Virus record (IMG/VR): IMGVR_UViG_3300022752_000024
Span: 1 to 64,000 of that record
DNA from: a virus
Reading direction: 5' to 3' (one strand)
DNA: 64,000 nt
Positions within the stretch are counted from its first letter, which is position 1; every line of letters begins with the position of its first letter. The position numbers were made by a program, and so were the translations under genes. Under the pieces are notes generated by a model. It searched no databases, was not told the origin of the DNA, and saw only the letters and a list, made by a program, of their open reading frames with translations. Below, piece after piece: positions 1 to 64,000 of this stretch.

Positions 1-567
1 AATACAACCATCGTCACTTAGTGTTGATTTGCACTTTTCTAAAAAGTCTTTAGGATATGTATTATGTGCAAAAACATTTTGTGCAATGATTACATCAAAT
101 TTCGTGTTGAGTTTGTTTATACTGTCACTAGTAAGATAATCACAAACTATGTTATGATTTTTTGAACTTAAATGATAAAGGTTTTCTGCTGGATCAATCC
201 CGTGAGTATTATATCCACACTTCTTATATGAATCTAGCTGAGTTCCATCATTACATGCAATATCTAAAACATTTTTTCCTTTAGTGTATTGACTAGTAAA
301 GGACACAAACCAATCAAAATATTCTTTTAATGTTTTTGTGGTACCACTAACATACAAATAGTTCTTAAACAATAAATCAGGATTAACAGAATGAGTTAAT
401 TGTATGTGGGTACAATCTACACAATAGTTAATACCTAAGGGAAATAAATCTTCATTTTCGTTTTTGTCTTTAAGATAACTATTTGCTAAAGGTTGTTCAT
501 TCAAATCTAAAACCATTTTTAAATTAGAACCATCACAACATAAACACTTTTCAATTTTTTTGTACAT
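1..567 (-). CDS. NDP-hexose C-methyltransferase-like protein (3' end runs off the window)
   Basis: Not in ORF track; read by hand from ATG at 567: MYKKIEKCLCCDGSNL..LDLNEQPLANSY..YCVDCTHIQL (Zn-binding CxxC pairs), VLDIACNDG (SAM motif), FDVIIAQNVFAH. Confidence 0.85.
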   Translation of the reverse strand, partial: MYKKIEKCLCCDGSNLKMVLDLNEQPLANSYLKDKNENEDLFPLGINYCVDCTHIQLTHSVNPDLLFKNYLYVSGTTKTLKEYFDWFVSFTSQYTKGKNVLDIACNDGTQLDSYKKCGYNTHGIDPAENLYHLSSKNHNIVCDYLTSDSINKLNTKFDVIIAQNVFAHNTYPKDFLEKCKSTLSDDGCI

Positions 568-1276
568 ATTCACCACATAGTTTTTTAAACTCACCTTTAA
601 TATCCTCATTAAGTCTAAAATGAGAACCCGCAAAATAATGCATTCCTACCACTTGACCAAACTCATTTCTGTAAATTTGTTTTGTGTTTACTTCTATATT
701 GTCAATCTTCCATCCAATAACCTTTGTATTGTTATCTAGTATGTGTTTTCTGAATCTCCAGCCAGTTTCAATAAAAGAACTTCCAAAATCAACCTCATGT
801 CTATCTACTATCCAAGTATATTTTCTTGCAAATTCAGTTTTGCAAAAATAACAAAAGACGCATGGAATATTATTGAATTTATCTGGATGTCTTTCTCTGA
901 AAGATTTATCACCAAACTCCGATCCTATTGCCTCATATCCTTCGTCAATTCTTTCTTTTACATAATTGTATATATTTTGATCAAGAATAAAGTAATCTGA
1001 ATCAAGAATACAAACAATGTCAGACTCGACAAAAGTTAGACCATAATCAATAGCGGCACCATGAGAAACACCATCAAATTCATTTACGCTATTGCGATAA
1101 ACGATAAGTTCGTTTTCTCTCGCAACAATAGGTTTCTTTTCGTGATCTGGAGTATTGTCAACTATAATTAAACGATAATTACTATTAAATTCTTCAAATA
1201 ATTCTCTCTGAATATCTAAGAGATCATAGTTTCTGAATATAACAATGACGTAATCTATTCTATCCTGTGTAGTCAA
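551..1276 (-). CDS. GT-A fold glycosyltransferase (GT2-like)
   Basis: LIIVDN, HGAAIDYG and ILDSD (DxD) motifs; likely TTG start at 1276 behind GAGAG. Confidence 0.7.
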   Translation of the reverse strand: MTTQDRIDYVIVIFRNYDLLDIQRELFEEFNSNYRLIIVDNTPDHEKKPIVARENELIVYRNSVNEFDGVSHGAAIDYGLTFVESDIVCILDSDYFILDQNIYNYVKERIDEGYEAIGSEFGDKSFRERHPDKFNNIPCVFCYFCKTEFARKYTWIVDRHEVDFGSSFIETGWRFRKHILDNNTKVIGWKIDNIEVNTKQIYRNEFGQVVGMHYFAGSHFRLNEDIKGEFKKLCGEYVQKN

Positions 1277-2153
1277 AATATCTGTCTCTCGCAACAATAA
1301 TTGGATTCCTATTTTTATAACAGTCAATCACATCTTCAATGATCGACTCTACTGTTTCTTTAAATTCAAAATTATATACCTGTTCAAATTTAGCCGTGTC
1401 TGTATTGAAATCATAGATACCATTATACTCTCCTTTATCTATAATGTCAACATTTGTATGAATCTTAACCAATTTGGAGATTTTATCTACCGTTGAGTTG
1501 AATGATGCGAGATTGTATATTCCAGAATAAAATTCTCCAACAATAACTCTATACATAGCTCTGCTCAAATCCTTGACAGAAAGTAATGGTCTAGAAACAT
1601 GTTTGTTATTGACACTAATAACACCATCCGTTAATGCAGAATGTACCATAGAATTGATCATTAAATCTCGTCTAATGACTGGTGATCCACCATTAACGGT
1701 ACCAAATCTAAATCCTATAATTTTTCTTCCTCGATTTAATTGTTCTTTGGCAATTAAGTCTAATGATATTTTTGTCAGATCATAATTGTTTACAAATTCG
1801 AGTGAAAAATCATTTTCATTAAAAATTTTTCCGCCTTTATTTCCATAAACTGATGAACTACTTGCGTAAATGATTTTTTGATCATTATTTGTTTTTTCAA
1901 TAAGATTAGAAAAATTTCTGACGTTATTATTCCAAGGAGATTTCAATTCTCCAATACAAGATAGAACACTAGAATTGCCAGCAAGAAGAATGATATATTC
2001 ATATTTTTGTAAATAATCAACGGATAAAAGATTGTAGTCGTTTTGTCTATTTCCACATACATCTACTTCAATTTCATTGTTAGTAAGATAACGTGAAAGA
2101 TATGATCCAATATATCCTTCACCTCCAATAATTAATGTTTTTAATTTTTTCAT
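1260..2153 (-). CDS. NAD-dependent nucleotide-sugar epimerase/dehydratase
   Basis: GGEGYIG Rossmann motif, ASSSSVYG, YDLTK (YxxxK), FRFGTVNG; start moved to MKKLKT. Confidence 0.9.
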   Translation of the reverse strand: MKKLKTLIIGGEGYIGSYLSRYLTNNEIEVDVCGNRQNDYNLLSVDYLQKYEYIILLAGNSSVLSCIGELKSPWNNNVRNFSNLIEKTNNDQKIIYASSSSVYGNKGGKIFNENDFSLEFVNNYDLTKISLDLIAKEQLNRGRKIIGFRFGTVNGGSPVIRRDLMINSMVHSALTDGVISVNNKHVSRPLLSVKDLSRAMYRVIVGEFYSGIYNLASFNSTVDKISKLVKIHTNVDIIDKGEYNGIYDFNTDTAKFEQVYNFEFKETVESIIEDVIDCYKNRNPIIVARDRYFDYTG

Positions 2154-2875
2154 GGTATAATAGGTACTATGCAATGTGGAAGGTTACGATCACCAAATAT
2201 TCTAATATCGTTGATGTTGCAATTGATATTGTGTGGTGTTGAATACTTATCTAGTATATCACGCATTCCATATCCAGATTTAGTAAAGTAATCAAGGAAT
2301 CTCATTTGTGTATCCCATGCATCTTGAAGTCTGGTTGAATCGTGAACAAAAAATAGTTCACCGTGTTCTTCTAGAACCTTTTTGCATATGTCTGCACGAA
2401 TGATTGAATTTGGACATGATGAACAGAATTTACCTGGCTCATATTCATCTACAAAAGTAGAAACAAAAGGATATTCTATCGTGCAACGTTCCACAAAATG
2501 CTCATAAAAATTTGGCTCAAGAGGAATAGAATCATCTTCAATCAAAAAGAAGTAATCAAAATCATTTAGATTCTTCTTTATCATATCTCTCCACGCACCA
2601 TATGAATAACCACTATTTTTTCTAAAAACTACTTCAGCATCCATAGTTTTAATTTGCGATACTGTTTCAGTAGCAAGAAGCTTCAGTTCATCGCTGATAT
2701 CATCATTAAAAACAAATGTTGCTCTTTGAATAGGAGTATCTACGCAACGATTTAAAAAATCAACCTGGGTTCTAGCGAAGAACATAGGATCATTTTTAAA
2801 CTTCTCTTGATAACTAGCGTAATCTCTATTTGGACCAATATAAATCACAGGTATATAATTAATTGTATAGCTCAT
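2150..2875 (-). CDS. putative glycosyltransferase-like protein
   Basis: NSGYSYGAW and FFLIEDD motifs typical of GT-A-like proteins; located in the sugar cluster. Confidence 0.55.
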   Translation of the reverse strand: MSYTINYIPVIYIGPNRDYASYQEKFKNDPMFFARTQVDFLNRCVDTPIQRATFVFNDDISDELKLLATETVSQIKTMDAEVVFRKNSGYSYGAWRDMIKKNLNDFDYFFLIEDDSIPLEPNFYEHFVERCTIEYPFVSTFVDEYEPGKFCSSCPNSIIRADICKKVLEEHGELFFVHDSTRLQDAWDTQMRFLDYFTKSGYGMRDILDKYSTPHNINCNINDIRIFGDRNLPHCIVPIIP

Positions 2876-2885
2876 AATATTTTCC

Positions 2886-3551
2886 TTAATCTTTCTGATA
2901 ACGACCGTGTAGTGCAACTATTCCTTCAACCCATATATTATCAAATTCAACAACATCGTCTTTATTTAGGTACTTGTAATATGCATGTTCAATGTCAAAT
3001 CTTCCATCGCAGGATTCAAAAAAATTTTTGAATTTACTCAAATAATCATTAACATTACTATTATGCATTGACCATAATCTTGTTTCATATATTCTTAATT
3101 CTGGTGATATCCAAGATTGAACTGATTTTTTAAAAACATATTTGCCTACAGTTCTTTCGTCGTATTCATCAAAATTAAATTCTTCTGTGATGTTGTGTCT
3201 TCCCGACAATTTAAAAATTCTATTATACTCGTTCAAATTTATATTGTTGGTAATATATTCTAAAGCACCTTTGAATAATAAAAGTTCAGCATGGCTTTTA
3301 TATCCTAGATTACTCAAATCAAATATATTTTTATCATTCTGTGAATCAATAAAAACATCAACCAAATCCGCTATTTGTTTTTTGTATTCATCGGCATTAA
3401 AGACTGATATGTCATTCAATAAAATCTTGCAGTTAGGTATTTTATTTCTTACAGTCTTAATGCTATGTACAGTTTGATTGAATCTATCTTCAATTGGAAC
3501 AACACCTACTCTAGGATATATAGCCGAAGTTATTATGCAAATATTCTTCAT
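2886..3551 (-). CDS. hypothetical protein, possibly glycosyltransferase-like
   Basis: 221-aa ORF with IITSAI and IFKLSGR motifs; sugar-cluster context. Confidence 0.5.
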   Translation of the reverse strand: MKNICIITSAIYPRVGVVPIEDRFNQTVHSIKTVRNKIPNCKILLNDISVFNADEYKKQIADLVDVFIDSQNDKNIFDLSNLGYKSHAELLLFKGALEYITNNINLNEYNRIFKLSGRHNITEEFNFDEYDERTVGKYVFKKSVQSWISPELRIYETRLWSMHNSNVNDYLSKFKNFFESCDGRFDIEHAYYKYLNKDDVVEFDNIWVEGIVALHGRYQKD

Positions 3552-4096
3552 TCTTTATAGAGCATCCACGAATCATTTCTAAGAAGTTTTAATTTTTCTT
3601 CCGGTATATTCTTTTCTAATAAAAACTGTTTCAACTCTGATGATACACTAGGCAGTGAATAATCATGTCCTGCAAATATTCCACCAACTTTGACTTTATC
3701 GTAATAGTTTCTTAAATCATTCCTAACATATTCTTGGCTATGATTACCATCAATAAAAATAAAATCAAGAAAACCATCTTCAATGGTTGATGCAGCATCA
3801 TCTGAAGTCATTATTCGTATCTCTGCTCGATCTCCTGCGCCAATAAGTTCAAGATTTCGAAAAGTAACTTCTTTAAAATTGTCAGTCATTCCTTGACTGA
3901 CGGAACCAGCATAATCATTATATTGAATATATGGATCAATGCCAATTAGTTTTTGAATATTATCACAGATTTCTAACATGTGACAATAATTTTCACCATG
4001 ACAAACACCAATTTCACAACCTACAATATTATCACCCAACTGTTTAATATAATCATTTAATTCATTTGAAGGCAAACTTTCTTTATTGAATAGCAT
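3548..4096 (-). CDS. class I SAM-dependent methyltransferase (Methyltransf_24-like, sugar O-methyltransferase type)
   Basis: CEIGV..G, GIDPY, DFIFIDGNH and GGIFAGHDY motifs. Confidence 0.85.
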   Translation of the reverse strand: MLFNKESLPSNELNDYIKQLGDNIVGCEIGVCHGENYCHMLEICDNIQKLIGIDPYIQYNDYAGSVSQGMTDNFKEVTFRNLELIGAGDRAEIRIMTSDDAASTIEDGFLDFIFIDGNHSQEYVRNDLRNYYDKVKVGGIFAGHDYSLPSVSSELKQFLLEKNIPEEKLKLLRNDSWMLYKE

Positions 4097-4101
4097 TTGA
4101 T

Positions 4102-5181
4102 TTAACCTTTATATTCGTTTAATGTATTTACAACGTGTTTTAAATCTTCATTGCTTAACCACCATCCATTTGGAATGCAAATGTGTGTCTTATCAAAACT
4201 TGTAACTCCAGGCAAGTCCTTTTCTTTAAATTTCAATGTGCAATCGTACATATCATTTCTGTAATGAACTGGACTTGATGCTATTCCTTTAGCTTCAAGA
4301 TAATTGGTAAATTGATGTTTTTGATTGTTCTTAACATGCATACTGAATAACCAGAAAGAGCAAGTTTCATCCCATGCAGGCATGATTAAATTATCATTCT
4401 TCACATTATCGATAATATATTTTGAATTATTTCTATGCTTCAAAACAGAATCATTTGCTGGCTCAAGATTACACAAACCAATAGTAGCATTAATATCATT
4501 CATATGATACTTATAACCAGCTTGAGTGATATTTTGTGTGCATCGGAAAGATTGTCCTTTTGTTCTATCAAGACCAAACCAACGAAGAATTCTTGCCTCA
4601 TTTTCTTTTTCTACTGTCGGACAAATAAGAACACCACCATCGCCGCTAGTTAAGAGTTTAATTGCTTGTAGACTATAACAAACATAATCTCCACGTTCTA
4701 CCGGTTCTTTTAAGAAAGTATCCCACGTATGTGCAGCATCTTCAATAACAGGAACACCAAAGCTTTTTAATTGTTGGTAATCACAAAATCTTCCTGCCCA
4801 ATTAACAGCAATAATTGCTTTTGTTTTCTTTGTGATTAATTTTTCTACTGATTTAGGATCTATCAATCCAGTAATTGGATCAATATCTGCCCAACGAATT
4901 CTAGCTCCTCGATGAATTGCGCCAATCTGTGATGCAAAACAAGTTTGCGGAGTAGAAATCACTTCATCGCCAGAACCAACATCACACAGGTGTAAGGCAA
5001 GATCGATAGCGGTAGTACATGAGTTGAGGGTTACTGGTCTTGTTTTTGTTTTTAGTTGTTGATGTAGTGCATTTTCAAATAACTCAACTTTGGGACCTTG
5101 ACCAATGAATCCTGACTGAAGAACACTACCAAGTTCTTCATTTACTTCAGGAGACATTCTTACTTTAAATAACGGAATCAT
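4102..5181 (-). CDS. DegT/DnrJ/EryC1/StrS PLP-dependent sugar aminotransferase
   Basis: NSCTTAIDLAL, VIEDAAH and SLQAIKLLTSGDGG (PLP lysine) motifs. Confidence 0.95.
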   Translation of the reverse strand: MIPLFKVRMSPEVNEELGSVLQSGFIGQGPKVELFENALHQQLKTKTRPVTLNSCTTAIDLALHLCDVGSGDEVISTPQTCFASQIGAIHRGARIRWADIDPITGLIDPKSVEKLITKKTKAIIAVNWAGRFCDYQQLKSFGVPVIEDAAHTWDTFLKEPVERGDYVCYSLQAIKLLTSGDGGVLICPTVEKENEARILRWFGLDRTKGQSFRCTQNITQAGYKYHMNDINATIGLCNLEPANDSVLKHRNNSKYIIDNVKNDNLIMPAWDETCSFWLFSMHVKNNQKHQFTNYLEAKGIASSPVHYRNDMYDCTLKFKEKDLPGVTSFDKTHICIPNGWWLSNEDLKHVVNTLNEYKG

Positions 5182-5644
5182 AATTATACTCCATGGTTAT
5201 AAGTTTACCATCATCATTTATAAGTTTAAAGCCTAGTTTAGTATAAACAGAAAATGCGACAGAATTTGTTTTTAGTACTTCTAATTTTATTGGAAGATTG
5301 TAGTTTTTGGAATTTTGAATTAGAAAATGAAATAGAAATTGTCCATGACCTTTTCCTCTTTCAGACTCAGTTAATCCTCCACTCAATAGAACATGATCAT
5401 CTTCTATTCTTATGTATCCGTAACCAATAGCATCAGCTACGACACCATGATAAATTTTATGTAGTAAAAATAATTTATTTTTATCTTTGTTAACGTTAAA
5501 ATACCAATTTATTTGTTGCTCTTGTGAAATTTCTTCTGTGCTTCTAGTCATGAAATTCCTACATTCATTTCTTATTAACCTCAGATTTTCTACATCTTTG
5601 TCTGAAATGACTGGAACAAAAACTAAGTCACCTTCGTGCACCAT
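5165..5644 (-). CDS. GNAT N-acetyltransferase (PseH-like sugar acetyltransferase)
   Basis: ERGKGHG acetyl-CoA motif and LEVLKTNSVAFSVYTKLGF; overlaps the aminotransferase gene. Confidence 0.85.
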   Translation of the reverse strand: MVHEGDLVFVPVISDKDVENLRLIRNECRNFMTRSTEEISQEQQINWYFNVNKDKNKLFLLHKIYHGVVADAIGYGYIRIEDDHVLLSGGLTESERGKGHGQFLFHFLIQNSKNYNLPIKLEVLKTNSVAFSVYTKLGFKLINDDGKLITMEYNYDSVI

Positions 5645-5652
5645 ATTATCTC

Positions 5653-6486
5653 CTATATTTTATAAACAAAAAATAAACTATCATCTTCTTGTTCATATTT
5701 TTCTTGCACAAATTTTTTCCATTCTGGTACACGATCATATTGATGAACAATCGAATAAGGCTTATCATCATAATAAATGACGCCATCTCTTACTGTTGGC
5801 TCTTTGCATAATAGATTTGGTCTAAATTCAGATATTTTAGATGGATCTACAACAGTACCTGCTTCACATGCCCAATCAATTGTCTGCAAAACAATATCTT
5901 TGTATGGTTGTGTGTTGATAAGTACATTAAATACTGCTTGATCACAAATGGAAATAGGTCTATTAATTGCATTAGTGAATATATTAAATGCCATATCTTT
6001 TACGTATTCGGATTTTCCACCAAAAGTTCCAACATTAAAAATTTGATTATTTTTAAACTTTTCATGAACATATGGTCCATATGCTTGCATGAGATTGTCA
6101 TTTCCCCATGGCTCATCCTTATACTTCAAACCTTCTGAGGCAATAACCAATGCTGCATCACCAACAAAAACAGAAAATGGATCTGTTTGAAAGTAAACAT
6201 CTTTTACATCAGTCGTGACAACATAATCATATTTTTCCCAATGTTGTGTAAGAAATTCATAGATCGATAAGAATCGTAAAACATGAATAGGAATATTGTG
6301 CATTTGCACCATAGGAAAAACAATAACGCCTTGTTCTTTTAACCAGTCTGTCGTTTCTTTTGTTACATTGTCTACGACCAAAACCACATCGTTATCACCA
6401 GCAACTTCTTTTGCTGATATAACCCACGGCTTTAGTCGATTGATACCGTAGTTTGTAAATCCACCAATAATTAAATTTTTTGCCAC
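5653..6486 (-). CDS. putative glycosyltransferase (GT-A-like)
   Basis: VVTTDVKDVYFQTDPF (DxxD), DQAVFN and HQYDR motifs. Confidence 0.65.
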   Translation of the reverse strand: MAKNLIIGGFTNYGINRLKPWVISAKEVAGDNDVVLVVDNVTKETTDWLKEQGVIVFPMVQMHNIPIHVLRFLSIYEFLTQHWEKYDYVVTTDVKDVYFQTDPFSVFVGDAALVIASEGLKYKDEPWGNDNLMQAYGPYVHEKFKNNQIFNVGTFGGKSEYVKDMAFNIFTNAINRPISICDQAVFNVLINTQPYKDIVLQTIDWACEAGTVVDPSKISEFRPNLLCKEPTVRDGVIYYDDKPYSIVHQYDRVPEWKKFVQEKYEQEDDSLFFVYKI

Positions 6487-7181
6487 GGAAAATCTCCTCT
6501 ACATTTTTCATTCATTATTTTGTTTCCATTCTCAAAAAATTCTTTAGTAACCGAACCTTCGTTTCCAGCTAATCGATAATTTACAGAATATTGTTTTGTG
6601 CAATCCCACTTTTGAAAATTTTGTGCAATTACTGAAAGAAACACTCTATCTTGACCCCAACCGCCATGCCATACTGATGCTAATTTTATCATAATTTCTT
6701 TGGGAACGCAATAGCTATTTGTATCAATATGATTTGCGCCATGATAAGTTTGCCATCTACCTAGACTTTCACAGTCATCATTGCAAATGAAGTTGCCGTG
6801 TTTATCACATATTTTTCTTAACGAATAGCACCAATCTAAATTATTATTTTTTATTGTTTCGACACACGATAAAACATGTTGTTTTTCGAACCAACAATCT
6901 TGATCCAAAAAAAGAACATAATCTTCGTTGATTAGGTGAGAGAATGCTGCGTAGATTCTATGACCATAGAATCCATTAGCTCCCACGTTTTCAGGAAGGT
7001 AACATACTTTAAAATTTGGATTTCCTAGATAGTTGTCGGCAATAGCTTTTACTTTGCCTCTGTATTGATCACCGTCGCATACCAAGTAGCACTTAGTCTG
7101 ATATGATTGATTTAACACACTCTCAATAGCAATACGAACTTCGGGTGCACCCGTAGTAGGTACAATAACAACAGCACTCAT
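6471..7181 (-). CDS. glycosyltransferase family 2
   Basis: IVPTTG..AIESVLNQSY, LVCDG and FLDQD motifs. Confidence 0.9.
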   Translation of the reverse strand: MSAVVIVPTTGAPEVRIAIESVLNQSYQTKCYLVCDGDQYRGKVKAIADNYLGNPNFKVCYLPENVGANGFYGHRIYAAFSHLINEDYVLFLDQDCWFEKQHVLSCVETIKNNNLDWCYSLRKICDKHGNFICNDDCESLGRWQTYHGANHIDTNSYCVPKEIMIKLASVWHGGWGQDRVFLSVIAQNFQKWDCTKQYSVNYRLAGNEGSVTKEFFENGNKIMNEKCRGDFPWQKI

Positions 7182-7191
7182 AATTTCTCCA

Positions 7192-7428
7192 TTATTTATC
7201 GCTTATACAATATCCACCTTTGAATTTATAAACACCAGAGAACATATTTACTTGTTCATATATTTCATTTTCATGGCACTTATATGGATCTTTAAAATTT
7301 ATTGTAGCATAATATATGCCATAACCTACACCAGCCAGTATCATAATAATTGGAATATATTTGAGATATTTTACAATCTCAGGCATCATACCTAATAGTT
7401 TAGGTAATATCTCCAATAGTTGTTTCAT
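7192..7428 (-). CDS. small membrane protein
   Basis: 78 aa with one hydrophobic helix (IPIIMILAGVGYGIYY). Confidence 0.6.
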   Translation of the reverse strand: MKQLLEILPKLLGMMPEIVKYLKYIPIIMILAGVGYGIYYATINFKDPYKCHENEIYEQVNMFSGVYKFKGGYCISDK

Positions 7429-7447
7429 TTCTTATCTTTACAGTCTA

Positions 7448-7726
7448 TCATTCTCTTGTTAGTTTAAGTATCTTCTCTATTTGTTTCTCTATGATAGGTT
7501 TACGATTAGGCCAGTAGATGTATTCTTTATCCGCAGTTTGATATAATTTTTGCAAAAATGGAATAATTAATTTTTCTACTTCATTTAATCTTGTTTTATA
7601 ATCATCTGCCGTTTCTGCTGTTTTGTTTATAATTGAATTATATTCTTCTTCAGATACAGCAGAAAAACCAAAATCGTTAGCATCATCTTGATATTTGTCA
7701 AATATGTTTTGTAGATTAATACTCAT
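7448..7726 (-). CDS. hypothetical protein
   Basis: 92-aa ORF coupled to the upstream gene by ATGA overlap. Confidence 0.65.
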   Translation of the reverse strand: MSINLQNIFDKYQDDANDFGFSAVSEEEYNSIINKTAETADDYKTRLNEVEKLIIPFLQKLYQTADKEYIYWPNRKPIIEKQIEKILKLTRE

Positions 7727-8445
7727 TTAATAGACCTAGCTTTCAATGCTTTTAAATAGTCTTTATCGTCCAAATCTGCATCTGATTTCGTGAGAGTACC
7801 TTTTACTGCTTGGATAGCTGTCGTAAAACGATAATTATATATTGGTGTACTTCCGCCACGTTTTAATCTTATACGTAATTTTAATTGCAGATCAAACTCT
7901 GGAACTCCTAATTTTGCCTTATCTCTTCCCATGTAATATAATCCATAACCACCTATTTGTATATAATATGTGTCTTTTGAATTATAATATTTTGCTACAC
8001 TATCATTTGGAATGTTTATAAATTTATCTTTAAAATTTTTATAATCATAATCAACATCTGTTTTTTTAAATTGACTAGGTGAAACTATGAATTTTCTTGG
8101 TGGATTTGGACCCCACTCTCTTGTCACAATTTTTGTCACTCCAATAGCAGTTAAAAACTCTCTCATTTGTTCTGCTGAAGCTGTTTTAGCTCCACCAAGA
8201 ATCCAACCTTTTCCTTTTTTATTTAGAGTTCCTAAATCATAATCTAAAGAACCTTGCCCAAAATCTACATTTAAGTCCAATTTCACTTCAACTTTGTAAT
8301 CTTGACCTTGATATGTGATTTGAGCATCTGGAGCATTTGAATCTGATCCTGCAGGTTGAAATGATTTTTTCTGTACTCCTGCTTTTTTCAGATTATCATT
8401 TAAGGTTCTCTCGTAAAGAATACCTTTATTTTCTGATGCTGCCAT
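7723..8445 (-). CDS. PD-(D/E)XK restriction-endonuclease-like nuclease
   Basis: GILYE..PDAQITYQGQDYKVEVK fits E..PD..ExK; GGAGG SD; late promoter directly upstream. Confidence 0.6.
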   Translation of the reverse strand: MAASENKGILYERTLNDNLKKAGVQKKSFQPAGSDSNAPDAQITYQGQDYKVEVKLDLNVDFGQGSLDYDLGTLNKKGKGWILGGAKTASAEQMREFLTAIGVTKIVTREWGPNPPRKFIVSPSQFKKTDVDYDYKNFKDKFINIPNDSVAKYYNSKDTYYIQIGGYGLYYMGRDKAKLGVPEFDLQLKLRIRLKRGGSTPIYNYRFTTAIQAVKGTLTKSDADLDDKDYLKALKARSIK

Positions 8446-8466
8446 AGTTCCTCCAAGTTATTGGAC

Positions 8467-8474
8467 TATTTATA
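8467..8474 (-). promoter_or_regulatory. T4-type late promoter (TATAAATA) ahead of the nuclease and sugar island
   Basis: Exact TATAAATA on minus strand overlapping the gp41 stop. Confidence 0.65.
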
Positions 8475-9873
8475 CTTTAAAACCTGCAAATTTTTTCTTT
8501 GTGTTTTTGGGTTGTTCACGATCACCAAAAGAATTTAATGGCTTATTATCTATTTTTCCAGCATCTACGATACCATCTTGAGCAGATTGCTCAACGTCAA
8601 ACAGTCTCATTTTTGCTCTATCAATACCTAAAGCAAATCTCTTATGTGTTGTGGGATCAGAATATCTATTCTTCAACTGTTTGACCATGATCTGACCAAG
8701 TGCTTCAAGTTCTTCTGAAGTAATCAATGCAAACATCAAGTCTGCTGTAGCGGGCAAACCAAAAGACTCACTCGTATCTTCGAGTCCTGGGTCGGAACTT
8801 GTAAAACCACTTCTCGTTGTTTGTGTAGCAGATACAATTGGTACTGAGAATTCAACGGCAAGACCTCGCAGTTCTTCTGCGATGGCTTTAACATAAGTGT
8901 AGCTGTTGACATTTGCTCCGGCTTTGACTCTAGCGGAGGAACAAATATTAAGATAATCAATAAAAATAATATCAGGAAGAAAATTTTTCTTGAGATGGAG
9001 TTCATTAAGTAGAGTTCTAAAGTGAATTGTTGAGGCAGATGCGGTTGGATATTCTTTAATGATTAATTTTCCAGTAGTATTTGTTCTAACTCTCTGAACT
9101 TTTTTATCATACATCTCTTTCGATAGTAGCATCAGATCGTCAACAGTAACATTTAAGAGATTTGCATCAATTCGTTCTGCAATTTTTTCTTCTGCCATCT
9201 CTAAGGTAATATAGAGAACATTCTTTCCTTGAACCATACAACCTGCTGCAACATGACACATAAACAATGACTTACCAACACCAGTGCCTGCAAGAGCAAT
9301 ATTGAGAGTCTTGATTGGAAGTCCGCCTTTTGTGATTTTGTTGAAATACTCTAGATCAAAAGGAATGCGTTCTTCTTTTCTATGATAGAATTCGTATCGA
9401 TCATCTGCATTTTCTAGATAATCATGACCCACGTTAGTATCGAATCCAACAGCAAGAGCATCTGCAAGAATTTTAGGAATTGCACCTTTGTCTTGAGTCT
9501 TATCTTTACCATCAAGAATAGAAATTGATCCAAGGACAGCATTGTAAATAGCTCTCTCTTGACAGAATTGTTCTGTCTTGTCGATCAGCCATTGTACCTT
9601 AGTGTCCTCAGATTTATTCTGTTCGATTTCTTTTACATATTCCTCACAACGACTTAATTCATCACTCGTTAAATTTTTTCTTTCTCTAAGGGCGATGATT
9701 AAGGTTTCAAAGTTTGGTGTAGTGTTATATGAGTTAACAAAATTTGCAACTTCATCAAATAGAGTCTTCTCTGTTCTGTCCGAAAAGTATTCTGGTTTTA
9801 TGAAAGGAATAACTTTACGTAGATATTCTTCATTGTGTACCAGGTTGGTCAATATCGTCTGTTCCAGCTTCAT
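8470..9873 (-). CDS. gp41: replicative DNA helicase
   Basis: ALAGTGVGKS Walker A, YITLEMAE, IDYLNI, SATQTTR, SESFGLP. Confidence 0.97.
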   Translation of the reverse strand: MKLEQTILTNLVHNEEYLRKVIPFIKPEYFSDRTEKTLFDEVANFVNSYNTTPNFETLIIALRERKNLTSDELSRCEEYVKEIEQNKSEDTKVQWLIDKTEQFCQERAIYNAVLGSISILDGKDKTQDKGAIPKILADALAVGFDTNVGHDYLENADDRYEFYHRKEERIPFDLEYFNKITKGGLPIKTLNIALAGTGVGKSLFMCHVAAGCMVQGKNVLYITLEMAEEKIAERIDANLLNVTVDDLMLLSKEMYDKKVQRVRTNTTGKLIIKEYPTASASTIHFRTLLNELHLKKNFLPDIIFIDYLNICSSARVKAGANVNSYTYVKAIAEELRGLAVEFSVPIVSATQTTRSGFTSSDPGLEDTSESFGLPATADLMFALITSEELEALGQIMVKQLKNRYSDPTTHKRFALGIDRAKMRLFDVEQSAQDGIVDAGKIDNKPLNSFGDREQPKNTKKKFAGFKV

Positions 9874-10153
9874 CAATTATGTCCTGTTCAAGGTTGCCTG
9901 ACATGATCTGCACCAATAGATCACCAATATTATTTTTAAATTTGGTATCTTTCTCCAACTCTTTAGGTGTACTAACTTCAGATTCTAACACATCATAAGC
10001 AAAAAGTAAATACATTTCTCCGTTTTTTTCTTCAAATTTTACTTTACCATATTTGAAAACAGTATCAGCATATTCACCAGTAAGTAGTCGAACATGAACC
10101 GTTTGTTCTTCATCTTTTGGATATATGAAACAGTAGTCTATTCCTTCAGTCAT
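9830..10153 (-). CDS. gp40-like protein (head vertex assembly chaperone position)
   Basis: 107-aa acidic ORF between uvsX and gp41, as in T4. Confidence 0.55.
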   Translation of the reverse strand: MTEGIDYCFIYPKDEEQTVHVRLLTGEYADTVFKYGKVKFEEKNGEMYLLFAYDVLESEVSTPKELEKDTKFKNNIGDLLVQIMSGNLEQDIIDEAGTDDIDQPGTQ

Positions 10154-10699
10154 TTATGCTCCATTCGTTGTTTCTATGTTAAATGTTTCTTCCACAATGT
10201 CATTAGTAATAATGTCTCCATTAGAAACACTATATTTTCTTTCGACAAATTCACGGAAGGTCTTTTGTTTCAAAATAGATGTCCAAAAGTCTTTAGTATC
10301 AGTTTCTTTCAGTCTATATTTTTTATCTTCATACACACCATCTTCATCTCTCTTAGAATACCAACCATTACTAGGTTTAATTACATGACCACTTTCGAGT
10401 GCAATATCCAGTAAACCAGACCACTTACTAATGCCACCATCAAAGGATACACTAACAGGAATTTTTGATTTCTCTTTAACATATCGACTCTTTTCAACAT
10501 TAATAATAAAATTATATCCAACAACTTCAGTTCCTTCTTTTTCTTGTTGACGTCCAAGAATGAATATATTATCTGCTGAGTAATAACTGCCCGTGTTATG
10601 TGTAACTATACCGTTTTCTAGAACATAATGTTCAGCATCTTTAACTGAAATATCATATACCTTCTTTTTACCAACAGGCGTTACTGATTTAATTTTCAT
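10154..10699 (-). CDS. uvsX: UvsX C-terminal half preceded by split-intein C-fragment (35 aa)
   Basis: ATG at 10699 with AAGGA SD; MKIKSVTPVGKKKVYDISVKDAEHYVLENGIVTHN|TGSYYSADNIFILGRQQ..VEKSRYVKEK. Confidence 0.93.
   Translation of the reverse strand: MKIKSVTPVGKKKVYDISVKDAEHYVLENGIVTHNTGSYYSADNIFILGRQQEKEGTEVVGYNFIINVEKSRYVKEKSKIPVSVSFDGGISKWSGLLDIALESGHVIKPSNGWYSKRDEDGVYEDKKYRLKETDTKDFWTSILKQKTFREFVERKYSVSNGDIITNDIVEETFNIETTNGA
10595..10699 (-). mobile_element. split intein, Int-C fragment
   Basis: Block F VYDISV, terminal His-Asn, Thr at +1. Confidence 0.92.
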
Positions 10700-10700
10700 T

Positions 10701-10859
10701 TTATGGTTTCCTTTTACATTTATCATTATGCCATCTTTTTAGATTGGAGGCAGTTGTTACAATATCACAATAAGAACATTTATATTTCTGTTCAGGTTTT
10801 ATCTTTCTTGGATTCACCCAATCATCACATTTAAATCTTAGTATTCTGCTGAGTTCATA
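10701..10859 (-). pseudogene. start-less C-terminal remnant of a homing endonuclease gene
   Basis: Frame reads ..RFKCDDWVNPRKIKPEQKYKCSYCDIVTTASNLKRWHNDKCKRKP*, a CxxC..KRWHxDxC Zn-finger tail typical of phage free-standing endonucleases; in-frame TAA a few codons upstream and no start codon. Confidence 0.7.
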
Positions 10860-11116
10860 CCGGCAACTAAATCCTTAGCCTCTACCCATTCATTATCAAT
10901 TAAAAATTTATGTTTATCTGAACAAATAACCTTATATCCGTCTTCAAATTCAACTTCAAAACACTCAGGCTCACCATCGTCTAGTGTTTCTGGATTCCAT
11001 GTATATGTCACTTCTTTGTTACCGTCAAGTGTTTTAACTAAATCGCCAACTACGAAATCCTCAACAGATTTAAATGTCCCATCTGATAATTGTATTTTTG
11101 TACCAGCAACTAAACA
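10838..11116 (-). mobile_element. split intein, Int-N fragment (92 aa)
   Basis: Cys1 block A CLVAGTKIQLSDG, block B VICSDKHKFL, WVEAKDL, then stop. Confidence 0.92.
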
Positions 11117-11746
11117 TCCACCACCAACGATATCTTTAGGAAACATTCCAATTTCTTTGTATGTATGATTAACAACGATCATAGGAATATCCTTCATAGT
11201 CAAATGAGGAGTCACCATTCTAAACAATGATTTGATTTGTTTTGCTCTAGACATGTCTGCAACAGATTTCCCTTCGAGTGCATCATCAACTTCTTTCTTT
11301 GATGCTAAGTTGCCTATCGAATCAATAATGATAATTAGCTTATCATCGCGGTCCAAAGAAGTTAATTGTTGCATGACATCAAATTTCAATTGTTCGATAT
11401 CAGTAAGAGGGGTATGGAGCACACGATCGGTATCAATACCGAATGAATTGAAATAAGATTGAGGAGTCCCAAACTCAGAATCGTAAAATAGTAAAGCAGC
11501 GTCATTGTATTTGTCCAAATAAGATTTTGCCATCAAAAGTGAAAATGCAGTCTTAAAATGCTTTGATGGACCTGCCCACATAGTAAGACCAGGTGTTAAT
11601 CCACCATCAAGTTTACCAGAGAGAGCAATGTTGATGGCGGGAATAGATGTTGGGATCATGTCTTTGCTCGTAAAGAACTTAGACTTCGAAAGAATAGCTG
11701 ATTCTTTGATACTACTATTCTTTTTAATTTTATCGAGAATACTCAT
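10838..11746 (-). CDS. uvsX: UvsX (RecA-like) N-terminal half fused to split-intein N-fragment
   Basis: WAGPSKHFKT Walker A, YDSEFG, IDSIGNLASKKE; ..KDIVGGG|CLVAGTKI.. Confidence 0.95.
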   Translation of the reverse strand: MSILDKIKKNSSIKESAILSKSKFFTSKDMIPTSIPAINIALSGKLDGGLTPGLTMWAGPSKHFKTAFSLLMAKSYLDKYNDAALLFYDSEFGTPQSYFNSFGIDTDRVLHTPLTDIEQLKFDVMQQLTSLDRDDKLIIIIDSIGNLASKKEVDDALEGKSVADMSRAKQIKSLFRMVTPHLTMKDIPMIVVNHTYKEIGMFPKDIVGGGCLVAGTKIQLSDGTFKSVEDFVVGDLVKTLDGNKEVTYTWNPETLDDGEPECFEVEFEDGYKVICSDKHKFLIDNEWVEAKDLVAGMNSAEY

Positions 11747-12825
11747 TTGTCTTCCTTTTCTTTGAATGCTAGTGGTGATTCTTCATATTCATATGATTCT
11801 AATTTAGTCTTTCTATTAGGAAATCCTCTCTTACTTGCCTTGTTATTTGAAAGAGGTGGTATCGTCTCTCCCGATACTTCATCTATGACAATGAGATTTT
11901 CTTTGTGAACTTGTAGAACTTCACTAGGGCTTTCCTGAGGTCTAGGTTCTTCTTTCCGGGGAACTTCTTCATTAGTCTCAGTCTCTCGTTCCTCAAGCTT
12001 CTTTTTAGCTTCCTGTACTCTTTGATAGACCGGGTCTTCATCTTTTTCATTCTGTTTCTTTTTAGGTTCTTTTTCTTCTCTATTTGCCATAGAAATGTTA
12101 CTTGCAATCAATAGTAACACAGCCAAAGGATCAAATACAACCATGATTAGCATAATTACCAAACGAACTGCTTTGTCGATAATATCTTTATCACCAGAGC
12201 CATAAATTAATTCGGCAACATATTTAATCGGTCCGAAATCCGATTCAGCCTTGCGGAGGTCATTCGCAAGCGGCGATCTTTCTTCTGTGAGTTTACTAAT
12301 CTCTTTTTGTTGCCTCGTAATTTCTTCAGTAAGTTGTATGCGCTCTTTCTGTTGGGTTTTGCGGATTTGAACCGACCTCTCCGCTCCTTTCGCATCTTCA
12401 GTTCGTACCATGACTTGGTCCACAGCCGCATCAAGCTGTTTGAGTGCCAACTTGTTTGCATCGACATTCTCCTTTAATGTTTTTATCTTCTCATCATAAG
12501 TCAATACTTTGTCTGCAATAGGACCAATGTCAGTAGAATGTTCTAAATGCGCTTTTGACAAATAACCAAAAATGCCCATCGATGTGATGAGCATTAGAAT
12601 TGCTACCGCAGAAGTCAAATACCATTTTAATATTCCTGGTGCTGTTTTCCAGTTACGATACAACCAAGACGTAGTTACTAATTTTGCAGATTCTAATACT
12701 GAACCCATCAAAACAACAGGCCAAAATGAACCTGGAAATATTGATGCTAATCCAATCACGGAATAGTAAGCAGCCACACCAGAGAGTAATATGGCATTTA
12801 AAAATGTAAATAGTGCTGTTGTCAT
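11743..12825 (-). CDS. membrane-anchored coiled-coil protein
   Basis: Three N-terminal hydrophobic helices, a long coiled coil, a further TM segment (VFDPLAVLLL) and a charged tail. Confidence 0.75.
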   Translation of the reverse strand: MTTALFTFLNAILLSGVAAYYSVIGLASIFPGSFWPVVLMGSVLESAKLVTTSWLYRNWKTAPGILKWYLTSAVAILMLITSMGIFGYLSKAHLEHSTDIGPIADKVLTYDEKIKTLKENVDANKLALKQLDAAVDQVMVRTEDAKGAERSVQIRKTQQKERIQLTEEITRQQKEISKLTEERSPLANDLRKAESDFGPIKYVAELIYGSGDKDIIDKAVRLVIMLIMVVFDPLAVLLLIASNISMANREEKEPKKKQNEKDEDPVYQRVQEAKKKLEERETETNEEVPRKEEPRPQESPSEVLQVHKENLIVIDEVSGETIPPLSNNKASKRGFPNRKTKLESYEYEESPLAFKEKEDK

Positions 12826-15371
12826 CTGAAGAAATCCTCAAGTGTACTTCGCTTTTCTACTTCCCACCCCATACAATCTAAAACGACTTTAATAGGTTCA
12901 AGAAAAGCTTTTTCGAATTGCATATTATAATCGATATATTTTTCTAAGTCAAATTCTTTTGGGAGTTTTACTGGAAAAGATATGACAGTCTCTTTAAATG
13001 GATTTGGAGCTTTGAGATATGAAAACTTGATTTTCTCACCTTCATTAATTAATGGATATTTCTTATCAAGATTCATTCGTTTGAGTGCATTATTATATAT
13101 GATTGCACCTTTAACATGAATAGGTGTTCCTTTGGAATATAAAGTAACTGAATTGGAATATTTGTTAATGCCACGAATTCCTCGAGGAAATGATATATCT
13201 TCTGCTGGTAGATTTATAAATTCTGATCGAAAATCACTGATGAATTTTTGTATATCTTCTTCAGTACCATGCATCATTAGTTTAATTGTTTGTTTCATCT
13301 TCTCACGAATCGGTGCTGGTGTAGAAGATTTTACCATCTCAAGACCCATCACTTTCAGATGAGGCTCTGCATATTGAACACCTTCATTATTATATACATT
13401 CATGATGTAACGCTTCTTTGCAGTCCAGATACCTTTATCTGCAAGAGCTTCACGTTTCATTTCCATCTTTTGTTCATATGCATGGACATAATCAGTAAGT
13501 GTCTGATAGCTTTGATCAATATATGGTTGAATTTTATCTTCACATACCTTATCCATAAACGAGATAATTTTATCAGTTCGCTCTCCTGATTGAAAGACTT
13601 TGTTCACCAAGCCACCAAGTTTAAGATAAATTGAATCTGTATCTGACGCAATAACATAATCTTCATTTTCTGTTTTAAGTAATTTGTTCAAATAATCATT
13701 TAGTGCATTTTCAATCCAACGAATCGATAGCTGACCAGACATCGTGACTGCTAGAGCAATACGCAAATCAAAGAAACGAAAGAATTCATTACCCATCGCA
13801 CCATATGCAGAGTTCAAACAAACTTTTTTTGCTAGTTGAAGATTATTATATCGTGCAATACGTTTTTCTATCACAAATCTTTTTGCTGAATCGGTTTCTT
13901 TCTCTAAGTTTTGTTTAGCTTCCAGCGATTTCTTTTTATACACCTTACGATCTTCATACATTACTTTCATGAGTTTAGGAAGAAAACCTTGTTTATTTGT
14001 ATAGAAGAATTGTCCGTTAGGGGTAACTGTAACATTAGTGAGTCTTGAAGTATCTACCTGCTGCATTAATAGAGAATCAACAGAAACTCTCTGTGAAAGA
14101 ACTTCATGCATTTCATCTGTATAGTCATCTGAATTTACCAATGTTTCGGGAGAAAGATTGTATTGCATGATAAGGTGTGGGTATAGACTGTTCAAGTCAA
14201 ATGATGCTACCCAATCATGTTTACCTACTTGCGGTTCTTTCACATAAGCACCTTCAAACGCTTGAGACTTATCTTTTCGTTCTGTAGGTGGAATAATTAT
14301 ATTGTCTTTGCGTAAGAAGTTGTATATGATGATATCCCACATACGAACTTGTGTAAACACATCATCATAATTGGTTTTACTATCATATGCTAGAGTCAGA
14401 GCCAATTCAATCAACTTCAGCTTATCTTCTAATTCTTCAATTAGTTGAACGTCAACAATATTATATTCAATAAATTTTTGAAAATTGAGTTTATATAATT
14501 GATGCAGAGAATTATATTCATCGTAAGATAGTTTTTGTTTGTCTAGTTCTACATTGGCAATACTATCTAACTTATATGATTCTTGTGATGCACCACCAGG
14601 AGCATACTTACGATACAGTTCAATATAATCAAGCATAGACACGCCAAATATTTCATAGACGGTATGATCTTTAGCCATCAATACTGCTCTGCGTTCGGCA
14701 ATATAATTCCAAGGTGAAAGTGATTTTGCGTCATCCTCAGAAAGGATACGTTTAAAACGATTGATTAGATATGGGAAGTCAAAGAACTTGATATTCCAAC
14801 CAGTAACGATATCTGGACAATTATCTTTCCAGTCTTTTAAAAATCGCTTACATAACGTCCATTCATCTTTGCATTTGATGTATGTTACAGAATTATCGGT
14901 GTTTTGAAAATCACCACAACCATATACTGTTGTTCCGCCATTTAATTGACGAACAGCGATTGCAGTAATTGGCTCACTAGCAATTGCTGGATCAGGAAAG
15001 CCATTCTCCGAACCAACTTCAATATCAATAATTACAATCGATAGCTGAGATTGATCCCATTCGACTTCGTTTGGATGTTGGTCTGCAATAAAATTGTATT
15101 CAAATCGAGTATTTCCGTAAATCTTTTTATTTGAAATGTCTTGATTTCGTTTTACATAGTCTTTTGCATCACGAATAGAATCAAATTTAAATTCATGAAG
15201 ATTTTCTCCATTTAGTGTTTTAAATGGAGATTCTTTACGAACTATTTCATATAAAGTTGGTTGATACTCAAAACGATCTTTTATTCGTTTACCATTAACT
15301 ACACCCCGATAGAGAATGTAGTTACCAAAACACTGGACGTTCGTATAGAAGTTCGTATAGAAGTTTGACAT
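12822..15371 (-). CDS. gp43: family B DNA polymerase
   Basis: DIEV exonuclease motif, SFDLNSLYPH, KVCLNSAYG, ASDTDS, KKRY. Confidence 0.98.
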   Translation of the reverse strand: MSNFYTNFYTNVQCFGNYILYRGVVNGKRIKDRFEYQPTLYEIVRKESPFKTLNGENLHEFKFDSIRDAKDYVKRNQDISNKKIYGNTRFEYNFIADQHPNEVEWDQSQLSIVIIDIEVGSENGFPDPAIASEPITAIAVRQLNGGTTVYGCGDFQNTDNSVTYIKCKDEWTLCKRFLKDWKDNCPDIVTGWNIKFFDFPYLINRFKRILSEDDAKSLSPWNYIAERRAVLMAKDHTVYEIFGVSMLDYIELYRKYAPGGASQESYKLDSIANVELDKQKLSYDEYNSLHQLYKLNFQKFIEYNIVDVQLIEELEDKLKLIELALTLAYDSKTNYDDVFTQVRMWDIIIYNFLRKDNIIIPPTERKDKSQAFEGAYVKEPQVGKHDWVASFDLNSLYPHLIMQYNLSPETLVNSDDYTDEMHEVLSQRVSVDSLLMQQVDTSRLTNVTVTPNGQFFYTNKQGFLPKLMKVMYEDRKVYKKKSLEAKQNLEKETDSAKRFVIEKRIARYNNLQLAKKVCLNSAYGAMGNEFFRFFDLRIALAVTMSGQLSIRWIENALNDYLNKLLKTENEDYVIASDTDSIYLKLGGLVNKVFQSGERTDKIISFMDKVCEDKIQPYIDQSYQTLTDYVHAYEQKMEMKREALADKGIWTAKKRYIMNVYNNEGVQYAEPHLKVMGLEMVKSSTPAPIREKMKQTIKLMMHGTEEDIQKFISDFRSEFINLPAEDISFPRGIRGINKYSNSVTLYSKGTPIHVKGAIIYNNALKRMNLDKKYPLINEGEKIKFSYLKAPNPFKETVISFPVKLPKEFDLEKYIDYNMQFEKAFLEPIKVVLDCMGWEVEKRSTLEDFFR

Positions 15372-15682
15372 TAGCCTGTGATAAGTTGTTTAGCAGGAGG
15401 AAGTACAATACCAGAACCAAAAATCTGATTATAGTTGTTTAGATAATCTTGCATAGGTTCGTAAACATAAAGAACGTGCTTTTTAGCTATTGTAATCTCA
15501 GTATCGACTTTTTGCTCAGAGTGAGTTGGAAATGGAGCAAATCCTACATTTGGTTTACCGTCAGGTCCTGGCATAATAGCCAATCGGACAGGATTAGTAA
15601 TAGTATAATGAGTCTCGGTTTCGCTAACTTCCGCCATAATTTCTTCATTGTTAATAAGCTTAATTATTTGAATATTTTCCAT
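15371..15682 (-). CDS. conserved T4-like hypothetical protein upstream of gp43
   Basis: 103 aa, IKLINNEEIMAE..NPV..; AGGAG SD. Confidence 0.75.
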   Translation of the reverse strand: MENIQIIKLINNEEIMAEVSETETHYTITNPVRLAIMPGPDGKPNVGFAPFPTHSEQKVDTEITIAKKHVLYVYEPMQDYLNNYNQIFGSGIVLPPAKQLITG

Positions 15683-15708
15683 GATTTCTCCTAAAAGTGA
15701 GTTTTAAT

Positions 15709-15737
15709 ACTATAACATATTTTCTGATGTAAATCAA
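15709..15737 (-). promoter_or_regulatory. sigma70-type early promoter for the gp43 operon
   Basis: TTGATT-17nt-TATAGT with extended TG. Confidence 0.6.
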
Positions 15738-15851
15738 CAATCTCTGTGGCATAAATACTCTAAATAGCATACTTCGCCAACCATTTTAAATTGACTCTGA
15801 TATTAAAGTGATACATTAATTTCTTCGTTATGGTCACCTTACACGGAGAAA

Positions 15852-16649
15852 ATGGATCCACTAACTCTATTTGCTATGGCAAATGGTGCCGTAAAGCTCG
15901 TAAAAGAAGGCTGTAAACTTTATAAAGATATCAAAGCTGCCTCTGGAGAGATTAAGGGTGTTCTCGAAGATTTAGAGGACCAGTTTCATAACGCCCATAA
16001 GAATAGACCTCCAACTGTAGCTGAACACAATCAATACATTCAAGAAAAGAATCGTATTATTGATCTAAACAAAAGAGACGGAGATACATCTAGTATCTAT
16101 ACAGAAATTGGACAACAATTAGGTGTATATTTTGATAATCTCCATAAATGTAATGCAATATTTAGAGAAGAAGAACGCCGCAGTCGTACCGAAGTATATA
16201 CAGGTGAAGATAGTGTAGGTAAACGTGCTTTACAACGTGTTCTACTCAAGAAACAATTAGACACTATGGGTGCAGAATTACGTGAGATTATGGTCTATCA
16301 AAGTCCTCCAGAGTTAGGTGCATTATGGACTGAAGTAGAAGCAATGATGAAGGTAGTAGGTGAAGAACAGTCTGTGGTAATTGCTGAACAGATGCAGAAA
16401 CAAAGAGAATCAGAAATTATTAGACACAGAAGAATTAATAAAATAAGATGTGAAGCATGGAAGTATGGTATAACTGTAACATTTGTAATTTATATCATCT
16501 GGTTAATCTGGGCGGTGGTTCAAATAAGAATAGAACATTCTCCAGAATTGGGAAGATGTTTACTCCCTAAAGGCGGTTGGTTGTATAATCATTATAATAA
16601 TTTAAAATGGATAGATTGTGAAATACCATTAAAAAAGAGGGAAAAATGA
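15852..16649 (+). CDS. helical protein with a C-terminal transmembrane segment
   Basis: 265 aa, GGAG SD, TM YGITVTFVIYIIWLIWAVV; CATAAATA late-like element at 15750-15757. Confidence 0.8.
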   Translation: MDPLTLFAMANGAVKLVKEGCKLYKDIKAASGEIKGVLEDLEDQFHNAHKNRPPTVAEHNQYIQEKNRIIDLNKRDGDTSSIYTEIGQQLGVYFDNLHKCNAIFREEERRSRTEVYTGEDSVGKRALQRVLLKKQLDTMGAELREIMVYQSPPELGALWTEVEAMMKVVGEEQSVVIAEQMQKQRESEIIRHRRINKIRCEAWKYGITVTFVIYIIWLIWAVVQIRIEHSPELGRCLLPKGGWLYNHYNNLKWIDCEIPLKKREK

Positions 16650-16927
16650 AAAAATTAATTATTATTGCTATGTTATTTGCGAATAGTGCTTTTGCTCTAG
16701 AAGTAAGAAAAGAAAAACCAGTGACATGTTATGATTTTGAAGAAGTTACTCAAAAAATAAAAATCCAATACGGAGAAAGTTTACAGTTTTCCTATTCTAA
16801 TGGATTATATGATCCTCCAACTCAACTCTCAATGTTTTCTAACAAAGAAACAGGATCGTGGACATTAATAGAACATAATGGAGAACTGGGATGTGTTTTA
16901 GCTGTAGGTATTAATTCAAATCTATAG
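16646..16927 (+). CDS. small exported protein
   Basis: Signal peptide MKKLIIIAMLFANSAFA; two Cys; ATGA overlap with the upstream gene. Confidence 0.75.
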   Translation: MKKLIIIAMLFANSAFALEVRKEKPVTCYDFEEVTQKIKIQYGESLQFSYSNGLYDPPTQLSMFSNKETGSWTLIEHNGELGCVLAVGINSNL

Positions 16928-16928
16928 T

Positions 16929-17004
16929 TGGTTGCGGGGGTGGGATTCGAACCGCACGGCCTTTGGATTATGAGTCCAACGCTCAACCTCTGAGCTACCC
17001 CGCA
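16929..17004 (-). tRNA. tRNA-Met(CAT) (Ile2 not excluded)
   Basis: TGCGGGG/CCCCGCA acceptor stem, TTGGA-CTCATAA-TCCAA anticodon arm, GGTTCGAATCC, encoded CCA. Confidence 0.9.
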
Positions 17005-17054
17005 ACTTATTTATATTACTATTTTGGAGCAACGAGTGCACCCGTTGAATATAC

Positions 17055-17618
17055 TCACATTGTAGGTCCGTTACCGTTTTGAAAACCAATAGTACCACCT
17101 TCTGCTGTGATACGCTTGATAACGTCTTCAAACAGTATAGGACGAAAATCTGTTTGCTCTACGCACACACAATGATAACGAACATCGATTACATTATCTT
17201 TCATTACACGGTTACTATGCAAATGCCCATGTATATTAGTTCCAAAACGACCTAGGCTTGCTTCATGTATAGGTATATGACTTAGTATCATTCCGTTCAT
17301 GACATGGTATGCACGTAGTTCACGAAAATAATTACGATACTCATCATCTCTAAAGATATCATGATTACCACGTATTAGCACCTTATCGCCATTAAGCAAT
17401 GAAAGTATCTTTAATGCTTTACGGTTGATAACAACATCGCCTAGGTGATAAACCTTATCGTTTGGTCGAACTGTATCATTCCATCTTCTAACCATTTCTT
17501 CATCCATTTCTTCTGGATTATCCCATGGTCTAAGTTTAGTCACACCATCGTTGCGTAGGAATCTGCATACGCCAGCATGACCAAAATGTGTATCACTTAC
17601 TAGAAAAACTGCTGGCAT
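17055..17618 (-). CDS. calcineurin-like metallophosphoesterase
   Basis: SDTHFGH, HLGDV, RGNHD and HGHLH motifs. Confidence 0.92.
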   Translation of the reverse strand: MPAVFLVSDTHFGHAGVCRFLRNDGVTKLRPWDNPEEMDEEMVRRWNDTVRPNDKVYHLGDVVINRKALKILSLLNGDKVLIRGNHDIFRDDEYRNYFRELRAYHVMNGMILSHIPIHEASLGRFGTNIHGHLHSNRVMKDNVIDVRYHCVCVEQTDFRPILFEDVIKRITAEGGTIGFQNGNGPTM

Positions 17619-17661
17619 AATTACCTCCTTAATTCAATTATTATTTTCACATATATATTAT

Positions 17662-17916
17662 ATGGAATATAAAAACTACGACTACTACGAACGAGCAATG
17701 TATACTCATGCGGGCTGTACAAGCACCACTAAAGGTAAAGAATTTGTTCCTTCATATAATGAAGTACCGACAGAGAACCATGAATTTAAACTCATGGAAT
17801 GGCCTACTTATGGCGAAACTTTTGGTAAGCTAAATGGTTATTGTTCAAAGTCTTCCAAAGTTACTTCTTCGTTTTCACCTTCTTTTACTGCAACAACATC
17901 TTCCAACTTAACATAA
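17662..17916 (+). CDS. possible small hypothetical protein
   Basis: Fills an otherwise empty ~200-nt gap; 3' end overlaps the groES-like gene antisense; no SD. Confidence 0.35.
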   Translation: MEYKNYDYYERAMYTHAGCTSTTKGKEFVPSYNEVPTENHEFKLMEWPTYGETFGKLNGYCSKSSKVTSSFSPSFTATTSSNLT

Positions 17917-18119
17917 TATACTAATTTTTTTAGATGTTTTGTTTTATTCCAATTGACCAATACAAAATCGCCAACATTAACGTCAGTAATATCAGAACCA
18001 ATCGATAGGACTTTAGCAAACTCAGCTTCATCGCTAGACTTTAAAATAATACCGCTTGAGGTTGTTTTTGGATTTTCAATTCGCTTAATGAGTAAACTAC
18101 CTCTCGTTGCACTATACAT
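17838..18119 (-). CDS. GroES-like co-chaperonin
   Basis: KTTSSGIIL mobile loop, AKVLSIG, VNVGDFVL, EDVVAV. Confidence 0.85.
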   Translation of the reverse strand: MYSATRGSLLIKRIENPKTTSSGIILKSSDEAEFAKVLSIGSDITDVNVGDFVLVNWNKTKHLKKLVYYVKLEDVVAVKEGENEEVTLEDFEQ

Positions 18120-18150
18120 AATTTTCCTTTAATGATTAAGTGTTAGATTG

Positions 18151-18528
18151 TTATGCTATCAATCGTTTCTTTTCTGCTTCAGTTACTACTTCTTCAAATA
18201 GTGTTTGATTAGCTAAAACTTTTGCAGCATCTTCTGCTACATCAGGATTGTAATCTTTAAAGTTACCACCATGTCCAATTTTAATATGACATTCTTTATC
18301 CATACAAAGTGTAATCAGATTGTTTAGGTCTAATTCATGCTCAGGAAAAAGATGAAACGGCTTCTTGTGATGTACATTTAAATTTTTAACAGAACCACAT
18401 GCAGCACAAGAAGGTTCCATTTTTAAATGTAGTTTTTGTACATGTGGCCATTTTGGACTTCTTTCCATTCCATGTCCAACATGAGCATCACGATTTTCTG
18501 TTTTTGCTAAATTTACTTTCTTAACCAT
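18151..18528 (-). CDS. small HNH endonuclease
   Basis: CAACG..NVHHKKPF..DLNNLITLC..CHIKIGH; AGGAGG SD before MVKKV. Confidence 0.85.
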   Translation of the reverse strand: MVKKVNLAKTENRDAHVGHGMERSPKWPHVQKLHLKMEPSCAACGSVKNLNVHHKKPFHLFPEHELDLNNLITLCMDKECHIKIGHGGNFKDYNPDVAEDAAKVLANQTLFEEVVTEAEKKRLIA

Positions 18529-18561
18529 AATACCTCCTCTAAAGAAAGTATATATGAGATA

Positions 18562-18653
18562 TGGCGGTAAGAGTTGGATTCGAACCAACGGCACTATTTA
18601 ATTAGTACGACGGTTTAGCAAACCGCTGCCTTAAACCACTCAGCCATCCTACC
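18562..18653 (-). tRNA. tRNA-Ser(GCT)
   Basis: GCGGT-TTGCTAA-ACCGT anticodon arm, long variable arm, GGTTCGAATCC, G discriminator, CCA. Confidence 0.92.
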
Positions 18654-18845
18654 ATTAATTGTGTTATCATGTTATACCTAGGATTCACCGCCTAGGGTTT
18701 GCATTTTGTAGGACTGCACTTATTATTCCTATCGTCATAGGTTTTTCGTCAGTCACACCTTATAGACTTGAAGTATCCGGACATCAAGTCATTTTGAGGA
18801 GCACTATCCAGCGAGAACTGGAATTTTCCATAATAACACAATTAA
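18654..18845 (-). ncRNA. unidentified multi-hairpin structured RNA in the tRNA cluster
   Basis: 18-bp closing helix (18654-18671 with 18829-18846, one G.U) enclosing four hairpins; no credible ORF. Confidence 0.6.
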
Positions 18846-18920
18846 TGGTACACCGTAGGAGAATCGAACTCCTCTTACCGCCGTGAAAGGGCAGTGTCCT
18901 AACCGATAGACGAACGGTGC
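18846..18920 (-). tRNA. tRNA-Glu(TTC)
   Basis: GCACCGT/ACGGTGT acceptor, CTGCC-CTTTCAC-GGCGG arm, GTTCGATTC, CCA. Confidence 0.93.
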
Positions 18921-18937
18921 TTAACTACTGAGAACAT

Positions 18938-18966
18938 ATTATATAACAACTAGGAAGATTTGTCAA
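18938..18966 (-). promoter_or_regulatory. consensus sigma70 promoter for tRNA-Glu, the structured RNA and tRNA-Ser
   Basis: Perfect TTGACA-17nt-TATAAT. Confidence 0.85.
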
Positions 18967-19011
18967 GGGTGTTGTATATAAACAACATGTTGCTATTTTT
19001 GCACTTCAATA

Positions 19012-19086
19012 TGGCCTCGGTGTACGGATTCGAACCGCAACTGACGGTTTTGGAGACCGCGGTGCTGCCAATTACACCACACCGAG
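19012..19086 (-). tRNA. tRNA-Trp(CCA)
   Basis: CTCGGTG/CACCGAG acceptor, GCGGT-CTCCAAA-ACCGT arm, GGTTCGAATCC, G discriminator, CCA. Confidence 0.92.
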
Positions 19087-19233
19087 ATTGTTTTGCTTCT
19101 TTTTTTCACAAACACATGTTTTACATTTGCATTCAGAAGGTTTCTTCTTGAAAATATTATCCCAATTATTTTGATATGTCTTTTGATCGACACTAAAAGG
19201 TCTAGGATTACTTCCTTTGCCACCATCGCTCAT
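19072..19233 (-). CDS. small protein (53 aa) overlapping the 5' end of tRNA-Trp
   Basis: Read by hand: MSDGGKGSNPRPFSVDQKTYQNNWDNIFKKKPSECKCKTCVCEKKKQNNLGVV*; ATG 1 nt after the upstream stop. Confidence 0.65.
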   Translation of the reverse strand: MSDGGKGSNPRPFSVDQKTYQNNWDNIFKKKPSECKCKTCVCEKKKQNNLGVV

Positions 19234-19234
19234 A

Positions 19235-19468
19235 TTACCATTTAACCTTCATAGAAATATATGTTCCAACAAATGCTCCTAGTAACGCAGGAATTAACAT
19301 CATATGATCTTTTGTATAACTAATTATTGCAACACTTGATGCAAACGTAACAACAACTGCCCAAAGACTTGCTCTTATAGGATATTCTTTAGTAATTGAT
19401 TGTAGGTAATATGTATTAACTACATCTAAAGCTAAAACTGCAAAAAAAGTACAAAGGTAATCGTACAT
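19235..19468 (-). CDS. small multi-pass membrane protein
   Basis: Three hydrophobic segments; GAGG SD. Confidence 0.7.
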   Translation of the reverse strand: MYDYLCTFFAVLALDVVNTYYLQSITKEYPIRASLWAVVVTFASSVAIISYTKDHMMLIPALLGAFVGTYISMKVKW

Positions 19469-19487
19469 AAGATCCTCTAATATAAAC

Positions 19488-19561
19488 TGGAGCGGGATAT
19501 CAGAATCGAACTGATGACTAGAGCTTGGAAGGCTTTCGTTTTACCATTAAACTAATCCCGC
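19488..19561 (-). tRNA. tRNA-Gly(TCC)
   Basis: GCGGGAT/ATCCCGC acceptor, CTTCCAA loop, GTTCGATTC, T discriminator, CCA. Confidence 0.93.
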
Positions 19562-19569
19562 ACAAACTT

Positions 19570-20073
19570 TCACTTCCATGCAATAGAAATATTCTTGATT
19601 GGAGAATGCGGATCTTTAAAATCGGAAAATATTTCCCACAAAGAATTATTTACTGCAAACTTATAAAGTAGACCAGTTTCTCTTCCAAATGCATCTATTT
19701 CCCATGGATGATTCCAATAATCTACTTTTTTAGAATTAATTTTTTTACCTCTCCAGATAGTCAAACTATCATTAGTTTCATTCATAATATATTGTTTGAC
19801 ATGCACCATTTCATGTGCCAAGGTTTCAAGAATATTACGAGCACCTATGCCGGAATGAATCTCTATTAAAAACTTTCTAGGTAAATTTTTAGAATTGAAT
19901 CCTACAATACTCGCATAACCATAATCTTTTATTTCTGAAGTAAACTTTATAGTAATTTGGCAGTTATTTCTTACTCTAGTATTTGATATCAATTCCTGTG
20001 AAAAAAACTGGGCTGCCTCTAAGACAAAAGGTTTAAAGTCTTTATCTGGACAACCAAGTATTCTAAACTGCAT
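19570..20073 (-). CDS. HExxH zinc metallopeptidase-like protein
   Basis: LAHEMVHVKQY and PWEIDA motifs; TATAAATA at 20102-20109 upstream. Confidence 0.75.
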   Translation of the reverse strand: MQFRILGCPDKDFKPFVLEAAQFFSQELISNTRVRNNCQITIKFTSEIKDYGYASIVGFNSKNLPRKFLIEIHSGIGARNILETLAHEMVHVKQYIMNETNDSLTIWRGKKINSKKVDYWNHPWEIDAFGRETGLLYKFAVNNSLWEIFSDFKDPHSPIKNISIAWK

Positions 20074-20104
20074 GGGAATTCCCAGGAGTAGGTAGTTTCC
20101 ATAT

Positions 20105-20476
20105 TTATACTACGCCTTCTACAGCATCTCGATATAAAGTTCTTATGTCGATATTCTTTGGTGAAAAAAACCTCTCTATGACCTTTTTGACGGTCTTAGT
20201 ATCATAATCTTTACATGAAAACACATCAAGATATAGATCACCATTGAGGTCTAAAAAGTGACCAACGATACTAGAAGTCTCAATTAGCTGAATAACAGTC
20301 CATCCTGCTTTTTCTGTATTATCTGCAAAATGTACGAGTTGTGGTGCACCATATGGTACCATTTTTATTTCTCTAACTAGTTCTTGTACGAAATCTGCAA
20401 TAATAACAGGATCTTTTGCCTTTGCAAGATCACAACCAAGAACATCAATTACAGCATGTTTGCCCCAAAAATTCAT
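20105..20476 (-). CDS. speD: S-adenosylmethionine decarboxylase proenzyme
   Basis: GKHAVID, IQLIETSSIVGHF (self-cleavage region), YLDVFSCK. Confidence 0.85.
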   Translation of the reverse strand: MNFWGKHAVIDVLGCDLAKAKDPVIIADFVQELVREIKMVPYGAPQLVHFADNTEKAGWTVIQLIETSSIVGHFLDLNGDLYLDVFSCKDYDTKTVKKVIERFFSPKNIDIRTLYRDAVEGVV

Positions 20477-20898
20477 ACTTTCTCCATTATTATTCCACAC
20501 TCGATTAAAAATGTAATTCCATCAGAACCTCGAGGATAATCATTTTCATAATATACTTTTGTAATTCCAGCAGTATATATCTGTTTAGCACAATCTATAC
20601 AAGGAGCATGAGTGAGGAACATAACAGCATCTTTACCGGATTCTGTAGATTTTGCTAATTTGGCTATTGCATTAGCTTCCGCATGAATTACTTCTGGTTT
20701 TGTTTTTAATGATCCATCTTCGAGAACATCTTCACATATATTAGACCAACCTGATGGCATACCATTATATCCAATAGAAATAATTCTATCATCTTTAACT
20801 ACAATAGCACCAACATGTAATCTTTTAGCGGAAGATAACTCAGCAAATCGCCTTGCAACATCCATGTATGCTCTAATGTATTTTTGTTTCATATTCAT
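20473..20898 (-). CDS. cd: dCMP deaminase
   Basis: VGAIVV, GYNGMP, HAEANAI and PCIDC Zn motifs. Confidence 0.93.
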   Translation of the reverse strand: MNMKQKYIRAYMDVARRFAELSSAKRLHVGAIVVKDDRIISIGYNGMPSGWSNICEDVLEDGSLKTKPEVIHAEANAIAKLAKSTESGKDAVMFLTHAPCIDCAKQIYTAGITKVYYENDYPRGSDGITFLIECGIIMEKV

Positions 20899-20911
20899 AG
20901 TATTTTATAGT

Positions 20912-20986
20912 TGGTCCGCCTGCCAGGACTCGAACCTGGAATGATAGCTTAGAAGGCTATGAGTATATCCCTTTACTTACAGGCAG
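20912..20986 (-). tRNA. tRNA-Arg(TCT)
   Basis: CTGCCTG/CAGGCGG acceptor, ATAGC-CTTCTAA-GCTAT arm, GGTTCGAGTCC, CCA. Confidence 0.92.
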
Positions 20987-21271
20987 TTATTCTTTATATT
21001 GTACTTTATTAATAAAATCAAATTTCTGTTCGTCTGTCCAACTCTTTAAATACTCATTATCAACATCAAATAATTCCAAATATTCGCTATCAGTATCTAA
21101 TTGCCAAACACTCGTGATATTTTCAGCAATATGTTTCTGTGAAAACTCTTTAAAGGTTTCTTTATTTTTTTCTAACCACAAAAATTCATCGCAAGCATGT
21201 TCTTCAGTCTCTGCTTCAACAACATAACGTATACGAAACATACTTACGGTTTCAATTAAATATTTTTTCAT
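20987..21271 (-). CDS. hypothetical protein
   Basis: 94-aa ORF, ATGA overlap. Confidence 0.7.
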   Translation of the reverse strand: MKKYLIETVSMFRIRYVVEAETEEHACDEFLWLEKNKETFKEFSQKHIAENITSVWQLDTDSEYLELFDVDNEYLKSWTDEQKFDFINKVQYKE

Positions 21272-21483
21272 ACTAGTCTTTCATCTGTACCAAACATATC
21301 ACGAACAATCTTATCTTTAATCATTGAGGGAACACTTTGATATGGCCATTCTAACCAAAAAGGACAACCATTTTTCCATTTACTATTACGAATGAAATAG
21401 CCATATGCTTCTAAATCTTTCTTATTTTTAGGATTAAAAATTCTTCGACTGTACATGGCTTGGGATAATCTATTTAAAATCAT
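21268..21483 (-). CDS. hypothetical protein
   Basis: 71-aa ORF with CPFWLEWPY, ATGA overlap. Confidence 0.7.
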   Translation of the reverse strand: MILNRLSQAMYSRRIFNPKNKKDLEAYGYFIRNSKWKNGCPFWLEWPYQSVPSMIKDKIVRDMFGTDERLV

Positions 21484-21680
21484 TTGATATACTCCAGGTT
21501 ATCTTTACGCATATAAAAAACTTTTGGCGTATCTGTTATTTCTTTAATAATTGGAAGAAAAGCAACACCATCAATGTCCTTTGTAGGCCAATGAGAGTAG
21601 GTATAATAGGTCTCATCGATATGGAGTCGATTGCGAACCTTCTGTAAGATTTCTTTTGGTTTATGATAAGTTTTTTTCAT
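21480..21680 (-). CDS. hypothetical early protein
   Basis: 66-aa ORF directly after a sigma70 promoter. Confidence 0.65.
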   Translation of the reverse strand: MKKTYHKPKEILQKVRNRLHIDETYYTYSHWPTKDIDGVAFLPIIKEITDTPKVFYMRKDNLEYIK

Positions 21681-21689
21681 GATGTACGT

Positions 21690-21718
21690 ATTCTATCACA
21701 GGTAGCACTATATGTCAA
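21690..21718 (-). promoter_or_regulatory. sigma70 promoter
   Basis: TTGACA-17nt-TAGAAT with extended TG. Confidence 0.75.
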
Positions 21719-21720
21719 TA

Positions 21721-21741
21721 GGTGGGGCATTGCACCCCACC
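21721..21741 (-). terminator. GC-rich hairpin after hsp20 (probable terminator)
   Basis: GGTGGGG..CCCCACC stem; weak U tract. Confidence 0.55.
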
Positions 21742-21752
21742 ATTATTACCAG

Positions 21753-22208
21753 TTATTCGGATTTGGTATTTGTAGAATCTTTTATTGCGATCTTCTTAAT
21801 AGATTCTTGAGCTTGGTACATATTTTCTAGCCAAACTTTTAGCATACCATTAACCATTTCAGCATCTTTAATTTCCACTTTATCCGCAAGGGTAAAAGTA
21901 CGCTGAAATCCACGATTTGCAATTCCTTTAAATATGTAATCCTGTTCGTCATTATCTTGAGATGCTCCCTTGATAATTAGCTTATTACCTTCTACGGTAA
22001 TCTCAATATCAGACTTAGTTAAGCCAGCAACTGCCATTTCAATGACATATCTATTGTCTTGTACTTTTTTGATATTGTATGGTGGCCAGTTTGAAGCATT
22101 TTTAGCCAAGTTGTTTGATGCATCTTGAAGCTGGTCAAATAGCTTGTCGAAACCAACAGTAAAGGGATCGTATGTGGAACGGGTAGGGAATATATTGGTA
22201 AGAGTCAT
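21753..22208 (-). CDS. small heat-shock protein (Hsp20, IbpA-like)
   Basis: WPPYNI, IEMAVAG, GIANRGFQRTFTLA, NGMLKV; AAGGAG SD; TATAAATA at 22269-22276. Confidence 0.93.
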   Translation of the reverse strand: MTLTNIFPTRSTYDPFTVGFDKLFDQLQDASNNLAKNASNWPPYNIKKVQDNRYVIEMAVAGLTKSDIEITVEGNKLIIKGASQDNDEQDYIFKGIANRGFQRTFTLADKVEIKDAEMVNGMLKVWLENMYQAQESIKKIAIKDSTNTKSE

Positions 22209-22295
22209 AAAAGTCTCCTTAGTTAAGCGAGTTAATAAAAGTGTAGACCCCAAAGGCATCTACACTCATATTTATATCATACTAGAGAAACTTTG

Positions 22296-22700
22296 TCAAT
22301 CTTTATATACTTTCTTGCCAATATTGTATTTAGGTACCAATTCCCACTCATCCTTCTCACGATATCCAATAATTTTGATTTGGGATAAACTCACTTGTAA
22401 ATTTTCGATTTTCTCTGGATTTACTATAGTCAATAGTTCCCAATCTTCCAACAATAAAGCAATCGTATTCCTACGAGCTAAATCGTTTTCTGAGATATCT
22501 GTTGGTTTACCATCTAACGCAAACAATTCTTTAAAGTGTACAATATAGTACTTTCCTTGTTTGTGTAGAATATGGCAAGATTGATAGAGTAGTTTTTCTT
22601 TTTTAGATGCCACACCAATGCGAGTCAATGTTTCACGAACCTTGAGAAAATCATCTTTAGCATTCAGCGTCACTTCAATCATATCTTCTATATGAATCAT
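22296..22700 (-). CDS. regA: translational repressor RegA
   Basis: DDFLKVRETLTRIGVAS..LYQSCHILHKQGKYYIVHFKELFALDG. Confidence 0.97.
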   Translation of the reverse strand: MIHIEDMIEVTLNAKDDFLKVRETLTRIGVASKKEKLLYQSCHILHKQGKYYIVHFKELFALDGKPTDISENDLARRNTIALLLEDWELLTIVNPEKIENLQVSLSQIKIIGYREKDEWELVPKYNIGKKVYKD

Positions 22701-23089
22701 TATTTTGTCACTCCGCCTTTATCTATTTTTGTTTTTATATAAGCGATTTGTTCTTCAGATAAGATTCGTAATGCTTCTTTAGCTTTGCTGTTGGAGTATC
22801 CAAAATACTCTTTGACACAATCTAAATTCTTATCTTGATCAAATTTTTGCCACGGTTGAAATTTCCGTTTCATTGATCTGATAGTATTTAGAAGATAATG
22901 GTATTGAAGCTTTGCATCAATGAGATGATTCTTATTCATCTCATTGGCATATAAAACACAGTCTAGGTGATATGACAATGCACGATTTACTACAAAAGGT
23001 TTATAGTCTTTCTGATCTAGTTCATCACGCAGAACGTCTTGTTTTGTCTGAAGAATGGATGGAACTATCTCTTTAAATAGATCAGGCAT
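22700..23089 (-). CDS. gp62: clamp loader small subunit
   Basis: VNRALS, YFGYSNSKAKEALRIL; between gp44 and regA. Confidence 0.92.
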   Translation of the reverse strand: MPDLFKEIVPSILQTKQDVLRDELDQKDYKPFVVNRALSYHLDCVLYANEMNKNHLIDAKLQYHYLLNTIRSMKRKFQPWQKFDQDKNLDCVKEYFGYSNSKAKEALRILSEEQIAYIKTKIDKGGVTK

Positions 23090-24024
23090 TATGCAAACTC
23101 ACATTCTACCATTATTTCTGTCAAACAAGCAACAAGATTGATTTCTTGATCCGCACAAAATGCTGCCTGATATTGATACTTTGCCAGAATTAATACTGCT
23201 TGAGGAATAGAATTTGGTTTGATGAATTCGTATGTACTATCGTAGATTTTACGATATATTCGTACAGGATCATTATCTAGGTTATTTGTGACCCATTTAC
23301 GAGCAGAAGTAAAGTCTTTACCTTTTAAAGCCTCAACTAGCTCTTGAATTTGTACATCGGAAACAGATGCAAGAATTCCGCTATCAATGTTACCAGAAAC
23401 ACCATAACGCTGAAGTTCATTAAGAATACGGCGATTATCTGGAAAATGTTTCATTATAACAGCAGCTACAACATCTTTAGAGTAAGTAATTTTCTCTTGA
23501 TCGAGAATATACTCAACTCGTTTCATAAATTGAGCAGCGAGCTTTGCTTTACTTCCATTGACTTTAAAATCAATTACAGTACAGCGAGAATGAATAGGAT
23601 CAATAATCCGATTTTTGAAATTACAAGTGAAGATGAAGGAACAATTTGAAGAAAACTCCTCGATTGCTCCACGAAGTGCGGGTTGAGTGGAATTTGGATT
23701 TAGATAATCTGCCTCATCAATGATAATGACTTTTCTACCACCAGTAAGACTTACGGATGATGCATAGTTTTTAATTTTGTTTCTAAGAACGTCAATACCT
23801 GATTCATCTGAACCATTTATAACAATAAAGTCACACCCAACCTCATTGCATAGTGCTTTTGCAATCGTTGTTTTTCCAACTCCTGCGCTACCAGACAATA
23901 GAAGGTTGGGTATTTCTTTTCGTTCGACATATTCTTTGAAAGTTTTCTTAATACTATCATGAAGAATACAGTCTTCAACTTTACGAGGACGATACTTCTC
24001 TACCCACAATAAATGGTCAATCAT
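23089..24024 (-). CDS. gp44: clamp loader large subunit
   Basis: LWVEKYRP, GSAGVGKTT, IIDEAD, SRC. Confidence 0.97.
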   Translation of the reverse strand: MIDHLLWVEKYRPRKVEDCILHDSIKKTFKEYVERKEIPNLLLSGSAGVGKTTIAKALCNEVGCDFIVINGSDESGIDVLRNKIKNYASSVSLTGGRKVIIIDEADYLNPNSTQPALRGAIEEFSSNCSFIFTCNFKNRIIDPIHSRCTVIDFKVNGSKAKLAAQFMKRVEYILDQEKITYSKDVVAAVIMKHFPDNRRILNELQRYGVSGNIDSGILASVSDVQIQELVEALKGKDFTSARKWVTNNLDNDPVRIYRKIYDSTYEFIKPNSIPQAVLILAKYQYQAAFCADQEINLVACLTEIMVECEFA

Positions 24025-24053
24025 TCACATACTCCCATAATAAAAAAAAATAA

Positions 24054-24338
24054 TTAGTCGTTGGTTTTTAGATTGAATGTCGTTTCAAACAAAGCTTCAA
24101 ATTCTTTATTTTCAACAACTTCTTTACTAAAAGATTGTCTATACTGTGCTTTAGCCATTCGATTGACAATTTTTTTAGGAATCTTCAATTCATCATAAAC
24201 GGCATTTACGATATCTTTAATTGCTTCTTTTTCAGAAGCAACTTTTTCCATACAGACATTAATTTCACTAATTGCATTACTAAGAACTTTAAGTTGGTCA
24301 TCGTTAAACGTACCATATAACGTTTGTACTACTTTCAT
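24054..24338 (-). CDS. phage DsbA-like dsDNA-binding protein
   Basis: Helical pattern EKEAIKDIV..ELKIPKKIVNRMAK..FEALFE. Confidence 0.55.
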   Translation of the reverse strand: MKVVQTLYGTFNDDQLKVLSNAISEINVCMEKVASEKEAIKDIVNAVYDELKIPKKIVNRMAKAQYRQSFSKEVVENKEFEALFETTFNLKTND

Positions 24339-24526
24339 CGCAACTCACCATTAATTTTGCCTACAACGTCTAACATAGGATCGCTAACAATAATATTTCC
24401 GTTAACTAATACAATAGCTGTTTTGTTTTTATGTTCACCTTCTGGAACAGATAAAACAGAAACAACATGAGTCGGATTAACTGCAACCGAAGAATTACTT
24501 ACTACATCCGTAACATAAATTAACAT
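24335..24526 (-). CDS. small hypothetical protein
   Basis: 63-aa beta-rich ORF (VAVNPTHVVSV), coupled to neighbours. Confidence 0.65.
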   Translation of the reverse strand: MLIYVTDVVSNSSVAVNPTHVVSVLSVPEGEHKNKTAIVLVNGNIIVSDPMLDVVGKINGELR

Positions 24527-24528
24527 AA

Positions 24529-25206
24529 TTATCCTTTAAAATTTGTTGCATCTTTTTCAGTAGTGATCCAATATTCAATGGAATCTTTAACATTTTTGAA
24601 GTGTGCTATACCTTTTGACGAAATACTAACTTGATATGCTCCAGGAATCATTTTTAGATTTTCGGTTTTAAATACGGCACAAAACTCTTTATCGGTATCT
24701 CCAAGATCAAGAGAGTTTGCATGAGCGGCATCACTGCTAGTATCAAATGATGTAATTTTCAGTTTATTTTCATTACCTATAATTGCAACATTTGGTGATT
24801 GTAATACGTTTGCAGTTCTCATAATCCAATCATAATCGTCAGATGAAAGTTCAAATGAAATTTCTACAGACGGAAGAACGATTGCCTTCTCAGGTGGAGT
24901 TACAATAAATTGTTTATCTGTCACTCGATATTTAATTTTACTACGACCACCTAGAGATTTAATATACACATGCTTATCATCAAAATCCAATTCTGACGCA
25001 TCTTTACCTAAAGACAAGACAGAGAGAAAATTTGTCAAATCATAAATTGCAAATTCTTGAGGAAATTCATCTTTCAATACTGCTTGTGCAAGAACAGTTT
25101 TTGAAGATGAAACTGTTGAGATTGTACTGCCTTGCTTAAAAAGCAAGCCAGAATTAATTGTAGAAAAATTCTTTAATACTGATAGTGTTTCATTGGAAAG
25201 CTTCAT
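24529..25206 (-). CDS. gp45: sliding clamp
   Basis: MKLSNETLSVLKNFSTIN, FAIYDL, ENLKMIPGAY. Confidence 0.96.
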   Translation of the reverse strand: MKLSNETLSVLKNFSTINSGLLFKQGSTISTVSSSKTVLAQAVLKDEFPQEFAIYDLTNFLSVLSLGKDASELDFDDKHVYIKSLGGRSKIKYRVTDKQFIVTPPEKAIVLPSVEISFELSSDDYDWIMRTANVLQSPNVAIIGNENKLKITSFDTSSDAAHANSLDLGDTDKEFCAVFKTENLKMIPGAYQVSISSKGIAHFKNVKDSIEYWITTEKDATNFKG

Positions 25207-25523
25207 TTTATTTCTCCATTATACATTGGTTCATCTTTTGAGTACAGTATATCATGTTCAAACAAAAACATCAAGCAACACATAGCATGTGCCAAGTGAT
25301 GTATGCCTGATTCTGGATCAAGTTGTTCACCTTTTCGCCATGCCCAAATATGACGTTCCATGGCATCAAAATATCTGCGTTTTGATCCAGGTACTTTTTG
25401 CCAATTGTTTCTTGCATATTTTTGAGCACCAAAGGTAAGAACTTTAACCGTCTCCTCTAACGCAAGAGGAGGAAGCAAACCAAACTCCAATTTGCCTCCG
25501 TCAAATTTAGTACCTTTTTCCAA
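25203..25523 (-). CDS. dATP/dGTP diphosphohydrolase-domain protein (DUF5664-like)
   Basis: GTKFDGGK..LLPP..VLTFGAQKYARNNW..DPESGIHHLAHAMC. Confidence 0.85.
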   Translation of the reverse strand: MEKGTKFDGGKLEFGLLPPLALEETVKVLTFGAQKYARNNWQKVPGSKRRYFDAMERHIWAWRKGEQLDPESGIHHLAHAMCCLMFLFEHDILYSKDEPMYNGEIK

Positions 25524-26321
25524 TTACATCTCTCCAACATAATTTGCAATTGCTGGCATATCACCTTGGAAATGATATGTACCAATATGAGATGTTTTTA
25601 CCCATGGACATAGATGAATCTTTCCACCAATATTTCTCCACCATTGACAGAACATATAATCTTCTGACAAGTATCTCTCGGAAGATTTATCAATTACTGT
25701 GTCAAAATATGCATGAATATAACGAGAACCATCGAAGTGTGCTTGCCCAACGTGATCTGGTTTATACTTTAGTTGTGGATAAGCTTCTGCAAACTTTGGG
25801 AAAACTTCACGATTGACCATCATGAATCCAGTACCAATTTCAAGAACTTCAAGAGGTTCTGTTACTGAGAATTGTGCAGTTCCATGTACAGGATTAAAAA
25901 CAAAATCGCCTGCAAGTTTCTCAAGTTCACCTACATCAATGGCAGGGTTTCTTGTGACAGCAGACTTAATGTTTTTCCACTTAATTGCTTTCTTTGGATA
26001 TGGTGCACCAATAACATCTTTATCTAGGGCAAGTAATGCAATAACATCTCTAGGATCAAAACTGATATCAGAATCTAAAAACAAAAGATGTGTACAGTCT
26101 GAACGATTCAAAAATTCATCTACCAAATAGTTTCTTGCTCTAGTAATCAGAGATTCATTAAACAAGAAAGAAAATTTAGTAGCAATACCATATTGCATAC
26201 ACAGACCTTGAAGGTCAAGGCAAGCTTTCATATACATCCCATGATTCATACCACCATACATTGGTGTTGCAATGAATAAGCTTTTTTTTCTTAATTCTTC
26301 TACTTTAATTGAAATTTCCAT
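25524..26321 (-). CDS. GT-A fold glycosyltransferase-like protein
   Basis: FIATPMYGG, ESLITRARN, LFLDSDI (DxD), GTGFM, LSEDYMFC. Confidence 0.8.
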   Translation of the reverse strand: MEISIKVEELRKKSLFIATPMYGGMNHGMYMKACLDLQGLCMQYGIATKFSFLFNESLITRARNYLVDEFLNRSDCTHLLFLDSDISFDPRDVIALLALDKDVIGAPYPKKAIKWKNIKSAVTRNPAIDVGELEKLAGDFVFNPVHGTAQFSVTEPLEVLEIGTGFMMVNREVFPKFAEAYPQLKYKPDHVGQAHFDGSRYIHAYFDTVIDKSSERYLSEDYMFCQWWRNIGGKIHLCPWVKTSHIGTYHFQGDMPAIANYVGEM

Positions 26322-26338
26322 TTAATCCTCATGGGTGT

Positions 26339-26366
26339 AAAAAAAGGAGACCATATGGTCTCCTTT
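26339..26366 (-). terminator. intrinsic terminator
   Basis: AAAGGAGACCATATGGTCTCCTTTTTTT. Confidence 0.8.
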
Positions 26367-26376
26367 CGATTCAAAA

Positions 26377-26646
26377 TTAACCGGCAAATGAGAAGCCGTT
26401 TTCGATTGCAGATTGAACTAACTTACGTGTAGGTGTACCCAAACGATAGAATTTAGCTTTGCTGCCATCTTGAAGCGTTTTGATATTTGTGTAGATGCAA
26501 TGACCTTCTTTGCGAAGTTCTTCAATTCGGGCAGAAACATTTTGCACACCAAAACGGCGTTGTGCTTGTTTCACGGTAAAGGTGTTGTAGCCTTCAGTTT
26601 TTTTCAAAGCAGCCAACATACGGGCTTTTGCGGATAGTTTGGTCAT
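26377..26646 (-). CDS. winged helix-turn-helix DNA-binding protein
   Basis: TVKQAQRRFGVQNVSARIEELRKEGHCI..YRLG; AGGAG SD before MTKL. Confidence 0.8.
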   Translation of the reverse strand: MTKLSAKARMLAALKKTEGYNTFTVKQAQRRFGVQNVSARIEELRKEGHCIYTNIKTLQDGSKAKFYRLGTPTRKLVQSAIENGFSFAG

Positions 26647-26709
26647 AATAAAACTCCTAATAAAAAATAATAAAAATAAAATACCTTGCAATGAATAGCA
26701 AGTTTTCAC

Positions 26710-26738
26710 ATCATAACATTATATATTAATAATGTCAA
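26710..26738 (-). promoter_or_regulatory. sigma70 promoter for the HTH gene
   Basis: TTGACA-17nt-TATGAT with extended TG. Confidence 0.75.
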
Positions 26739-26755
26739 TGAATTTTTTGGTGAAC

Positions 26756-28327
26756 TTACGGCTTATAGAATATAAACACCGGTTCATATTTTAACCACAT
26801 ACCATTTACCTTACAGAAGTTCTTGGCTTTTGGTAAACCAGTATCCGGATCAACTCGATTACCGCCAGGCATTTGAGCCAAAGACATTTTTAGTTTACCT
26901 TTATAAACCATACCAAGTTCTTCTAGAATCTTTCTACTATCTTCTTCAAGAGGCAACATATCACCTCCAAATACAACATCACTAATATTCCAAAGGAGAT
27001 AACGGTCAGAGCGTAACCATTCCACAGCAGTTTCGAGCGTTGGTCGTAAGAAACCGTTTCTCCATTCTTCATATTGACCAAACTTCTTGTATGATTGTGT
27101 TGGATCTTCTGAGTACGCTTCTTTAGCAAAATAAGGTGGTGAAGTAAATACCAAATCAAGTTTGCCTTTATGCTTTTGAAATCTTGGGTCATCTCTTATT
27201 ACTTCTGATCCAAGTTGGTAGATTTCTGTTTCTGTGTGGGAATGTTCGTCTGCCCATAAGCCGCCTTTATTGACATGATTACGGTAGAATTCAGCGATCT
27301 CAAGATATTTTGTGCGACCAGAAGTAGTGTTATGGTCAGTATTGGGATCAGTACCAATATAGAGAATGTTGCGGTCATCACAAATAGACATAGCACCCAA
27401 AAGGCGACCACCCCAACCGCTAGAAGGATCATAGATACGAATCTTATCTTGTCCCACAAGATGTTCAGTGAATTTTTCATATAAGTATTTTGCTGTTAGT
27501 GGAGGAAAATTGACAGCGTATTGGCAAAACGATACACGAAAAGCTTTAAGCCCGACAGGAAACAATTTTTGTTTATATTGATATGGTCTAATAGCATAAT
27601 GTTCTGATTTAGAATAATCAACATTTGTTTTACACTTTTCTGGTATATTTAAAGTTTCGATGTCATCTTTGTGTAAAACAAGATACTTTTGATTTTTAAG
27701 TTCTTCATTATATCCAGTGTACTCTTTGTCAATATCTTTAGGTTGTAACCAATAATCCCACTTACCTTGTTTCCTGAATTCGTTTTCGAAAGAATTAATC
27801 CAGCTAGAAGCATCATTGGATACTGGAAGATATCCATAATGTTCACGTTCATCTGCCTTAGCAACAAAAGAATAATGATAAAAAGAGTCACGTTTAAAAT
27901 GACGGGAAGCATATGTGACAAATGTATCAAGAAGTTCATCCTTCGCAAAATAATCATAAATTGATTTACCATCGTCTTTTTTCGTATAATTGATGCGAGT
28001 TTTCATCATGGTAGGAAACCATTGATTAACTGCATTGCCAATTACACTAGTATTTCTGATGACATCTTTTTCGCCTGTTAGTTCATCCACTACTTCAAAC
28101 TTGTGAACAGGAAAACTGTGCATTTGATTGAATTGGTCGATGATTTCATTTTCATCGTAACCAACTCTAGGCGGGAGATTATGATTGTCCCATAAATCTA
28201 CAACAGTTTTTCGAAGGTCTATGATCCACACACGAAATTCGTCTTTTGACATCCAAAGAACTTCTTCAAAATATTTATTAACTGGTGATTCTAGGAGTTC
28301 ACGATTTTTTTCATAAAACCAGGTCAT
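26756..28327 (-). CDS. amino (N6-A/N4-C) DNA methyltransferase-like protein with a long N-terminal extension
   Basis: IYDPSSGWGGRL (SAM motif I), YIGTDPN, DLVFTSPPYF (motif IV), YEPVFIFYKP. Confidence 0.85.
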   Translation of the reverse strand: MTWFYEKNRELLESPVNKYFEEVLWMSKDEFRVWIIDLRKTVVDLWDNHNLPPRVGYDENEIIDQFNQMHSFPVHKFEVVDELTGEKDVIRNTSVIGNAVNQWFPTMMKTRINYTKKDDGKSIYDYFAKDELLDTFVTYASRHFKRDSFYHYSFVAKADEREHYGYLPVSNDASSWINSFENEFRKQGKWDYWLQPKDIDKEYTGYNEELKNQKYLVLHKDDIETLNIPEKCKTNVDYSKSEHYAIRPYQYKQKLFPVGLKAFRVSFCQYAVNFPPLTAKYLYEKFTEHLVGQDKIRIYDPSSGWGGRLLGAMSICDDRNILYIGTDPNTDHNTTSGRTKYLEIAEFYRNHVNKGGLWADEHSHTETEIYQLGSEVIRDDPRFQKHKGKLDLVFTSPPYFAKEAYSEDPTQSYKKFGQYEEWRNGFLRPTLETAVEWLRSDRYLLWNISDVVFGGDMLPLEEDSRKILEELGMVYKGKLKMSLAQMPGGNRVDPDTGLPKAKNFCKVNGMWLKYEPVFIFYKP

Positions 28328-29436
28328 TGTAATATTATCTCTTTTAGGTTAGGGGTAACTTTAACATCGACAACCAAATGTATTCTATTTTGGTCGCCTT
28401 CATTAATTACTGTATGTGGTTTACGAGTGTCAAGTACCCAACACTCACCAACTTTCATATTCACTTCTTTTTTATTACCATTTGGTTCCCACACACCAAA
28501 TCTTACTCTCTCGTTAGTTTGTATAGGAAAATGCAACCTACTAATATTCCCAATATTGCAACCAGAATCCGGATCAACTTGGTCTGTGTGTCGTGTAAGC
28601 TCTCCACCACCAGGCATAAGCTGCATAAACCTAATACGATGTAATTCTGCATCACCCAAGAATTGCAGTAACTCATTAACTTCTGGAAATTCATTACGAA
28701 GGTATGTATCTTGAAGATAAAATTCTTCATCTTTGTGTTCTTCTTTCCATTTTTTGCTCATTTCAATCGGTTTCTCAATACTCATAATATCTGGTGTATA
28801 ACCACGTAGAGAAATTGCAGACCAAGATTTTTTCTTGTTATAGTTGCTGTAGTGATTTTGGAATTTGATATTGAGATTTTCTAATTTGACTTTGATTCTT
28901 GCAAGTATATCAGAGTCTACATCAATTGTCAATTGTTTAACGGAAATATTTTCTACCGGATCTAAATATGGATGAGTTCTTGGTACCAAAACATTTTCAG
29001 AATTTTTAAAGTATACAGCATAAATTTCTCCAAATGTGGTAATCTTGCTTCCTACATAATCAAAGTAATTTTGTGCAATCGATCTGGTAGTTTTATCTTC
29101 AGCCCAAACATATAGCCAAGTATTACCTTCTGCCTGTTCGCAAACATCTTCAATATAATCATCAGTACCACGAAGTTTAGTAATAACATAATCACCAGGC
29201 ACCTTAGCACCAATAGTGATACCAGAATACATGGTAATTGGAGATGATTTACTTACCTTAGTTTTAACATATGAACCATCATTGTCAATAGTCAGATGAC
29301 CGTTATGTAAATCTTCAGCTATGTTATTTTTCTTGTATTCTGCAAAAGGAGAGTCTGCAAACTTATTATAATCTGCGTAAATAGTCTCAAGACTTTTGAG
29401 GTAGTCCAGTTCGTACCCGTGTTGCCAATTTTTCAT
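28324..29436 (-). CDS. 2OG-Fe(II) oxygenase (Asp/Asn beta-hydroxylase-like) with an N-terminal degenerate GNAT-like region
   Basis: RIRFMQLMPGGGELTRHTD (HxD), RLHFPIQTN, DTRKPHTVIN..RIHLVVD; N-half TWLYVWAEDKTTRSIAQNYFDYVG resembles a GNAT C-terminus. Confidence 0.8.
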   Translation of the reverse strand: MKNWQHGYELDYLKSLETIYADYNKFADSPFAEYKKNNIAEDLHNGHLTIDNDGSYVKTKVSKSSPITMYSGITIGAKVPGDYVITKLRGTDDYIEDVCEQAEGNTWLYVWAEDKTTRSIAQNYFDYVGSKITTFGEIYAVYFKNSENVLVPRTHPYLDPVENISVKQLTIDVDSDILARIKVKLENLNIKFQNHYSNYNKKKSWSAISLRGYTPDIMSIEKPIEMSKKWKEEHKDEEFYLQDTYLRNEFPEVNELLQFLGDAELHRIRFMQLMPGGGELTRHTDQVDPDSGCNIGNISRLHFPIQTNERVRFGVWEPNGNKKEVNMKVGECWVLDTRKPHTVINEGDQNRIHLVVDVKVTPNLKEIILQ

Positions 29437-30001
29437 TTGCTTTTTTCATCCTCATAACAAGTTTGTCTCGTTTTTGTTTTCCAGTCTTTAACGCCAAAGG
29501 TTTAGCTTTACTTGTATAAACTATTCCGTTTAGATGATCGAGTTCATGTAGGAAACATCGAGCGGTAATACCAGAATATTTGGCTTGTTTTATTTCACCA
29601 TGATAGTCTTGATATTCTACCTGAATAGTATCTGGTCTAGTTATATTTAGGAATAAAAATGGAAAAGATAAACAACCTTCTTGCATGTGTACCAAATTTT
29701 CTGACATAGAGATAATCTTTGGATTAAAGTGTGCGACATAATTACTGCCGGCTCCCATCACAAATACTCTATATCGAAATCCACATTGATTTGCAGATAA
29801 TCCTAATCCATTATAATACTTGCAAGTTTCTACTAATTGAGAAGCGAATGTTATAGGATTAACTGGAGAATTTGCGAATTCAAATTCTGGTAATATTTCT
29901 TGAAGAATTGGATCTTTAGAGTCAACTAATGGAAATAACTTAATTTGTTGAAACTTAGAGGTGTCCTCTGCTTCAGTATCAAATTTAAAAATTTCACTCA
30001 T
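29387..30001 (-). CDS. def: peptide deformylase
   Basis: GLGLSANQ, EGCLS and HELDHLNG motifs. Confidence 0.95.
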   Translation of the reverse strand: MSEIFKFDTEAEDTSKFQQIKLFPLVDSKDPILQEILPEFEFANSPVNPITFASQLVETCKYYNGLGLSANQCGFRYRVFVMGAGSNYVAHFNPKIISMSENLVHMQEGCLSFPFLFLNITRPDTIQVEYQDYHGEIKQAKYSGITARCFLHELDHLNGIVYTSKAKPLALKTGKQKRDKLVMRMKKANEKLATRVRTGLPQKS

Positions 30002-31713
30002 TTTGCTATCCTTGAAAAGTTATTCTTTTTCTCAAATCGAATCACCGACCTAAATTTGTCAAATAATTGGTCACCTTTATGTGAAATGACAAATACATTC
30101 GTGTCTTGTCCAATATCATACATTAATTTTAAAAACTCATCAGTACCTACAGTATCTAGGCTGCTATCAAACACTTCATCTAAAATTAACAAGTTTGTAT
30201 TGACGCTATTCTTTAGTTTTGCTATCTGTCGCCACGTAAACAGTATAGCTAAATCAATACGCATTTTCTCGCCTTCAGAGAAGTTATGATAACTAAAATC
30301 ATCTCTATGACGAGACTTAATCGTTTCTTCAAAATTTTCATTTAAGTTAAAGTTAATAAACGAATCCATTGCAGTCAAATACTTGTTAATCAACTTATTC
30401 ATGATTGGAAGATATTGTTTGATAATCTTCGTTTTGATACCAGTATCTTTCAATAATATTCCTGCAAACTCATAATATTGCTTTTCATCTGCTAGTTGTT
30501 TTTGTTTTTCAACAAGACCGGCAAGTTGCTCTCGTAACTCTTTAAGCTTTGTATTCTCTTCCTCAAGGTTATCTTTTCTGGTTGAGAGTTCTGTAATTTC
30601 TGCATTAAGTTTAGCCACGTATTTGTTGATTGCTGTAATCGATGCATTATGTTTTATTACCTCAGAGTTATGTTCAGATATGTGGTTAATTATTTTTTCG
30701 ATATCTTTGAGTCTTTTAGTTGCAGCTTCGTATTGATTTTTGATTTCCTGGACTCCAGTGCTGACTTCTCCTTTTGCTTGATTGTTTCTATCAAGTTCTC
30801 CAGCTCTGAACGTGTCATCGATATGCTGCTTGCACGTTGGGCAGTTGTCGTTTTGCTCATAAAATAATAACTCCTTTTCTATCTTCTTCAATCTAGATTC
30901 CAGTTTAGATTCTAGTGTAACAAGTTTACCGCTTTTCTTTTTTACAGATTCATGATCTTGAATCTTACTACCAAGAACATCGATGTGTTTTTGAATCGAT
31001 ACGATATCTTTGTTTAGGTGAAACATTTGCGTCTCTGATTTTGTAATTTCTTCTTTCTTCTTTTCAATTTCAGTATCGTTGTGTTTCTTATGTTCCTCGA
31101 TATTCATTTTCTGTAGATTGATTTTCTCCGCAGTCAAATCCATGTCATATTTCAACCGAGTATTGTTATCTTTTATCTCAGACATTTTTTGTTTTACCAA
31201 ACCATTCATGCTAGAGAAGATTTGGATGTCAAGTAAATCTTCAATAATACCTCTACGATCAGTAGCAGATAATTGCATGAATGGAGTAAATGATGCAGAA
31301 CCAAGAATAACAATCTGTGTAAAAGACTTGAAATTTAATTTAAGTATATTCTTTTCTAGAACTTCTTGATAATCTCTTGATGCAGCATCTTGATTCAGCA
31401 GCTTACCTTCTGCATAAATTTCAAAGATATTCGGTTTAATTCCACGAATAATTTTGTATTCTTTTTTACCGACTGTAAATTCAATCTCAACGATACAATC
31501 TTTTTCATTGATTGAATTTGGTAATTGTGGTTTGTTGATTTTTCGAAAAGGTTTACCAAATAAACCAAAGGTCAATGCATCAAGAATTGTTGATTTTCCT
31601 GATCCATTTGTACCAATAATAAGTGTATTTGGTGAACGTGTGAAATCAATTTCTGTAAACCAGTTACCGGTAGATAGAAAATTTTTCCATCTGACCTTAG
31701 AGAATATTATCAT
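29998..31713 (-). CDS. gp46: recombination endonuclease ATPase subunit (Rad50-like)
   Basis: GTNGSGKST, CPTC hook, FSEGE, LDEVFD. Confidence 0.97.
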   Translation of the reverse strand: MIIFSKVRWKNFLSTGNWFTEIDFTRSPNTLIIGTNGSGKSTILDALTFGLFGKPFRKINKPQLPNSINEKDCIVEIEFTVGKKEYKIIRGIKPNIFEIYAEGKLLNQDAASRDYQEVLEKNILKLNFKSFTQIVILGSASFTPFMQLSATDRRGIIEDLLDIQIFSSMNGLVKQKMSEIKDNNTRLKYDMDLTAEKINLQKMNIEEHKKHNDTEIEKKKEEITKSETQMFHLNKDIVSIQKHIDVLGSKIQDHESVKKKSGKLVTLESKLESRLKKIEKELLFYEQNDNCPTCKQHIDDTFRAGELDRNNQAKGEVSTGVQEIKNQYEAATKRLKDIEKIINHISEHNSEVIKHNASITAINKYVAKLNAEITELSTRKDNLEEENTKLKELREQLAGLVEKQKQLADEKQYYEFAGILLKDTGIKTKIIKQYLPIMNKLINKYLTAMDSFINFNLNENFEETIKSRHRDDFSYHNFSEGEKMRIDLAILFTWRQIAKLKNSVNTNLLILDEVFDSSLDTVGTDEFLKLMYDIGQDTNVFVISHKGDQLFDKFRSVIRFEKKNNFSRIAK

Positions 31714-32780
31714 TGTTCTGTATTGATTGCTTCTACGTAAAGTTCTTTAAGAATGTTTTTTAGCTTGCTGGCATCTAAACTATCATCTTGGATTGCATCC
31801 ACATAATTGTTTAAGATAGTGAGAGTGTCTTCAGCTTGATCAATTATATCATTATTAACACCTTCTGTCAAGTCTGTAAAGTCCTCAACAATGGTAATAT
31901 CGGCTGGGTTTGTTTGGTAAAGATTGTTGATGAATACATCGAACAAGTATGGATTAGTTTTATTTAATACCACAACCTTAACAAATTTATTGGTATATGG
32001 CGTCATATCATGGTTAGATATTTCTTTAATCTCTGATTCTTTATCATTATAAATGACTTTATGAAACATTACATTAGGGTTCTCAACAAATACAAGGTGT
32101 CGAGTATCAAGATCAAAAATATGGAAACCACGAGGATCCTTATAGTCTTGCCATGTAAGTTCATATGGGTTACCCAAGTAGTAAATCCCATTAGCAGAAG
32201 ATTTATGATGATAGTGCCCACTAAAAGTAAATTCAAACTTGCGGAAAATTTCACGATTTAATCCTTCTTCTGATGGCATTCCTTTATGCATTGCAAACCC
32301 TGCAATTTCAAAATGACCCATACAGATATCAGAAGTTGACTCTTTAATGAACTGCATAGCTTCATCATAATTATCTGAACATATCCATGGTATCATACAA
32401 ATTTGATGTGAACCTACATGAATATGTTCTGGGCTATCAATCACATGAATGTTACCATATTCTTGTAGTAGCAAATCGACCGAATTAACATCATTGGTAT
32501 TCTTGAAATATGTATCATGATTACCAGCTAACATGAATACTTCAATACCTTCTTCATTTAAAATATCGAAGAACATCTCTTTGGTTCTTTTTAATGTGTA
32601 GAAGTTTACGTACTTTCTTCTATCAAAAGTATCACCAAGTATTAATACTTGGCGTATACCTTCTTCTCTTAATTTTGGAAAAAAAGTTTCTTTGTAAAAT
32701 TTTTCATAATAGTCCAAAAATACAAGAGCGTCATTCCTAGCTCCAAAATGCTGGTCCGTGATTATTGCTACTTTCGACAT
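31710..32780 (-). CDS. gp47: recombination endonuclease subunit (Mre11-like)
   Basis: TDQHFG, GDTFD, GNHD, SGHYH. Confidence 0.97.
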   Translation of the reverse strand: MSKVAIITDQHFGARNDALVFLDYYEKFYKETFFPKLREEGIRQVLILGDTFDRRKYVNFYTLKRTKEMFFDILNEEGIEVFMLAGNHDTYFKNTNDVNSVDLLLQEYGNIHVIDSPEHIHVGSHQICMIPWICSDNYDEAMQFIKESTSDICMGHFEIAGFAMHKGMPSEEGLNREIFRKFEFTFSGHYHHKSSANGIYYLGNPYELTWQDYKDPRGFHIFDLDTRHLVFVENPNVMFHKVIYNDKESEIKEISNHDMTPYTNKFVKVVVLNKTNPYLFDVFINNLYQTNPADITIVEDFTDLTEGVNNDIIDQAEDTLTILNNYVDAIQDDSLDASKLKNILKELYVEAINTEQ

Positions 32781-33229
32781 TCATTATATTCCTTATTCAT
32801 TTTTCGCAGTTTCAATGCTTCTGCATCATATACACGTTTACGTAAGGACGAACTACTGTAAGGATGTTCTCTTTCATGGTAATGTAATTCCATGCCATGA
32901 TCTAGGCACCATTGTTTACCAGTAAAATCTTTTGTTTTGTATTCGTCACCAAGAAAACGAATATCAATATGTTGAGTCTTTAGAATATTCAGTAAATCTT
33001 CTTCGGTATGGTATACAATAACTTCATCTACGTAACGACATGCGGAAACACACACATGTCTTTCATATACAGACATGATTGGTTTATTTTTTGTGTCAGG
33101 ACGATCTACTGTTGGGTCAACTTGAATAGCCACGATCAAATAGTCACAATGTCTCTTTTCTTCTTTAAGCATAGTAACATGCCCAGCATGAAACAAGTCA
33201 AATGTGCTACAATTAAATCCAATTTTCAT
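32768..33229 (-). CDS. cytidylyltransferase (TagD-like, HxGH family)
   Basis: STFDLFHAGH, RYVDEV, YSSSSLR. Confidence 0.9.
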   Translation of the reverse strand: MKIGFNCSTFDLFHAGHVTMLKEEKRHCDYLIVAIQVDPTVDRPDTKNKPIMSVYERHVCVSACRYVDEVIVYHTEEDLLNILKTQHIDIRFLGDEYKTKDFTGKQWCLDHGMELHYHEREHPYSSSSLRKRVYDAEALKLRKMNKEYNECRK

Positions 33230-34007
33230 TATTCAACTCCTTAATGCATTCATCAAGAGATTCATCAGTTGATCTAATCTTATAAACAGATTCTAACTTA
33301 TCAGTATTCAAAACACAGTTAGAACGAGGTGCAATTACTGAATTTTTAAATTGTTCTTCAGTAAACCACTCTTTGTTTAAACCCATCTTATCAGAAATTT
33401 TCTTTGTTGTTGTAGATCCTACATTACACAAATTGTAAATTCCATAGTCTGGTCTATTCTTATAGAAGAATACGGCAACTTTTGCAATATCATAAACACA
33501 ACTCACGGAATTTTCTTTATCGATCAGTTTATTATATTTGCTTAATTTTGTCAATAGACTTTTTGGATTATTTGTGTCACAAAACGGCATTCTTACTCTC
33601 ATTAGGTAAGATTTTTCCATATAATGACTAAGCAGTTCTTGTGCAAGAGTTTTGGATGCACTGTAGAATGATGCATTGTCAAAATTAAAGTTTGGTGTAT
33701 CTGTCTCTAACCAACCACCATCTTTGTAACCAGTATAAACGCAACCGGATAAAATATGCATAATAGGAACAGATGTTGTTCTTTCCAGATTCAATGGAAA
33801 CAAAACATTGCCTTCAATGGTTGTTTGTTTGTTATGTTCGCAGGCATCTACATTTGGAACACCAGTGTATCCTGCACAATTAATAATGTAACTTGTATCT
33901 GTAGGAACAGAGTCTTTGTGAGAAATCCAGTTATATTCTAAACCTTCTTGTTCCAATTCTTTTTGTATAAAACTTCCAATATAACCATGTCCAATCAATG
34001 TAATCAT
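33213..34007 (-). CDS. RmlD-like NDP-4-keto-6-deoxysugar reductase/epimerase
   Basis: GHGYIG, INCAGYTGVPNVDACE, SGCVY, YSASK, APRSNCVL. Confidence 0.88.
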   Translation of the reverse strand: MITLIGHGYIGSFIQKELEQEGLEYNWISHKDSVPTDTSYIINCAGYTGVPNVDACEHNKQTTIEGNVLFPLNLERTTSVPIMHILSGCVYTGYKDGGWLETDTPNFNFDNASFYSASKTLAQELLSHYMEKSYLMRVRMPFCDTNNPKSLLTKLSKYNKLIDKENSVSCVYDIAKVAVFFYKNRPDYGIYNLCNVGSTTTKKISDKMGLNKEWFTEEQFKNSVIAPRSNCVLNTDKLESVYKIRSTDESLDECIKELNNENWI

Positions 34008-34010
34008 AAA

Positions 34011-34553
34011 TCACCCTTCAATAAATTTTTCAAGTCCTTTTGGTTTTTTTGCTGCATCTTTTTCTGCTTTCTTTGCATTTTTGGCCTCTTCATAGCTTTC
34101 TATAAATTCAGAAATATTATCATATAATTCAAACTGTCTTGTAGTACCATCTTCAAATTCCATCATTTCATATTCATCTAAAATACCAACTTGTTCGGTA
34201 GTTTTATATTTGATATATAATTGCTTCTTTTCTTTTTGGATTCGGCGAAGAAACGCATAGTATATAATTTGAGTGAAATATGCGAATGGATTGGTTGACT
34301 TTTCTGGATTAAAATTTTCAAAGTACATCAAACAATTTTCAATGCCATCTGAAATCATCTCATCACGATAGGTATAATTGATGAAGTTTGGTTTGTGTGA
34401 GAGTCCTTCAGCGATTTTCATGAAACATTCACCAATATAGTTCGGTACAATTGGTTTTTCAGTTTCATCGATAAGTGCTTGTTTACAATCGGCTTTATAC
34501 TTAACTAGTGCTTTGAGAAAATCTTCATTGTTTACATAGTGCTTTTGTTTCAT
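34011..34553 (-). CDS. gp55: late-transcription sigma factor
   Basis: HYVNNEDF, NFINYTYRDEMISDGIENC, NPFAYFTQIIYYAFLRRIQKEKKQ. Confidence 0.96.
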   Translation of the reverse strand: MKQKHYVNNEDFLKALVKYKADCKQALIDETEKPIVPNYIGECFMKIAEGLSHKPNFINYTYRDEMISDGIENCLMYFENFNPEKSTNPFAYFTQIIYYAFLRRIQKEKKQLYIKYKTTEQVGILDEYEMMEFEDGTTRQFELYDNISEFIESYEEAKNAKKAEKDAAKKPKGLEKFIEG

Positions 34554-34573
34554 AAGTTTACCATAAAAAAGTG

Positions 34574-34602
34574 TTGACAAAGACTTGACAAGGTTATATA
34601 CT
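34574..34602 (+). promoter_or_regulatory. antisense sigma70 promoter upstream of gp55
   Basis: TTGACA-17nt-TATACT on the plus strand, with a second TTGACA in the spacer. Confidence 0.7.
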
Positions 34603-34637
34603 GAGTATGTCCAGAATGATGCTAATAAAAGGATTAA

Positions 34638-35018
34638 TTAATGTAATGTGCTTTCACTTCTATCATCCATTGCTTCAATCATACTCGCAATCTCATCATC
34701 AGTTAGTTTAGCTACTTCTTCTCTCGCTTTATCTATATTGTGTACAGCTTTCAAAGTACCAAGATAGTGATCCACAAAAGTATCAGTAGGTTCAAATTTA
34801 GTTAAAATATCATTATCATAAATCTTACATTCATTTACTTTGATAATTGTTGATGGTGCCCAACTTGCAAGAGTTAGTATTTGTTTCTGGCTACGATGAT
34901 CTTCTTCCATTATGATACAGAAAGCATCTTTAATGTAGCAAGTAGCATAATCATCTTCAACAACAAAACCAATAAGATCCTCACCAGTCTTTAATCGAAC
35001 GATTTTAATTTGTTCCAT
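34638..35018 (-). CDS. conserved T4-like hypothetical protein downstream of uvsW
   Basis: IKIVRLKTGEDLIG N-terminus, ends in TLH. Confidence 0.75.
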   Translation of the reverse strand: MEQIKIVRLKTGEDLIGFVVEDDYATCYIKDAFCIIMEEDHRSQKQILTLASWAPSTIIKVNECKIYDNDILTKFEPTDTFVDHYLGTLKAVHNIDKAREEVAKLTDDEIASMIEAMDDRSESTLH

Positions 35019-36534
35019 CTTTGAGTCCTATCTTATAGAGTTTGTATTTGAAACCCTCATCAGTATATATCTTCACCCGTTCCACAAAGTGCCTTAACGT
35101 AAAATTCATATATTTGTTGATTCTGAGGTCGTCTGCGATGTCATATAGTGTTGCTCTTTCTTTTGTTTCTCCTTTGCGAAGTCCTCTGCCGATTGATTGT
35201 AGATTTCGGATTCTAGACTTACTTGGTGACGCAAAGATAATGTTATGTAAATTCCGTATATTAATACCGGTACTAAAAGTACCGAAAGAAGCAATAACAA
35301 TAGCATCATTTTCTTTCTCCATAATTCTTCTAATGTTTTCTCTATCGTCTGTGTCTGTTCCACCATGAACAAAAAAGACTTTACGATTGCCTATATTTTT
35401 GGCACTGGTAATCTTATCATACAGGACTTGCCCATGTTTGTCAACAAATTGATACAAAATTAATGTATTTGTACCAAGAGAAAGTGCTAGATTTTTAATG
35501 AATCGGTTTCTTGGTTCTGATGATATTAGATACTCTATTTCATCTTTATATTCTTTGCCTTTTAGTTCTTTTGCTTTTTCATCTGGATGTTTAAGAACAA
35601 GACATTTAATTTCAAATTCTGCTAATTGTTTATTGTCAATAAGTTCTTTGGTTGAAGTTACTTTCTCTACTGGTCCAAAAAGACCTTCAAGTACAAGTTT
35701 GTGTGTTTTTGTTCCATCTAATGTACCAGTAAGACCTATACGATATTTTGTATTAATACAAGAAGTCATAATAGTAGTAAGAGATTGTGCCTTAAATAGG
35801 TGAGCTTCATCTCCAATGATATAATCAAACTGCTCAAAGTATTCAGAAGGCATCTTATATAAAGATTGCCAAGTAGATATGATAAGTTTTTTATCAGAAA
35901 CTTTATCTTTACCTTGATATACTCGATGTATGTTCTTTTCTACATCAAATCCATTTTTTGATGAGTAGTCTGCAAAGTCAGTATATAACTGCTCCACTAG
36001 TGATGTAGTCGGGACTATAATTAACCCCTTGTAGCCCTTGTAGTCAAGGAATTGACGTATAAAAAGGTAGATGATAAGAGACTTACCCGAAGCAGTAGGA
36101 GACAGCAATAATGCTCTTTTATGTCGCATAGCATGAGTAAATGCTGCTAACTGATAATCTCTAGTTTCTATAGGTTTACCATGTGCATGTAGATCGAGTT
36201 CATCTACAAACTTTTTAGCTAAGTATAAAGAAAAGTCATCAGTCAAATCTGGTCTTGGATCACCATACTCGACGACATATTGTCTTTCTTCTGCAAAATT
36301 TTCAATGTATGGTAAAAGACCTAAGTATATGCTATTATTTCTTAGATCCATCAATCGAATCTTTCCGTCCCAGATTCGATTTCTAAATGCTGGAGTGAAT
36401 TGATGTCCCGGAACGTAGAACGTAAAGTATTCTGATAGTTCTTTAGCTAAATGTCTTTCACACTCAATAATGGCGTAAACTTCATTAGCTTTTGCAATTG
36501 TTATTTTATCTTGCGCCTTGGATAAATCGCTCAT
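35005..36534 (-). CDS. uvsW: UvsW helicase
   Basis: SPTASGKS, GDEAH, GLTGT, QSIGRGLR. Confidence 0.96.
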   Translation of the reverse strand: MSDLSKAQDKITIAKANEVYAIIECERHLAKELSEYFTFYVPGHQFTPAFRNRIWDGKIRLMDLRNNSIYLGLLPYIENFAEERQYVVEYGDPRPDLTDDFSLYLAKKFVDELDLHAHGKPIETRDYQLAAFTHAMRHKRALLLSPTASGKSLIIYLFIRQFLDYKGYKGLIIVPTTSLVEQLYTDFADYSSKNGFDVEKNIHRVYQGKDKVSDKKLIISTWQSLYKMPSEYFEQFDYIIGDEAHLFKAQSLTTIMTSCINTKYRIGLTGTLDGTKTHKLVLEGLFGPVEKVTSTKELIDNKQLAEFEIKCLVLKHPDEKAKELKGKEYKDEIEYLISSEPRNRFIKNLALSLGTNTLILYQFVDKHGQVLYDKITSAKNIGNRKVFFVHGGTDTDDRENIRRIMEKENDAIVIASFGTFSTGINIRNLHNIIFASPSKSRIRNLQSIGRGLRKGETKERATLYDIADDLRINKYMNFTLRHFVERVKIYTDEGFKYKLYKIGLKDGTN

Positions 36535-36943
36535 GTGTCATGTGTTCACGAAGTTGCCATGTTCTGTTAGCCAATTCTTTAAGAATAGCTGTGCAAACAT
36601 CAACGACTTCTTCATGATATACCTTTTTCTCTAGTAGTTTTATTAAATCGCCGTCCGATTCCAAATAGGTTGTCACGTCGGATTTGAGGGTAAAACGAAA
36701 AGGTTCCCACCCATATTCTTTAAGATCATCTTCATCCATTTTACCTGTATAGTATTCCCATTTGATTTTCTTCATTCTATGATAATCAAACGTAGCTTTC
36801 TTGACAGCAATTTTATGTTTAGTCATAATATTGAGATATTTGCTATGCAGATTTGGAATACGAATAATCTCACGAGAAGGTTCAGTCTCATCAACGACAG
36901 AATCTTTTTCCCATAACTTTAATACTTGCTCTAAGTTTTCCAT
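36506..36943 (-). CDS. uvsY: recombination mediator UvsY
   Basis: IPNLHSKYL, WEYYTGK, YLESD; position next to uvsW. Confidence 0.9.
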   Translation of the reverse strand: MENLEQVLKLWEKDSVVDETEPSREIIRIPNLHSKYLNIMTKHKIAVKKATFDYHRMKKIKWEYYTGKMDEDDLKEYGWEPFRFTLKSDVTTYLESDGDLIKLLEKKVYHEEVVDVCTAILKELANRTWQLREHMTHERFIQGAR

Positions 36944-36973
36944 AATTAAATTTAAAAATAATATTAGACTCAC

Positions 36974-37002
36974 ATTATAACACAATAATTATAACTATGC
37001 AA
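36974..37002 (-). promoter_or_regulatory. sigma70 promoter for the uvsY-uvsW operon
   Basis: TTGCAT-17nt-TATAAT with extended TG. Confidence 0.75.
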
Positions 37003-37010
37003 GCTTTTTG

Positions 37011-37538
37011 TTAATATCTGGTAACGTTGAAGTATGAGAATCTGAAAGAACAGTCGGCAGTAATGGTTGTAGTATTTTCATCCGTGGTACTAAAAATAAT
37101 AGATGATAGTGTGGTTGGAAACATATCCACAAATTGTAGACTTATTTTTGGATTGTTTAATGAAGAAAGAATGGTTAAGGTACCATCTGCATACTGTGGA
37201 GATGGACCGGTTGCAACTGGACTTAAATTTCTAAGATTTTTGTATTGATCAAAGTTGTTGGGAAAAGTCAAACCTTTAATCCAATCATGCAACTGCATCC
37301 ATGCTCTGAGTTCTTCATCGACAATAAATGTTATATTGAAAAGCTCATATTGAATCTTGTTTCCTGGTTTATATAGTTCCACAAAAGGAGTGTTTTGAGC
37401 TAATTCCGATAGAGAAACTCCTGGCATATTAACTTGTTGACAGAAGTATTGTGTATTATTAATTCTAGGAAAACTCAATACAAACTTTGTAGTTTGTAAA
37501 AAATTTGTATTATCTGGTTGCGGAATTAGTTGTGCCAT
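37011..37538 (-). CDS. gp3: tail tube terminator / tail completion protein
   Basis: NFLQTTKF, YFCQQVNMPG, FIVDEEL, FPTTLS. Confidence 0.85.
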   Translation of the reverse strand: MAQLIPQPDNTNFLQTTKFVLSFPRINNTQYFCQQVNMPGVSLSELAQNTPFVELYKPGNKIQYELFNITFIVDEELRAWMQLHDWIKGLTFPNNFDQYKNLRNLSPVATGPSPQYADGTLTILSSLNNPKISLQFVDMFPTTLSSIIFSTTDENTTTITADCSFRFSYFNVTRY

Positions 37539-37570
37539 TATATCTCCTTGTATTGACTATTTATGAAGAT

Positions 37571-37599
37571 AAAAAAAGAGAGTCCCGAAGGACTCTCTT
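37571..37599 (-). terminator. intrinsic terminator after gp23
   Basis: AAGAGAGTCC-TTCG-GGACTCTCTT followed by a T tract; C(UUCG)G tetraloop. Confidence 0.9.
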
Positions 37600-37626
37600 G
37601 AAATACCACTCTTACTGGTGGTTTTA

Positions 37627-38958
37627 TTACATTAAATTTTTCACGCCGAATATTCTATAGTACACGTTAGTTCTGGCATTAAGTGCACCATTACCAACAG
37701 TTGCACCTTGAGCAAATGGATTTGCAACCATGCCGTAACGGGTTTTGAAACCAATCTTTGGCTGGAAGGTGTACTGATCAACAGCACGAACCATTTGCAG
37801 TGGAACGTATGGGCAATAGAACAGACCAGCGTCATAAGGCGAAGAACCTTTATAACCGACTGTGACTAGTTCTTGATTGCTTGTGTAACCACCAAAGTAT
37901 GGATCGATGTATACTTTGATACGACCATGCAACAGACCAGCAAAAGTATTGCCTGTATCGTCAACTTGCAGATCAGCTTGTAGAGCAGGTGTATACTGTA
38001 GTACACCAGCCATAGCCATAGCAGAAGCAACGTCAGAAGAAACGATCAGAACGTTACCTTTACCTCTACGAGTTTGCTTTGCGATAGTGTTAGCATCACG
38101 TTCGATTTGGAAAATTAGACCTTTGAAACGCTCAACAGACCAACGACCATTTGAGTCTGTATCTAAGTCAAAGTAACCAGCAGTAGTTGTTCCGTACTGA
38201 GCACCCGATACAGCAGTTGCATAAATTGTACGAATAACTTCACGGTTAATTTCAGCTAAGATTTCTGTCGAAAGAATGTTCGACAATTCTGTTTCAGCAT
38301 CCAAACCATGAATTGCTTTCAAGTCTTGTGCTAATTCTAGCGAGTATTCTGCTTTCAAAGCACGGGATTGAGCAGTTACGGAAACTTTCTCAATGCTGAA
38401 TGCCATCTGTTGAAATACAGAACCAGTATCAGTACCTAACAATTCAGCAGTGGCAGTTGGAATACCAATACCAGTAGTGAATGCATTAGCAGTCAAGTTT
38501 GCAACTGGATTTGTACCTGTATCACTAGTTGTTTGAGTGCCTCTGAAACCGTATGGGTTAGCAGAAGAATCTGTACCAGAAAATCGAGTGTTTGCTTCGT
38601 TATAGAAAGCTTCAGAACCAGTCGATTGATTGTCGTACTTTGCTCTCATAGCAAAGATCAAACCAGTTGGACCTGTCATTGGTTGAACGCCAGCAACATC
38701 ATAAGCGATCAAGTTAGGCAATGCACGACGAACTAACGAAATCAAGATTGGGTCAAAGTTCTGAACACCACCTGCAACGTTAGTAGGACCAGCAGAGTTA
38801 ACTTCGCTCAAGAGTTGACCATCTTGCATCATTGCCTGCTGTTGGTTCTCTAGAACCATTGCAGTAACGGCTTTCTTATATGGATCTGTAATGGATGCTA
38901 ATTCTGGATGATCCAGAACTGGCTCCCATTTTGCTTTAAGTTGTTCGGATAAGTACAT
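37627..38958 (-). CDS. gp23: major capsid protein
   Basis: GVQPMTGPTGLIFAMR, SRALKAEYSLELAQDLKAIHGLDAE, FQPKIGFKTRYG. Confidence 0.98.
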   Translation of the reverse strand: MYLSEQLKAKWEPVLDHPELASITDPYKKAVTAMVLENQQQAMMQDGQLLSEVNSAGPTNVAGGVQNFDPILISLVRRALPNLIAYDVAGVQPMTGPTGLIFAMRAKYDNQSTGSEAFYNEANTRFSGTDSSANPYGFRGTQTTSDTGTNPVANLTANAFTTGIGIPTATAELLGTDTGSVFQQMAFSIEKVSVTAQSRALKAEYSLELAQDLKAIHGLDAETELSNILSTEILAEINREVIRTIYATAVSGAQYGTTTAGYFDLDTDSNGRWSVERFKGLIFQIERDANTIAKQTRRGKGNVLIVSSDVASAMAMAGVLQYTPALQADLQVDDTGNTFAGLLHGRIKVYIDPYFGGYTSNQELVTVGYKGSSPYDAGLFYCPYVPLQMVRAVDQYTFQPKIGFKTRYGMVANPFAQGATVGNGALNARTNVYYRIFGVKNLM

Positions 38959-38998
38959 CTGTATCTCCTTTTGTTGTTTTTATTTGAATTTTTTGTTA

Positions 38999-40135
38999 TT
39001 ATTTTGCCACGGATTTCGTAATGGCTTGTGCATAATAGTTCATCATAGGATCAGAAGACTTAACTGCGGGTTTGTCTTCATCGTCATATTGAACTTCTTC
39101 ATTCAGACCTGAAGTTTCAGAGTATCTAACTTGACTTGGAAAATAAGATTCTTTAATAGTCTCTAGTTTCTCTGCAAAATCTTCTTCAGTAGTAAAATCA
39201 ACATTCTCTGCGAGTGCTTTTATTTTTTCTACTTGCGTCTGAGTCAGGCCTTCACATGCTGCGTGGATAGCCTCTAATTTTAAGTGTTCATTGATTTGTG
39301 TTGCGTATTCGACATTCTTTTGAATTTCTTCATTTAAAGCGTCTTCTAATTCTTCAACACGTCCAACCAATTCTTCAACTGCATCAACTTTTTCTTCAGG
39401 AATGTCAATATACGATTCTTCGAATAGTGATTTTAGTTTGCCAATAAATTCTTCGGTAATCTCAGAACGCAAACCTTTTTCAATAGCTAATTCATTTTGT
39501 TCCATCCATTCTAGAACCATATAATTTAGGTACCCATCTAGCTTCTCAGTTAGTTCTTCTTTAACTAGATCAACTGCTACCTCAAATTCCTCAGTCAGTT
39601 TAGTCTCAATCTGTTCAGCAATTGCTTCTACACGAGACATAACAGCAGCTTCAAAAATTGTTGTTGCTTTATTTTTGAATTCTTCAGATAGATTTTCGCC
39701 TTCTAACAACGCATCAACATCGTCACCCATATTAAGGTCTTCATAGAAATTTGCATTTGCATTTTTCATGAATGTTTGAGTGTGTGGATTAATTTTTTTA
39801 CCGTCACGGTGTTCGTCATCGTAAGAAATAACGTCAGCTTTTTTGATGTCCAAAAGATCAGTACGACCATCTGATTGTTGTGGCTGACCAGATAATTTCT
39901 TCATTGGCTCTGATCCAACAGGTGGAGTTGCTCCTGGTGGTGTAGCGGTTGGAACACCTTTAGTTGGATTTGGTGCAGGATCTTTAGATGCCATAGTAAC
40001 AGCAAGACCGATGCTGTCTACTTCTCCTACGGGACCTGCTGGTAATTTTGCGGGTTTATCTTGACCACCTCTTTTAGACGATACAGATGCATCTAAAATT
40101 TCTTTAGCGGCTTCAGAAAGATTGAATTTAGACAT
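38999..40135 (-). CDS. gp22: prohead core scaffold protein
   Basis: LSEEFKNKATTIFEAAV, YLNYMVLEWM, IKESYF; TATAAATA at 40167-40174. Confidence 0.93.
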   Translation of the reverse strand: MSKFNLSEAAKEILDASVSSKRGGQDKPAKLPAGPVGEVDSIGLAVTMASKDPAPNPTKGVPTATPPGATPPVGSEPMKKLSGQPQQSDGRTDLLDIKKADVISYDDEHRDGKKINPHTQTFMKNANANFYEDLNMGDDVDALLEGENLSEEFKNKATTIFEAAVMSRVEAIAEQIETKLTEEFEVAVDLVKEELTEKLDGYLNYMVLEWMEQNELAIEKGLRSEITEEFIGKLKSLFEESYIDIPEEKVDAVEELVGRVEELEDALNEEIQKNVEYATQINEHLKLEAIHAACEGLTQTQVEKIKALAENVDFTTEEDFAEKLETIKESYFPSQVRYSETSGLNEEVQYDDEDKPAVKSSDPMMNYYAQAITKSVAK

Positions 40136-40175
40136 TTTAAAACTCTCCTTGTTTTTCTATATTGGATATTTATAA

Positions 40176-40820
40176 TTAAAGTTTTTTGATGAAGTTTTCA
40201 AATATGCGAAGACTTACTTGTTCGATCTCTTTTTTGCTTGCGCTACGAATTTGCTGTATTGCTTGAGATTGATCCATTTCAGTCCATATGCCGTTTACTA
40301 ACATCCATTCTTTTCCTTCCATGATACCTTCAACAAATGCTCCTGGTGCAGAAGGATCTGCTACGATATCAGCCGCTGTGGCGAGAAGAAAGTCTGATTG
40401 TACAACATTAACTCCGTTGACAAATTTAAGAGAACCCATGCCTCTTGATGAAACACCTAAACAGGCTCCACCATCAATAAGGTTCTTTGCAATATTTCCC
40501 ATAGGAGTATCTAGCACCTTTGCTTTACCAATCCATTGATTACCATCTTCATGCAATCCAGTAATTAAAATTGCAACACGGTCCAAATTGATTGTAGGAG
40601 AGTCAGGATGACCTAATTCTCCAAAAGCACGATTTTTATTAACATATTCTTCAGTATATCTACTAACTTCTTTTTTCATTGTATTGAATTCATAAAGACG
40701 GCCGTTCTTGTTTTTTCTTTCTGCTACAAGAAATGGTCCTTGAATAAACAACTGTTTATTGCCATCTTTTTCTTCGGTAAGATATTCTACCGCATCGTGA
40801 ACTTCTTTAATTAGCTTCAT
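40176..40820 (-). CDS. gp21: prohead protease
   Basis: GELGHP, GVSSRGMGS, DIVADPSAP. Confidence 0.96.
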   Translation of the reverse strand: MKLIKEVHDAVEYLTEEKDGNKQLFIQGPFLVAERKNKNGRLYEFNTMKKEVSRYTEEYVNKNRAFGELGHPDSPTINLDRVAILITGLHEDGNQWIGKAKVLDTPMGNIAKNLIDGGACLGVSSRGMGSLKFVNGVNVVQSDFLLATAADIVADPSAPGAFVEGIMEGKEWMLVNGIWTEMDQSQAIQQIRSASKKEIEQVSLRIFENFIKKL

Positions 40821-41347
40821 GGCGTTAATCCATATGGTGGGTAGTTAAACGCTGCTGGATCATTAAACTGACCAGCTTGGAAGTATCTATTGTCTTTATG
40901 TAATTCGATAATTAGAGTATATGCTGCGTTTGCTGTTGTACCAACTGTTTGAATAGTAATATTTCCTGTTGGGGCAGTCGCATTGTTCCAAATAGCAGGT
41001 AAGTTGTCGTTAGGATTGGTATCACCAGCACCTACTCCAAGAGCAAGAATTGTTTTATCGTTACCTGTACCTGTTCCTTGCCATTTTAATTGAAGGTGAC
41101 CAACCTCAGCATCCACGTTATATACTACTCGTTTAATGGTTACACAGTTAGCACCAAAACCAGATGGTAGAGTATTTGCTATTGTCCATTGACGTCCATT
41201 GGCATCTAATGTACCGCTCAGATATCTCGGATCAATAATAACTGTCTGAGTTTCGTCTCCTCCAGTAGCATCAAAAATACCAACACGTTTAATAATGGTT
41301 CTTTTTGTGGTATCAATTATAGTTTGTTGCGAATTAGATGTTGCCAT
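40817..41347 (-). CDS. hypothetical virion-region protein
   Basis: 176-aa beta-rich ORF between the prohead core genes and gp21. Confidence 0.7.
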   Translation of the reverse strand: MATSNSQQTIIDTTKRTIIKRVGIFDATGGDETQTVIIDPRYLSGTLDANGRQWTIANTLPSGFGANCVTIKRVVYNVDAEVGHLQLKWQGTGTGNDKTILALGVGAGDTNPNDNLPAIWNNATAPTGNITIQTVGTTANAAYTLIIELHKDNRYFQAGQFNDPAAFNYPPYGLTP

Positions 41348-41349
41348 TT

Positions 41350-41844
41350 TTAATCCTTAGCTTTATAAGTTGTATGTTTCCAGGCAAAATCAGCAACTTT
41401 CTTAAAGTGCGATTTGCTCTTATGAGCCATATCTGAAACTTTTTTCTTGTTTTCATTATTTAATGCGCCATGAACTTTCATAATTGCATTCGCTGTTTGT
41501 ACATCGACTTTCATAGAAGAACCATCTTTAAACTTCAAAGACTTTGCAGAATGATTATCAACAATAGACTTTAAATGATGCATTACATTTTCTTCGATTA
41601 CACCATCAGTTATTTCTAGTTCTTCTGCTGCCCATGCCATTTCACCATATGGAATAGTAACATATTTATTGAGTTTATCAACATAATACATTGCCACTCG
41701 TTGACCGTTTCCAAATTGGCGAATAGATTTTCTACGCATAATCAAAATAGGAGGAGGATCCATTGGTTTTGCCAATAGAGCCTGTTCGTCTTCCTGTAAA
41801 GAATCTTCTTCAGATTCATCAATAAAATCTTTTAGCGATTTCAT
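41350..41844 (-). CDS. prohead core / internal protein (gp68 position)
   Basis: MKSLKDFIDE N-terminus; position between gp67-like gene and gp21. Confidence 0.6.
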   Translation of the reverse strand: MKSLKDFIDESEEDSLQEDEQALLAKPMDPPPILIMRRKSIRQFGNGQRVAMYYVDKLNKYVTIPYGEMAWAAEELEITDGVIEENVMHHLKSIVDNHSAKSLKFKDGSSMKVDVQTANAIMKVHGALNNENKKKVSDMAHKSKSHFKKVADFAWKHTTYKAKD

Positions 41845-42014
41845 TCTTCTTCGTAATCTTCTTGGTCTTCGTTAGAAATAAAATTTCTTGCGATTTCTTG
41901 TTTTTTTGCTTCAATGTGTGAATTAACTCTATCCATAATTTCGGAGTATAGAGCATCACGCATTGCAACAGCGTTGTCATCATCCGCATAATCAATAATT
42001 GCTCTTGTAGTCAT
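41841..42014 (-). CDS. small acidic prohead core protein (gp67 position)
   Basis: Short acidic ORF after the portal; TATAAATA at 42044-42051. Confidence 0.6.
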   Translation of the reverse strand: MTTRAIIDYADDDNAVAMRDALYSEIMDRVNSHIEAKKQEIARNFISNEDQEDYEEE

Positions 42015-42046
42015 TTTAATTCCTTTCAATACTGGTCATTTTATAT

Positions 42047-43687
42047 TTATAATATTCTAGAAAGTCTCTTTATTGTAGATTCTTCATTAGAACTTTGTTG
42101 CGATTTTTCTTGATCTTGTTGTTCCGGATCTTGTTGAGCATCCATTTGAGTCTGCATTATCATTTGTTGCTGAGTCACAGCATTTTTAATATCAGTTGGA
42201 ACTTCAAATCCGTTTTTCTTTTCTTTTTCGATTTCAATATCAATACTTCTAATTTCTTCATCATCCATTCTAAGAACATTTCTACGAATCCATCCCATAG
42301 AATAATATGTACCAGTATACGGATCAACTTGTTGCAGTAACGAAAGTCTTTCTTTCATTAACTCTGCGTCTTTTAACTCAGTAAAGTTGTTATCTTTAAT
42401 GAAGTCATAGAAAATATGTTCTTTAAATTCATTGTATTCTGCATCAGTACAGATACCTTTTAGTACACATTGAACTCTTAATGCTTGGTCAAATAATTCA
42501 GCAAATTTATTACGAAGTCTACCAATAAATTTTGAAAATTTTAATTCGTCTCTGGTAATCTCAGATGAACGACCAATACTAAAACCTGATGCTGACTCTA
42601 AACGAGAAGTCGGTACGTTTAAACACTTGTATAGCTTCTTTTCGAAATACTTAACATCTTCTAATTCACCAAGATTTTGACCTCCTGGCAATGTAGTGAT
42701 CTCTGTTCCTTTGCCGCCTTCTCTACGAGGTAACCAAAAATCTTCCATCATAGATAAGAACTTGCGGTCATCACGAACTTCACCAGTATTGGCATCGTAA
42801 ACTAATTTATTCTTGTATTTAACCATAATATCACGCAGGTATTGTTCAGCTTTAAGCTTAGGTAAATTACCTACATCAATGTAAAAAATTCTTCTTTCTG
42901 GTGCTCTAGAAATACGATAGATAACCGTAGCATCTTCAATCATACGCAATTGATTTAATGGCTTAATTGCTTTATGTAGATACGACAAAACCACTGCTCT
43001 GCGAGAATCCATTAGTCCAGAATTAATATTAATGATGGAATCTTTGGTAATTCTAGTACCTACTGGACCATAATTAGACTGTGATCCAGAAATAGCCTTG
43101 TCATTATAGATGTAATACTCATTGATTACATTCATAATATCTACACCAGATCGATCATCTTTCTTCTTTTTAATTTCACGAACTTTACGAATTTTGCGAG
43201 GATCAACATAGCGAAGTTCTTTAATACCTAAAGTTGGATTATCTCTATCAATAATAATATGATAAAATAATCTTCCATCAATATAGTATCTTCTGAAAAT
43301 ATCTTGTGCCATGTTGTTATAGTTCAACAGACGAAGAATAGTGTTAAATTCTTCAGTTATGGCTTTTTTAATTTTGTCAGGTTGTTTTAACGAGTCCATA
43401 ACAATCTTAATGTTTTTGCCGTCATCGTCTTGTACTATAGCTTCATTCATTATGTCATCAATAGCGGACTCTATTTCTGGCTGCATAGCCATCTCACGAT
43501 AGCGAGAGATTAATTCTACTTCATTCTTTGCAGTACCGTCTAAGTCAACATATGTACCATAATAAGCAGCAGATGTAATGGTGAGCGCACCGTCATCATT
43601 ATTAGGGACGGCAAACGACTGCTGAACTTTTGCATCATCTTCAGCAGTTTGTCTTGATATCGTAAAACCAAATAAACTTAGAGCCAA
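42047..43687 (-). CDS. gp20: portal protein
   Basis: YRISRAPERRIFYIDVGNLPK, EDFWLPRREGGKGTEITTLPGG; TTG start with AGGAG SD. Confidence 0.97.
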   Translation of the reverse strand: MALSLFGFTISRQTAEDDAKVQQSFAVPNNDDGALTITSAAYYGTYVDLDGTAKNEVELISRYREMAMQPEIESAIDDIMNEAIVQDDDGKNIKIVMDSLKQPDKIKKAITEEFNTILRLLNYNNMAQDIFRRYYIDGRLFYHIIIDRDNPTLGIKELRYVDPRKIRKVREIKKKKDDRSGVDIMNVINEYYIYNDKAISGSQSNYGPVGTRITKDSIININSGLMDSRRAVVLSYLHKAIKPLNQLRMIEDATVIYRISRAPERRIFYIDVGNLPKLKAEQYLRDIMVKYKNKLVYDANTGEVRDDRKFLSMMEDFWLPRREGGKGTEITTLPGGQNLGELEDVKYFEKKLYKCLNVPTSRLESASGFSIGRSSEITRDELKFSKFIGRLRNKFAELFDQALRVQCVLKGICTDAEYNEFKEHIFYDFIKDNNFTELKDAELMKERLSLLQQVDPYTGTYYSMGWIRRNVLRMDDEEIRSIDIEIEKEKKNGFEVPTDIKNAVTQQQMIMQTQMDAQQDPEQQDQEKSQQSSNEESTIKRLSRIL

Positions 43688-43712
43688 AATATTTCTCCTA
43701 CATTATAAAATC

Positions 43713-43750
43713 AAAAAAAAAACATAGAGAGAGAACCAAAGTTCTCTCTC
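43713..43750 (-). terminator. intrinsic terminator after gp19
   Basis: GAGAGAGAAC-TTTG-GTTCTCTCTC followed by a T-rich tract. Confidence 0.8.
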
Positions 43751-43762
43751 AAATAAATCAAA

Positions 43763-44305
43763 TTATGTTGTTGTGTTAGTTTCCCACCATTGATATGCAA
43801 AGGTGGCTTGATATTCTTCGATAGAATCATTATTACCCCAATCTAGATCAATTGGAGAAATATCTACTGGAAACATACCTACGAAGTTATAAGTTTTTAA
43901 CACATTACCTGCTTTGCCATATTGAGTAACTAAGGCATCTACAGTATATCCTGCAGGATTTGATGCAGCACCATTTCTAATGTTTCCTGCATTACTGTTG
44001 ATTGCATTCATCCACGACTCTAGAGAATTTCTAATAGTAAAATCTTCATCATTGATGATTGTTAGTGACCAGTCTGCAAAATTTCTATTTCCCGCAAACT
44101 TTAGTTCACGACCAAAATAAAATAATGGAGCAATACCAATTGATGATCCTGGTAATTGTGCTGATTTTGCCATAAATGTAGCTTTGGATCCAGCAACGGA
44201 TCCATTAGCCGCAATAGTTGGGAATGTTAATGTCACGGCAAATAGATTAGGACGGGCACCATCTCCCGTCATATTTGCTCTAAATTCTGATACGTTAAAA
44301 GCCAT
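43763..44305 (-). CDS. gp19: tail tube protein
   Basis: GARPNLF, AQLPGS, GRELKFAG, WSLTIINDEDF, IEEYQATF. Confidence 0.95.
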   Translation of the reverse strand: MAFNVSEFRANMTGDGARPNLFAVTLTFPTIAANGSVAGSKATFMAKSAQLPGSSIGIAPLFYFGRELKFAGNRNFADWSLTIINDEDFTIRNSLESWMNAINSNAGNIRNGAASNPAGYTVDALVTQYGKAGNVLKTYNFVGMFPVDISPIDLDWGNNDSIEEYQATFAYQWWETNTTT

Positions 44306-44332
44306 TATTGTCTCCTATTGTTCTTTTATTTA

Positions 44333-46098
44333 TTAGATAGCGCCAGTGACTTCAGTAAACTGAACTCCAGTACCAACTGCAATAAAGTTTAGTCTGATAA
44401 AGTTAATAGAACGAGCAGGCTTAATATAAATGTCTCCAATGAATTGGTTGCTATCGATAACTTGTGGTGTGTTGTTTGTCGTGTCGCAAACTACTCGGAA
44501 ATCATAGATACCGCGGCGACCTTGAACATCACGCAAGAATGGAGCTACCAGAGCAACAAACTGCGCTCTAGTAAAGTCATCGTAAATTCAAATAGTGAAT
44601 ATTTTGCTGCTCTAGCGATTGCTTTCTCTAAAACAATAAACAGTCTACGAACATTGATTCTATCAAAAGCTGAAGGTTTAGCTTGTAGAGTTTTGTCACC
44701 ATACAGAACTGTACCATTTCCTGGGAATGAAACAATAGGATTAATACCTACTGGATATAAAATATCTCTTTGAGTTTGATTTGGATTCCAAGCAAGTTTA
44801 ACTGCATTCTTTACTGCACCGCGGTTAAAACCAGCTGGTGAGTACCAAGGATCACGAACAGAATCCGTGTATACGCATAGTCCAGCAACATCACCATTCA
44901 AAGGAATATAACGATATACACCATTATATTTGTCGTACATATACTTCCATCCGCTATCTGCAACAACGTATGAACTTGAACGAGACAGAGTATTTAACCA
45001 AGTTTGAATATTTGTAGTCTCATTACCGGTCTGGTTAACAACACTAGAATATGGTGGAGAAATAAATGCGATAGCATCTCCAGATCGACCAGTGACACTA
45101 CCAGCACTTGTTACAATGTTATCTATAACGTACTGTTGAACTGTAGTACTAGCATCTCCTGTTAGTACCAAAGAAACATCTACAGCGTCTTTATTTGCAA
45201 ATAAAGAAAAAGCAGATTGTAAATTGGCGTCAGAAATTGCTACATCAGTTCCTCCGGATAATGCTATAGTCGCATTTCCATTTGGATATGTATCTGTAGA
45301 GATTCTAGCAAAAGTCTTTCCTGCTGCTGTAGTGCCCCATGTTGCAACTGTATTCGAATAGTCAGCAGGATCCATAGCATGAACATACTTAGATTGTGCA
45401 GCTACTACATTTTTCCAGTAGGTAGTTTGATTGTTTCCGTCTGTTGCATCAAATGCTTTAGATACATACGAAAACACTTCTAAAACAGTACCTTTTGTTC
45501 CCGTAAACAGTCCACCTGCATCTGTGACTGCAATGTGAAATTCATCGTTAGCTCCACCCGCATTACTTACATATGTTGATGTTCCTGGTGCACCATTTAC
45601 CAAACCAGACCACGACTTTGATACGCTTCCAGTAGTAATAGTTGCGTTAGAAAACAGAGTTGTGTTACTAGAATCAAAAATGTCAACTTGAATTGAGTTT
45701 CCTAATGCACCAGGATATCTTGCTGCAAAAGGACCATAGGTGTTTGCATTATTATTAAAATGGTAGTTTGCTTCATAAACGTCATCATTAGCAATTTGTA
45801 TTTGGTTTGATGTATTAGCGTCAGCATTATACGTAACATTTGTGACTGCACGAACTACACGCAAATCGTTTCCGTATGCTAAAAAGCTTGCTGCTGTGTA
45901 GTATCCAATGTATGTGTTAGAGTTTGGTTGACCAAAAACACTAGCCAAAGTAGTTTCACTATCGATAGGCTTTATAACGTTCGCTGGACCCCAGGCAAAC
46001 CTGCCAGCAAAGGCACCGGTTGACGATGAGACCGAAGGAACAACGGTTGTTAAGTCGACTTCATTTACGACTACTCCCGGAGATAACTGAATTGCCAT
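44333..46098 (-). CDS. gp18: tail sheath protein; 1-nt frameshift near 44583 as sequenced
   Basis: SPGVVVNEVDLT, PWYSPAGFNRG, FDRINVRRLF; continues in another frame as (N)DDFTRAQFVALVAPFLRDVQGRRGI..IKPARSINFI. Confidence 0.93.
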
Positions 46099-46163
46099 TT
46101 TTTTCTCCCTATTCTATTATAAGTTTGGCAGGTATTAAAACTATATTGTATATTTAGAAAATA

Positions 46164-47849
46164 TCAATTTCTCATAATTTCTTTAAAATATTCTCCATAA
46201 ACGTCATCTTTTCCTCCAGCAACCCAAACATCTCCATCTTCAACTAAAAAAGGAACATCTAGTCCATTATCCATAATGAGTGAAGGAACATATTCATCTT
46301 CTATTTGTGACAGCTTTTCTAATTGAAGTTGTTTTCTCAGGTCATGGTTAACCACATCTTTAAAATATTTCTGTGTGGTCATCCATGCAAACATTACGTT
46401 AGTCATCACCATATCATCAGTCTTACCTTCTTCTGCTTTCCATGTTACTCCGTCGGAAACAAAAGATGTTAATTCTGAGATTGTATCAAAATCTTTAATT
46501 ATAAGCTTATTATTTTCAATAAGCATTTTTAAATTTGTGCAACCAATTCGTTTAACTTGGGTGCTCATTTTTAACCCAAGTTGAACACCTCTACCAAATC
46601 CTGCTGAGATTTGCTGTGCTTTTTTATTTCCGGTTTGAACTTTTATGAGGTTTTCATATTCAAGTTCACTGTGCAAAATTTCAGCAATTTGCGGAGTATT
46701 ATTAATTTCCACTAATACATGTGCATTATTATACAGTTTTGCAGCATTGTATATGATGGTAGGAAATAAAACCGGAGAGATGAATGAACTAGCATATTTA
46801 GCTACTTGCCTATATGGGGTTTCAGATATGTCAAATATTGAAAATGCCGACAAGTCCATGCTCTTGCCTTCTGCCACGTCCACGCACATTGCATAAGTAT
46901 GATCTTTTGTTATTTCTCCATCGCCAATAACTGGAGCCTCATAGACATCTAGTATTTCTTCTTTGGCAATTTTCTTTTTTTCGATAGGATCAGTATACGC
47001 TAGTTCTTGTAATTTAGATCCTGCAATTAAAGTATTTGTTGAACCCAAGAATTCTGTACAGAATTCTTGTTGGAATTGTCGTTCTGAAGTGTTTCGAATG
47101 GTTTCTTCACGCCACTCTGATGTTCTTCCTGGTACCATTGACCAGTGAATTTCAAATGTTTTATAGTTATTCTTCTTATTAATTGCATCCATCCACAACT
47201 TATAAAACAAATTCATTCCATTTGGAGTAGAAACAATAATAATCTTTGTTGTTTTACCAGAAGAAATGACGGGATAGACGGAGTTGAAGAATTCATGAGC
47301 AATACTAGATGGAACAAAAGCAAATTCATCAAGAAAAACAATATTAAATGATCCACCACGTACTGCTGAAGATGATGTTGCAGCAGCAATTACTTTTGAG
47401 CCATTTTCGAGTTCAATATTTCTTTTGTTCCATGTGATCACACCTTGCTGCAACCACATAGGAAGATTTTCGTATGCTAACTGATATTTTCCAAGGATAT
47501 CTTGAGCTAATTGTCCTTTGTTGGCTAGAACAGCAATACTCTGTGAGTCTTGAAATATTGATGCCCAGAGAAGATAAGCAACTGTAGTAGTAGTTTTACC
47601 AACTTGACGAGGACACTTGGTAATAGAAAAACGATTCTCGTGATATGTTTTAATCATATCTCGTTGAAAATTCCACATCTTAAAATCCATCAACCCTTCA
47701 TCAACGTTGACAATTTTAATATATTTTTCTGAAAAGTATATAGGATCCTTAGAGCATTTGATGTATTCTTCGATCTGCTCTTTCGTATATTCTAGTTTTA
47801 CTCCTGCTCGTTTAAGCAGAGGATTGTCTCTGTAAGCTGTTTTATCCAT
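46164..47849 (-). CDS. gp17: terminase large subunit
   Basis: PRQVGKTT, FLDEFAF, VSTPNGMN, VDVAEG, DDMVM. Confidence 0.97.
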   Translation of the reverse strand: MDKTAYRDNPLLKRAGVKLEYTKEQIEEYIKCSKDPIYFSEKYIKIVNVDEGLMDFKMWNFQRDMIKTYHENRFSITKCPRQVGKTTTTVAYLLWASIFQDSQSIAVLANKGQLAQDILGKYQLAYENLPMWLQQGVITWNKRNIELENGSKVIAAATSSSAVRGGSFNIVFLDEFAFVPSSIAHEFFNSVYPVISSGKTTKIIIVSTPNGMNLFYKLWMDAINKKNNYKTFEIHWSMVPGRTSEWREETIRNTSERQFQQEFCTEFLGSTNTLIAGSKLQELAYTDPIEKKKIAKEEILDVYEAPVIGDGEITKDHTYAMCVDVAEGKSMDLSAFSIFDISETPYRQVAKYASSFISPVLFPTIIYNAAKLYNNAHVLVEINNTPQIAEILHSELEYENLIKVQTGNKKAQQISAGFGRGVQLGLKMSTQVKRIGCTNLKMLIENNKLIIKDFDTISELTSFVSDGVTWKAEEGKTDDMVMTNVMFAWMTTQKYFKDVVNHDLRKQLQLEKLSQIEDEYVPSLIMDNGLDVPFLVEDGDVWVAGGKDDVYGEYFKEIMRN

Positions 47850-47851
47850 TA

Positions 47852-48250
47852 TTATCTTTGCGTTGTTCTCTCAACTTGATCGTCTTTCATATGCCAAGGA
47901 ACAGTAACTTTTCTTTGGTAATGAGTCTTTACATGCTCATATGGACTTGCACTTCTTGATCCTAAATGATATGATGCATGATGAGTGTATCCATCTTCAT
48001 CTTTTTTAGATGAAGCAACTTGAACTTTTCTTACCTTAAAGTTGTCATATGATTTGGTTTTAATTCTATAATGCAGATGTCCAGAACCACCATGTGCAAG
48101 ATCATGATTTGCTAATATTCTGTGTTCTTTGCTGGCATGAATTTGTTTAAGTGCAGTTTTAGGTATGTGTTTGGCTAAATCAGAACTTGACATCCATTCG
48201 GAGGTATGTTCATCTTCAGACTCTTTAACATACTCTATAAAATTTCTCAT
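47852..48250 (-). CDS. His-rich hypothetical protein, possible internal head protein
   Basis: MRNFIEYVKE N-terminus; inserted between gp16 and gp17. Confidence 0.7.
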   Translation of the reverse strand: MRNFIEYVKESEDEHTSEWMSSSDLAKHIPKTALKQIHASKEHRILANHDLAHGGSGHLHYRIKTKSYDNFKVRKVQVASSKKDEDGYTHHASYHLGSRSASPYEHVKTHYQRKVTVPWHMKDDQVERTTQR

Positions 48251-48891
48251 TTGAGTGATCTAGTCGTTAAGACAACGTTACCTGTTTTTGGATCATGATC
48301 CACATGATGAGCATGAAGTTCTACATCAGGATGATCTTGTTTGAGACTCAAAAAATGATTTAAGTTTTGATGTGAATCATCATATAGATGAACTTTTTTA
48401 TATCCGTGTTTTTTGATGAGATTACTAATAACTTTTCTTTTGTTGTCACCAGGAGAATCACCAGATAAATTTCCTGCTCTACGAACATGAATCTCGTTTG
48501 GATCAATGCCATGCTTTTGCAAAGCACTCATAAAACCTTTTTTATCATCCATGTCAGACCGTGCAGTAACAATCTCTACATTCTTATTTTTTTTATGAAT
48601 AGCTTTTAGTTTAGAAATCATCTTATGAATAGGATGAGCAGACTGATTAAATACATGAGTTGATCTAAAATCTCCAAAATCATATGAGTGACCATGCTGT
48701 AATTTATGGTCATTAAATTCTTGATTGGTTAATGAATGTACTCGTTTACCTTTCTCATCATTTACATGAACTTTTACTTTAGTGTGATCGTGATGAAATA
48801 ATGTTTCATCCATATCAAAGGCATGGAGAGTTTTTGATTTTGGATCTTTTGTTTCTGAAATTTCTTCTCTTAAATACCTAAAGTATTTCAT
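48247..48891 (-). CDS. HAD-superfamily phosphatase-like protein, His-rich
   Basis: AFDMDETLF (DxDxT), IVTAR, LYDDS; MKYFRYLREE N-terminus. Confidence 0.8.
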   Translation of the reverse strand: MKYFRYLREEISETKDPKSKTLHAFDMDETLFHHDHTKVKVHVNDEKGKRVHSLTNQEFNDHKLQHGHSYDFGDFRSTHVFNQSAHPIHKMISKLKAIHKKNKNVEIVTARSDMDDKKGFMSALQKHGIDPNEIHVRRAGNLSGDSPGDNKRKVISNLIKKHGYKKVHLYDDSHQNLNHFLSLKQDHPDVELHAHHVDHDPKTGNVVLTTRSLK

Positions 48892-49307
48892 TCTTTACCT
48901 TTCAACATTTTGTTTAGGTCTGCTGTGCTGCCAACAAAAATAGCTTTATCTATTTTAGTCGTACCTGTTTCTTTTCCTGCTGCTTTATTCATCTCTCGCA
49001 TTTGTTTTTGCAGAATAATTAGTTTTTCGTTAGCATCAGCAACATTTTTAATCATAGTAGCTGCAACTTCAAATGCTCTTGGATGTTGAGAATCTCTTGC
49101 TATATCTAAGATAGTATCAATAGCGTCAACACCTTTCTCAATAATTTCTTCATAATTTTGGCGAACTTTGTTGTAATCTTTCTGCAAATCGCTATCTAAT
49201 CTTTCATTATCATTTGCAATAGGTTCTTTGACAACAATAGGATTTTCTTTTACAACTGTTGGTGATACATCAAAAATATCACTCATATTTTTTTCAAACT
49301 TAGACAT
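48888..49307 (-). CDS. gp16: terminase small subunit
   Basis: DYNKVR, HPRAFEVAA, IFVGSTADL. Confidence 0.92.
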   Translation of the reverse strand: MSKFEKNMSDIFDVSPTVVKENPIVVKEPIANDNERLDSDLQKDYNKVRQNYEEIIEKGVDAIDTILDIARDSQHPRAFEVAATMIKNVADANEKLIILQKQMREMNKAAGKETGTTKIDKAIFVGSTADLNKMLKGKE

Positions 49308-49322
49308 TATTTTGTTCCATAA

Positions 49323-51731
49323 TTAAAATGTTGCATTACTTGGGAATCTCAATGTAGGAGATGAATTATATAATATTCGAACTGCACCACTAGATCCTGC
49401 AAGAGCAACATATGGTATATCTGGAGTTAAATTATATAAGCTGGTGCTTGTGCTATACTCAACATTAGCAGCATATCTATTTCCTGCACCATAGCCTGTT
49501 TGACCCGCACCAACATATGCATCTCTCAAACTACCATTTGGTGCGCTACCTACTGTAGTACCATATAGACCTATTCCTCCAGGAGAAATCAATTGACCTA
49601 TTGTTCCACCGCCACCTCCTCCAGAACCTAATGTAGCATTACCAAAACCAACACTATTAGATCCATCTCCTCCATTTCCTAAATATCCTGCTGCTCCACC
49701 GCCACCATAAGTTCTTCCTGTTCCTCCTACTGCTCCAACTACTCCAGAAATTCCGTCATATGATCCTCCTGGCTGATCTGCGGTATTTGCAACATCTCCA
49801 ACAGAAGATGAACTATAGTTAACTGTTCCTTGTGGAGCAGAAGAACCTCGATACGCTCTTACTATAACAGTACCATTTGGAGACACAAATCTAGTATTTG
49901 CGAGACTGCTAGAAGCATCACCTCTTCCGCTTCCGACTACAACTGTATAAATGTCTCCTTGATTTACTGATATATCATTAATATAAGCTAATCCACCTCC
50001 ACCACCAGCAGAATTTAATCTATAATTATTCGTATAATCAGGATCGGAACCTGTTTGATATGCTCCGCGAACTGAAGTATACCCTCCAGGTCCAACAGCA
50101 ACAATACTAACATTACTTGCACCAGTAGGAACAGTCCAAGAATATGTTCCTGGTGAATTAAATATTACTTCTCTTAAAAGAGTAGAAGTAGTAGTATATT
50201 GAAAAGTATTTGCAGCCGAGAAATTATTATAGAAATCATTCGCAGTATTTGCTGATACTGTTACTGTAATTGCAGTATTTAATGGTAAATCTACTCCTAA
50301 TGTCAAAGCATTAGAAGAAACAGAATTGCTAAGTATTGGATATATAGTTGCGCCGCTTGACACTACAATATTTTGTACATTTTTAGTGTTTATATTTCTA
50401 TTAAATTGAATAATGATGTTATTGTCGGGTGCTGCCGATAAAGATTTTCCAGGGTTAATGGCATTAGGAGTAAACGGACTGGTTGCATAAGAAGTTGTGA
50501 TACTTCCAGATCGTAGATTTTTTGTTTGCGTACCACCAACATAACTGTATCCTCCTGGTTGAACAGATATAGTTACACTACCATCTTGATTTGGTGGTGG
50601 AGTATAATCAAACAGATACGAAGTAGTATCATCAATTGCTTCTCTTAAATTTGAAATTGTTCCAACCGTAGCATTAAACTTACTTATTGCTATACTATTA
50701 CTAGTATTCATAAGATTTCTAGTAAAAAATGACACAGAAGGACTTACTCTATAAGTAACAGTAGTATTTCCTATTCCACTTGTACCAAAATTTGATGAAT
50801 AATTTAAAAAATTAGCACTTAATGTATCTGCTGCAACATATAATTTGAGTTTTTTTCCTATCTGATTAAATACACTGGTTCTTACGTTATCTCTAAATGA
50901 CGATGGATTAACATATATTGTTGCAATACCGGTTGCTGTACTAGTGGTAATTACGTTAAAAGTTCTTAATCCTGCAACTATTCCTAGTGTTGCAGCATTT
51001 GATATTCCTGTTCCCGTTGAACTCAAAATCATATCAGAAATATCAAAACTGTTTACACCAACACCACTGGTTATCCTAGCACCCATATCAGAAGGAAGTA
51101 TTCTGACATTGCAAGTGTATGTTCCTGAATTGAATATATATTGACCAACATTACGAGGCGGCTCTACTACTGCTGTTAAGAATGGATACAAATTTAATAT
51201 TGCTGTGTTTGATTCTTGATTATAATTGTTTCCATATTGTGCTGTAGATGTGGTACTATTTTTTGGTAAAACAATTGTTGCATTAAATCCATTTCGTATA
51301 CCACCTGCTATTTTTGGTGTTGGTTGGAAAGAACCAAAATCTTCCAAAGTATCCATAGTGAACACGGAAGTAAATGAACTCGATATTATACTTGGACTTA
51401 TCGATGATAGTGTACCATTGGTTACAATTACTTTATCTGCAATAAAAGGATTAACTAAAACCGGAGCATTATTAGCATCGGTAAAAGTAAAAGTTAAGTT
51501 TGCTTTCATTTGGTTACCGGATCTAATACCAGTAACTATTGAATCAGTTCCTTCACTTGTGCTATATAAATCATACGCATCTGACGTTATTGTACAAAAA
51601 ACATTAGATACTGATGCTGGTGGAATATATGTAAGACTAAGATCCCATGCCGAACCATTCCACGTATACACTCTTCCATTTAATGTATAAGTATCATTCG
51701 TTGCAGGGTTGCTAGGAAAAGTAAATGGCAT
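49323..51731 (-). CDS. virion fibre/decoration protein with Ig-like and C-terminal glycine-rich domains
   Basis: FPSNPATNDTY..YTWNGSAW N-terminus, IIIQFNRNI Ig-like strand, FNSPGTYSWTVPTG..GGGGG. Confidence 0.7.
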   Translation of the reverse strand: MPFTFPSNPATNDTYTLNGRVYTWNGSAWDLSLTYIPPASVSNVFCTITSDAYDLYSTSEGTDSIVTGIRSGNQMKANLTFTFTDANNAPVLVNPFIADKVIVTNGTLSSISPSIISSSFTSVFTMDTLEDFGSFQPTPKIAGGIRNGFNATIVLPKNSTTSTAQYGNNYNQESNTAILNLYPFLTAVVEPPRNVGQYIFNSGTYTCNVRILPSDMGARITSGVGVNSFDISDMILSSTGTGISNAATLGIVAGLRTFNVITTSTATGIATIYVNPSSFRDNVRTSVFNQIGKKLKLYVAADTLSANFLNYSSNFGTSGIGNTTVTYRVSPSVSFFTRNLMNTSNSIAISKFNATVGTISNLREAIDDTTSYLFDYTPPPNQDGSVTISVQPGGYSYVGGTQTKNLRSGSITTSYATSPFTPNAINPGKSLSAAPDNNIIIQFNRNINTKNVQNIVVSSGATIYPILSNSVSSNALTLGVDLPLNTAITVTVSANTANDFYNNFSAANTFQYTTTSTLLREVIFNSPGTYSWTVPTGASNVSIVAVGPGGYTSVRGAYQTGSDPDYTNNYRLNSAGGGGGLAYINDISVNQGDIYTVVVGSGRGDASSSLANTRFVSPNGTVIVRAYRGSSAPQGTVNYSSSSVGDVANTADQPGGSYDGISGVVGAVGGTGRTYGGGGAAGYLGNGGDGSNSVGFGNATLGSGGGGGGTIGQLISPGGIGLYGTTVGSAPNGSLRDAYVGAGQTGYGAGNRYAANVEYSTSTSLYNLTPDIPYVALAGSSGAVRILYNSSPTLRFPSNATF

Positions 51732-51737
51732 AATATA

Positions 51738-53378
51738 TTAACCTAATTGAATCCAATTTTTAACGCTTGCAGAATCTGAAATTAATATATATTGTCTTCC
51801 TGTATCAGAATTAATCCACAAATCTCCAACTAAAGAAGATGCTGTTGATGGTGGTGAACTAGATGTAGTCACTCTTGTTTTGTTTTCAAATTTACTTCCG
51901 TTATATGTTAATACTTGACCAGCAGTAGGAAAAAAAACTGAAAAATCATCTATTTTGCCAATAGAAAGAGTAGGAACAGCTCCAATTGAAATTTGTCCAC
52001 CCGAATCTAATCCAGCAACTCCATTAAGAGCATTAATCGATGAAATTGCAATTCTTGGGGTGCTATCTACTGCATTGATTGTTATGTTTTGAGTACCGTT
52101 AAATGGGACTCCATTAATTGTTCTTGCTGTAGATAATAGATTCGCCGTATTTGATGCTTCTACTTTTAGAATGGTAATGTTTTGAGAACCATCAAACGAA
52201 ATATCATTAATTGTTCTTGGTGTAGATAATTTATTAGCTTGGTTAGCTGTGTTAGCTAGAATAGCTTGATTTGCTGTATTTGATGCTTCTACTTTTAAAA
52301 TGGTAATATTTCGAGAACCATCAAACGAAATATCATTAATTGTTCTTGCTGTAGATAATTGATTTGCTGTATTTGATGCTTCTACTTTTAGAATGGTAAT
52401 GTTTTGAGAACCATCAAACGAAATATCATTAATTGTTCTTGCTGTAGTTAACTGTGGTGCGCTAATAACGTTTGCTATTAATTGATTAGTATCATCAGAA
52501 TAGGTAAAAGTTATTTTTCCATTAATGTGACTTGAATGTGCTAATAACGGGGCAACGTAGTCTTGAACTTGTTCTTGAGTTAGTTGACCTTGTGCGGCTA
52601 ACAACAATGCTGTGTTTGCTGTGTTAAAAGCAGATTGAACGGAATCTCTTGCGTATTGATCTACTCCACTACCGCCGTTACCTCCATTACTGCTATTACT
52701 ACTCAAACTACTAATAACATTTGCTATTATTAAATTATGTACATCATCATATGTAAATGTTATTCTTCCACCATCATGATAATTGTGTGTGAATAGTGGA
52801 GCAACATAGTCTTGCACATCTTCTTGCGTTACTGATCCGCCAATACCACCGCTACTAGTAATTGCTATTACCGCAGTAATTGGATTTGAAGATACTGAAC
52901 TAATTCTTCCATTAGATTCTAAAGTAATCACTGGAACATGGGTTGAGTTTCCATAAGTTCCTGGTGCTACACTAATATTTGTCTTATCGGTGTTTGCAGT
53001 ATTGTAAGCTGCTTGTGCTAAAGTAGTTGCCGTATTACCTTGATTGAACGCTGACTGTGCAAGAGTAGTTGATGAATTTGCTTTATCAAAAGCTGCTTGA
53101 GAAGTTGCTCTAGCACTTAAATCTGCCGTACGAGTTTGTGCTGCGTTTGCTGCAATAAAAGCAGAATTTGCTGTGTCTCTTGCAGCTTGAGCGACTAATA
53201 GTGTTCTTTCTGTAGTTGCTCCACTATTTGCTGAAGATATTTCGTAGCCACCTTTAAAGACGCCATCGTGCAGTCTCAACGCCTTAGCTTGAAGATCGAC
53301 AAATATCTCACCTTCTTGTCCGGTAAGAGCATTTGCATCAGCAGTGGTACCTCTACGAAATTTAAATACTGATGTCAT
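51738..53378 (-). CDS. repeat-containing fibre protein
   Basis: FRRGT..GEIFVD..LRLHDG N-terminus; four TARTIN..F(D/N)G(S/T)(Q/R)NITI-type repeats; two QDYVAPL modules; GDLWINSDTG C-terminus. Confidence 0.75.
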   Translation of the reverse strand: MTSVFKFRRGTTADANALTGQEGEIFVDLQAKALRLHDGVFKGGYEISSANSGATTERTLLVAQAARDTANSAFIAANAAQTRTADLSARATSQAAFDKANSSTTLAQSAFNQGNTATTLAQAAYNTANTDKTNISVAPGTYGNSTHVPVITLESNGRISSVSSNPITAVIAITSSGGIGGSVTQEDVQDYVAPLFTHNYHDGGRITFTYDDVHNLIIANVISSLSSNSSNGGNGGSGVDQYARDSVQSAFNTANTALLLAAQGQLTQEQVQDYVAPLLAHSSHINGKITFTYSDDTNQLIANVISAPQLTTARTINDISFDGSQNITILKVEASNTANQLSTARTINDISFDGSRNITILKVEASNTANQAILANTANQANKLSTPRTINDISFDGSQNITILKVEASNTANLLSTARTINGVPFNGTQNITINAVDSTPRIAISSINALNGVAGLDSGGQISIGAVPTLSIGKIDDFSVFFPTAGQVLTYNGSKFENKTRVTTSSSPPSTASSLVGDLWINSDTGRQYILISDSASVKNWIQLG

Positions 53379-53379
53379 C

Positions 53380-54459
53380 TTATAATAGGTCTATAATTTG
53401 ATTACCTGGGTCATTAAGATCCAAAATAACGCTTTGTGGAACAATCGCTACTGTAGCATTAGCATTAATGTTTGGTGCCTCTGTAACTATAGTATTGATT
53501 GTGTGTGGAGTATTTATATTTGCTGTTAGTGGATTAACTGTCGTATTTGCTAATGCTAACTTTCCACCTTGTTGGTTACCTGAAATCAAATCTCTTTCGG
53601 CAAGACTATCGGCACCAATTATAACTGATCCAACTTCAAAGGTACCTGATATGTCCTTGAGTATTAGAACATTTGTTGATGAGTTAAAAGAAACTACAAC
53701 TCCGGTAGCCGTAGCACTATCTAGAGAGTATCCTTGATAGACAGTTTCACCTTGTTTAAAGTTTCCAAATCCAGTATTAGTGACATTAAATTCTACTGTT
53801 CCGTTTTGCGAAATATTTAAATTACTTAGTGATAATAAAGTTTGTTTAATTACTTTGCCTTCTTGTATAGCACCATATACAAAACCTTTAGCAGTAAATC
53901 CTAAAGTCCAAACAATTATTCGAGTAGGAGAAGGTCCTTCGCCTTCATAGTCTACACTATAATCTACTTTGTTTAACAGAATAGGAATTTCTTTTGTTAT
54001 TCCCATCGAAGGAATAAGATTTAATTTGATTGTATAATCTGGAGTAAAATATGGTAAAATATGTTCTATGATTTGAGTACCATCTTCTATGTTTCGAACA
54101 TAAAGATAGAGTTCAAAATTAAAATTATATGGTACTGGATTATACTGTGCTAATTTAGTATTTCCATTAGAAGAAGATGCAAAATTTTTTACGTTAGTAA
54201 CTTGTTTTCTTGTCGAGTCATACTGCATACTTGTTAAATCAAATGACATTCTAGGCAATGTAGTTTGAATTTTTTTATCGAGATCAGGATCACCAAGTAG
54301 TCTTGCAACATATTTCTCTTTAGGAGAATAGATAATAGGAACTTTAATTCTTCTATTTTCAGTATTATCCAAATTATAGCGAATTAAAGTTATGTTGTCG
54401 AATAAGTTACCAAAACCTATAACAAGTTTGCGAATAATTCTATGGTAGGTGTTTGACAT
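53380..54459 (-). CDS. gp15: tail sheath stabilizer / tail terminator
   Basis: IIRKLVIGFGNLF, LPRMSF, PVPYNF, QIIEHILPYFTP. Confidence 0.93.
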   Translation of the reverse strand: MSNTYHRIIRKLVIGFGNLFDNITLIRYNLDNTENRRIKVPIIYSPKEKYVARLLGDPDLDKKIQTTLPRMSFDLTSMQYDSTRKQVTNVKNFASSSNGNTKLAQYNPVPYNFNFELYLYVRNIEDGTQIIEHILPYFTPDYTIKLNLIPSMGITKEIPILLNKVDYSVDYEGEGPSPTRIIVWTLGFTAKGFVYGAIQEGKVIKQTLLSLSNLNISQNGTVEFNVTNTGFGNFKQGETVYQGYSLDSATATGVVVSFNSSTNVLILKDISGTFEVGSVIIGADSLAERDLISGNQQGGKLALANTTVNPLTANINTPHTINTIVTEAPNINANATVAIVPQSVILDLNDPGNQIIDLL

Positions 54460-55346
54460 TATATGTTACCAAATGGATTATTTTCTGTGAAATCGATAAT
54501 TGTATTGGCTTCATCGTGAAGGTGTTTATTATCATATTCAGCATGTAGTTGGCTTTGTAAATATTCATCAGTTGATGATATAGTTGATCTAGCATTAGAT
54601 AGTTGACCTCTAACTATATTTCCTAACAAGAATTCTCCTTGTATCTCATTTAATTCTAATGAGTTATTGACTGGATCATAGTAGGAAATAACTCCGCTGG
54701 CATATGAATTCGCAATAGTAATATCTGTACTTTGAAATGCAACTTCTCCAAGTTGATATCTTCCATTTGCCGAAGAAATAATAAATTTCTGAGAATATGC
54801 TTCAACATCTTGTATTATATCAATTCCTTCGATTCCTGTACTTATAGTTTCTTGTGAATACTTGAACTTCTCTAGCTCTATCTCGTAGAAATATGGAACT
54901 TTACGACCTAACATTGCCATGTCTTTATTTTGATTGACAAATTTGATTTCAAACAATTCACCTTGACCATTTAGAACTGGAACATAGATGAGATCGCCTT
55001 CTCTTGGTCGAGTAATTGTTGATCCGTTTGCAATTCTCTGAGCAAATGATCTTTTGGACACGATCATTGTCATCGTACTCTTTATTTCTAATCCAAATTT
55101 ACTAAAGAATTCTTTCTCTCCTCCATATTCCATCACATTGCTAGGATATAGTTCAATTGAATATACAGTAGTAAATGTTTTTAGTGGATCTTCACCGTAG
55201 ATTAAATCTCTAGATTCTTCGTTATTATTGGGAAGATAATAGCAATCCGTACCCATTATTTTAATGGATTCTGTAATTAAATCTTCAACTAAGCGTTGTT
55301 CTGTATATTTTGCGCCGTAGTTATTAAAATAGTGATTAGTTGGGAT
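54459..55346 (-). CDS. gp14: neck protein; frame extends 30 codons upstream of the first ATG to an ATC
   Basis: (I)PTNHYFNNYGAKYTEQRLVEDLITESIKIMG..SKFGLEI..RPREGDLIY..LFEIKFV..NPFG. Confidence 0.9.
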   Translation of the reverse strand: MPTNHYFNNYGAKYTEQRLVEDLITESIKIMGTDCYYLPNNNEESRDLIYGEDPLKTFTTVYSIELYPSNVMEYGGEKEFFSKFGLEIKSTMTMIVSKRSFAQRIANGSTITRPREGDLIYVPVLNGQGELFEIKFVNQNKDMAMLGRKVPYFYEIELEKFKYSQETISTGIEGIDIIQDVEAYSQKFIISSANGRYQLGEVAFQSTDITIANSYASGVISYYDPVNNSLELNEIQGEFLLGNIVRGQLSNARSTISSTDEYLQSQLHAEYDNKHLHDEANTIIDFTENNPFGNI

Positions 55347-55370
55347 TTTATTTACCTTTTTACTTGTATA

Positions 55371-56150
55371 TTAATTGAGGAAAAACTCAAGAGGAGCCCC
55401 AAAATTATTCTCCATCTCTTTCTCTAATCTCTCTATTTCGTCGGCAGCTTCTTGGTAAATCTTATCACCATTTAATGTTACACCACCAAGCAATTGAACA
55501 CCATCGAATTTCTTTAAGTTGTTTCCCCATGTTCTTTTTATAAGTGCTGTAGCATACTCTTTGAGCCAACGATCTTGCCATACTCCATGGTAAATATCAG
55601 GATTAATTATTGCATAACATTCTGCGATAACAACAGTTCCTGCAGGTGCTTGAGATGATCCCCATGCCCAATCAATAAACAATTTTTTCATATGTCTCTG
55701 ATAGCGAATAGGTACCTCTCCAGTGAACATTAATTCAAGACTACGAAGATGTTGTTGAGTAAGAGTGTAGTTGATGTATGACGCTGATGTGAAGTCGTAA
55801 AGCTCATTTAAACGCAATTGATAACGAAGATCGAACATATTGATTGTTGCCTGAGAATCTTGAATAGGAAAAATTCTAGATACACCAACAATTTCTAATT
55901 GATTATTTGCTGCGTCTTTGGTAACAGACGGGTCCATATTTACATATTTATTATTGACATCCTCTTGCGAAAGTGCTTTAATATAATACACTTTTTGAAG
56001 ACCATCAAAATGATAATCTTGCCAATATTGCAACGCATCGTCGATACGATCTTCCACTTGATCGTCATCCACGTTAATATCAATAACAGGAAACCCTAAT
56101 CTACGAAGGCAGTAGTCTTTAAAATTTTCTCTGGTTTGTATTGTAGCCAT
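55371..56150 (-). CDS. gp13: neck protein
   Basis: YCLRRLGFPVIDINVDDDQVEDRI, WLKEYATALIK, GGVTLNG. Confidence 0.95.
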   Translation of the reverse strand: MATIQTRENFKDYCLRRLGFPVIDINVDDDQVEDRIDDALQYWQDYHFDGLQKVYYIKALSQEDVNNKYVNMDPSVTKDAANNQLEIVGVSRIFPIQDSQATINMFDLRYQLRLNELYDFTSASYINYTLTQQHLRSLELMFTGEVPIRYQRHMKKLFIDWAWGSSQAPAGTVVIAECYAIINPDIYHGVWQDRWLKEYATALIKRTWGNNLKKFDGVQLLGGVTLNGDKIYQEAADEIERLEKEMENNFGAPLEFFLN

Positions 56151-56178
56151 ATAATTCTCCTGATTATACTCTATTTAT

Positions 56179-57999
56179 TTAATCAATAATATAGCCAAAT
56201 GTGTATCCGTTATTACCTAATTGCGCTGCGTTTGGATCATATGTGTATGTAATAACTAATAATCCTGATCCACCACGACCTATATCTCTTGATGAGTTCT
56301 CGAATCTTCCTCCTCCACCTCCTCCACCATATGCACCATTTGCCTGTGCCGCGGTTCCATTGTAACCTGCACTGCCAGGATAACCGGTATTGTTAGCTCC
56401 ACCGCCTCCTCCACCTGGTCCAACAGGTCCAACTATACCAATATATGTATCTGTGTACCAAGAAGCTACATTGTATATCGCTCCATTACCTGACTGTCTT
56501 GCTCCACCTTGTCCTGTAAATCCGCCACCACCTCCTCCACCATTTGTACCATCTCCTGCTATTGCAGCGGAAGTACCTCCAGTACCTCCAGAACCGCCAT
56601 TAGTTCCAGCATTTCCTCCAGCACCACCTACTGTTGCTGTTGCTGCACCTCCACTAGAACCTGCTGAACCTAATGGGCCTGTTGCGGCACCACCACCTCC
56701 GCCTCCAGGAAGAGAGCTTGTTGAAGTGGTATTGTTTGCGCTACTTCCGCTACCACCATCAAACCAATATGGTGCTCCTCCACCACCACCTCCTCTCCTA
56801 ACAGTTGTGGATTTTGTACCAGTAAATCCTAGTCCACCATCACCACCGTTTGCTACTCTTTGTCCTATGGAAGTTTTTATAGAATTAATTCCATATGCTG
56901 TTTTTGCAGTTACAGAAAAAGTACTTTGTGACGCTAATGTAGGTTCACCTGTGGATCCTATAGATGCGTATGTATTTGTTGTTACTGTGTTCCATGTAGC
57001 CGCCGGGGCAACTTGATATGCAATAAATGAACCAGTTGGAAAAGTTGTAGTATTTACTGTATTTGCGTAACCACCTGCTCCACCGCCATGTAAGTTATTG
57101 GTGGATGTACCTGATAACACAATGTTACCTTGACTTCCTCCACCAATAGCATCTATTGTTACTTTTGTAGTACCGGCAGGAAGAATTAAATACTGTTCTG
57201 TTGTTGTTGAAGATTTGAATACCCGGGTTACAGTAGTAGCACTAGATGGCTTTTGTCTGGTGTACGTAATTACAACTAAACCTTGAGAACCAGAGCCACC
57301 GCCTCCTCCATATAGGTCTGCTATGGGTCCACGACCTCCTAGATTACCACCACTACCACCTGACAGACCATAAGAAGTTCCTGTAACGTCCGTCCAAATA
57401 TAATCTACTGTTCCTTTGCTATTGACAGCACCACCATCTCCTCCAGTACTGCTGTTTGCTCTTTTTGTTCCTGGTGTAGTTAAATATGCATAAGTTCCTC
57501 CGTTTGCAGCACCACCTGCACCAGCGACTACTCCTGGTGTAGCATCACCACCATTACCACCTCGTCCATTTGGTCCCGCAGAACCTCCATTGCCACCAAA
57601 ATACGTTGATCCGCTTCCACTAGTTGGATTTCCTGCTACTCCACCATTCCACTTAACATTTCCTATACCATTACTTTCATTATAAACTCCTGAGCAACAT
57701 GCTGATACAGCGCCGTAATTATTAGGTACAGCGTAACAACCTTCTGATGTACTTGTAGGTCCTGTAAATGATACTTTGTTTACCCAAGAGCCGCCAGCAG
57801 CAGCACCAACTGAAATATATAACTTTGATCCTGGCGTTACCGAAAGACTATTTGTTTTGGAATATGCTGAACCGTCACCATCTACGAAAGCGTATCCTGT
57901 TCCACTCAGACACTCGATCTGAATAGAAGTGCAATCTTCAGGAACAATCCAACCATTAACTGAGGATTTAAAGACTACTACGGCTTTAGATGCTGCCAT
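56179..57999 (-). CDS. glycine-rich virion protein with two Gly-rich domains
   Basis: WIVPEDCTSIQIEC and ILPAGTTKVTIDAIGGG starts; each domain ends in GxxGL(V/L)VITY. Confidence 0.75.
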   Translation of the reverse strand: MAASKAVVVFKSSVNGWIVPEDCTSIQIECLSGTGYAFVDGDGSAYSKTNSLSVTPGSKLYISVGAAAGGSWVNKVSFTGPTSTSEGCYAVPNNYGAVSACCSGVYNESNGIGNVKWNGGVAGNPTSGSGSTYFGGNGGSAGPNGRGGNGGDATPGVVAGAGGAANGGTYAYLTTPGTKRANSSTGGDGGAVNSKGTVDYIWTDVTGTSYGLSGGSGGNLGGRGPIADLYGGGGGSGSQGLVVITYTRQKPSSATTVTRVFKSSTTTEQYLILPAGTTKVTIDAIGGGSQGNIVLSGTSTNNLHGGGAGGYANTVNTTTFPTGSFIAYQVAPAATWNTVTTNTYASIGSTGEPTLASQSTFSVTAKTAYGINSIKTSIGQRVANGGDGGLGFTGTKSTTVRRGGGGGGAPYWFDGGSGSSANNTTSTSSLPGGGGGGAATGPLGSAGSSGGAATATVGGAGGNAGTNGGSGGTGGTSAAIAGDGTNGGGGGGGFTGQGGARQSGNGAIYNVASWYTDTYIGIVGPVGPGGGGGGANNTGYPGSAGYNGTAAQANGAYGGGGGGGRFENSSRDIGRGGSGLLVITYTYDPNAAQLGNNGYTFGYIID

Positions 58000-58002
58000 A
58001 TT

Positions 58003-58197
58003 CTATAGTGTCTCCAAAGTAATGTTCTGCGGCCGCAAAGATTGTAGTTCTTCGTATGTTATAAATTTATTCATGTACCATACATATCCTTCGGGAATTA
58101 ATTTTTTTTCCCAACCGGCGGGCAATTCGAAATTTTCATCACATACAATGTTGTTTTGAAATTTATTATTTTCATCAAAAATAGCGTAATTAGGCAT
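58003..58197 (-). CDS. small hypothetical protein in the fibre module
   Basis: MPNYAIFDENN..NNIV..; coupled to neighbours. Confidence 0.6.
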   Translation of the reverse strand: MPNYAIFDENNKFQNNIVCDENFELPAGWEKKLIPEGYVWYMNKFITYEELQSLRPQNITLETL

Positions 58198-58492
58198 TAT
58201 CTTTTCCTTCAAATATATTAATAAAAACAGTATTATCTTCCAATGCTTCTACTTCGTGCCATTCGTTTTCTTTTAGTATAATTGGTGGATGATCTTTATC
58301 CATTTCTTTGTAAATATTTTCTTTTCTTAATGCTGTTTTTCCGGAGACAGTAACAGTTAAATGTGGAAAAGTGTGTTCGTGTTTTGATAAACCTTCACCG
58401 GTATTTACGTTATATGAATTAAATGTCATATTTTTATATTGGAAGGTATACTTTGGACCAACATTAATTATGTTTTTGTTACTTTCAGACAT
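58190..58492 (-). CDS. cupin-domain protein
   Basis: KHEHTFPH and WHEVEALEDNTVFINIF cupin motifs. Confidence 0.8.
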   Translation of the reverse strand: MSESNKNIINVGPKYTFQYKNMTFNSYNVNTGEGLSKHEHTFPHLTVTVSGKTALRKENIYKEMDKDHPPIILKENEWHEVEALEDNTVFINIFEGKDNA

Positions 58493-61400
58493 ATCGATGC
58501 TCTCGTAATTGTAGAAACAGTTTGCACATTATATGATAATATATTTGATGCTGCTATTGCTGTTGGTGTAATTAAAGTATAATTATTTTTTGATGCAGAA
58601 CTTGTTATAGAAATAGGAACACCAAAACTAATTTCATTTGTTCTTGGTAATGTTGATCCCCATGTACTATAATTCTCATTATATACGTTCATTCCTATAG
58701 TACCATTCTGGTCAGTCAAAATAGTCCAAGAGACAACATTACAGTTAAACGGTATTTCAAGTGAACCACGAAGTCCTGTAGATATAACAGATCCTCCACC
58801 ATCTATAACAAATACAATTTCTGAGTTTCCTGTTGCAGCTCCACCTCCACCAGAAACTGCGGTAGTAGAAACAGAACTTATTCTACCATTGGCGGCAACA
58901 GTAATTACTGGAACAAGACTACCACTACCATAAGTACCAGCAGTTGCATTGATATTGGTTACATCTGTATTGGCTTGATTGAATGCTGCTTGCGCCAATA
59001 CATTAGCACTATTAGCTTTATTAAAAGCAGCTTGAGCAACTACGTTAGCAGTATTGGCTTGACCATATGCCGATTGAGCAACTACGTTAGCAGTATTAGC
59101 TTGATTAAATGCAGCTTGAGCTAACACATTGGCGGTATTGGCTTGATCGTATGCTGCTTGAGCATATGTCAAAGAAGAAAAATATGTAGAGTCGTTACCG
59201 TCAAGTAAATCTGCATCTAGTCCTGATCCAGAACCATCGACTGTCTTGATACCTTCAATCAAAGCAGTATTTGATATTGCTGGTCCTGTTGATCCAGCAA
59301 CGCTTGTTACTGCTGACTGATTTGATATCTGAACAATTCTACCTTGTGCATCCACATTCAATAAAGGATATGTGTATTGTCCTGCTGTTATGGTTGAAAT
59401 TGTTTTTAAACCAATTGTTATGTCACCGGTGGTTCCTGTTGCAGAAAGAGTAGAATCATTAGCCAAACTGGTAACTGCACTAATTGAAGTATTAACAATG
59501 TTAGTTACTCTACCATTAGCAGCAACAGTAATTACTGGTATAGTTTTGTTATTACCATAAGTACCAGCAGTTGTACTAATATTGGTTACATCAGTATTAG
59601 CAGTATTAAAAGCAGCTTGTGCCTTGGTGTCTACATTGGTTATATTGGTATTTTGTGTTGCATTAATACCTACTTGCAAAGCCACATTAGAAGATAAGTT
59701 TGTTACTGTGGTGTTAGCTTGATCGAAGGCAGCTTGAGTATAGGTATTCTGTGTTGCATTAATACCTACCTGAAGTGTAACATTAGAAGACAAATTGGTT
59801 GCTACAGTATTAGCTGCATCAAAAGCAGCTTGAGTATAGGTATTTTGTGTTGCATTAATACCAACTTGTAAAGTAACATTGGATGATAAATTAGTAGCTG
59901 TGGTATTTGCTTGATCGAAGGCAGCTTGTGCTAACACATTGGCACTATTAGCTTTATCATAAGCAGCTTGTGCCTTGGTGTCTACATTGGTTATATTGGT
60001 ATTTTGTGTTGCATTAATACCTACTTGCAAAGCCACATTAGAAGATAAGTTTGTTACTGTGGTGTTAGCTTGATTAAAAGCAGCTTGAGCAACCACATTG
60101 GCTGTATTAGCAGTATCTCTAGCATATTGGTCTGTTGTACTGCTTCCACCAGATATGGCAGTATTTACTACAGACACTATCCTACCATTGGCGGCAACAG
60201 TAATTACTGGAACAAGACTACCACTACCATAAGTACCAGCAGTTGTACTAATATTCGTTACATCTGTATTTGCTTGATTAAAAGCAGCTTGTCCTATTGG
60301 TTCTGATGTTAGAACTAAGCTGCCTCCAGAATATACTGCACCCGCATATACATTACCAACAACTCCAAGACCACCTTTGACTTGCAAAGCACCTGTTGTT
60401 GTAGAAGTGCTTGTGTTTGTAGTTTTAATTACAACAGTATTTGCTGCTGTAATTCTCATTACTTCATTTTCTGTATTTAATCCACGAGTAGCAAATATAA
60501 TATCATTATTCAATCCAGTAGCAACAATTAAGTCACCGCCACCAGTGCTTGTGTTACCATATGCAAACAAATATCCATCGTTAGGACCAATTAAGGTATA
60601 TCCTGGATAATTATATGTACTTGATCCAATACCTAAATCAACATATCCATCGAGTTGTGTTCCATTATCTGCCGTTATAAACAAATCTGAAGATGAATTT
60701 GCTCCGGAGTTAATATTTTGCATATTAAGACCAGAATATCCATTATAATTGGAACTTATTTGAACTGTTATTTGTGGTTCGAGCAAGTATCCGGTTGGTA
60801 TACCAGCATAAAGAGCATTGAATCCATTAGATGCATATCCAAAGAATTGACCAGTATTACCTTTAACTGTAATCGAAGTAACATTACCAATAAAGTTGAC
60901 GTTTCCTTGTACCGTCAAATCATTTTGAACAGTAACTGATCCTGATACAGTACCGCCTCCAGTAACAAAGTTATATCCTGTGTTTGCAGTATTATATGCT
61001 GCTTGAGCTAAAACGTTAGCACTATTAGCTTTATCAAAAGCTGCTTGTGCTTTGGTGTTCGCATTAGTTATATTAGTATTTTGTGTAGCATTAATACCAA
61101 CTTGGAGTGTAACATTGGATGATAGATCAGTTACTGTAGTATTAGCTTGGTTAAATGCTGCTTGTGCTTTGGTGTCTACATTGGTTATATTGGTATTTTG
61201 TGTAGCATTAATACCTACCTGAAGTGTAACATTAGATGATAAATTGGTAGCTACAGTGTTTGCTTGATCAAAAGCAGCTTGTGCCTTGGTGTTTGCATTA
61301 GTTATATTAGTATTCTGTGTTGCATTAATACCTACTTGCAACGCCACATTGGACGATAGGTCGGTTACTGTATTATTAGCTTGGTTAAATGCTGCTTGAG

Positions 61401-62748
61401 CCTTGGTGTCTACATTGGTTATATTGGTATTCTGTGTTGCATTAATACCGACTTGGAGTGTAACATTAGATGATAAATTGGTAGTTACAGTATTTGCTTG
61501 GTTAAAAGCAGCTTGAGCAACTACGTTAGCGGTATTAGCAGTATCTCTAGCATATTGGTCTGTTGTTCCTCCACCACCACTACCAGATATAGCAGTATTT
61601 ACTACAGACACTATTCTACCATTAGCAGCAACAGTAATTACAGGAACGTAACTAGTATTGCCATAAGTACCAGCAGTTGTATTGATATTGGTTACGTCTG
61701 TATTTGCTCTATCAAAAGCAGCTTGAGTATATGTATTTTGTGTTGCATTGATACCTACTTGTAAAGCAACATTAGATGATAAATTAGTAGCTACAGTATT
61801 TGCTTGATCGTATGCAGCTTGTGCAAGTGTTGATATTCTTGTAGATCCATCATATACACTATCTGCTCTTACTGCTCCAGCAACTCCAACACCACCTTGC
61901 ACAATTAGAGTGCCTGTAGAATTACTTGATGATGCTACTTCAGCTTTTAATTTAAATCCACCACCCATAGAAAATCTTGCAATCTCATTATAATTTTCTC
62001 CTTGGATGAATACAATATCTCCAACTCGTGTTCCACCAACTAAAGTTCCGCTTCCTGTAGTACCATAATATACATTTCCACCAAAAGTTTGACCTTGATT
62101 TCCTACTAGCATAACATATCCATCATTTGGATATGCCATAGGCATAGAGTTGAATGATGTATTATTGTATACTGAACCTGTTATTCCCATATCAATATAG
62201 TTAACAGAATCAGTACCGTTATCTGAAGTAACAACAAAATCTCCACTGCCCAACCCAGATAAGTTTTGTTGATTGACTTGAGAGTAATTATCAGAATAGC
62301 CAGTAAACTGGGAAATCAAGTTAGGTAGAAGTACAAAGCCACCTCCACCAACAGATAATCTTTGCGTTACATTAGCTTGACCCTGAATGTCTAAATTTCC
62401 AGTTATTGTATCGCCTGATTTACTTACTTTGTTATTTGCTGTATTATATGAAGATTGGGCAATTACATTAGCAGTATTGGCTTTATCAAACGCTGCTTGT
62501 GCTTTGGTGTCTACATTGGTCGTATTGGTATTTTGTGTTGCATTAATACCTACCTGCAAGGTAACGTTGGATGATAAATTAGTAGCTACAGTATTAGCTT
62601 GATTAAATGCAGCATTTGATTGTGCATACGCAGCAGTTGACTGAATAATTGCAGTATTTACTGAATCTTGAACATTTGAAGCACCAGTAAATGTTGATGT
62701 TGAAAATACAGTTGCTCTTTGAGTTGGTTTGACTATAAAATTTGCCAT
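58468..62748 (-). CDS. long repeat-rich fibre protein
   Basis: 1426 aa with 39-aa and 14-aa A/N/Q/T repeats, AGTYG..VPVITVAANGR modules, DGSGSGLDADLLDG motif. Confidence 0.85.
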   Translation of the reverse strand: MANFIVKPTQRATVFSTSTFTGASNVQDSVNTAIIQSTAAYAQSNAAFNQANTVATNLSSNVTLQVGINATQNTNTTNVDTKAQAAFDKANTANVIAQSSYNTANNKVSKSGDTITGNLDIQGQANVTQRLSVGGGGFVLLPNLISQFTGYSDNYSQVNQQNLSGLGSGDFVVTSDNGTDSVNYIDMGITGSVYNNTSFNSMPMAYPNDGYVMLVGNQGQTFGGNVYYGTTGSGTLVGGTRVGDIVFIQGENYNEIARFSMGGGFKLKAEVASSSNSTGTLIVQGGVGVAGAVRADSVYDGSTRISTLAQAAYDQANTVATNLSSNVALQVGINATQNTYTQAAFDRANTDVTNINTTAGTYGNTSYVPVITVAANGRIVSVVNTAISGSGGGGTTDQYARDTANTANVVAQAAFNQANTVTTNLSSNVTLQVGINATQNTNITNVDTKAQAAFNQANNTVTDLSSNVALQVGINATQNTNITNANTKAQAAFDQANTVATNLSSNVTLQVGINATQNTNITNVDTKAQAAFNQANTTVTDLSSNVTLQVGINATQNTNITNANTKAQAAFDKANSANVLAQAAYNTANTGYNFVTGGGTVSGSVTVQNDLTVQGNVNFIGNVTSITVKGNTGQFFGYASNGFNALYAGIPTGYLLEPQITVQISSNYNGYSGLNMQNINSGANSSSDLFITADNGTQLDGYVDLGIGSSTYNYPGYTLIGPNDGYLFAYGNTSTGGGDLIVATGLNNDIIFATRGLNTENEVMRITAANTVVIKTTNTSTSTTTGALQVKGGLGVVGNVYAGAVYSGGSLVLTSEPIGQAAFNQANTDVTNISTTAGTYGSGSLVPVITVAANGRIVSVVNTAISGGSSTTDQYARDTANTANVVAQAAFNQANTTVTNLSSNVALQVGINATQNTNITNVDTKAQAAYDKANSANVLAQAAFDQANTTATNLSSNVTLQVGINATQNTYTQAAFDAANTVATNLSSNVTLQVGINATQNTYTQAAFDQANTTVTNLSSNVALQVGINATQNTNITNVDTKAQAAFNTANTDVTNISTTAGTYGNNKTIPVITVAANGRVTNIVNTSISAVTSLANDSTLSATGTTGDITIGLKTISTITAGQYTYPLLNVDAQGRIVQISNQSAVTSVAGSTGPAISNTALIEGIKTVDGSGSGLDADLLDGNDSTYFSSLTYAQAAYDQANTANVLAQAAFNQANTANVVAQSAYGQANTANVVAQAAFNKANSANVLAQAAFNQANTDVTNINATAGTYGSGSLVPVITVAANGRISSVSTTAVSGGGGAATGNSEIVFVIDGGGSVISTGLRGSLEIPFNCNVVSWTILTDQNGTIGMNVYNENYSTWGSTLPRTNEISFGVPISITSSASKNNYTLITPTAIAASNILSYNVQTVSTITRASICLKVTKT
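61040..61520 (-). repeat. tandem 117-bp (39-aa) repeats in the fibre gene
   Basis: About four copies of AQAAFNQANTVATNLSSNVTLQVGINATQNTNITNVDTK; more copies near 59600-60090, 61720-61820 and 62490-62610; bounds approximate. Confidence 0.85.
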
Positions 62749-62751
62749 GCG

Positions 62752-63096
62752 TTACCTTGTTGCAGAAGGAGAGACAAAAATTTGACCTTCTAATACTCTT
62801 GTTATTGATCCTGAGAGGGTATCTGTTATAATAACGTCATACACTAATTTTTGCCTAGGTGATATGTTTGTAGTAACCGCAGAATTTGCGCTTAATTGAA
62901 TAATACCACTATTCGCATTATAGATTGAAGCATTAAAAACCAATGAGGCAGTATTTGAATAATAAGATGTTCTCGCTTGACTACGAACAGTAAATCCTGT
63001 CAAATTATAAGGTGCACCATTAGTATCGGAAAGAGTTGCTTGAGTGGTAAAAGTTGTACCTTGTTCGATGAATAAGTCGAGATATCCGGCAGCCAT
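62752..63096 (-). CDS. small virion protein (fibre adaptor-like)
   Basis: IEQGTTF..YNLTG..YDVII..TRVLEGQIFVSP pattern. Confidence 0.7.
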   Translation of the reverse strand: MAAGYLDLFIEQGTTFTTQATLSDTNGAPYNLTGFTVRSQARTSYYSNTASLVFNASIYNANSGIIQLSANSAVTTNISPRQKLVYDVIITDTLSGSITRVLEGQIFVSPSATR

Positions 63097-63112
63097 TGTT
63101 TGTCCTATAGAT

Positions 63113-63148
63113 AAAAAATCCTCTCATGTATTTAGCTGAGAGGATTTT
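63113..63148 (-). terminator. terminator hairpin with a late-promoter-like TAAATA in its loop
   Basis: AAAATCCTCTCA-GCTAAATACA-TGAGAGGATTTT followed by TT. Confidence 0.65.
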
Positions 63149-63163
63149 AATAGTTTATCAATA

Positions 63164-64000
63164 TTATCTATTAATTTGAGATTTCAAATTATTAACTTCT
63201 GCTTTGAGTTCCTTAATAGCTTCAATCAACAAACCAATCATATTTGAATACATCACAGACTTACCATGTTCGTTTTCTGATATTAGATATGGTATAATTT
63301 TTTCAACTTCTTGTGCAATTAGACCCATACCTTTTGTACCATTATCTATCCATTCATATTCGACACCTCTTAGTCTATTAACTGTATCTAATGCGTTTGA
63401 AATTTCAACGATGTTAGTTTTTAATTTCTCATCAGAGGTTGATGTCATTACCGTCGAAGATAATGTTCCTGTAGATGCAACGTAAGTTAGTTTGGTACTT
63501 GATGTGTTTGCTAAAGTTAATATTCCACTGGTTAACGATGTAATTAATGGATATTGTGTTGTAGCTGTTGTGGTATCGTTATTTATTGTTGCTACAGATA
63601 TAGCAGTATTTACTACAGAACTTATTCTACCATTGGCGGCAACAGTAATTACAGGAACGTAACTAGTATTGCCATAAGTACCAGCAGTTGTGTTAATATT
63701 GGTTACATCAGTATTGGCTCTATCATAAGCATTTTGTGCAAGTGTTGTACTGATAGCAGTATTTACTACAGAACTTATTCTACCATTGGCGGCAACAGTA
63801 ATTACAGGAACGTAACTAGTATTGCCATAAGTACCAGCAGTAGTATTGATGTTGGTTACATCAGTATTGGCTCTATCATAAGCATTTTGTGCAAGTGTTG
63901 TACTGATAGCAGTATTTACTACAGACACTATTCTACCATTAGCAGCAACAGTAATTACAGGAACGTAACTAGTATTGCCATAAGTACCAGCAGTAGTATT
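63164..64000 (-). CDS. tail fibre with C-terminal intramolecular chaperone (peptidase S74); 5' end outside the window
   Basis: TSDEKLKTNI cleavage motif, GLIAQEVE, LLIEAIKEL; frame open to the window edge. Confidence 0.9.
   Translation of the reverse strand, partial: NTTAGTYGNTSYVPVITVAANGRIVSVVNTAISTTLAQNAYDRANTDVTNINTTAGTYGNTSYVPVITVAANGRISSVVNTAISTTLAQNAYDRANTDVTNINTTAGTYGNTSYVPVITVAANGRISSVVNTAISVATINNDTTTATTQYPLITSLTSGILTLANTSSTKLTYVASTGTLSSTVMTSTSDEKLKTNIVEISNALDTVNRLRGVEYEWIDNGTKGMGLIAQEVEKIIPYLISENEHGKSVMYSNMIGLLIEAIKELKAEVNNLKSQINR
63601..64000 (-). repeat. tandem 153-bp (51-aa) repeats
   Basis: tagcagtatttactacaga recurs at 63601, 63754 and 63907. Confidence 0.9.

Follow-up and report, generated by a model that had tools for sequence, protein, structure and literature searches.

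The uvsX gene of an uncultured T4-like phage is divided into two genes that each carry one half of a predicted trans-splicing intein

Two genes at the uvsX locus

In an uncultured T4-like phage, uvsX was found as two genes on the minus strand, each of which contains one half of an intein. UvsX, the core recombinase of T4-like phages, also serves as a reagent in recombinase polymerase amplification. The window, by which we mean the whole stretch of 64,000 nucleotides analysed here, represents positions 1 to 64,000 of the IMG/VR record IMGVR_UViG_3300022752_000024, and the whole record (142,881 bases, 86% complete) contains one uvsX and one intein.

Gene 1 (positions 10838-11746, minus strand) encodes 302 amino acids according to both the open reading frame and a script count. 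Residues 1-210 represent the RecA-like ATPase core of UvsX (N-extein, 11117..11746, minus strand; Pfam RecA, E 9.9e-8) and have the C-terminal end KDIVGGG. Residues 211-302 represent the N-intein (IntN, 92 aa, 10841..11116, minus strand), which starts at Cys1 (Cys211 of gene 1, in the motif CLVAGT), contains block B as SDKH(KF) and matches the gp41-1 intein (6qaz) with an E-value of 0.002. The TAA stop codon of gene 1 (10838..10840, minus strand) is located immediately 3' of IntN, following the residues GMNSAEY, and the IntN of the related alleles L012 and L088 likewise end with SAEY and a stop.

The halves are separated by a spacer of 138 nt, in which the surviving 3' end of an HNH/NUMOD3 homing endonuclease gene was recognized by its match to the endonuclease of L012 (10701..10837, minus strand). 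The final codons of this remnant form the ribosome site of gene 2, the Shine-Dalgarno sequence AAGGA (10709..10713, minus strand), and the ATG of gene 2 (10697-10699) is located nine bases 3' of it. The gene 2 product of 181 aa begins with the C-intein (IntC, 35 aa, 10595..10699, minus strand; MKIKSVTPVGKKK..IVTHN; Pfam Intein_splicing), which has a basic N-terminus, a penultimate His and a terminal Asn. It continues with the C-extein of 146 aa (10154..10594 with the stop codon at 10154-10156, minus strand; Pfam T4_UVSX_C, E 2.1e-17), the first residue of which is Thr+1 (TGSYYSADNIF). An upstream ATG at 10726, which would add 9 aa to IntC, was rejected as the start of gene 2, because AAGGA serves the ATG at 10699 and because all homologues and the contiguous alleles share the Met of MKIKS. 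The net charge calculated by script was -13 for IntN and +2 for IntC, with +5 over the first 13 residues of the latter.

These results confirm both genes as described in the earlier note, which had claimed a first gene of 210 aa of UvsX, a 92-aa acidic IntN (CLVAGT, SDKHKF) and a stop, and a second gene with its own AAGGA, an ATG at 10699 and a 35-aa IntC with a basic N-terminus followed by TGSYYSADNIF. The coincidence of all of these features at these coordinates far exceeds chance.

The joined exteins comprise 210 + 146 = 356 aa, and the length given for the recombinase in the note was reproduced by the script count. The virtual splice product aligned with no gap over the junction to the contiguous UvsX of Stenotrophomonas phage DLP_6, C48C1 and Caulobacter phage Cr30. 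The match of T4 UvsX (PDB 3io5) to the N half ended at chain position 186 (E 1.2e-62), and the first chain position aligned with the C-extein was 187 (E 4.5e-38). The 22 residues flanking the junction are identical in intein-less relatives, and the N-extein is 93-95% identical to intein-less environmental UvsX. After splicing, the native UvsX would read ..IVGGG-TGSYYSAD.., with the predicted junction peptide DIVGGGTGSYYSADNIFILGR. Identity to the intein-bearing L088 and L012 was examined for a co-conversion tract; it rises from approximately 70% to 82-86% near the junction, in a region that is more conserved generally.

Intein features and their conservation

The profile search and the alignment to known split inteins, which the note had proposed as a check, matched both halves in register. 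IntC aligned to positions 122-155 of the 155 positions of the Pfam profile Intein_splicing (E 8.6e-5), and the tail of gene 1 displayed weak matches to Pfam Hint and Intein_splicing. Each half alone scored below the gathering cut-off of the latter profile (PF14890; 15.9 and 22.8 bits vs 35.8), whereas reading through the spacer gave a match to profile positions 48-155 of 37.2 bits, which is above the cut-off of 35.8. Among solved inteins, IntN matched gp41-1 in sequence, and IntC matched Mxe GyrA and Npu DnaE, with the register kept as far as the terminal Asn.

The fold was evaluated with the related contiguous allele L106 in place of the two separate chains of the window. This allele is 69% (IntN) and 83% (IntC) identical to the window intein, and its AlphaFold2 model (pLDDT 87.7, pTM 0.81) displayed a HINT fold. 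The best Foldseek match of the model was the gp41-1 intein (E 2.8e-9, TM 0.72/0.83), followed by the DnaB, Prp8, DnaE and Mtu RecA inteins; the E-values of the gp41-1, DnaB, DnaE and Mtu RecA inteins were between 1e-9 and 1e-6, and the top of the list contained inteins only.

Relatives of the UvsX intein were abundant. A translated search of GenBank phages gave 40 records that match the whole N half (extein and IntN), with the C half also present, and phages with the same split include Escherichia phage HY03, Yersinia phage TG1, Proteus phage PM2 and Shewanella phage Thanatos-1. A nucleotide search revealed no near-identical DNA among the GenBank phages. At least 224 stretches in IMG/VR encode a relative of the window IntN at the uvsX site, the nearest alleles being 85-88% identical, and no IntN allele more than 88% identical was observed in the metagenome scan. 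The sporadic distribution of the intein fits a mobile element, since most of the uvsX relatives nearest to the window (N-extein 89-95% identical) are without any intein. A description of a UvsX intein was not found in the literature on uvsX combined with intein, split intein or homing endonuclease. As far as we have found, the family is large and already present in databases, yet apparently undescribed in the literature, and the window locus is one ordinary member of this large sequenced family rather than a singular discovery.

The class-1 catalytic positions are all present in the window (Cys1, block B, His-Asn and Thr+1), and C1, S66 and H69 are invariant in an IntN alignment of 11 alleles (A4). 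Block B reads S-D-K-H, in which the His is invariant. Each of the 11 aligned alleles has Ser in place of the Thr carried by most inteins, a conservative substitution that is invariant in the family. Ser was also the residue in the census described next, the search pattern of which accepted both Ser and Thr at this position. The census covered the window and the best 80 of the 224 IMG/VR relatives (81 loci). The His-Asn end was present in 75 of the 78 census alleles scored, and the +1 residue was Thr in 73 and Ser in 4 of these.

The note had singled out the combination of Cys1 with Thr+1 as uncommon. The census frequencies do not set the locus apart in this respect, and Thr+1 is general in the family because the intein precedes the Thr of the conserved GGTG motif. 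It is thus determined by the insertion site rather than by the window allele. The window intein may plausibly serve as an orthogonal ligation tool.

The dN/dS values of the intein halves were 0.04-0.2, similar to those of the exteins, with synonymous sites near saturation; the range for exteins and intein halves together was 0.03-0.25. The intein halves are under purifying selection. Profile matches, catalytic residues, comparative data, the HINT fold of L106 and selection all support the interpretation of the two halves as a split intein, as the note had it.

The endonuclease remnant and the contiguous and split forms

The third frame of the spacer reads ..DDWVNPRKIKPEQKYKCSYCDIVTTASNLKRWHNDKCKRKP followed by a stop codon (10701-10703), one base before the ATG of IntC. 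A gene of 231-234 aa with an HNH motif, a NUMOD3 repeat and the same C-terminal tail is located between the halves in the related alleles L012, L017 and L027, and the intact endonuclease of the L012 type is assigned to phrog_655 'homing endonuclease' (E 1.4e-49). Only residues 186-230 of the L012 endonuclease (231 aa) matched the window genome, at positions 10704-10838 with 76% identity (E 1.4e-20). The remnant consists of approximately 45 codons of the zinc-finger tail, with neither a start nor an HNH/catalytic domain, and the spacer displayed weak Pfam zinc-finger matches. New in this analysis is that the spacer was recognized, by homology, as what is left of the 3' end of an HNH/NUMOD3 endonuclease gene, intact copies of which are found in related alleles.

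Alignment of the window and L012 DNA showed that approximately 595 nt are absent, with AGATT at both borders. The alignment is consistent with a deletion between short repeats, L012 not being the direct ancestor. The exact deletion junction of the window is present in no other IMG/VR contig. Compared with intact endonuclease tails, the remnant displayed low dN/dS values of 0.05-0.09, in which changes before and after the deletion are pooled. Inspection of the remnant for start signals revealed no ATG (only GTG) and, by eye, no clear ribosome site, and the equivalent remnant in L098 is frameshifted; on these grounds the remnant was set aside as a functional gene and treated as a decaying fragment. 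It may be kept for the expression signals of the C-half gene.

The census revealed both contiguous and split loci. A contiguous mini-intein of 130-160 aa was observed at 8 loci, and 41 loci were split with an endonuclease-sized spacer (more than 650 nt). The spacer was shorter than the size of an endonuclease at another 29 split loci, with 321-650 nt at 4, 61-320 nt at 14 (the window included) and 60 nt or less at 11, while 3 loci were not classifiable. In a tree of the intein halves, the endonuclease-bearing state and the endonuclease-less state must have interchanged at least 14 times, a rough figure from a tree in which most branches are poorly supported.

In one cluster of IMG/VR alleles (L106-L116), four architectures share intein DNA with 97-100% identity (90% for the IntC of L109), namely contiguous, with a 36-nt spacer, with a 52-nt spacer and endonuclease-bearing. 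By contrast, identity of the uvsX DNA on either side is only 64-80% from one background to another. Such a near-identical intein in diverged uvsX flanks shows recent spread between diverged phages. Different architectures also share a background. The exteins of L108 (contiguous) and L116 (endonuclease-bearing) are 100% identical. Another background comprises the contiguous L106 and L107 together with L112-L114, which have the 52-nt spacer, and extein identity within it is 92-100%. The junctions in the cluster can be arranged from the full endonuclease gene through scars of 52 nt and 36 nt to the contiguous form. In the latter, GAGGAAATT-ATG directly follows ..GAATAC, and the ribosome site of the split form is read as Glu-Glu-Ile. 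The split point in the contiguous alleles corresponds to a loop, ..SVEY-EEI-MKIKS.

Either the split intein may have been re-fused by deletion in this cluster, or an endonuclease cassette invaded a contiguous intein that already offered a ribosome site and a Met. To our knowledge, reversion of a split intein to a contiguous one has not been described. The window fits a partly decayed stage within a series of this kind. A more far-reaching proposal, that the UvsX intein family is one intein switching between cis and trans forms with the window as an intermediate of decay, is tentative, and we are inclined to doubt it.

Trans-splicing model, alternatives and known systems

Taken together, we consider it highly probable that the window contains a fractured uvsX with a class-1 mini-intein located before the Thr of GGTG, that the products are trans-spliced to a 356-aa UvsX and that the endonuclease has since decayed. 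The halves are probably co-transcribed, since they are located on the same strand with no terminator-like site between the genes; promoter-like matches in this interval were weak and did not exceed those in shuffled sequence. Each gene would be translated from its own start signals on one transcript, and the precursors of 302 and 181 aa would associate via the intein halves, with the acidic IntN and the basic N-terminus of IntC driving the pairing. The reassembled HINT domain would then perform the steps of class-1 splicing, which are established intein chemistry: an N-S acyl shift at Cys1, trans-esterification to Thr+1, cyclisation of Asn35 and an O-N shift. The outcome would be release of the intein and a native 356-aa UvsX. 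That splicing occurs in the window phage itself is what its sequence leads us to infer. The split would have arisen when a free-standing HNH/NUMOD3 homing endonuclease gene was placed between the halves, at the canonical endonuclease-insertion loop. Later, the endonuclease gene would have lost approximately 600 nt, its start and catalytic domain among them, leaving a tail that still bears the ribosome site of gene 2. This order of events, with the arrival of the endonuclease preceding its loss, is likewise the one that we infer.

The alternative that survives best is that the intein halves act as a clasp, which holds the UvsX fragments together non-covalently and forms no peptide bond. Assembly of this type is reported for the NrdA of Aeromonas phage Aeh1, another endonuclease-split gene of a T4-like phage (PMC3045599). 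However, the residues needed only for the chemistry (Cys1, the block B His, His-Asn and Thr+1) are kept over approximately 78 alleles under purifying selection, and identical intein sequences also occur as contiguous inteins, which must splice in cis to free UvsX. Because of the conserved catalytic residues and the identical contiguous inteins, we regard a purely non-covalent assembly as improbable.

Far less credible is that uvsX has been inactivated by a mobile element and that the phage uses the host RecA or another recombinase. Since the record is 86% complete, a second recombinase could fall outside it, but the locus is the sole uvsX match in the record, both reading frames are intact with their own start signals and dN/dS values of 0.03-0.25, and the same layout is found in many viable cultured phages. 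That the split is an assembly or sequencing artefact of a contiguous mini-intein is equally hard to believe: the window is a metagenome assembly and contiguous alleles are real (L106-L108, L143, L146, L163-L166), but the halves are parted by 138 nt homologous to the tail of an endonuclease gene rather than by a frameshift, and comparable short-spacer forms occur in independent contigs of other samples. A one-base sequencing error as the cause of the split is excluded, because the gap between the halves is 138 nt long and contains stops in every frame, and the spacer is homologous to the tail of the endonuclease gene.

The model of a fractured, trans-spliced uvsX has close precedents. Dassa, London, Stoddard, Schueler-Furman and Pietrokovski (2009) described ocean-metagenome loci in which fractured genes carry split inteins, including gp41-1 to gp41-9, NrdA, NrdJ-1, IMPDH-1 and others, in which uvsX appears only as a neighbouring ORF (PMC2677866). 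As in the window, an N-extein with IntN, a spacer and IntC with a C-extein are arranged on one strand in a T4-like replication or recombination gene. The halves are also similar in size (88-105 and 33-54 aa in these systems, PMC2677866; 92 and 35 aa in the window) and have opposite charges in both cases, and the gp41-7 locus is likewise without an endonuclease gene (PMC2677866). The window differs in its host gene, uvsX, in having Thr at +1 and in an endonuclease reduced to a 45-codon remnant; the endonuclease is of the HNH/NUMOD3 type in the closest alleles of the window and of the GIY-YIG or Vsr-like type in the systems of Dassa et al. The gp41-1 intein is the best match of the UvsX intein in both sequence and fold, yet is only approximately 24% identical. 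Among the features of a fractured gene, the window contains two same-strand ORFs, their own translation signals and halves of opposite charge, and is without a free-standing endonuclease gene. As read from its sequence, the locus is a fractured gene of the type described by Dassa et al. minus its endonuclease.

The same insertion site, between GG and TG, and the same residues (Cys1 ... His-Asn followed by Thr) as in the window are found in cultured Straboviridae, which include the four phages named above, Salmonella phage pSe_SNUABM_01 and others. In HY03, TG1 and Thanatos-1, which were inspected, IntN is 62-64% and IntC 77-86% identical to the window, with the same junction. These three phages have an endonuclease gene of 0.6-0.7 kb of the GIY-YIG/NUMOD3 type in a spacer of 0.8-1.0 kb, in contrast to the 138 nt and HNH-type remnant of the window.

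Like the window intein, the Ssp and Npu DnaE inteins belong to class 1 and are split in nature, the IntN being acidic and the IntC of 35-36 aa basic, and the sequence and fold matches of DnaE to the UvsX intein are in register. However, the DnaE halves are located far apart in the genome and have Cys+1, whereas the window halves are adjacent, have Thr+1 and visibly derive from endonuclease invasion. An origin of the VidaL intein in uvsX was considered and dropped; its structure (6vgv) was only a distant fold match with 15% identity, and the literature searched on VidaL and on atypically split inteins gave no description of a UvsX intein. Neither an intein nor splicing is reportedly involved in the assembly of the NrdA of Aeromonas phage Aeh1. 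Aeh1 NrdA is reportedly assembled via interaction domains that come from a mobile element, and, like the window uvsX, it is an essential T4-like phage gene that a mobile endonuclease has split and whose parts must come together again (PMC3045599). The window differs from it by its full set of splicing residues.

If UvsX is indeed made only by trans-splicing, selfish elements can break an essential gene without lethality. The family represents uncharacterised Thr+1 split inteins that are possibly orthogonal to current tools, given their low identity to gp41-1, and some of the carriers are easily grown coliphages. One insertion site displays the life cycle of a fractured gene, with contiguous, endonuclease-bearing split, decaying-endonuclease and bare split forms. 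To this the window adds the record of a decay stage, a modest gain from one further allele of a large sequenced family. The uvsX halves of Straboviridae are annotated merely as two CDS, a RecA-like or 'DNA repair protein' and a 'recombinase', and have PHROG families of their own (phrog_8337 and phrog_18112).

Contiguous and split forms of the UvsX intein

A cluster of IMG/VR contigs (L106–L116) carried alleles of the UvsX intein in several architectures. These comprised a contiguous mini-intein of 140 aa, split forms in which the halves were separated by a scar of 36 nt or 52 nt, and a split form in which an HNH endonuclease gene was present at full length; in contig L106, the intein is located at about 3001–3420. 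The DNA of the intein was 97–100% identical between the contiguous, scarred and endonuclease-bearing forms, while the flanking uvsX DNA showed only 64–80% identity between backgrounds. The exteins, the UvsX parts that flank the intein, were identical in the contiguous allele L108 and the endonuclease-bearing allele L116. The residues Glu-Glu-Ile at the contiguous junction correspond to the translated ribosome site of the split form, GAGGAAATT. The contiguous form could represent either a re-fused split intein or the state prior to invasion.

The endonuclease remnant between the uvsX halves

In three endonuclease-less alleles, what is left of the endonuclease gene is nearly the same 3' stretch, located at 10701–10837 on the minus strand of the window, at 3858–4001 in L015/L018 and at 3279–3371 in L098. 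The stretch starts just before the W-x-N-P motif, and its left borders differ among the three alleles. L015 is a Ser+1 allele (Ser as the first C-extein residue), and its intein is only about 60% identical. The right-hand endpoint recurs in all three, possibly because signals serving the C-half gene are under selection. The remnant in L098 carries a frameshift, evidence against a role as a functional peptide.

An ATG at position 10726 (10700–10726, minus strand) is in frame with the C-half of the intein, IntC, and would lengthen it by nine residues, MINVKGNHK. This codon derives from the endonuclease tail in another reading frame, and an equivalent upstream ATG was observed in L098 (MKNVKGKIM..). 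The ATG at 10726 is probably not used.

The octamer TATAAATG was observed at 10777–10784 on the minus strand, within the K-Y-K-C codons of the remnant; the ATG of IntC follows about 78 nt downstream. It is a late-promoter-like sequence, agreeing with the T4 late-promoter consensus at 7 of 8 bases. The protein sequences of the endonucleases in L012, L023 and L027 have tails that end in the same K-Y-K-C residues; in L012, the DNA at this point also reads TATAAATG.

Neighbouring genes and database annotation

A 360-aa ORF (11743–12825, minus strand), predicted to encode a membrane and coiled-coil protein, is flanked by uvsX and the DNA polymerase gene (12822–15371) and shares 4-base overlaps with both; no convincing family match was found for its product. 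An acidic 107-aa ORF (9830–10153, minus strand) has uvsX-C on one side and the gp41-like helicase gene (8470–9876) on the other, which is the position of gp40 in T4, and its sole match was phrog_3998, a family of unknown function.

In PHROGs, the halves of split uvsX form families of their own, phrog_8337 and phrog_18112, and in RefSeq they are named 'DNA repair protein' and 'recombinase', as though they were separate proteins. Thus, the intein is concealed by annotation pipelines.

Follow-up and report, generated by a model that had tools for sequence, protein, structure and literature searches.

The question raised by this locus is what fills the gap between two neighbouring genes of a phage tRNA cluster. 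In the 64,000-nt stretch of DNA analysed here (the window), the minus strand carries a tRNA-Glu(UUC) gene at 18846-18920 and a tRNA-Ser(GCU) gene at 18562-18653, both predicted by ARAGORN and matched by the Rfam tRNA model (52.4 and 54.7 bits, respectively), and the 192 nt between them (18654-18845) make up a spacer that would follow tRNA-Glu and precede tRNA-Ser in a transcript. Each of the two genes encodes its own CCA, that of tRNA-Glu ending at 18846, and ARAGORN and Rfam concur on a total of six minus-strand tRNAs in the window. A first-pass annotation, made from the letters of the DNA alone, had read the spacer as a multi-branched noncoding RNA of the minus strand, lying downstream of a perfect sigma70 promoter and released by tRNA processing. 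The promoter is as described, since TTGACA-17-TATAAT, running from 18966 to 18938 on the minus strand upstream of tRNA-Glu, agrees with the sigma70 consensus at 12/12 positions of the promoter scan.

The setting is that of a freshwater phage. The window is part of a 142.9-kb IMG/VR virus record, 86% complete, and the phage occurs in public runs from lake and freshwater metagenomes. The terminase shares 52-54% identity with its counterparts in the Pelagibacter myophage Mosig and T4-like cyanophages, and by this match and by the gene content of the region the phage is of T4 type. On the upstream side of the locus lie genes for AdoMet decarboxylase and dCMP deaminase, while past tRNA-Ser come those for an HNH endonuclease (18151-18531, immediately downstream of tRNA-Ser; Pfam HNH, 23.2 bits), a Cpn10-like protein and a metallophosphatase. 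The HNH gene in this position recalls the homing endonuclease gene segB within the T4 tRNA cluster.

The minimum free energy (MFE) fold of the minus strand places a structured element at 18650-18850, with a core at 18654-18846. It is closed by a long helix, P1, whose 5' strand in the RNA sense is 18829-18850 and whose 3' strand is 18650-18671; the two arms form an inverted repeat of 22 nt each, 95% complementary. The closing helix had been annotated as 18 bp long, and it is present with 4 bp more, reaching into both tRNAs: the outer 4 nt of the 5' strand belong also to the UACC(A) with which tRNA-Glu ends, and they pair with the GGUA that begins tRNA-Ser. The four hairpins listed beforehand also appear in the MFE fold at the expected coordinates. 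P2 (18807-18822) pairs UCCAGU with GCUGGA and is found in the MFE and consensus folds alike. Arm P3 (18755-18802) holds the GACUUGA hairpin (18765-18790) and a fifth helix that had been missed, in which 18797-18802 pairs with 18755-18760 and encloses that hairpin. Arm P4 (18712-18754) consists of an outer GACUG/CAGUC helix, a large, conserved, A-rich internal loop and an inner hairpin, CCUAU-GACG-AUAGG, at 18728-18741, and P5 (18677-18696) pairs CCUAGG with CCUAGG around the loop CGGUGAAU. The overall architecture is thus one of five helices meeting in a five-way junction with A-rich joining segments, over some 195-200 nt. Inspection of the fold found no complementary unpaired segments that could form a pseudoknot, and the linkers are invariant, so that covariation cannot appear there.

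This fold is far more stable than expected by chance, with an MFE of -58.8 kcal/mol as compared to -35.8 +/- 4.3 kcal/mol for 200 dinucleotide shuffles (z = -5.35), none of which did as well. The plus strand comes close to this stability (z = -5.17), and as such, the strand cannot be chosen by energy alone; it is the G.U counts in homologues that choose it (see below).

Pattern scans of IMG/VR and JGI metagenomes, filtered with blastn, yielded 11 full copies besides the one in the window and three partial, truncated copies, at identities of 77-97%. All lie on freshwater phage contigs, within tRNA clusters and on the tRNA strand. A covariance model of the family (R1), which gives the window element 250.8 bits, finds exactly one copy per phage, including in the 142.9-kb window record and in the complete 214-kb genome behind contig L014. 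The flanking tRNAs vary (Glu|Ser, Lys|Gln, Asp..Tyr, Asn..Tyr, Glu..Asn, Glu..Tyr and Glu|Cys), and the neighbourhood is still broadly syntenic, following the order Cys-Glu-(Lys)-element-(Gln/Tyr/Asn/Asp). When searched with blastn against 50,697 records of cultured phages, the region matched with its flanking tRNAs only and not with the spacer, and no R1 copy is present in Pelagibacter phage Mosig, Synechococcus phage RN05-S, cyanophage P-TIM40 or T4. Several scan patterns returned loci that had to be discarded: a short inverted-repeat pattern hit 60 loci of which only 6 were true, the P5 hairpin word added 5 false ones, located in GC-rich coding DNA, and the 5'-arm word gave 19 false loci without tRNAs. 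A scan with a pattern from the 5' half added no new members.

Covariation among the 12 full copies was assessed in two alignments. In a MAFFT alignment 97.4% of the cells in paired columns are paired and 18/54 base pairs have changed on both sides, a count reached by none of 500 shuffles (5.9 +/- 1.7) and well above slid controls (2-7). In an alignment fitted to the covariance model, which leans toward the structure, these figures rise to 98.8% and 23/54 (shuffles 6.4 +/- 1.8, 0/500 reaching it; slid controls 2-5). The family is small and shallow, with an effective sequence number in R1 of 1.06, and RNAalifold returned from it the same consensus fold as that predicted from the single sequence. 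P1 has compensating changes in 11/21 pairs of the model-fitted alignment, a large share of which rests on the single divergent copy L096; in this most divergent member the P1 sequence is wholly different (CCAUAUAUGAGCACUAU...) with pairing kept. The outermost P1 pairs covary among lineages as ACCA/UGGU, AAAU/GUUU and AAUC/GAUU. Compensating changes were also found in P3 (2/5 pairs of the outer helix and 4/6 of the inner hairpin), in P4 (2/5 pairs of each) and in P5 (2/6 pairs). P2 is 100% paired and invariant in all 12 copies, which leaves it without covariation support and hence uninformative.

The homologues also settle the strand. The minus strand had been favoured because of a lone imperfection in the closing helix, which reads as a wobble pair in the RNA of that strand only; this U.G, at pair 15 of the 18-bp core helix, is kept in 10/12 copies, L096 being mismatched there. 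Across all homologues, G.U cells number 55 on the tRNA strand versus 2 on its complement, and this asymmetry indicates that the selected structure is a minus-strand RNA and not a DNA cruciform. The structure is therefore under selection on the tRNA strand, and the reading of the spacer as a phage noncoding RNA of the minus strand is supported, its co-transcription and release by tRNA processing being suggested by position.

Sequence conservation goes beyond what pairing alone shows. Relative to the loci L014 and L091, the element is 95% identical, as compared to 76% for coding DNA (the metallophosphatase gene) and 78-92% for tRNAs, while terminase identity between the window phage and the L014 phage is only 56% at the amino acid level. 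The corresponding values are 97%, 69% and 78-96% for L097, and 85%, 70-78% and 75-81% for L066. The element is hence the best-conserved segment of its region, ahead of both the tRNAs and the protein genes next to it. None of the 12 copies varies in the unpaired A-rich junctions or in the 8-nt P5 loop. Such identity may reflect very strong purifying selection acting on the entire sequence, or else a recent exchange among divergent phages, two explanations that 12 sequences cannot separate.

We then compared the element to known RNA families. In agreement with the first-pass annotation, which could name no family, a search of 801 nt against Rfam 15 gave no match overlapping 18654-18846 at E <= 10, and in the window as a whole nothing but the six tRNAs reaches gathering score. 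A PVT1_5 match of 13.7 bits in a 211-nt search is on the wrong strand and was dismissed as spurious. Nevertheless, a few words in the sequence could be read as belonging to a reduced relative of a known catalytic or tRNA-linked RNA, such as a miniature RNase P RNA, a Y RNA or tRNA mimic, or a self-cleaving ribozyme: GGAAAAUUCC faintly echoes the CR-I word of RNase P RNA, the long terminal stem is like that of Y RNAs, GGCGGUGAAUCC faintly echoes a T arm, and CUGACGA fits the hammerhead word CUGANGA. We regard any such identity as very improbable, given that no Rfam family matches at E <= 10 even in the 211-nt search. For RNase P RNA, the continuous 22-bp closing helix leaves no 3' strand for the P4 pseudoknot, the UUCCAG of the CR-I-like word is taken up by local pairing in P2, and RF00010 and RF00011 are unmatched. 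For a Y RNA or YrlA, RF02553 and RF00019 give no match, and a TROVE/Ro60 gene is absent from the phage record (86% complete) by a search that was positive in controls. The P5 loop has 8 nt on a 6-bp stem, unlike the 7-nt loop of a tRNA T arm. The hammerhead-like word (RNA positions 95-101) becomes UUGCCGA in L063, the inner hairpin is not followed by GAAA, and Rfam again gives no match.

Other roles were rejected as well. A sponge for a CsrA-type protein does not fit an RNA with only four GGA words, of which the one in the loop is gone in L008 and L063. A 30-aa minus-strand ORF (18749-18841) meets a UGA at codon 9 in most homologues (CAG UGA UCG), a 75-aa plus-strand ORF runs antisense into tRNA-Glu, and small ORFs are not conserved, which speaks against a coding function. 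Judged from its sequence, then, the element is a structured RNA gene that no catalogue lists and that a small clade of freshwater T4-like phages carries in single copy.

The closest known parallels are species 1 (rnaC, 139 nt) and species 2 (rnaD, 119 nt) of phage T4, to whose stable RNAs the spacer had been likened. As to place, the analogy stands: like the element, these are small structured RNAs of a T4-type tRNA cluster, carried on the tRNA strand, and they adjoin the homing endonuclease gene segB much as the element has an HNH gene for a neighbour. As to descent it does not, because the hits of R1 in T4, whether in the tRNA region (L099) or genome-wide, score only 5.7-14.5 bits and none is at rnaC or rnaD. 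The two T4 species also fold differently, are shorter than the element and lie at the end of their cluster whereas the element lies between two tRNAs, and rnaC has a tRNA-like T arm and an acceptor-like end in place of a 22-bp closing helix and five-way junction. The element would thus add a new, non-homologous example to a phenomenon known since T4, that of extra stable RNAs arising from phage tRNA clusters. To our knowledge, the roles of such RNAs in T4-type phages are still obscure after 50 years. The function of rnaC and rnaD in particular is reported as unknown (PMC3014915; PMC9697503).

How the RNA might be released is suggested by the way P1 is anchored on the tRNAs. The 3' end of P1 lies 0-7 nt from the next tRNA in 10/12 contexts, the two exceptions being L066, with no tRNA close behind, and L008, whose contig ends inside the downstream tRNA-Ser, and in four contexts the 5' end abuts or takes in the CCA of the preceding tRNA. 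RNase III binds the duplexes that flank 16S and 23S rRNA (PMC8708148). P1 is like these stalks, and like the early-RNA sites of phage T7, in that the flanks of a structured RNA pair over about two helical turns within a polycistronic precursor of stable RNAs. A duplex of about 20 bp or more drawn from the flanks is what such a stalk calls for, and P1 has 22 bp in the window and 21-25 bp in most homologues, L096 having 17 uninterrupted pairs followed by an internal mismatch. P1 differs from the rRNA stalks in enclosing about 150 nt that are not rRNA and in being anchored on tRNA ends, and its cleavage is a prediction. From this likeness of a roughly two-turn duplex around an embedded RNA to the RNase III target at 16S and 23S rRNA, we infer that P1 and related stems (see below) are processing stalks.

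We consider it probable, though well short of certain, that the locus is a gene for a structured noncoding RNA of freshwater T4-like phages that is excised from a tRNA precursor, is stable and acts in trans. The position, strand, fold, covariation and conservation of the element are as observed above; the steps from transcription onward are our proposal. The strong, early-type promoter upstream of tRNA-Glu would drive a precursor running tRNA-Glu, element, tRNA-Ser, and the enzymes that mature the flanking tRNAs would, judging from position, cut the element out of it. RNase P, cutting at the 5' end of tRNA-Ser, would define where the element ends on its 3' side, its other end would be freed by 3'-end trimming at the tRNA-Glu CCA, and host RNase III probably cuts the closing helix as well. 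A point against the proposal is that genes for RNase III, Ro60 and RtcB are absent from the phage record (86% complete). The product would be a nuclease-resistant five-helix RNA whose invariant A-rich junctions and loops could form a specific tertiary surface, and during infection it may act in trans by binding a protein or another copy of the RNA.

A scan of the related loci for stems brought up another account of the same features. Many helices of 18-25 bp, of the form CCAUAUUGAA(A/G)CACA... / ...UGUGUUUCAAUAUGG, start at the CCA of a tRNA, in many cases reach as far as the next tRNA, and enclose interiors of 40-250 nt that are unrelated to one another. With so many such stems, a stem of the length of P1 between tRNAs would seem to be a general device in these phages, and P1 in the window takes in the ends of both its tRNAs. 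The element might accordingly be a module acting only in cis: P1, as an RNase III stalk, would keep the two tRNAs apart and aid folding of the precursor, and the interior would have no function in trans. We find this unlikely, as about 150 interior nt at 95% identity, next to genes at 76%, are not expected of a mere spacer, the loops and junctions are invariant, and four interior helices are maintained through compensating changes. P1 agrees in length and CCA anchoring with the constant-stem cassettes, whose stems are about 19-22 bp long, but its stem sequence differs (ACCAUUAAUUGUGUUAU), and whereas cassette interiors are exchangeable, the P1 sequence goes with the same interior in all copies. 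A stable, trans-acting RNA with a processing stalk remains the reading we prefer.

The cassettes merit description in their own right. Near-constant stems of 18-22 bp were found at L014:5900-5991, 6802-6901 and 8332-8436, at L091:1118-1196 and 2770-2856, at L097:5400-5566 and 4032-4322, and at L066:7628-7713; the arms at L097:4032-4322 are nested, and alternative pairings are possible there. L039:7736-7892 and L063:2451-2614 share a further cassette, about 160 nt long and with a stem of 20-23 bp, directly after tRNA-Glu; in L063 it is immediately upstream of the element. Three phages (L091:3395-3632, L014:8980-9217 and L039:7925-8170) also have a conserved non-coding block, about 215-240 nt long, that adjoins the element on its upstream side; a multi-helix fold is plausible for this block, but only two pairs covary among the three sequences, and Rfam has no match. 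In the window, CCATATTGAA, a word of the cassette 5' arm, occurs at 19005-19014 after tRNA-Trp, and since no partner arm lies within the window it may be the scar of a lost cassette. Together, the element and the cassettes suggest that freshwater T4-like phages make a repertoire of small RNAs by way of the tRNA maturation pathway.

The region of the locus itself is mosaic. In one contig of a public metagenome, 18558 is followed directly by 19009, the junction being a 7-nt repeat, GCCATAT, found after tRNA-Trp and after tRNA-Ser, meaning that a close relative lacks the block 18559-19008, with promoter, tRNA-Glu, element and tRNA-Ser all together. Another metagenome contig has 18650-18850 with a different downstream flank. 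A conserved small stem-loop (18970-18993, minus strand; TGTTGT..ACAACA, CAACATGTTG) abuts the -35 box, and the arrangement of ACAUGUUGU...ACAACA followed by TTGACA also precedes tRNA-Glu in L008, L066 and L063 (twice in L063). With the promoter, this stem-loop forms a unit (18938-18993) that looks like a PeSL-type regulatory cassette. PeSL (promoter-early stem-loop) cassettes drive modular shuffling in T4-type phages, where they flank small protein genes and serve as DNA recombination sites (Arbiol et al. 2010, PMC2839356). The likeness lies in a strong sigma70-like promoter and stem-loop placed before a unit that is present or absent among close relatives in a mosaic region. The cargo here differs, consisting of tRNAs along with a conserved RNA, and the two sequences brought together by the deletion are GCCATAT words that follow tRNA ends, not PeSLs.

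These observations raise the possibility that the element is a selfish or cassette-like mobile DNA module, bounded by its inverted repeats, spread between tRNA clusters by recombination and kept for its ability to move, not for its RNA. Different phages carry it between different tRNAs, homology ends sharply at the helix ends, a close relative is without the whole block 18559-19008, the promoter with its stem-loop resembles the PeSL cassettes of T4-type phages (PMC2839356), and an element identity of 95% beside a terminase identity of 56% could reflect transfer. However, we judge such an origin to be improbable. Each phage has a single copy, the copies found are confined to tRNA clusters and never have the opposite orientation, and no target-site duplications occur in the flanks. 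Without target-site duplication, multi-copy spread or freedom of orientation, the element is not a MITE despite its inverted ends, and in a neighbourhood that is broadly syntenic, local gain and loss of tRNAs accounts for most of the contexts. In addition, the G.U asymmetry and the covariation of the interior show that the RNA as such is under selection. Being mobile does not preclude being functional.

One further feature concerns what the RNA may do once released. The apical loop of P3 contains the self-complementary word UCCGGA (18776-18781, minus strand), and a self-complementary word occurs in the same position in each of the four lineages: UCCGGA in the window and eight other copies, GAUAUC in the L066 group, CCCGGG in L096 and UCGA/GAUC in L008 and L063. 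The step from UCCGGA to AUCGAA includes a symmetric change from C:G to U:A. The word is predicted to be unpaired in 11/12 copies, and the predicted loop-loop duplexes have energies of -4 to -11.5 kcal/mol. Shuffled versions of the loop region contain a palindrome of at least 6 nt in about 7-20% of cases, which makes the finding of three independent 6-nt palindromes at a single position suggestive and not conclusive. We tentatively propose that two copies of the RNA may join through a kissing loop in P3, giving a small self-assembling RNA particle with the dimer as the form active in infection, an idea with the odds against it that draws on the loop sequences. If it holds, the element would be a miniature counterpart of the RNA-only assemblies of ROOL, GOLLD and OLE, and the assembled form might act, for example, as a scaffold or as a decoy for a host nuclease or defence protein. 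ROOL and GOLLD are structured RNAs of unknown function that are often carried by phages and lie near tRNA genes, with which they are perhaps co-transcribed (PMC5737381), and they are reported to self-assemble (10.1101/2024.12.08.627333). The element is similar to them as a phage RNA near tRNAs, and the palindromic loop hints at a shared capacity for self-association. In contrast, GOLLD and ROOL exceed it three- to fourfold in size (581 nt on average for ROOL), and the element has no Rfam match. Its five-helix fold is well supported, its stalk-like helix has tRNA ends as anchors and it may carry a dimerisation loop; the element makes a convenient study case, as a transcript of about 200 nt can be made in vitro and its structure, processing and self-association tested directly.

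Two minor observations concern the phages that carry the element. A scan of genome contigs returned L098 as its sole match, a 523-nt contig in an Actinomycetota MAG on which a truncated element precedes two tRNAs and the beginning of a gene. The contig is almost certainly a misbinned phage fragment, and as a clue to the host it is a weak hint at best, too weak for naming one. The complete 214-kb phage behind L014 has tRNAs with the anticodons CUA and UUA, at 5204-5278 and 10349-10422, which would read UAG and UAA and are possibly suppressor tRNAs or a sign of stop-codon recoding.

Follow-up and report, generated by a model that had tools for sequence, protein, structure and literature searches.

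A methyltransferase-fold protein and its coupled GNAT-like/AspH-like oxygenase probably place an undescribed mark on the DNA of a T4-like phage

The window analysed here, the first 64,000 nucleotides of IMG/VR record IMGVR_UViG_3300022752_000024 (142.9 kb, 86% complete), comes from an uncultured freshwater (lake) T4-like phage whose nearest GenBank relative by gp46 is Methylophilales phage Melnitz. On its minus strand lie gp47 (31710-32780), gp46 (29998-31713) and the peptide deformylase gene def (29387-30001; PF01327, E 2e-35), in an order kept in about 100 IMG/VR loci, and the sliding clamp gene gp45 (24529-25206; phrog_223, E 6e-72) forms the downstream anchor of the gp46/def-gp45 interval. 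Gene calls and domain searches recovered every gene that a first-pass annotation had described in this interval, with the same coordinates and overlaps. That annotation had read four of them as a single candidate DNA hypermodification module; the interval is instead a plastic slot with two independent units. Unit A consists of the genes for a GNAT-like/AspH-like oxygenase fusion (OX) and a methyltransferase-fold protein (MT), and its upstream neighbour def overlaps the OX gene start by 50 nt. Unit B, headed by a conserved promoter of its own, consists of a helix-turn-helix (HTH) gene, a glycosyltransferase-like gene (GT), a MazG-like (PF18909) gene and gp45. In Melnitz, DLP6 and Cr30 there are other genes in this slot. 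No late TATAAATA promoter is present between 22.3 and 40.2 kb, and unit A is within an early-type replication cluster. The calculated pI values of MT, OX and GT are all acidic (5.6-6.1).

OX (28324-29436, minus strand; 370 aa) combines a GNAT-like domain (residues 1-165) with an Fe(II)/2-oxoglutarate oxygenase of the AspH/proline-hydroxylase type (residues 166-370). The annotated oxygenase assignment is borne out by a PF05118 match over residues 186-359 that clears the 22.6-bit cut-off with 53.9 bits and by an intact H283-x-D285...H353 triad, accompanied by R351, with catalytic residues invariant across 37 homologues. The top Foldseek matches of the AF2 model (pLDDT 93.6) are L-proline cis-4-hydroxylase (4p7w, E 1e-10), a nucleoside-antibiotic hydroxylase (7v4f), AspH and P4H/EF-Tu enzymes. 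The GNAT-like character of the N-terminal region is likewise upheld, since its family aligns over the full length with the free-standing PF00583 GNAT that relatives encode in this slot (hhalign probability 95.6%, E 1e-8), although the Q/RxxGxG/A acetyl-CoA motif retained by the stand-alone GNATs is missing from the fused domain. The only phage member of the OX family in GenBank, known from a single genome, is gp4 of Mycobacterium phage LilMcDreamy, which at 29% identity has the same two-domain build (hhalign probability 99.9%, E 2e-33, 294 columns). Its gene overlaps one for an amino-acid:DNA transferase (PF18724) and is preceded by TGT/DpdA-like and ParB-like genes; clusters of ParB, amino-acid:DNA transferase and dioxygenase genes are known DNA hypermodification machinery (PMC13229309). 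An aspartyl/asparaginyl beta-hydroxylase and a deformylase are also reported among the pelagimyophage core genes, where no link to DNA modification is drawn (PMC7029224). Given the amino-acid and protein hydroxylases among its fold neighbours, the fused GNAT-like domain and the PLP enzyme found in relatives, OX is more readily seen as a tailoring enzyme for an amino-acid-like side chain than as one that oxidises an N-methyl group.

MT (26756-28327, minus strand; 523 aa) is translationally coupled to OX through an ATGA overlap, as the annotation had described. A unique, conserved N-terminal domain of about 265 aa precedes a class I SAM-dependent transferase domain with the motif order I then IV. 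Motif I, with its glycine-rich SAM loop, reads IYDPSSGWGGR (residues 298-308; D300-P-S-S-G-W-G-G-R308), and the annotated SPPY motif is found as DLVFTSPPYF at 391-400 (F-T-S396-P-P-Y399); S396, Y399, D300, G304, G307 and R308 are invariant among 51 sequences. The exact F-T-S-P-P-Y matches the [LIVMF]-T-S-P-P-[FY] pattern of N4-cytosine/N6-adenine methyltransferases and fits the N4-cytosine signature. PF01555, the family of these DNA amino-methyltransferases, is the only Pfam family matched by MT, at 22.9 bits against a cut-off of 26.7 that some homologues exceed; only the motif IV region aligns, and the family mostly models the permuted beta class, unlike the order seen here. Neither a target-recognition domain nor a THUMP or other RNA-binding domain is recognised in MT. 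The closest folds to its AF2 model (pLDDT 92.4) are the tRNA m2G methyltransferases Trm11, TrmN and Trm14 (Z 15.5-14.9), followed by METTL5 (14.0), PrmC (13.3) and generic Rossmann methyltransferases (13-14). The top 50 chains include lmo1582 (2f8l), titled in the PDB as a putative class I SAM-dependent methyltransferase, which we take to be the only DNA-methylase-like chain among them.

The MT family is carried by phages and integrative elements. Its database homologues number 3121, and the best 120 of these are mostly about 520-530 aa long; full-length homologues in Devosia, Limnohabitans and alphaproteobacterial MAGs have as neighbours integrases, a Type III mod/res pair, other DNA methylases and one that is Eco57I-like. 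In three architectures (P0283, P0385, P0329) the MT homologue carries a fused PLP fold-type-II domain. Within the phage clade MT is conserved at 66-90%, compared with 47-56% for gp46/gp47.

Across relatives, MT is the constant member of unit A and is also found alone, while the gene immediately upstream varies: it may be the GNAT-oxygenase fusion, the fusion with a 245-275-aa PLP-like gene, a 200-aa oxygenase with a 142-aa GNAT, a GNAT alone, or nothing. Overlaps of 4 nt tie tailoring-type genes to MT in no fewer than four different arrangements, and the association of OX with MT is supported as genuine and recurrent. The oxygenase and GNAT are dispensable throughout one sub-clade; loci L049-L056 encode no oxygenase, leave just 36 nt between def and MT, and retain MT and GT. 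In one relative a stand-alone PLP gene lies one gene upstream of MT, and 349 GenBank phage records, mostly from ViI-like phages, contain relatives of it. Amino acids carried on DNA bases are the substrate of a PLP decarboxylase in ViI and M6, and PaMx11 has an acetyltransferase whose target is a DNA base (PMC8989533). The window itself, unlike some relatives, has no PLP gene, so what is deduced from those relatives may not carry over to it.

Unit B is separated from MT by a sigma-70-type promoter on the minus strand (26710-26738; TTGACA-N17-(TG)TATGAT) that has an extended -10 and agrees with the consensus at 11 of 12 positions. Of the 22 distinct MT-HTH intergenic regions of relatives, 20 contain a promoter of the same form, with differing spacers. 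The HTH_39 gene (26377-26646, minus strand; PF14090, E 7e-7; phrog_4973) encodes a small, basic winged-helix protein of 89 aa (pI 10.3) and accompanies GT, not MT, in relatives. Its presence had been annotated correctly, but we move its start to the ATG at 26646, which has a Shine-Dalgarno sequence; the annotated GTG at 26709 was rejected as it is located within the promoter -10 box. The next gene, GT (25524-26321, minus strand; 265 aa), belongs to phrog_1574 (E 3e-59). Its annotation as a GT-A glycosyltransferase is kept here as putative: the call comes from the DxD motif D83-S-D85 together with weak profile matches, one to Anp1 (22 bits against a cut-off of 28.8; its atlas clusters bear the label 'putative Anp1') and one in the PDB to the GT-A protein STIV A197, aligned at the DxD. 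The complete genomes of DLP6 (58% identity), Cr30 (53%) and phiM12 (46%) carry a family member in the same gp46/def-gp45 interval, within a range of 46-59%, and profile searches of these three genomes found neither MT nor the oxygenase. In T4-like phages outside the T-even group, GT is a long-standing occupant of this slot. Directly after its stop, the PF18909 gene (25203-25523, minus strand; 106 aa; E 5e-36, 123 bits; phrog_801) starts at a TTG with the Shine-Dalgarno GGAGAG and, as annotated, overlaps gp45 by ATGA. It encodes only the N-terminal domain of a dATP/dGTP diphosphohydrolase and is sporadic: many relatives have both GT and MT but lack it.

In the route proposed in the first-pass annotation, MT would make m6A or m4C and OX would hydroxylate the N-methyl; the resulting hydroxymethyl would receive its cap from GT or an acyltransferase, and the PF18909 protein would edit purine dNTPs, all in one anti-restriction pathway. 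In its favour, the four genes share one strand and a 4.2-kb stretch of the replication region, OX and MT overlap, and the closest approximately 20 IMG/VR relatives retain all four together. The annotation had also noted the lack of a gp42-type hydroxymethylase between gp43 and uvsX, and indeed no gene of PF00303, the thymidylate-synthase/dCMP-hydroxymethylase family, was found in the whole 142.9-kb record or in a 98%-complete relative. However, the co-occurrence and synteny comparison that it had called for shows the genes assorting independently across relatives, a pattern it had named beforehand as contrary to the route. The residence of GT in the same slot of DLP6, Cr30 and phiM12 without MT or oxygenase leaves a methylate-oxidise-glycosylate order unsupported; some relatives that lack the oxygenase still carry MT and GT, the PF18909 gene is sporadic, no PurZ gene was found in the record, and in addition to the conserved promoter, 4-6 kb of unrelated cobS/cobT-like genes separate MT from HTH-GT in many relatives. 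The fold neighbours of OX are not TET/JBP or AlkB enzymes, and N-hydroxymethylation of an exocyclic amine gives a hemiaminal, whose lability makes it a poor glycosyl acceptor. We therefore regard this route as highly improbable. What stands of the module is the recurrent OX-MT pair in a DNA-modification context with a non-TET, AspH-type oxygenase; the GT and PF18909 steps fall away, these two genes being inherited separately and not forming further steps of that route.

A plain orphan m4C/m6A methyltransferase serving restriction evasion, with OX acting on a protein or metabolite and brought alongside by an insertion-prone interval, would agree with the default methyl-transfer chemistry of the MT fold, with the plasticity of the slot and with the occurrence of MT alone, both in the sub-clade devoid of oxygenase and GNAT and, next to restriction-modification genes, in mobile elements of bacteria. 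We consider it unlikely, given the repeated coupling of tailoring-type genes to MT, the three architectures of MT-PLP fusion, the LilMcDreamy overlap with an amino-acid:DNA transferase gene and a degree of MT conservation, relative to gp46/gp47, that would be unusual in an orphan methylase. Distinctly less probable is a target in translation, where def, the GNAT-oxygenase and MT would together modify a translation factor, tRNA or rRNA. MT would then be either an RNA methyltransferase of the m2G/m6A type or a PrmC-like one acting on glutamine, with the oxygenase hydroxylating proteins and the GNAT working as a Rim-like acetyltransferase. The def-OX overlap, the AspH and EF-Tu prolyl hydroxylase matches of OX and the best fold matches of MT are in its favour, yet those MT scores are barely above those of generic methyltransferases, no RNA-binding domain is recognised in MT, and the sole Pfam match is to DNA methylases. 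At motif IV, Ser is the residue usual among cytosine-N4 DNA enzymes; the m2G and Gln methyltransferases have D or N there. Both the bacterial homologues, among integrases and restriction-modification genes, and the LilMcDreamy surroundings point to DNA.

To the reading that MT modifies an exocyclic amine of DNA, with the OX fusion as an optional tailoring enzyme, we assign about an even chance. Weighing against it are the tRNA m2G enzymes nearest to MT in fold, the sub-threshold PF01555 score, the acidic pI of MT, OX and GT, the acetyl-CoA motif missing from the fused GNAT-like domain, the dispensability of oxygenase and GNAT in one sub-clade, the pelagimyophage core genes, the lack of a PLP gene in the window and a LilMcDreamy link that comes from one genome at 29% identity. 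As a plausible mechanism, MT would use SAM after replication to alkylate a base of the phage DNA at its exocyclic amine, most likely cytosine N4 and possibly adenine N6, and the OX fusion would hydroxylate, perhaps acylate, the installed group. We infer DNA as the substrate from context, namely the LilMcDreamy operon, the fusion or adjacency of MT and PLP enzymes, and the bacterial homologues beside integrases and restriction-modification genes; the modified atom and the order of steps are inferences too. The installed group may be larger than a methyl, since MT has repeatedly gained amino-acid-type tailoring enzymes as neighbours, namely a GNAT, an oxygenase of the amino-acid-hydroxylase type and, in relatives, a ViI gp226-type PLP enzyme. 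Unit B would be transcribed from its own conserved early-type promoter, and GT would act on a substrate independent of MT and the oxygenase.

Known systems resemble this arrangement in part. Phage TET/JBP (5mYOX) systems (PMC8256090; PMC13229309) also encode a methyltransferase-fold enzyme together with an Fe(II)/2-oxoglutarate oxygenase, with a glycosyltransferase near, but the oxygenase here is of the PF05118 AspH/proline-hydroxylase type, MT is of the amino-methyltransferase and not the C5 type, and GT is inherited independently of the pair. The LilMcDreamy gp1-gp4 operon, itself uncharacterised, shares the architecture of OX and its overlap with a gene for a DNA base-modifying transferase, although that partner is not an FTSPPY enzyme. 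In microcin C, MccD, of methyltransferase fold, transfers 3-amino-3-carboxypropyl from SAM, and MccE is a PLP decarboxylase (PMC10491745). This resembles the methyltransferase-fold, PLP and GNAT trio of the window's relatives and involves a nucleotide-containing substrate, but that substrate is a peptidyl-nucleotide and not DNA, making the analogy one of mechanism only. The C-terminal domain of MccE is a GNAT, and its decarboxylase has a different PLP fold. MccD has no detectable sequence relation to MT, and its structure (5FCD) is not among the top MT fold matches.

The thymidine hypermodification of M6, ViI and PaMx11 (Lee et al., NAR 2021, PMC8989533) is likewise post-replicative and modular, with an installer and interchangeable tailoring enzymes; relatives of the window locus carry a ViI-like PLP fold-type-II enzyme and GNAT acetyltransferases, and pathway-enzyme fusions occur in metagenomes in both systems. 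Unlike those phages, the window lacks a PLP enzyme, and neither a dUMP/dCMP hydroxymethylase nor an amino-acid:DNA transferase was found in the 142.9-kb record. The candidate installer is instead a SAM-dependent FTSPPY transferase, and the target is thus probably an exocyclic amine, not the thymine C5-methyl. MT and its coupled OX probably put an undescribed chemical mark on the phage DNA, and the AspH-type oxygenase class would be new to pathways of the M6/ViI/PaMx11 type.

Between 24.5 and 32.8 kb, all genes lie closely packed on the minus strand, in the order gp47, gp46, peptide deformylase (def), OX (a 370-aa fusion of a GNAT-like domain with an AspH-like oxygenase; 28324-29436), MT (a 523-aa methyltransferase-fold protein; 26756-28327), an HTH gene, GT (a 265-aa glycosyltransferase-like protein; 25524-26321), a PF18909 protein (25203-25523), gp45, gp44 and gp62. 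Pfam and PHROG scans confirmed each gene assignment of the first-pass annotation, and the ATGA overlaps between OX and MT and between the PF18909 gene and gp45 are real; NCBIfam supplied no name for any of the five proteins of the interval. The window covers the initial 64 kb of an IMG/VR record of 142.9 kb, whose completeness is estimated at 86%. The nearest GenBank relatives of its gp46 are found in Methylophilales phage Melnitz (50.6%), then in Stenotrophomonas phage DLP6 and cyanomyoviruses; this affinity to Melnitz, together with the lack of psbA and ribosomal protein S21 in the record, led us to reject a cyanophage or pelagimyophage identity. The 4.2-kb region has no blastn match among GenBank phages, and its close relatives come from IMG/VR and metagenomes only. 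Beside gp47, a TagD-like cytidylyltransferase gene (32768-33229) is retained in place in about 20 related loci (49-92% identity), none of which has the RmlD-like gene adjacent to it in the window (33213-34007).

Markers of several known modification routes are missing from this record. No gene of the thymidylate-synthase/hydroxymethylase family (PF00303) occurs in the 86%-complete record, in DLP6 or in a 98%-complete relative, in agreement with the earlier observation that no dCMP hydroxymethylase (gp42) is seen between gp43 and uvsX. TGT (PF01702) and QueC (PF06508) gave no match in the record, and 7-deazaguanine DNA modification was rejected on the lack of these DpdA/TGT and preQ0 synthesis markers. 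PF12851 (TET/JBP) and PF18724 (amino-acid:DNA transferase) also had no match in the record, in searches run without a positive control; a TET route was rejected on the first of these and, with PF00303 missing as well, so was a thymidine hypermodification based on 5-hmdU. The PF18909 protein (106 aa) consists of the dATP/dGTP diphosphohydrolase N-terminal domain only (123 bits), and although this domain is present, the record holds no gene for PurZ (adenylosuccinate-synthetase family), so that a Z-genome (MazZ plus PurZ) route was discarded.

We mapped thirteen window proteins onto 102 related IMG/VR loci fetched through OX or MT, all of which share the constant frame gp47-gp46-def ... gp45-gp44-gp62. 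MT is present in all 102, in part an effect of ascertainment, MT having served to fetch them, and is conserved at 66-90% identity, compared with 47-56% for gp46 and gp47. GT is found in every locus whose contig extends far enough, the PF18909 gene occurs in about half of the loci, and OX is absent or altered in many. The slot directly upstream of MT exists in several states: the fused GNAT-OX (the window's clade); this fusion together with a protein of 245-275 aa; an oxygenase-only protein of 200 aa next to a GNAT of 142 aa; a GNAT alone, with an ATGA overlap to MT; other small genes; or nothing but a 36-nt gap (L049-L056). In some relatives, the slot between OX and MT holds YAcAr (SLOG-family), DUF4326 and YunG-like small proteins (L025:9140-9538, L069:7345-7992, L069:6169-6627), all of them nucleotide-centred domains. 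In many distant relatives, MT and HTH-GT are split by 4-6 kb of unrelated genes, comprising a 750-793-aa protein with no Pfam match and an AAA_5/CbbQ-type ATPase (a cobT/cobS-like pair; L087:9672-13310, L071:9806-14868), sometimes with a GmrSD_N (DUF262) protein (L071). With this content, the insert was rejected as a set of extra modification genes.

The HTH gene starts at the ATG at 26646, behind a GGAG, and not at the GTG at 26709 originally assigned, because the latter lies inside the -10 box of a promoter. This near-consensus sigma-70-type promoter with an extended -10 (26710-26738, minus strand; TTGACA-N17-TGTTATGAT) is located between MT and HTH, keeps its form in 20 of 22 distinct relatives although the spacers diverge, and marks the head of the HTH-GT-gp45-gp44-gp62 transcription unit. 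The variable slot upstream of MT, the separation of MT from HTH-GT and the conserved promoter therefore divide the interval into two units, one made of tailoring genes plus MT, the other of HTH-GT(-PF18909)-gp45. A promoter-like site inside the OX gene (28904-28932, minus strand; TTGACA-N17-TATACT, 11/12 with TG), exactly at the boundary of the GNAT-like and oxygenase domains, is probably non-functional, a chance or lineage-specific occurrence, because no more than 3 of 29 relatives share it. A perfect 12/12 sigma-70 consensus (TTGACA-N17-TATAAT with TG; 31843-31871, minus strand) lies within the 3' end of gp47, upstream of gp46-def-OX-MT. Melnitz has none of MT, OX and GT in its gp46-gp45 slot, and the interval is therefore highly plastic. 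The Melnitz slot (L111:8716-12003) carries a 'nucleotide modification associated domain' protein, def, Hsp20 and, directly before gp45, a DUF3310 protein; to carry small nucleotide-hydrolase-like genes ahead of gp45 seems to be general in this group of phages.

GT has a history of its own. By tblastn it is found in 64 GenBank phage records, and in DLP6, Cr30 and phiM12 it occupies the corresponding slot, flanked by gp45 on one side and by gp46 or def on the other, at 58%, 53% and 46% identity, respectively, values at least as high as those of gp45, gp46 and gp47. Profile searches of these three complete genomes found neither MT nor OX. Judged by this sequence distribution, GT is older than MT and OX and independent of both; so conserved a GT beside gp45 therefore cannot depend on either gene, or on an acceptor made by them, and needs an explanation of its own. 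With GT occurring in all three phages without MT or OX, the genes assort independently across relatives, which is the outcome that the first-pass proposal had itself set as refuting it. The proposal that the four genes form one pathway is thus not supported, and the methylate-oxidise-glycosylate route envisaged for the exocyclic amine of a DNA base is left unsupported because GT is inherited independently of the other two. As for the GT-A fold proposed for this protein, its DxD motif (D83-S-D85) is indeed invariant in 13 sequences including DLP6, Cr30 and phiM12, whereas the profile matches are weak only: 22 bits to Anp1 (cut-off 28.8) and, aligned at the DxD, E 0.16 to STIV A197 and E 1.3 to GlfT2 among PDB profiles. 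The Atlas clusters that hold GT are named 'putative Anp1'.

The AlphaFold2 model of MT (pLDDT 92.4, folded with 51 homologues) reveals a class I (Rossmann) SAM-dependent transferase in the C-terminal half, with motif I preceding motif IV. Across the 51 homologues, which reach down to 29% identity, D300, G304, G307 and R308 of motif I (D300-P-S-S-G304-W-G-G307-R308) and S396 and Y399 of motif IV (F-T-S396-P-P-Y399) are invariant, and P397 and P398 are at least 90% conserved. Motif IV follows the pattern (D/N/S)-P-P-(Y/F/W), of which FTSPPY/TSPPY with serine is the form typical of cytosine-N4 DNA enzymes (PROSITE signature). The sole Pfam family touched by MT is the DNA amino-methylase family PF01555, in an alignment limited to the motif IV region; MT itself scores 22.9 bits against a cut-off of 26.7, and several homologues exceed this value, for example P0253, P0385 and P0262 with 31.9, 30.3 and 29.9 bits. 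The top matches from Foldseek and VIA consist entirely of class I methyltransferases (Z 12.5-15.5). The nearest solved folds are the tRNA m2G enzymes Trm11, TrmN and Trm14 (Z ~15), followed by generic methyltransferases (Z 13-14), and because the former are barely ahead of the latter, the fold leaves the substrate undecided. Sequence searches of the PDB, with MT alone or with the 51-sequence profile, returned noise only, and an Atlas feature search with the conserved N-terminal domain of 265 aa gave unnamed viral clusters only, with scores of at most 0.82. DpdM was rejected as a model for MT, being an unrelated DUF3109 protein.

In the OX model (pLDDT 93.6, AlphaFold2 with 37 homologues), the C-terminal half forms a double-stranded beta-helix, and the H-x-D/E...H iron triad (H283, D285, H353) and the 2OG-binding R351 are invariant in 37 sequences. 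The oxygenase is of the AspH type and not of the TET type, as had been proposed: it matches PF05118 with 53.9 bits (cut-off 22.6), a Pfam scan of OX finds only PF05118 and Cupin_2 and no Tet_JBP (PF12851), and its best solved Foldseek neighbours are L-proline cis-4-hydroxylase, a nucleoside-antibiotic-pathway hydroxylase, AspH, proline 3-hydroxylase and EF-Tu prolyl hydroxylase, enzymes acting on amino acids and proteins. The Foldseek top 50 contains no TET, JBP or AlkB chain. Unlike AspH, which has a TPR domain, OX carries a GNAT-like N-terminal partner domain. The term GNAT-like is correct, because the N-terminal 165 residues are homologous to the stand-alone 142-aa GNAT (PF00583) of relatives (hhalign probability 95.6%, E 1e-8, 130 columns between the two families) and the order of secondary structures in the model is consistent with a GNAT. 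The acetyl-CoA pyrophosphate motif Q/R-x-x-G-x-G/A is absent from the fused domain, which reads K-L-R-G-T-D-D with only G90 conserved, and is retained by the stand-alone relatives (Q-Q-G-S-G-N-A); the fused domain may thus be a binding module rather than a catalyst.

Relatives of MT have a further partner. Three architectures join an MT homologue to a PLP fold-II domain, at one end or the other, and stand-alone PLP genes lie beside MT in relatives. One such PLP gene has 349 GenBank phage matches, mostly in ViI-like phages; viral contigs scanned with the PLP-fused homologue P0283 gave no match. The 245-275-aa family between OX and MT (L071:7267-8004, L057:6003-6830, L059:7189-7995 and 17 further loci) has no Pfam match and appears to be a divergent PLP fold-II enzyme, with a BLAST E of 1e-7 to the PLP domain of the MT-PLP fusion P0385 and an RDDLxxxGSKxR lysine motif. 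In the window's genome, neither Pfam nor tblastn searches with four PLP queries detected a PLP fold-II enzyme, and the window holds a reduced variant, without the PLP gene.

That the target of these proteins is RNA or protein instead of DNA is a serious rival, which we judge improbable. It draws on the tRNA-modifying fold neighbours of MT, on the acidic character of the proteins and on the deformylase gene that adjoins OX; the literature lists aspartyl/asparaginyl beta-hydroxylase and deformylase among the core genes of pelagimyophages and connects neither with DNA (PMC7029224). On the side of DNA, the only GenBank phage relative of OX is gp4 of Mycobacterium phage LilMcDreamy, in which the two domains are arranged as in OX (hhalign probability 99.9%, 294 columns). 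The gp4 gene comes after TGT/DpdA-like and ParB-like genes and overlaps one for an amino-acid:DNA transferase (PF18724). Clusters of ParB, amino-acid:DNA transferase and dioxygenase are established thymidine-hypermodification machinery (PMC13229309), and the LilMcDreamy operon has the look of a DNA hypermodification pathway, so far uncharacterised, in which parts of the deazaguanine type are combined with parts of the thymidine type. This operon (L108:1-3759) adjoins terminase genes. Devosia, Limnohabitans and alphaproteobacterial MAGs encode full-length MT homologues (35-40% identity), and in these genomes a gene for a DUF3102-like protein (340-420 aa), followed by that of the MT homologue, forms a conserved two-gene cassette at the edge of integrated elements (Devosia epidermidihirudinis, L120 6959-9527; Limnohabitans sp. 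Jir61, L121 6946-9533; also L118 and L127), with integrases, a Type III mod/res pair, an Eco57I-like methylase, further DNA methylases and a NOV_C protein as neighbours. By its gene content, this setting is that of a mobile-element DNA methylase. The PLP partners of MT homologues, with their kin in ViI-like phages, and the FTSPPY motif with its invariant serine likewise connect the unit with DNA. A DNA-modifying role, suggested at first for all four genes, is therefore plausible for the OX-MT pair, which is new in its enzyme classes, and is unsupported for a four-gene pathway.

In the mechanism that we propose, MT would install a group on DNA, a step likely to be enough by itself because MT occurs alone in phages and bacterial elements, and the GNAT-OX fusion would act as an optional tailoring enzyme. 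Plain methylation by MT, with its neighbours unrelated, is a serious rival that we rate as unlikely; transfer of methyl to a DNA base would have as its context the mobile-element and restriction-modification neighbourhoods in bacteria and the replication cluster in phages. The partners that MT has gained time and again (a GNAT, an oxygenase of the amino-acid-hydroxylase type and a PLP enzyme) are of kinds that suit amino-acid-like groups, so that the installed group may exceed a methyl. By analogy, the most economical idea for such a larger group would be the 3-amino-3-carboxypropyl (ACP) moiety of SAM, which MT, then not a methyltransferase, would transfer onto the exocyclic amine of cytosine or adenine in DNA; we hold this to be unlikely. 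In microcin C maturation, MccD, which has a methyltransferase fold, transfers 3-amino-3-carboxypropyl and works with the PLP decarboxylase MccE, and discadenine synthase catalyses SAM-dependent ACP transfer to an adenine derivative (PMC10491745); the likeness of MccD/MccE to MT and the PLP enzyme of its relatives is by analogy only. Amino acids attached to DNA bases are decarboxylated by a PLP enzyme in the phages ViI and M6, and PaMx11 has an acetyltransferase that works on a DNA base (PMC8989533). With ACP transfer, phage DNA would gain an amino-acid side chain without a hydroxymethyl precursor, and this side chain would be decarboxylated by the PLP enzyme in relatives, acetylated by the GNAT and hydroxylated by the AspH-type oxygenase; in the window, for lack of a PLP gene, the adduct would keep its carboxy group and would be hydroxylated and possibly acylated.

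Public metagenomes contain more than 3000 homologues of MT, and MT is a core gene of a large clade of T4-like phages from lakes and other aquatic habitats, so that, if the OX-MT unit modifies DNA, the route would be widespread. It would need no hydroxymethyl-pyrimidine precursor and would employ enzyme classes not yet seen on DNA: a transferase that combines FTSPPY with a new N-terminal domain, and an oxygenase of the AspH type joined to a GNAT-like domain. Such a route would form a new branch of DNA hypermodification chemistries, would affect sequencing and restriction-based readout of the DNA of these viruses, and would be a source of new DNA-tailoring enzymes.
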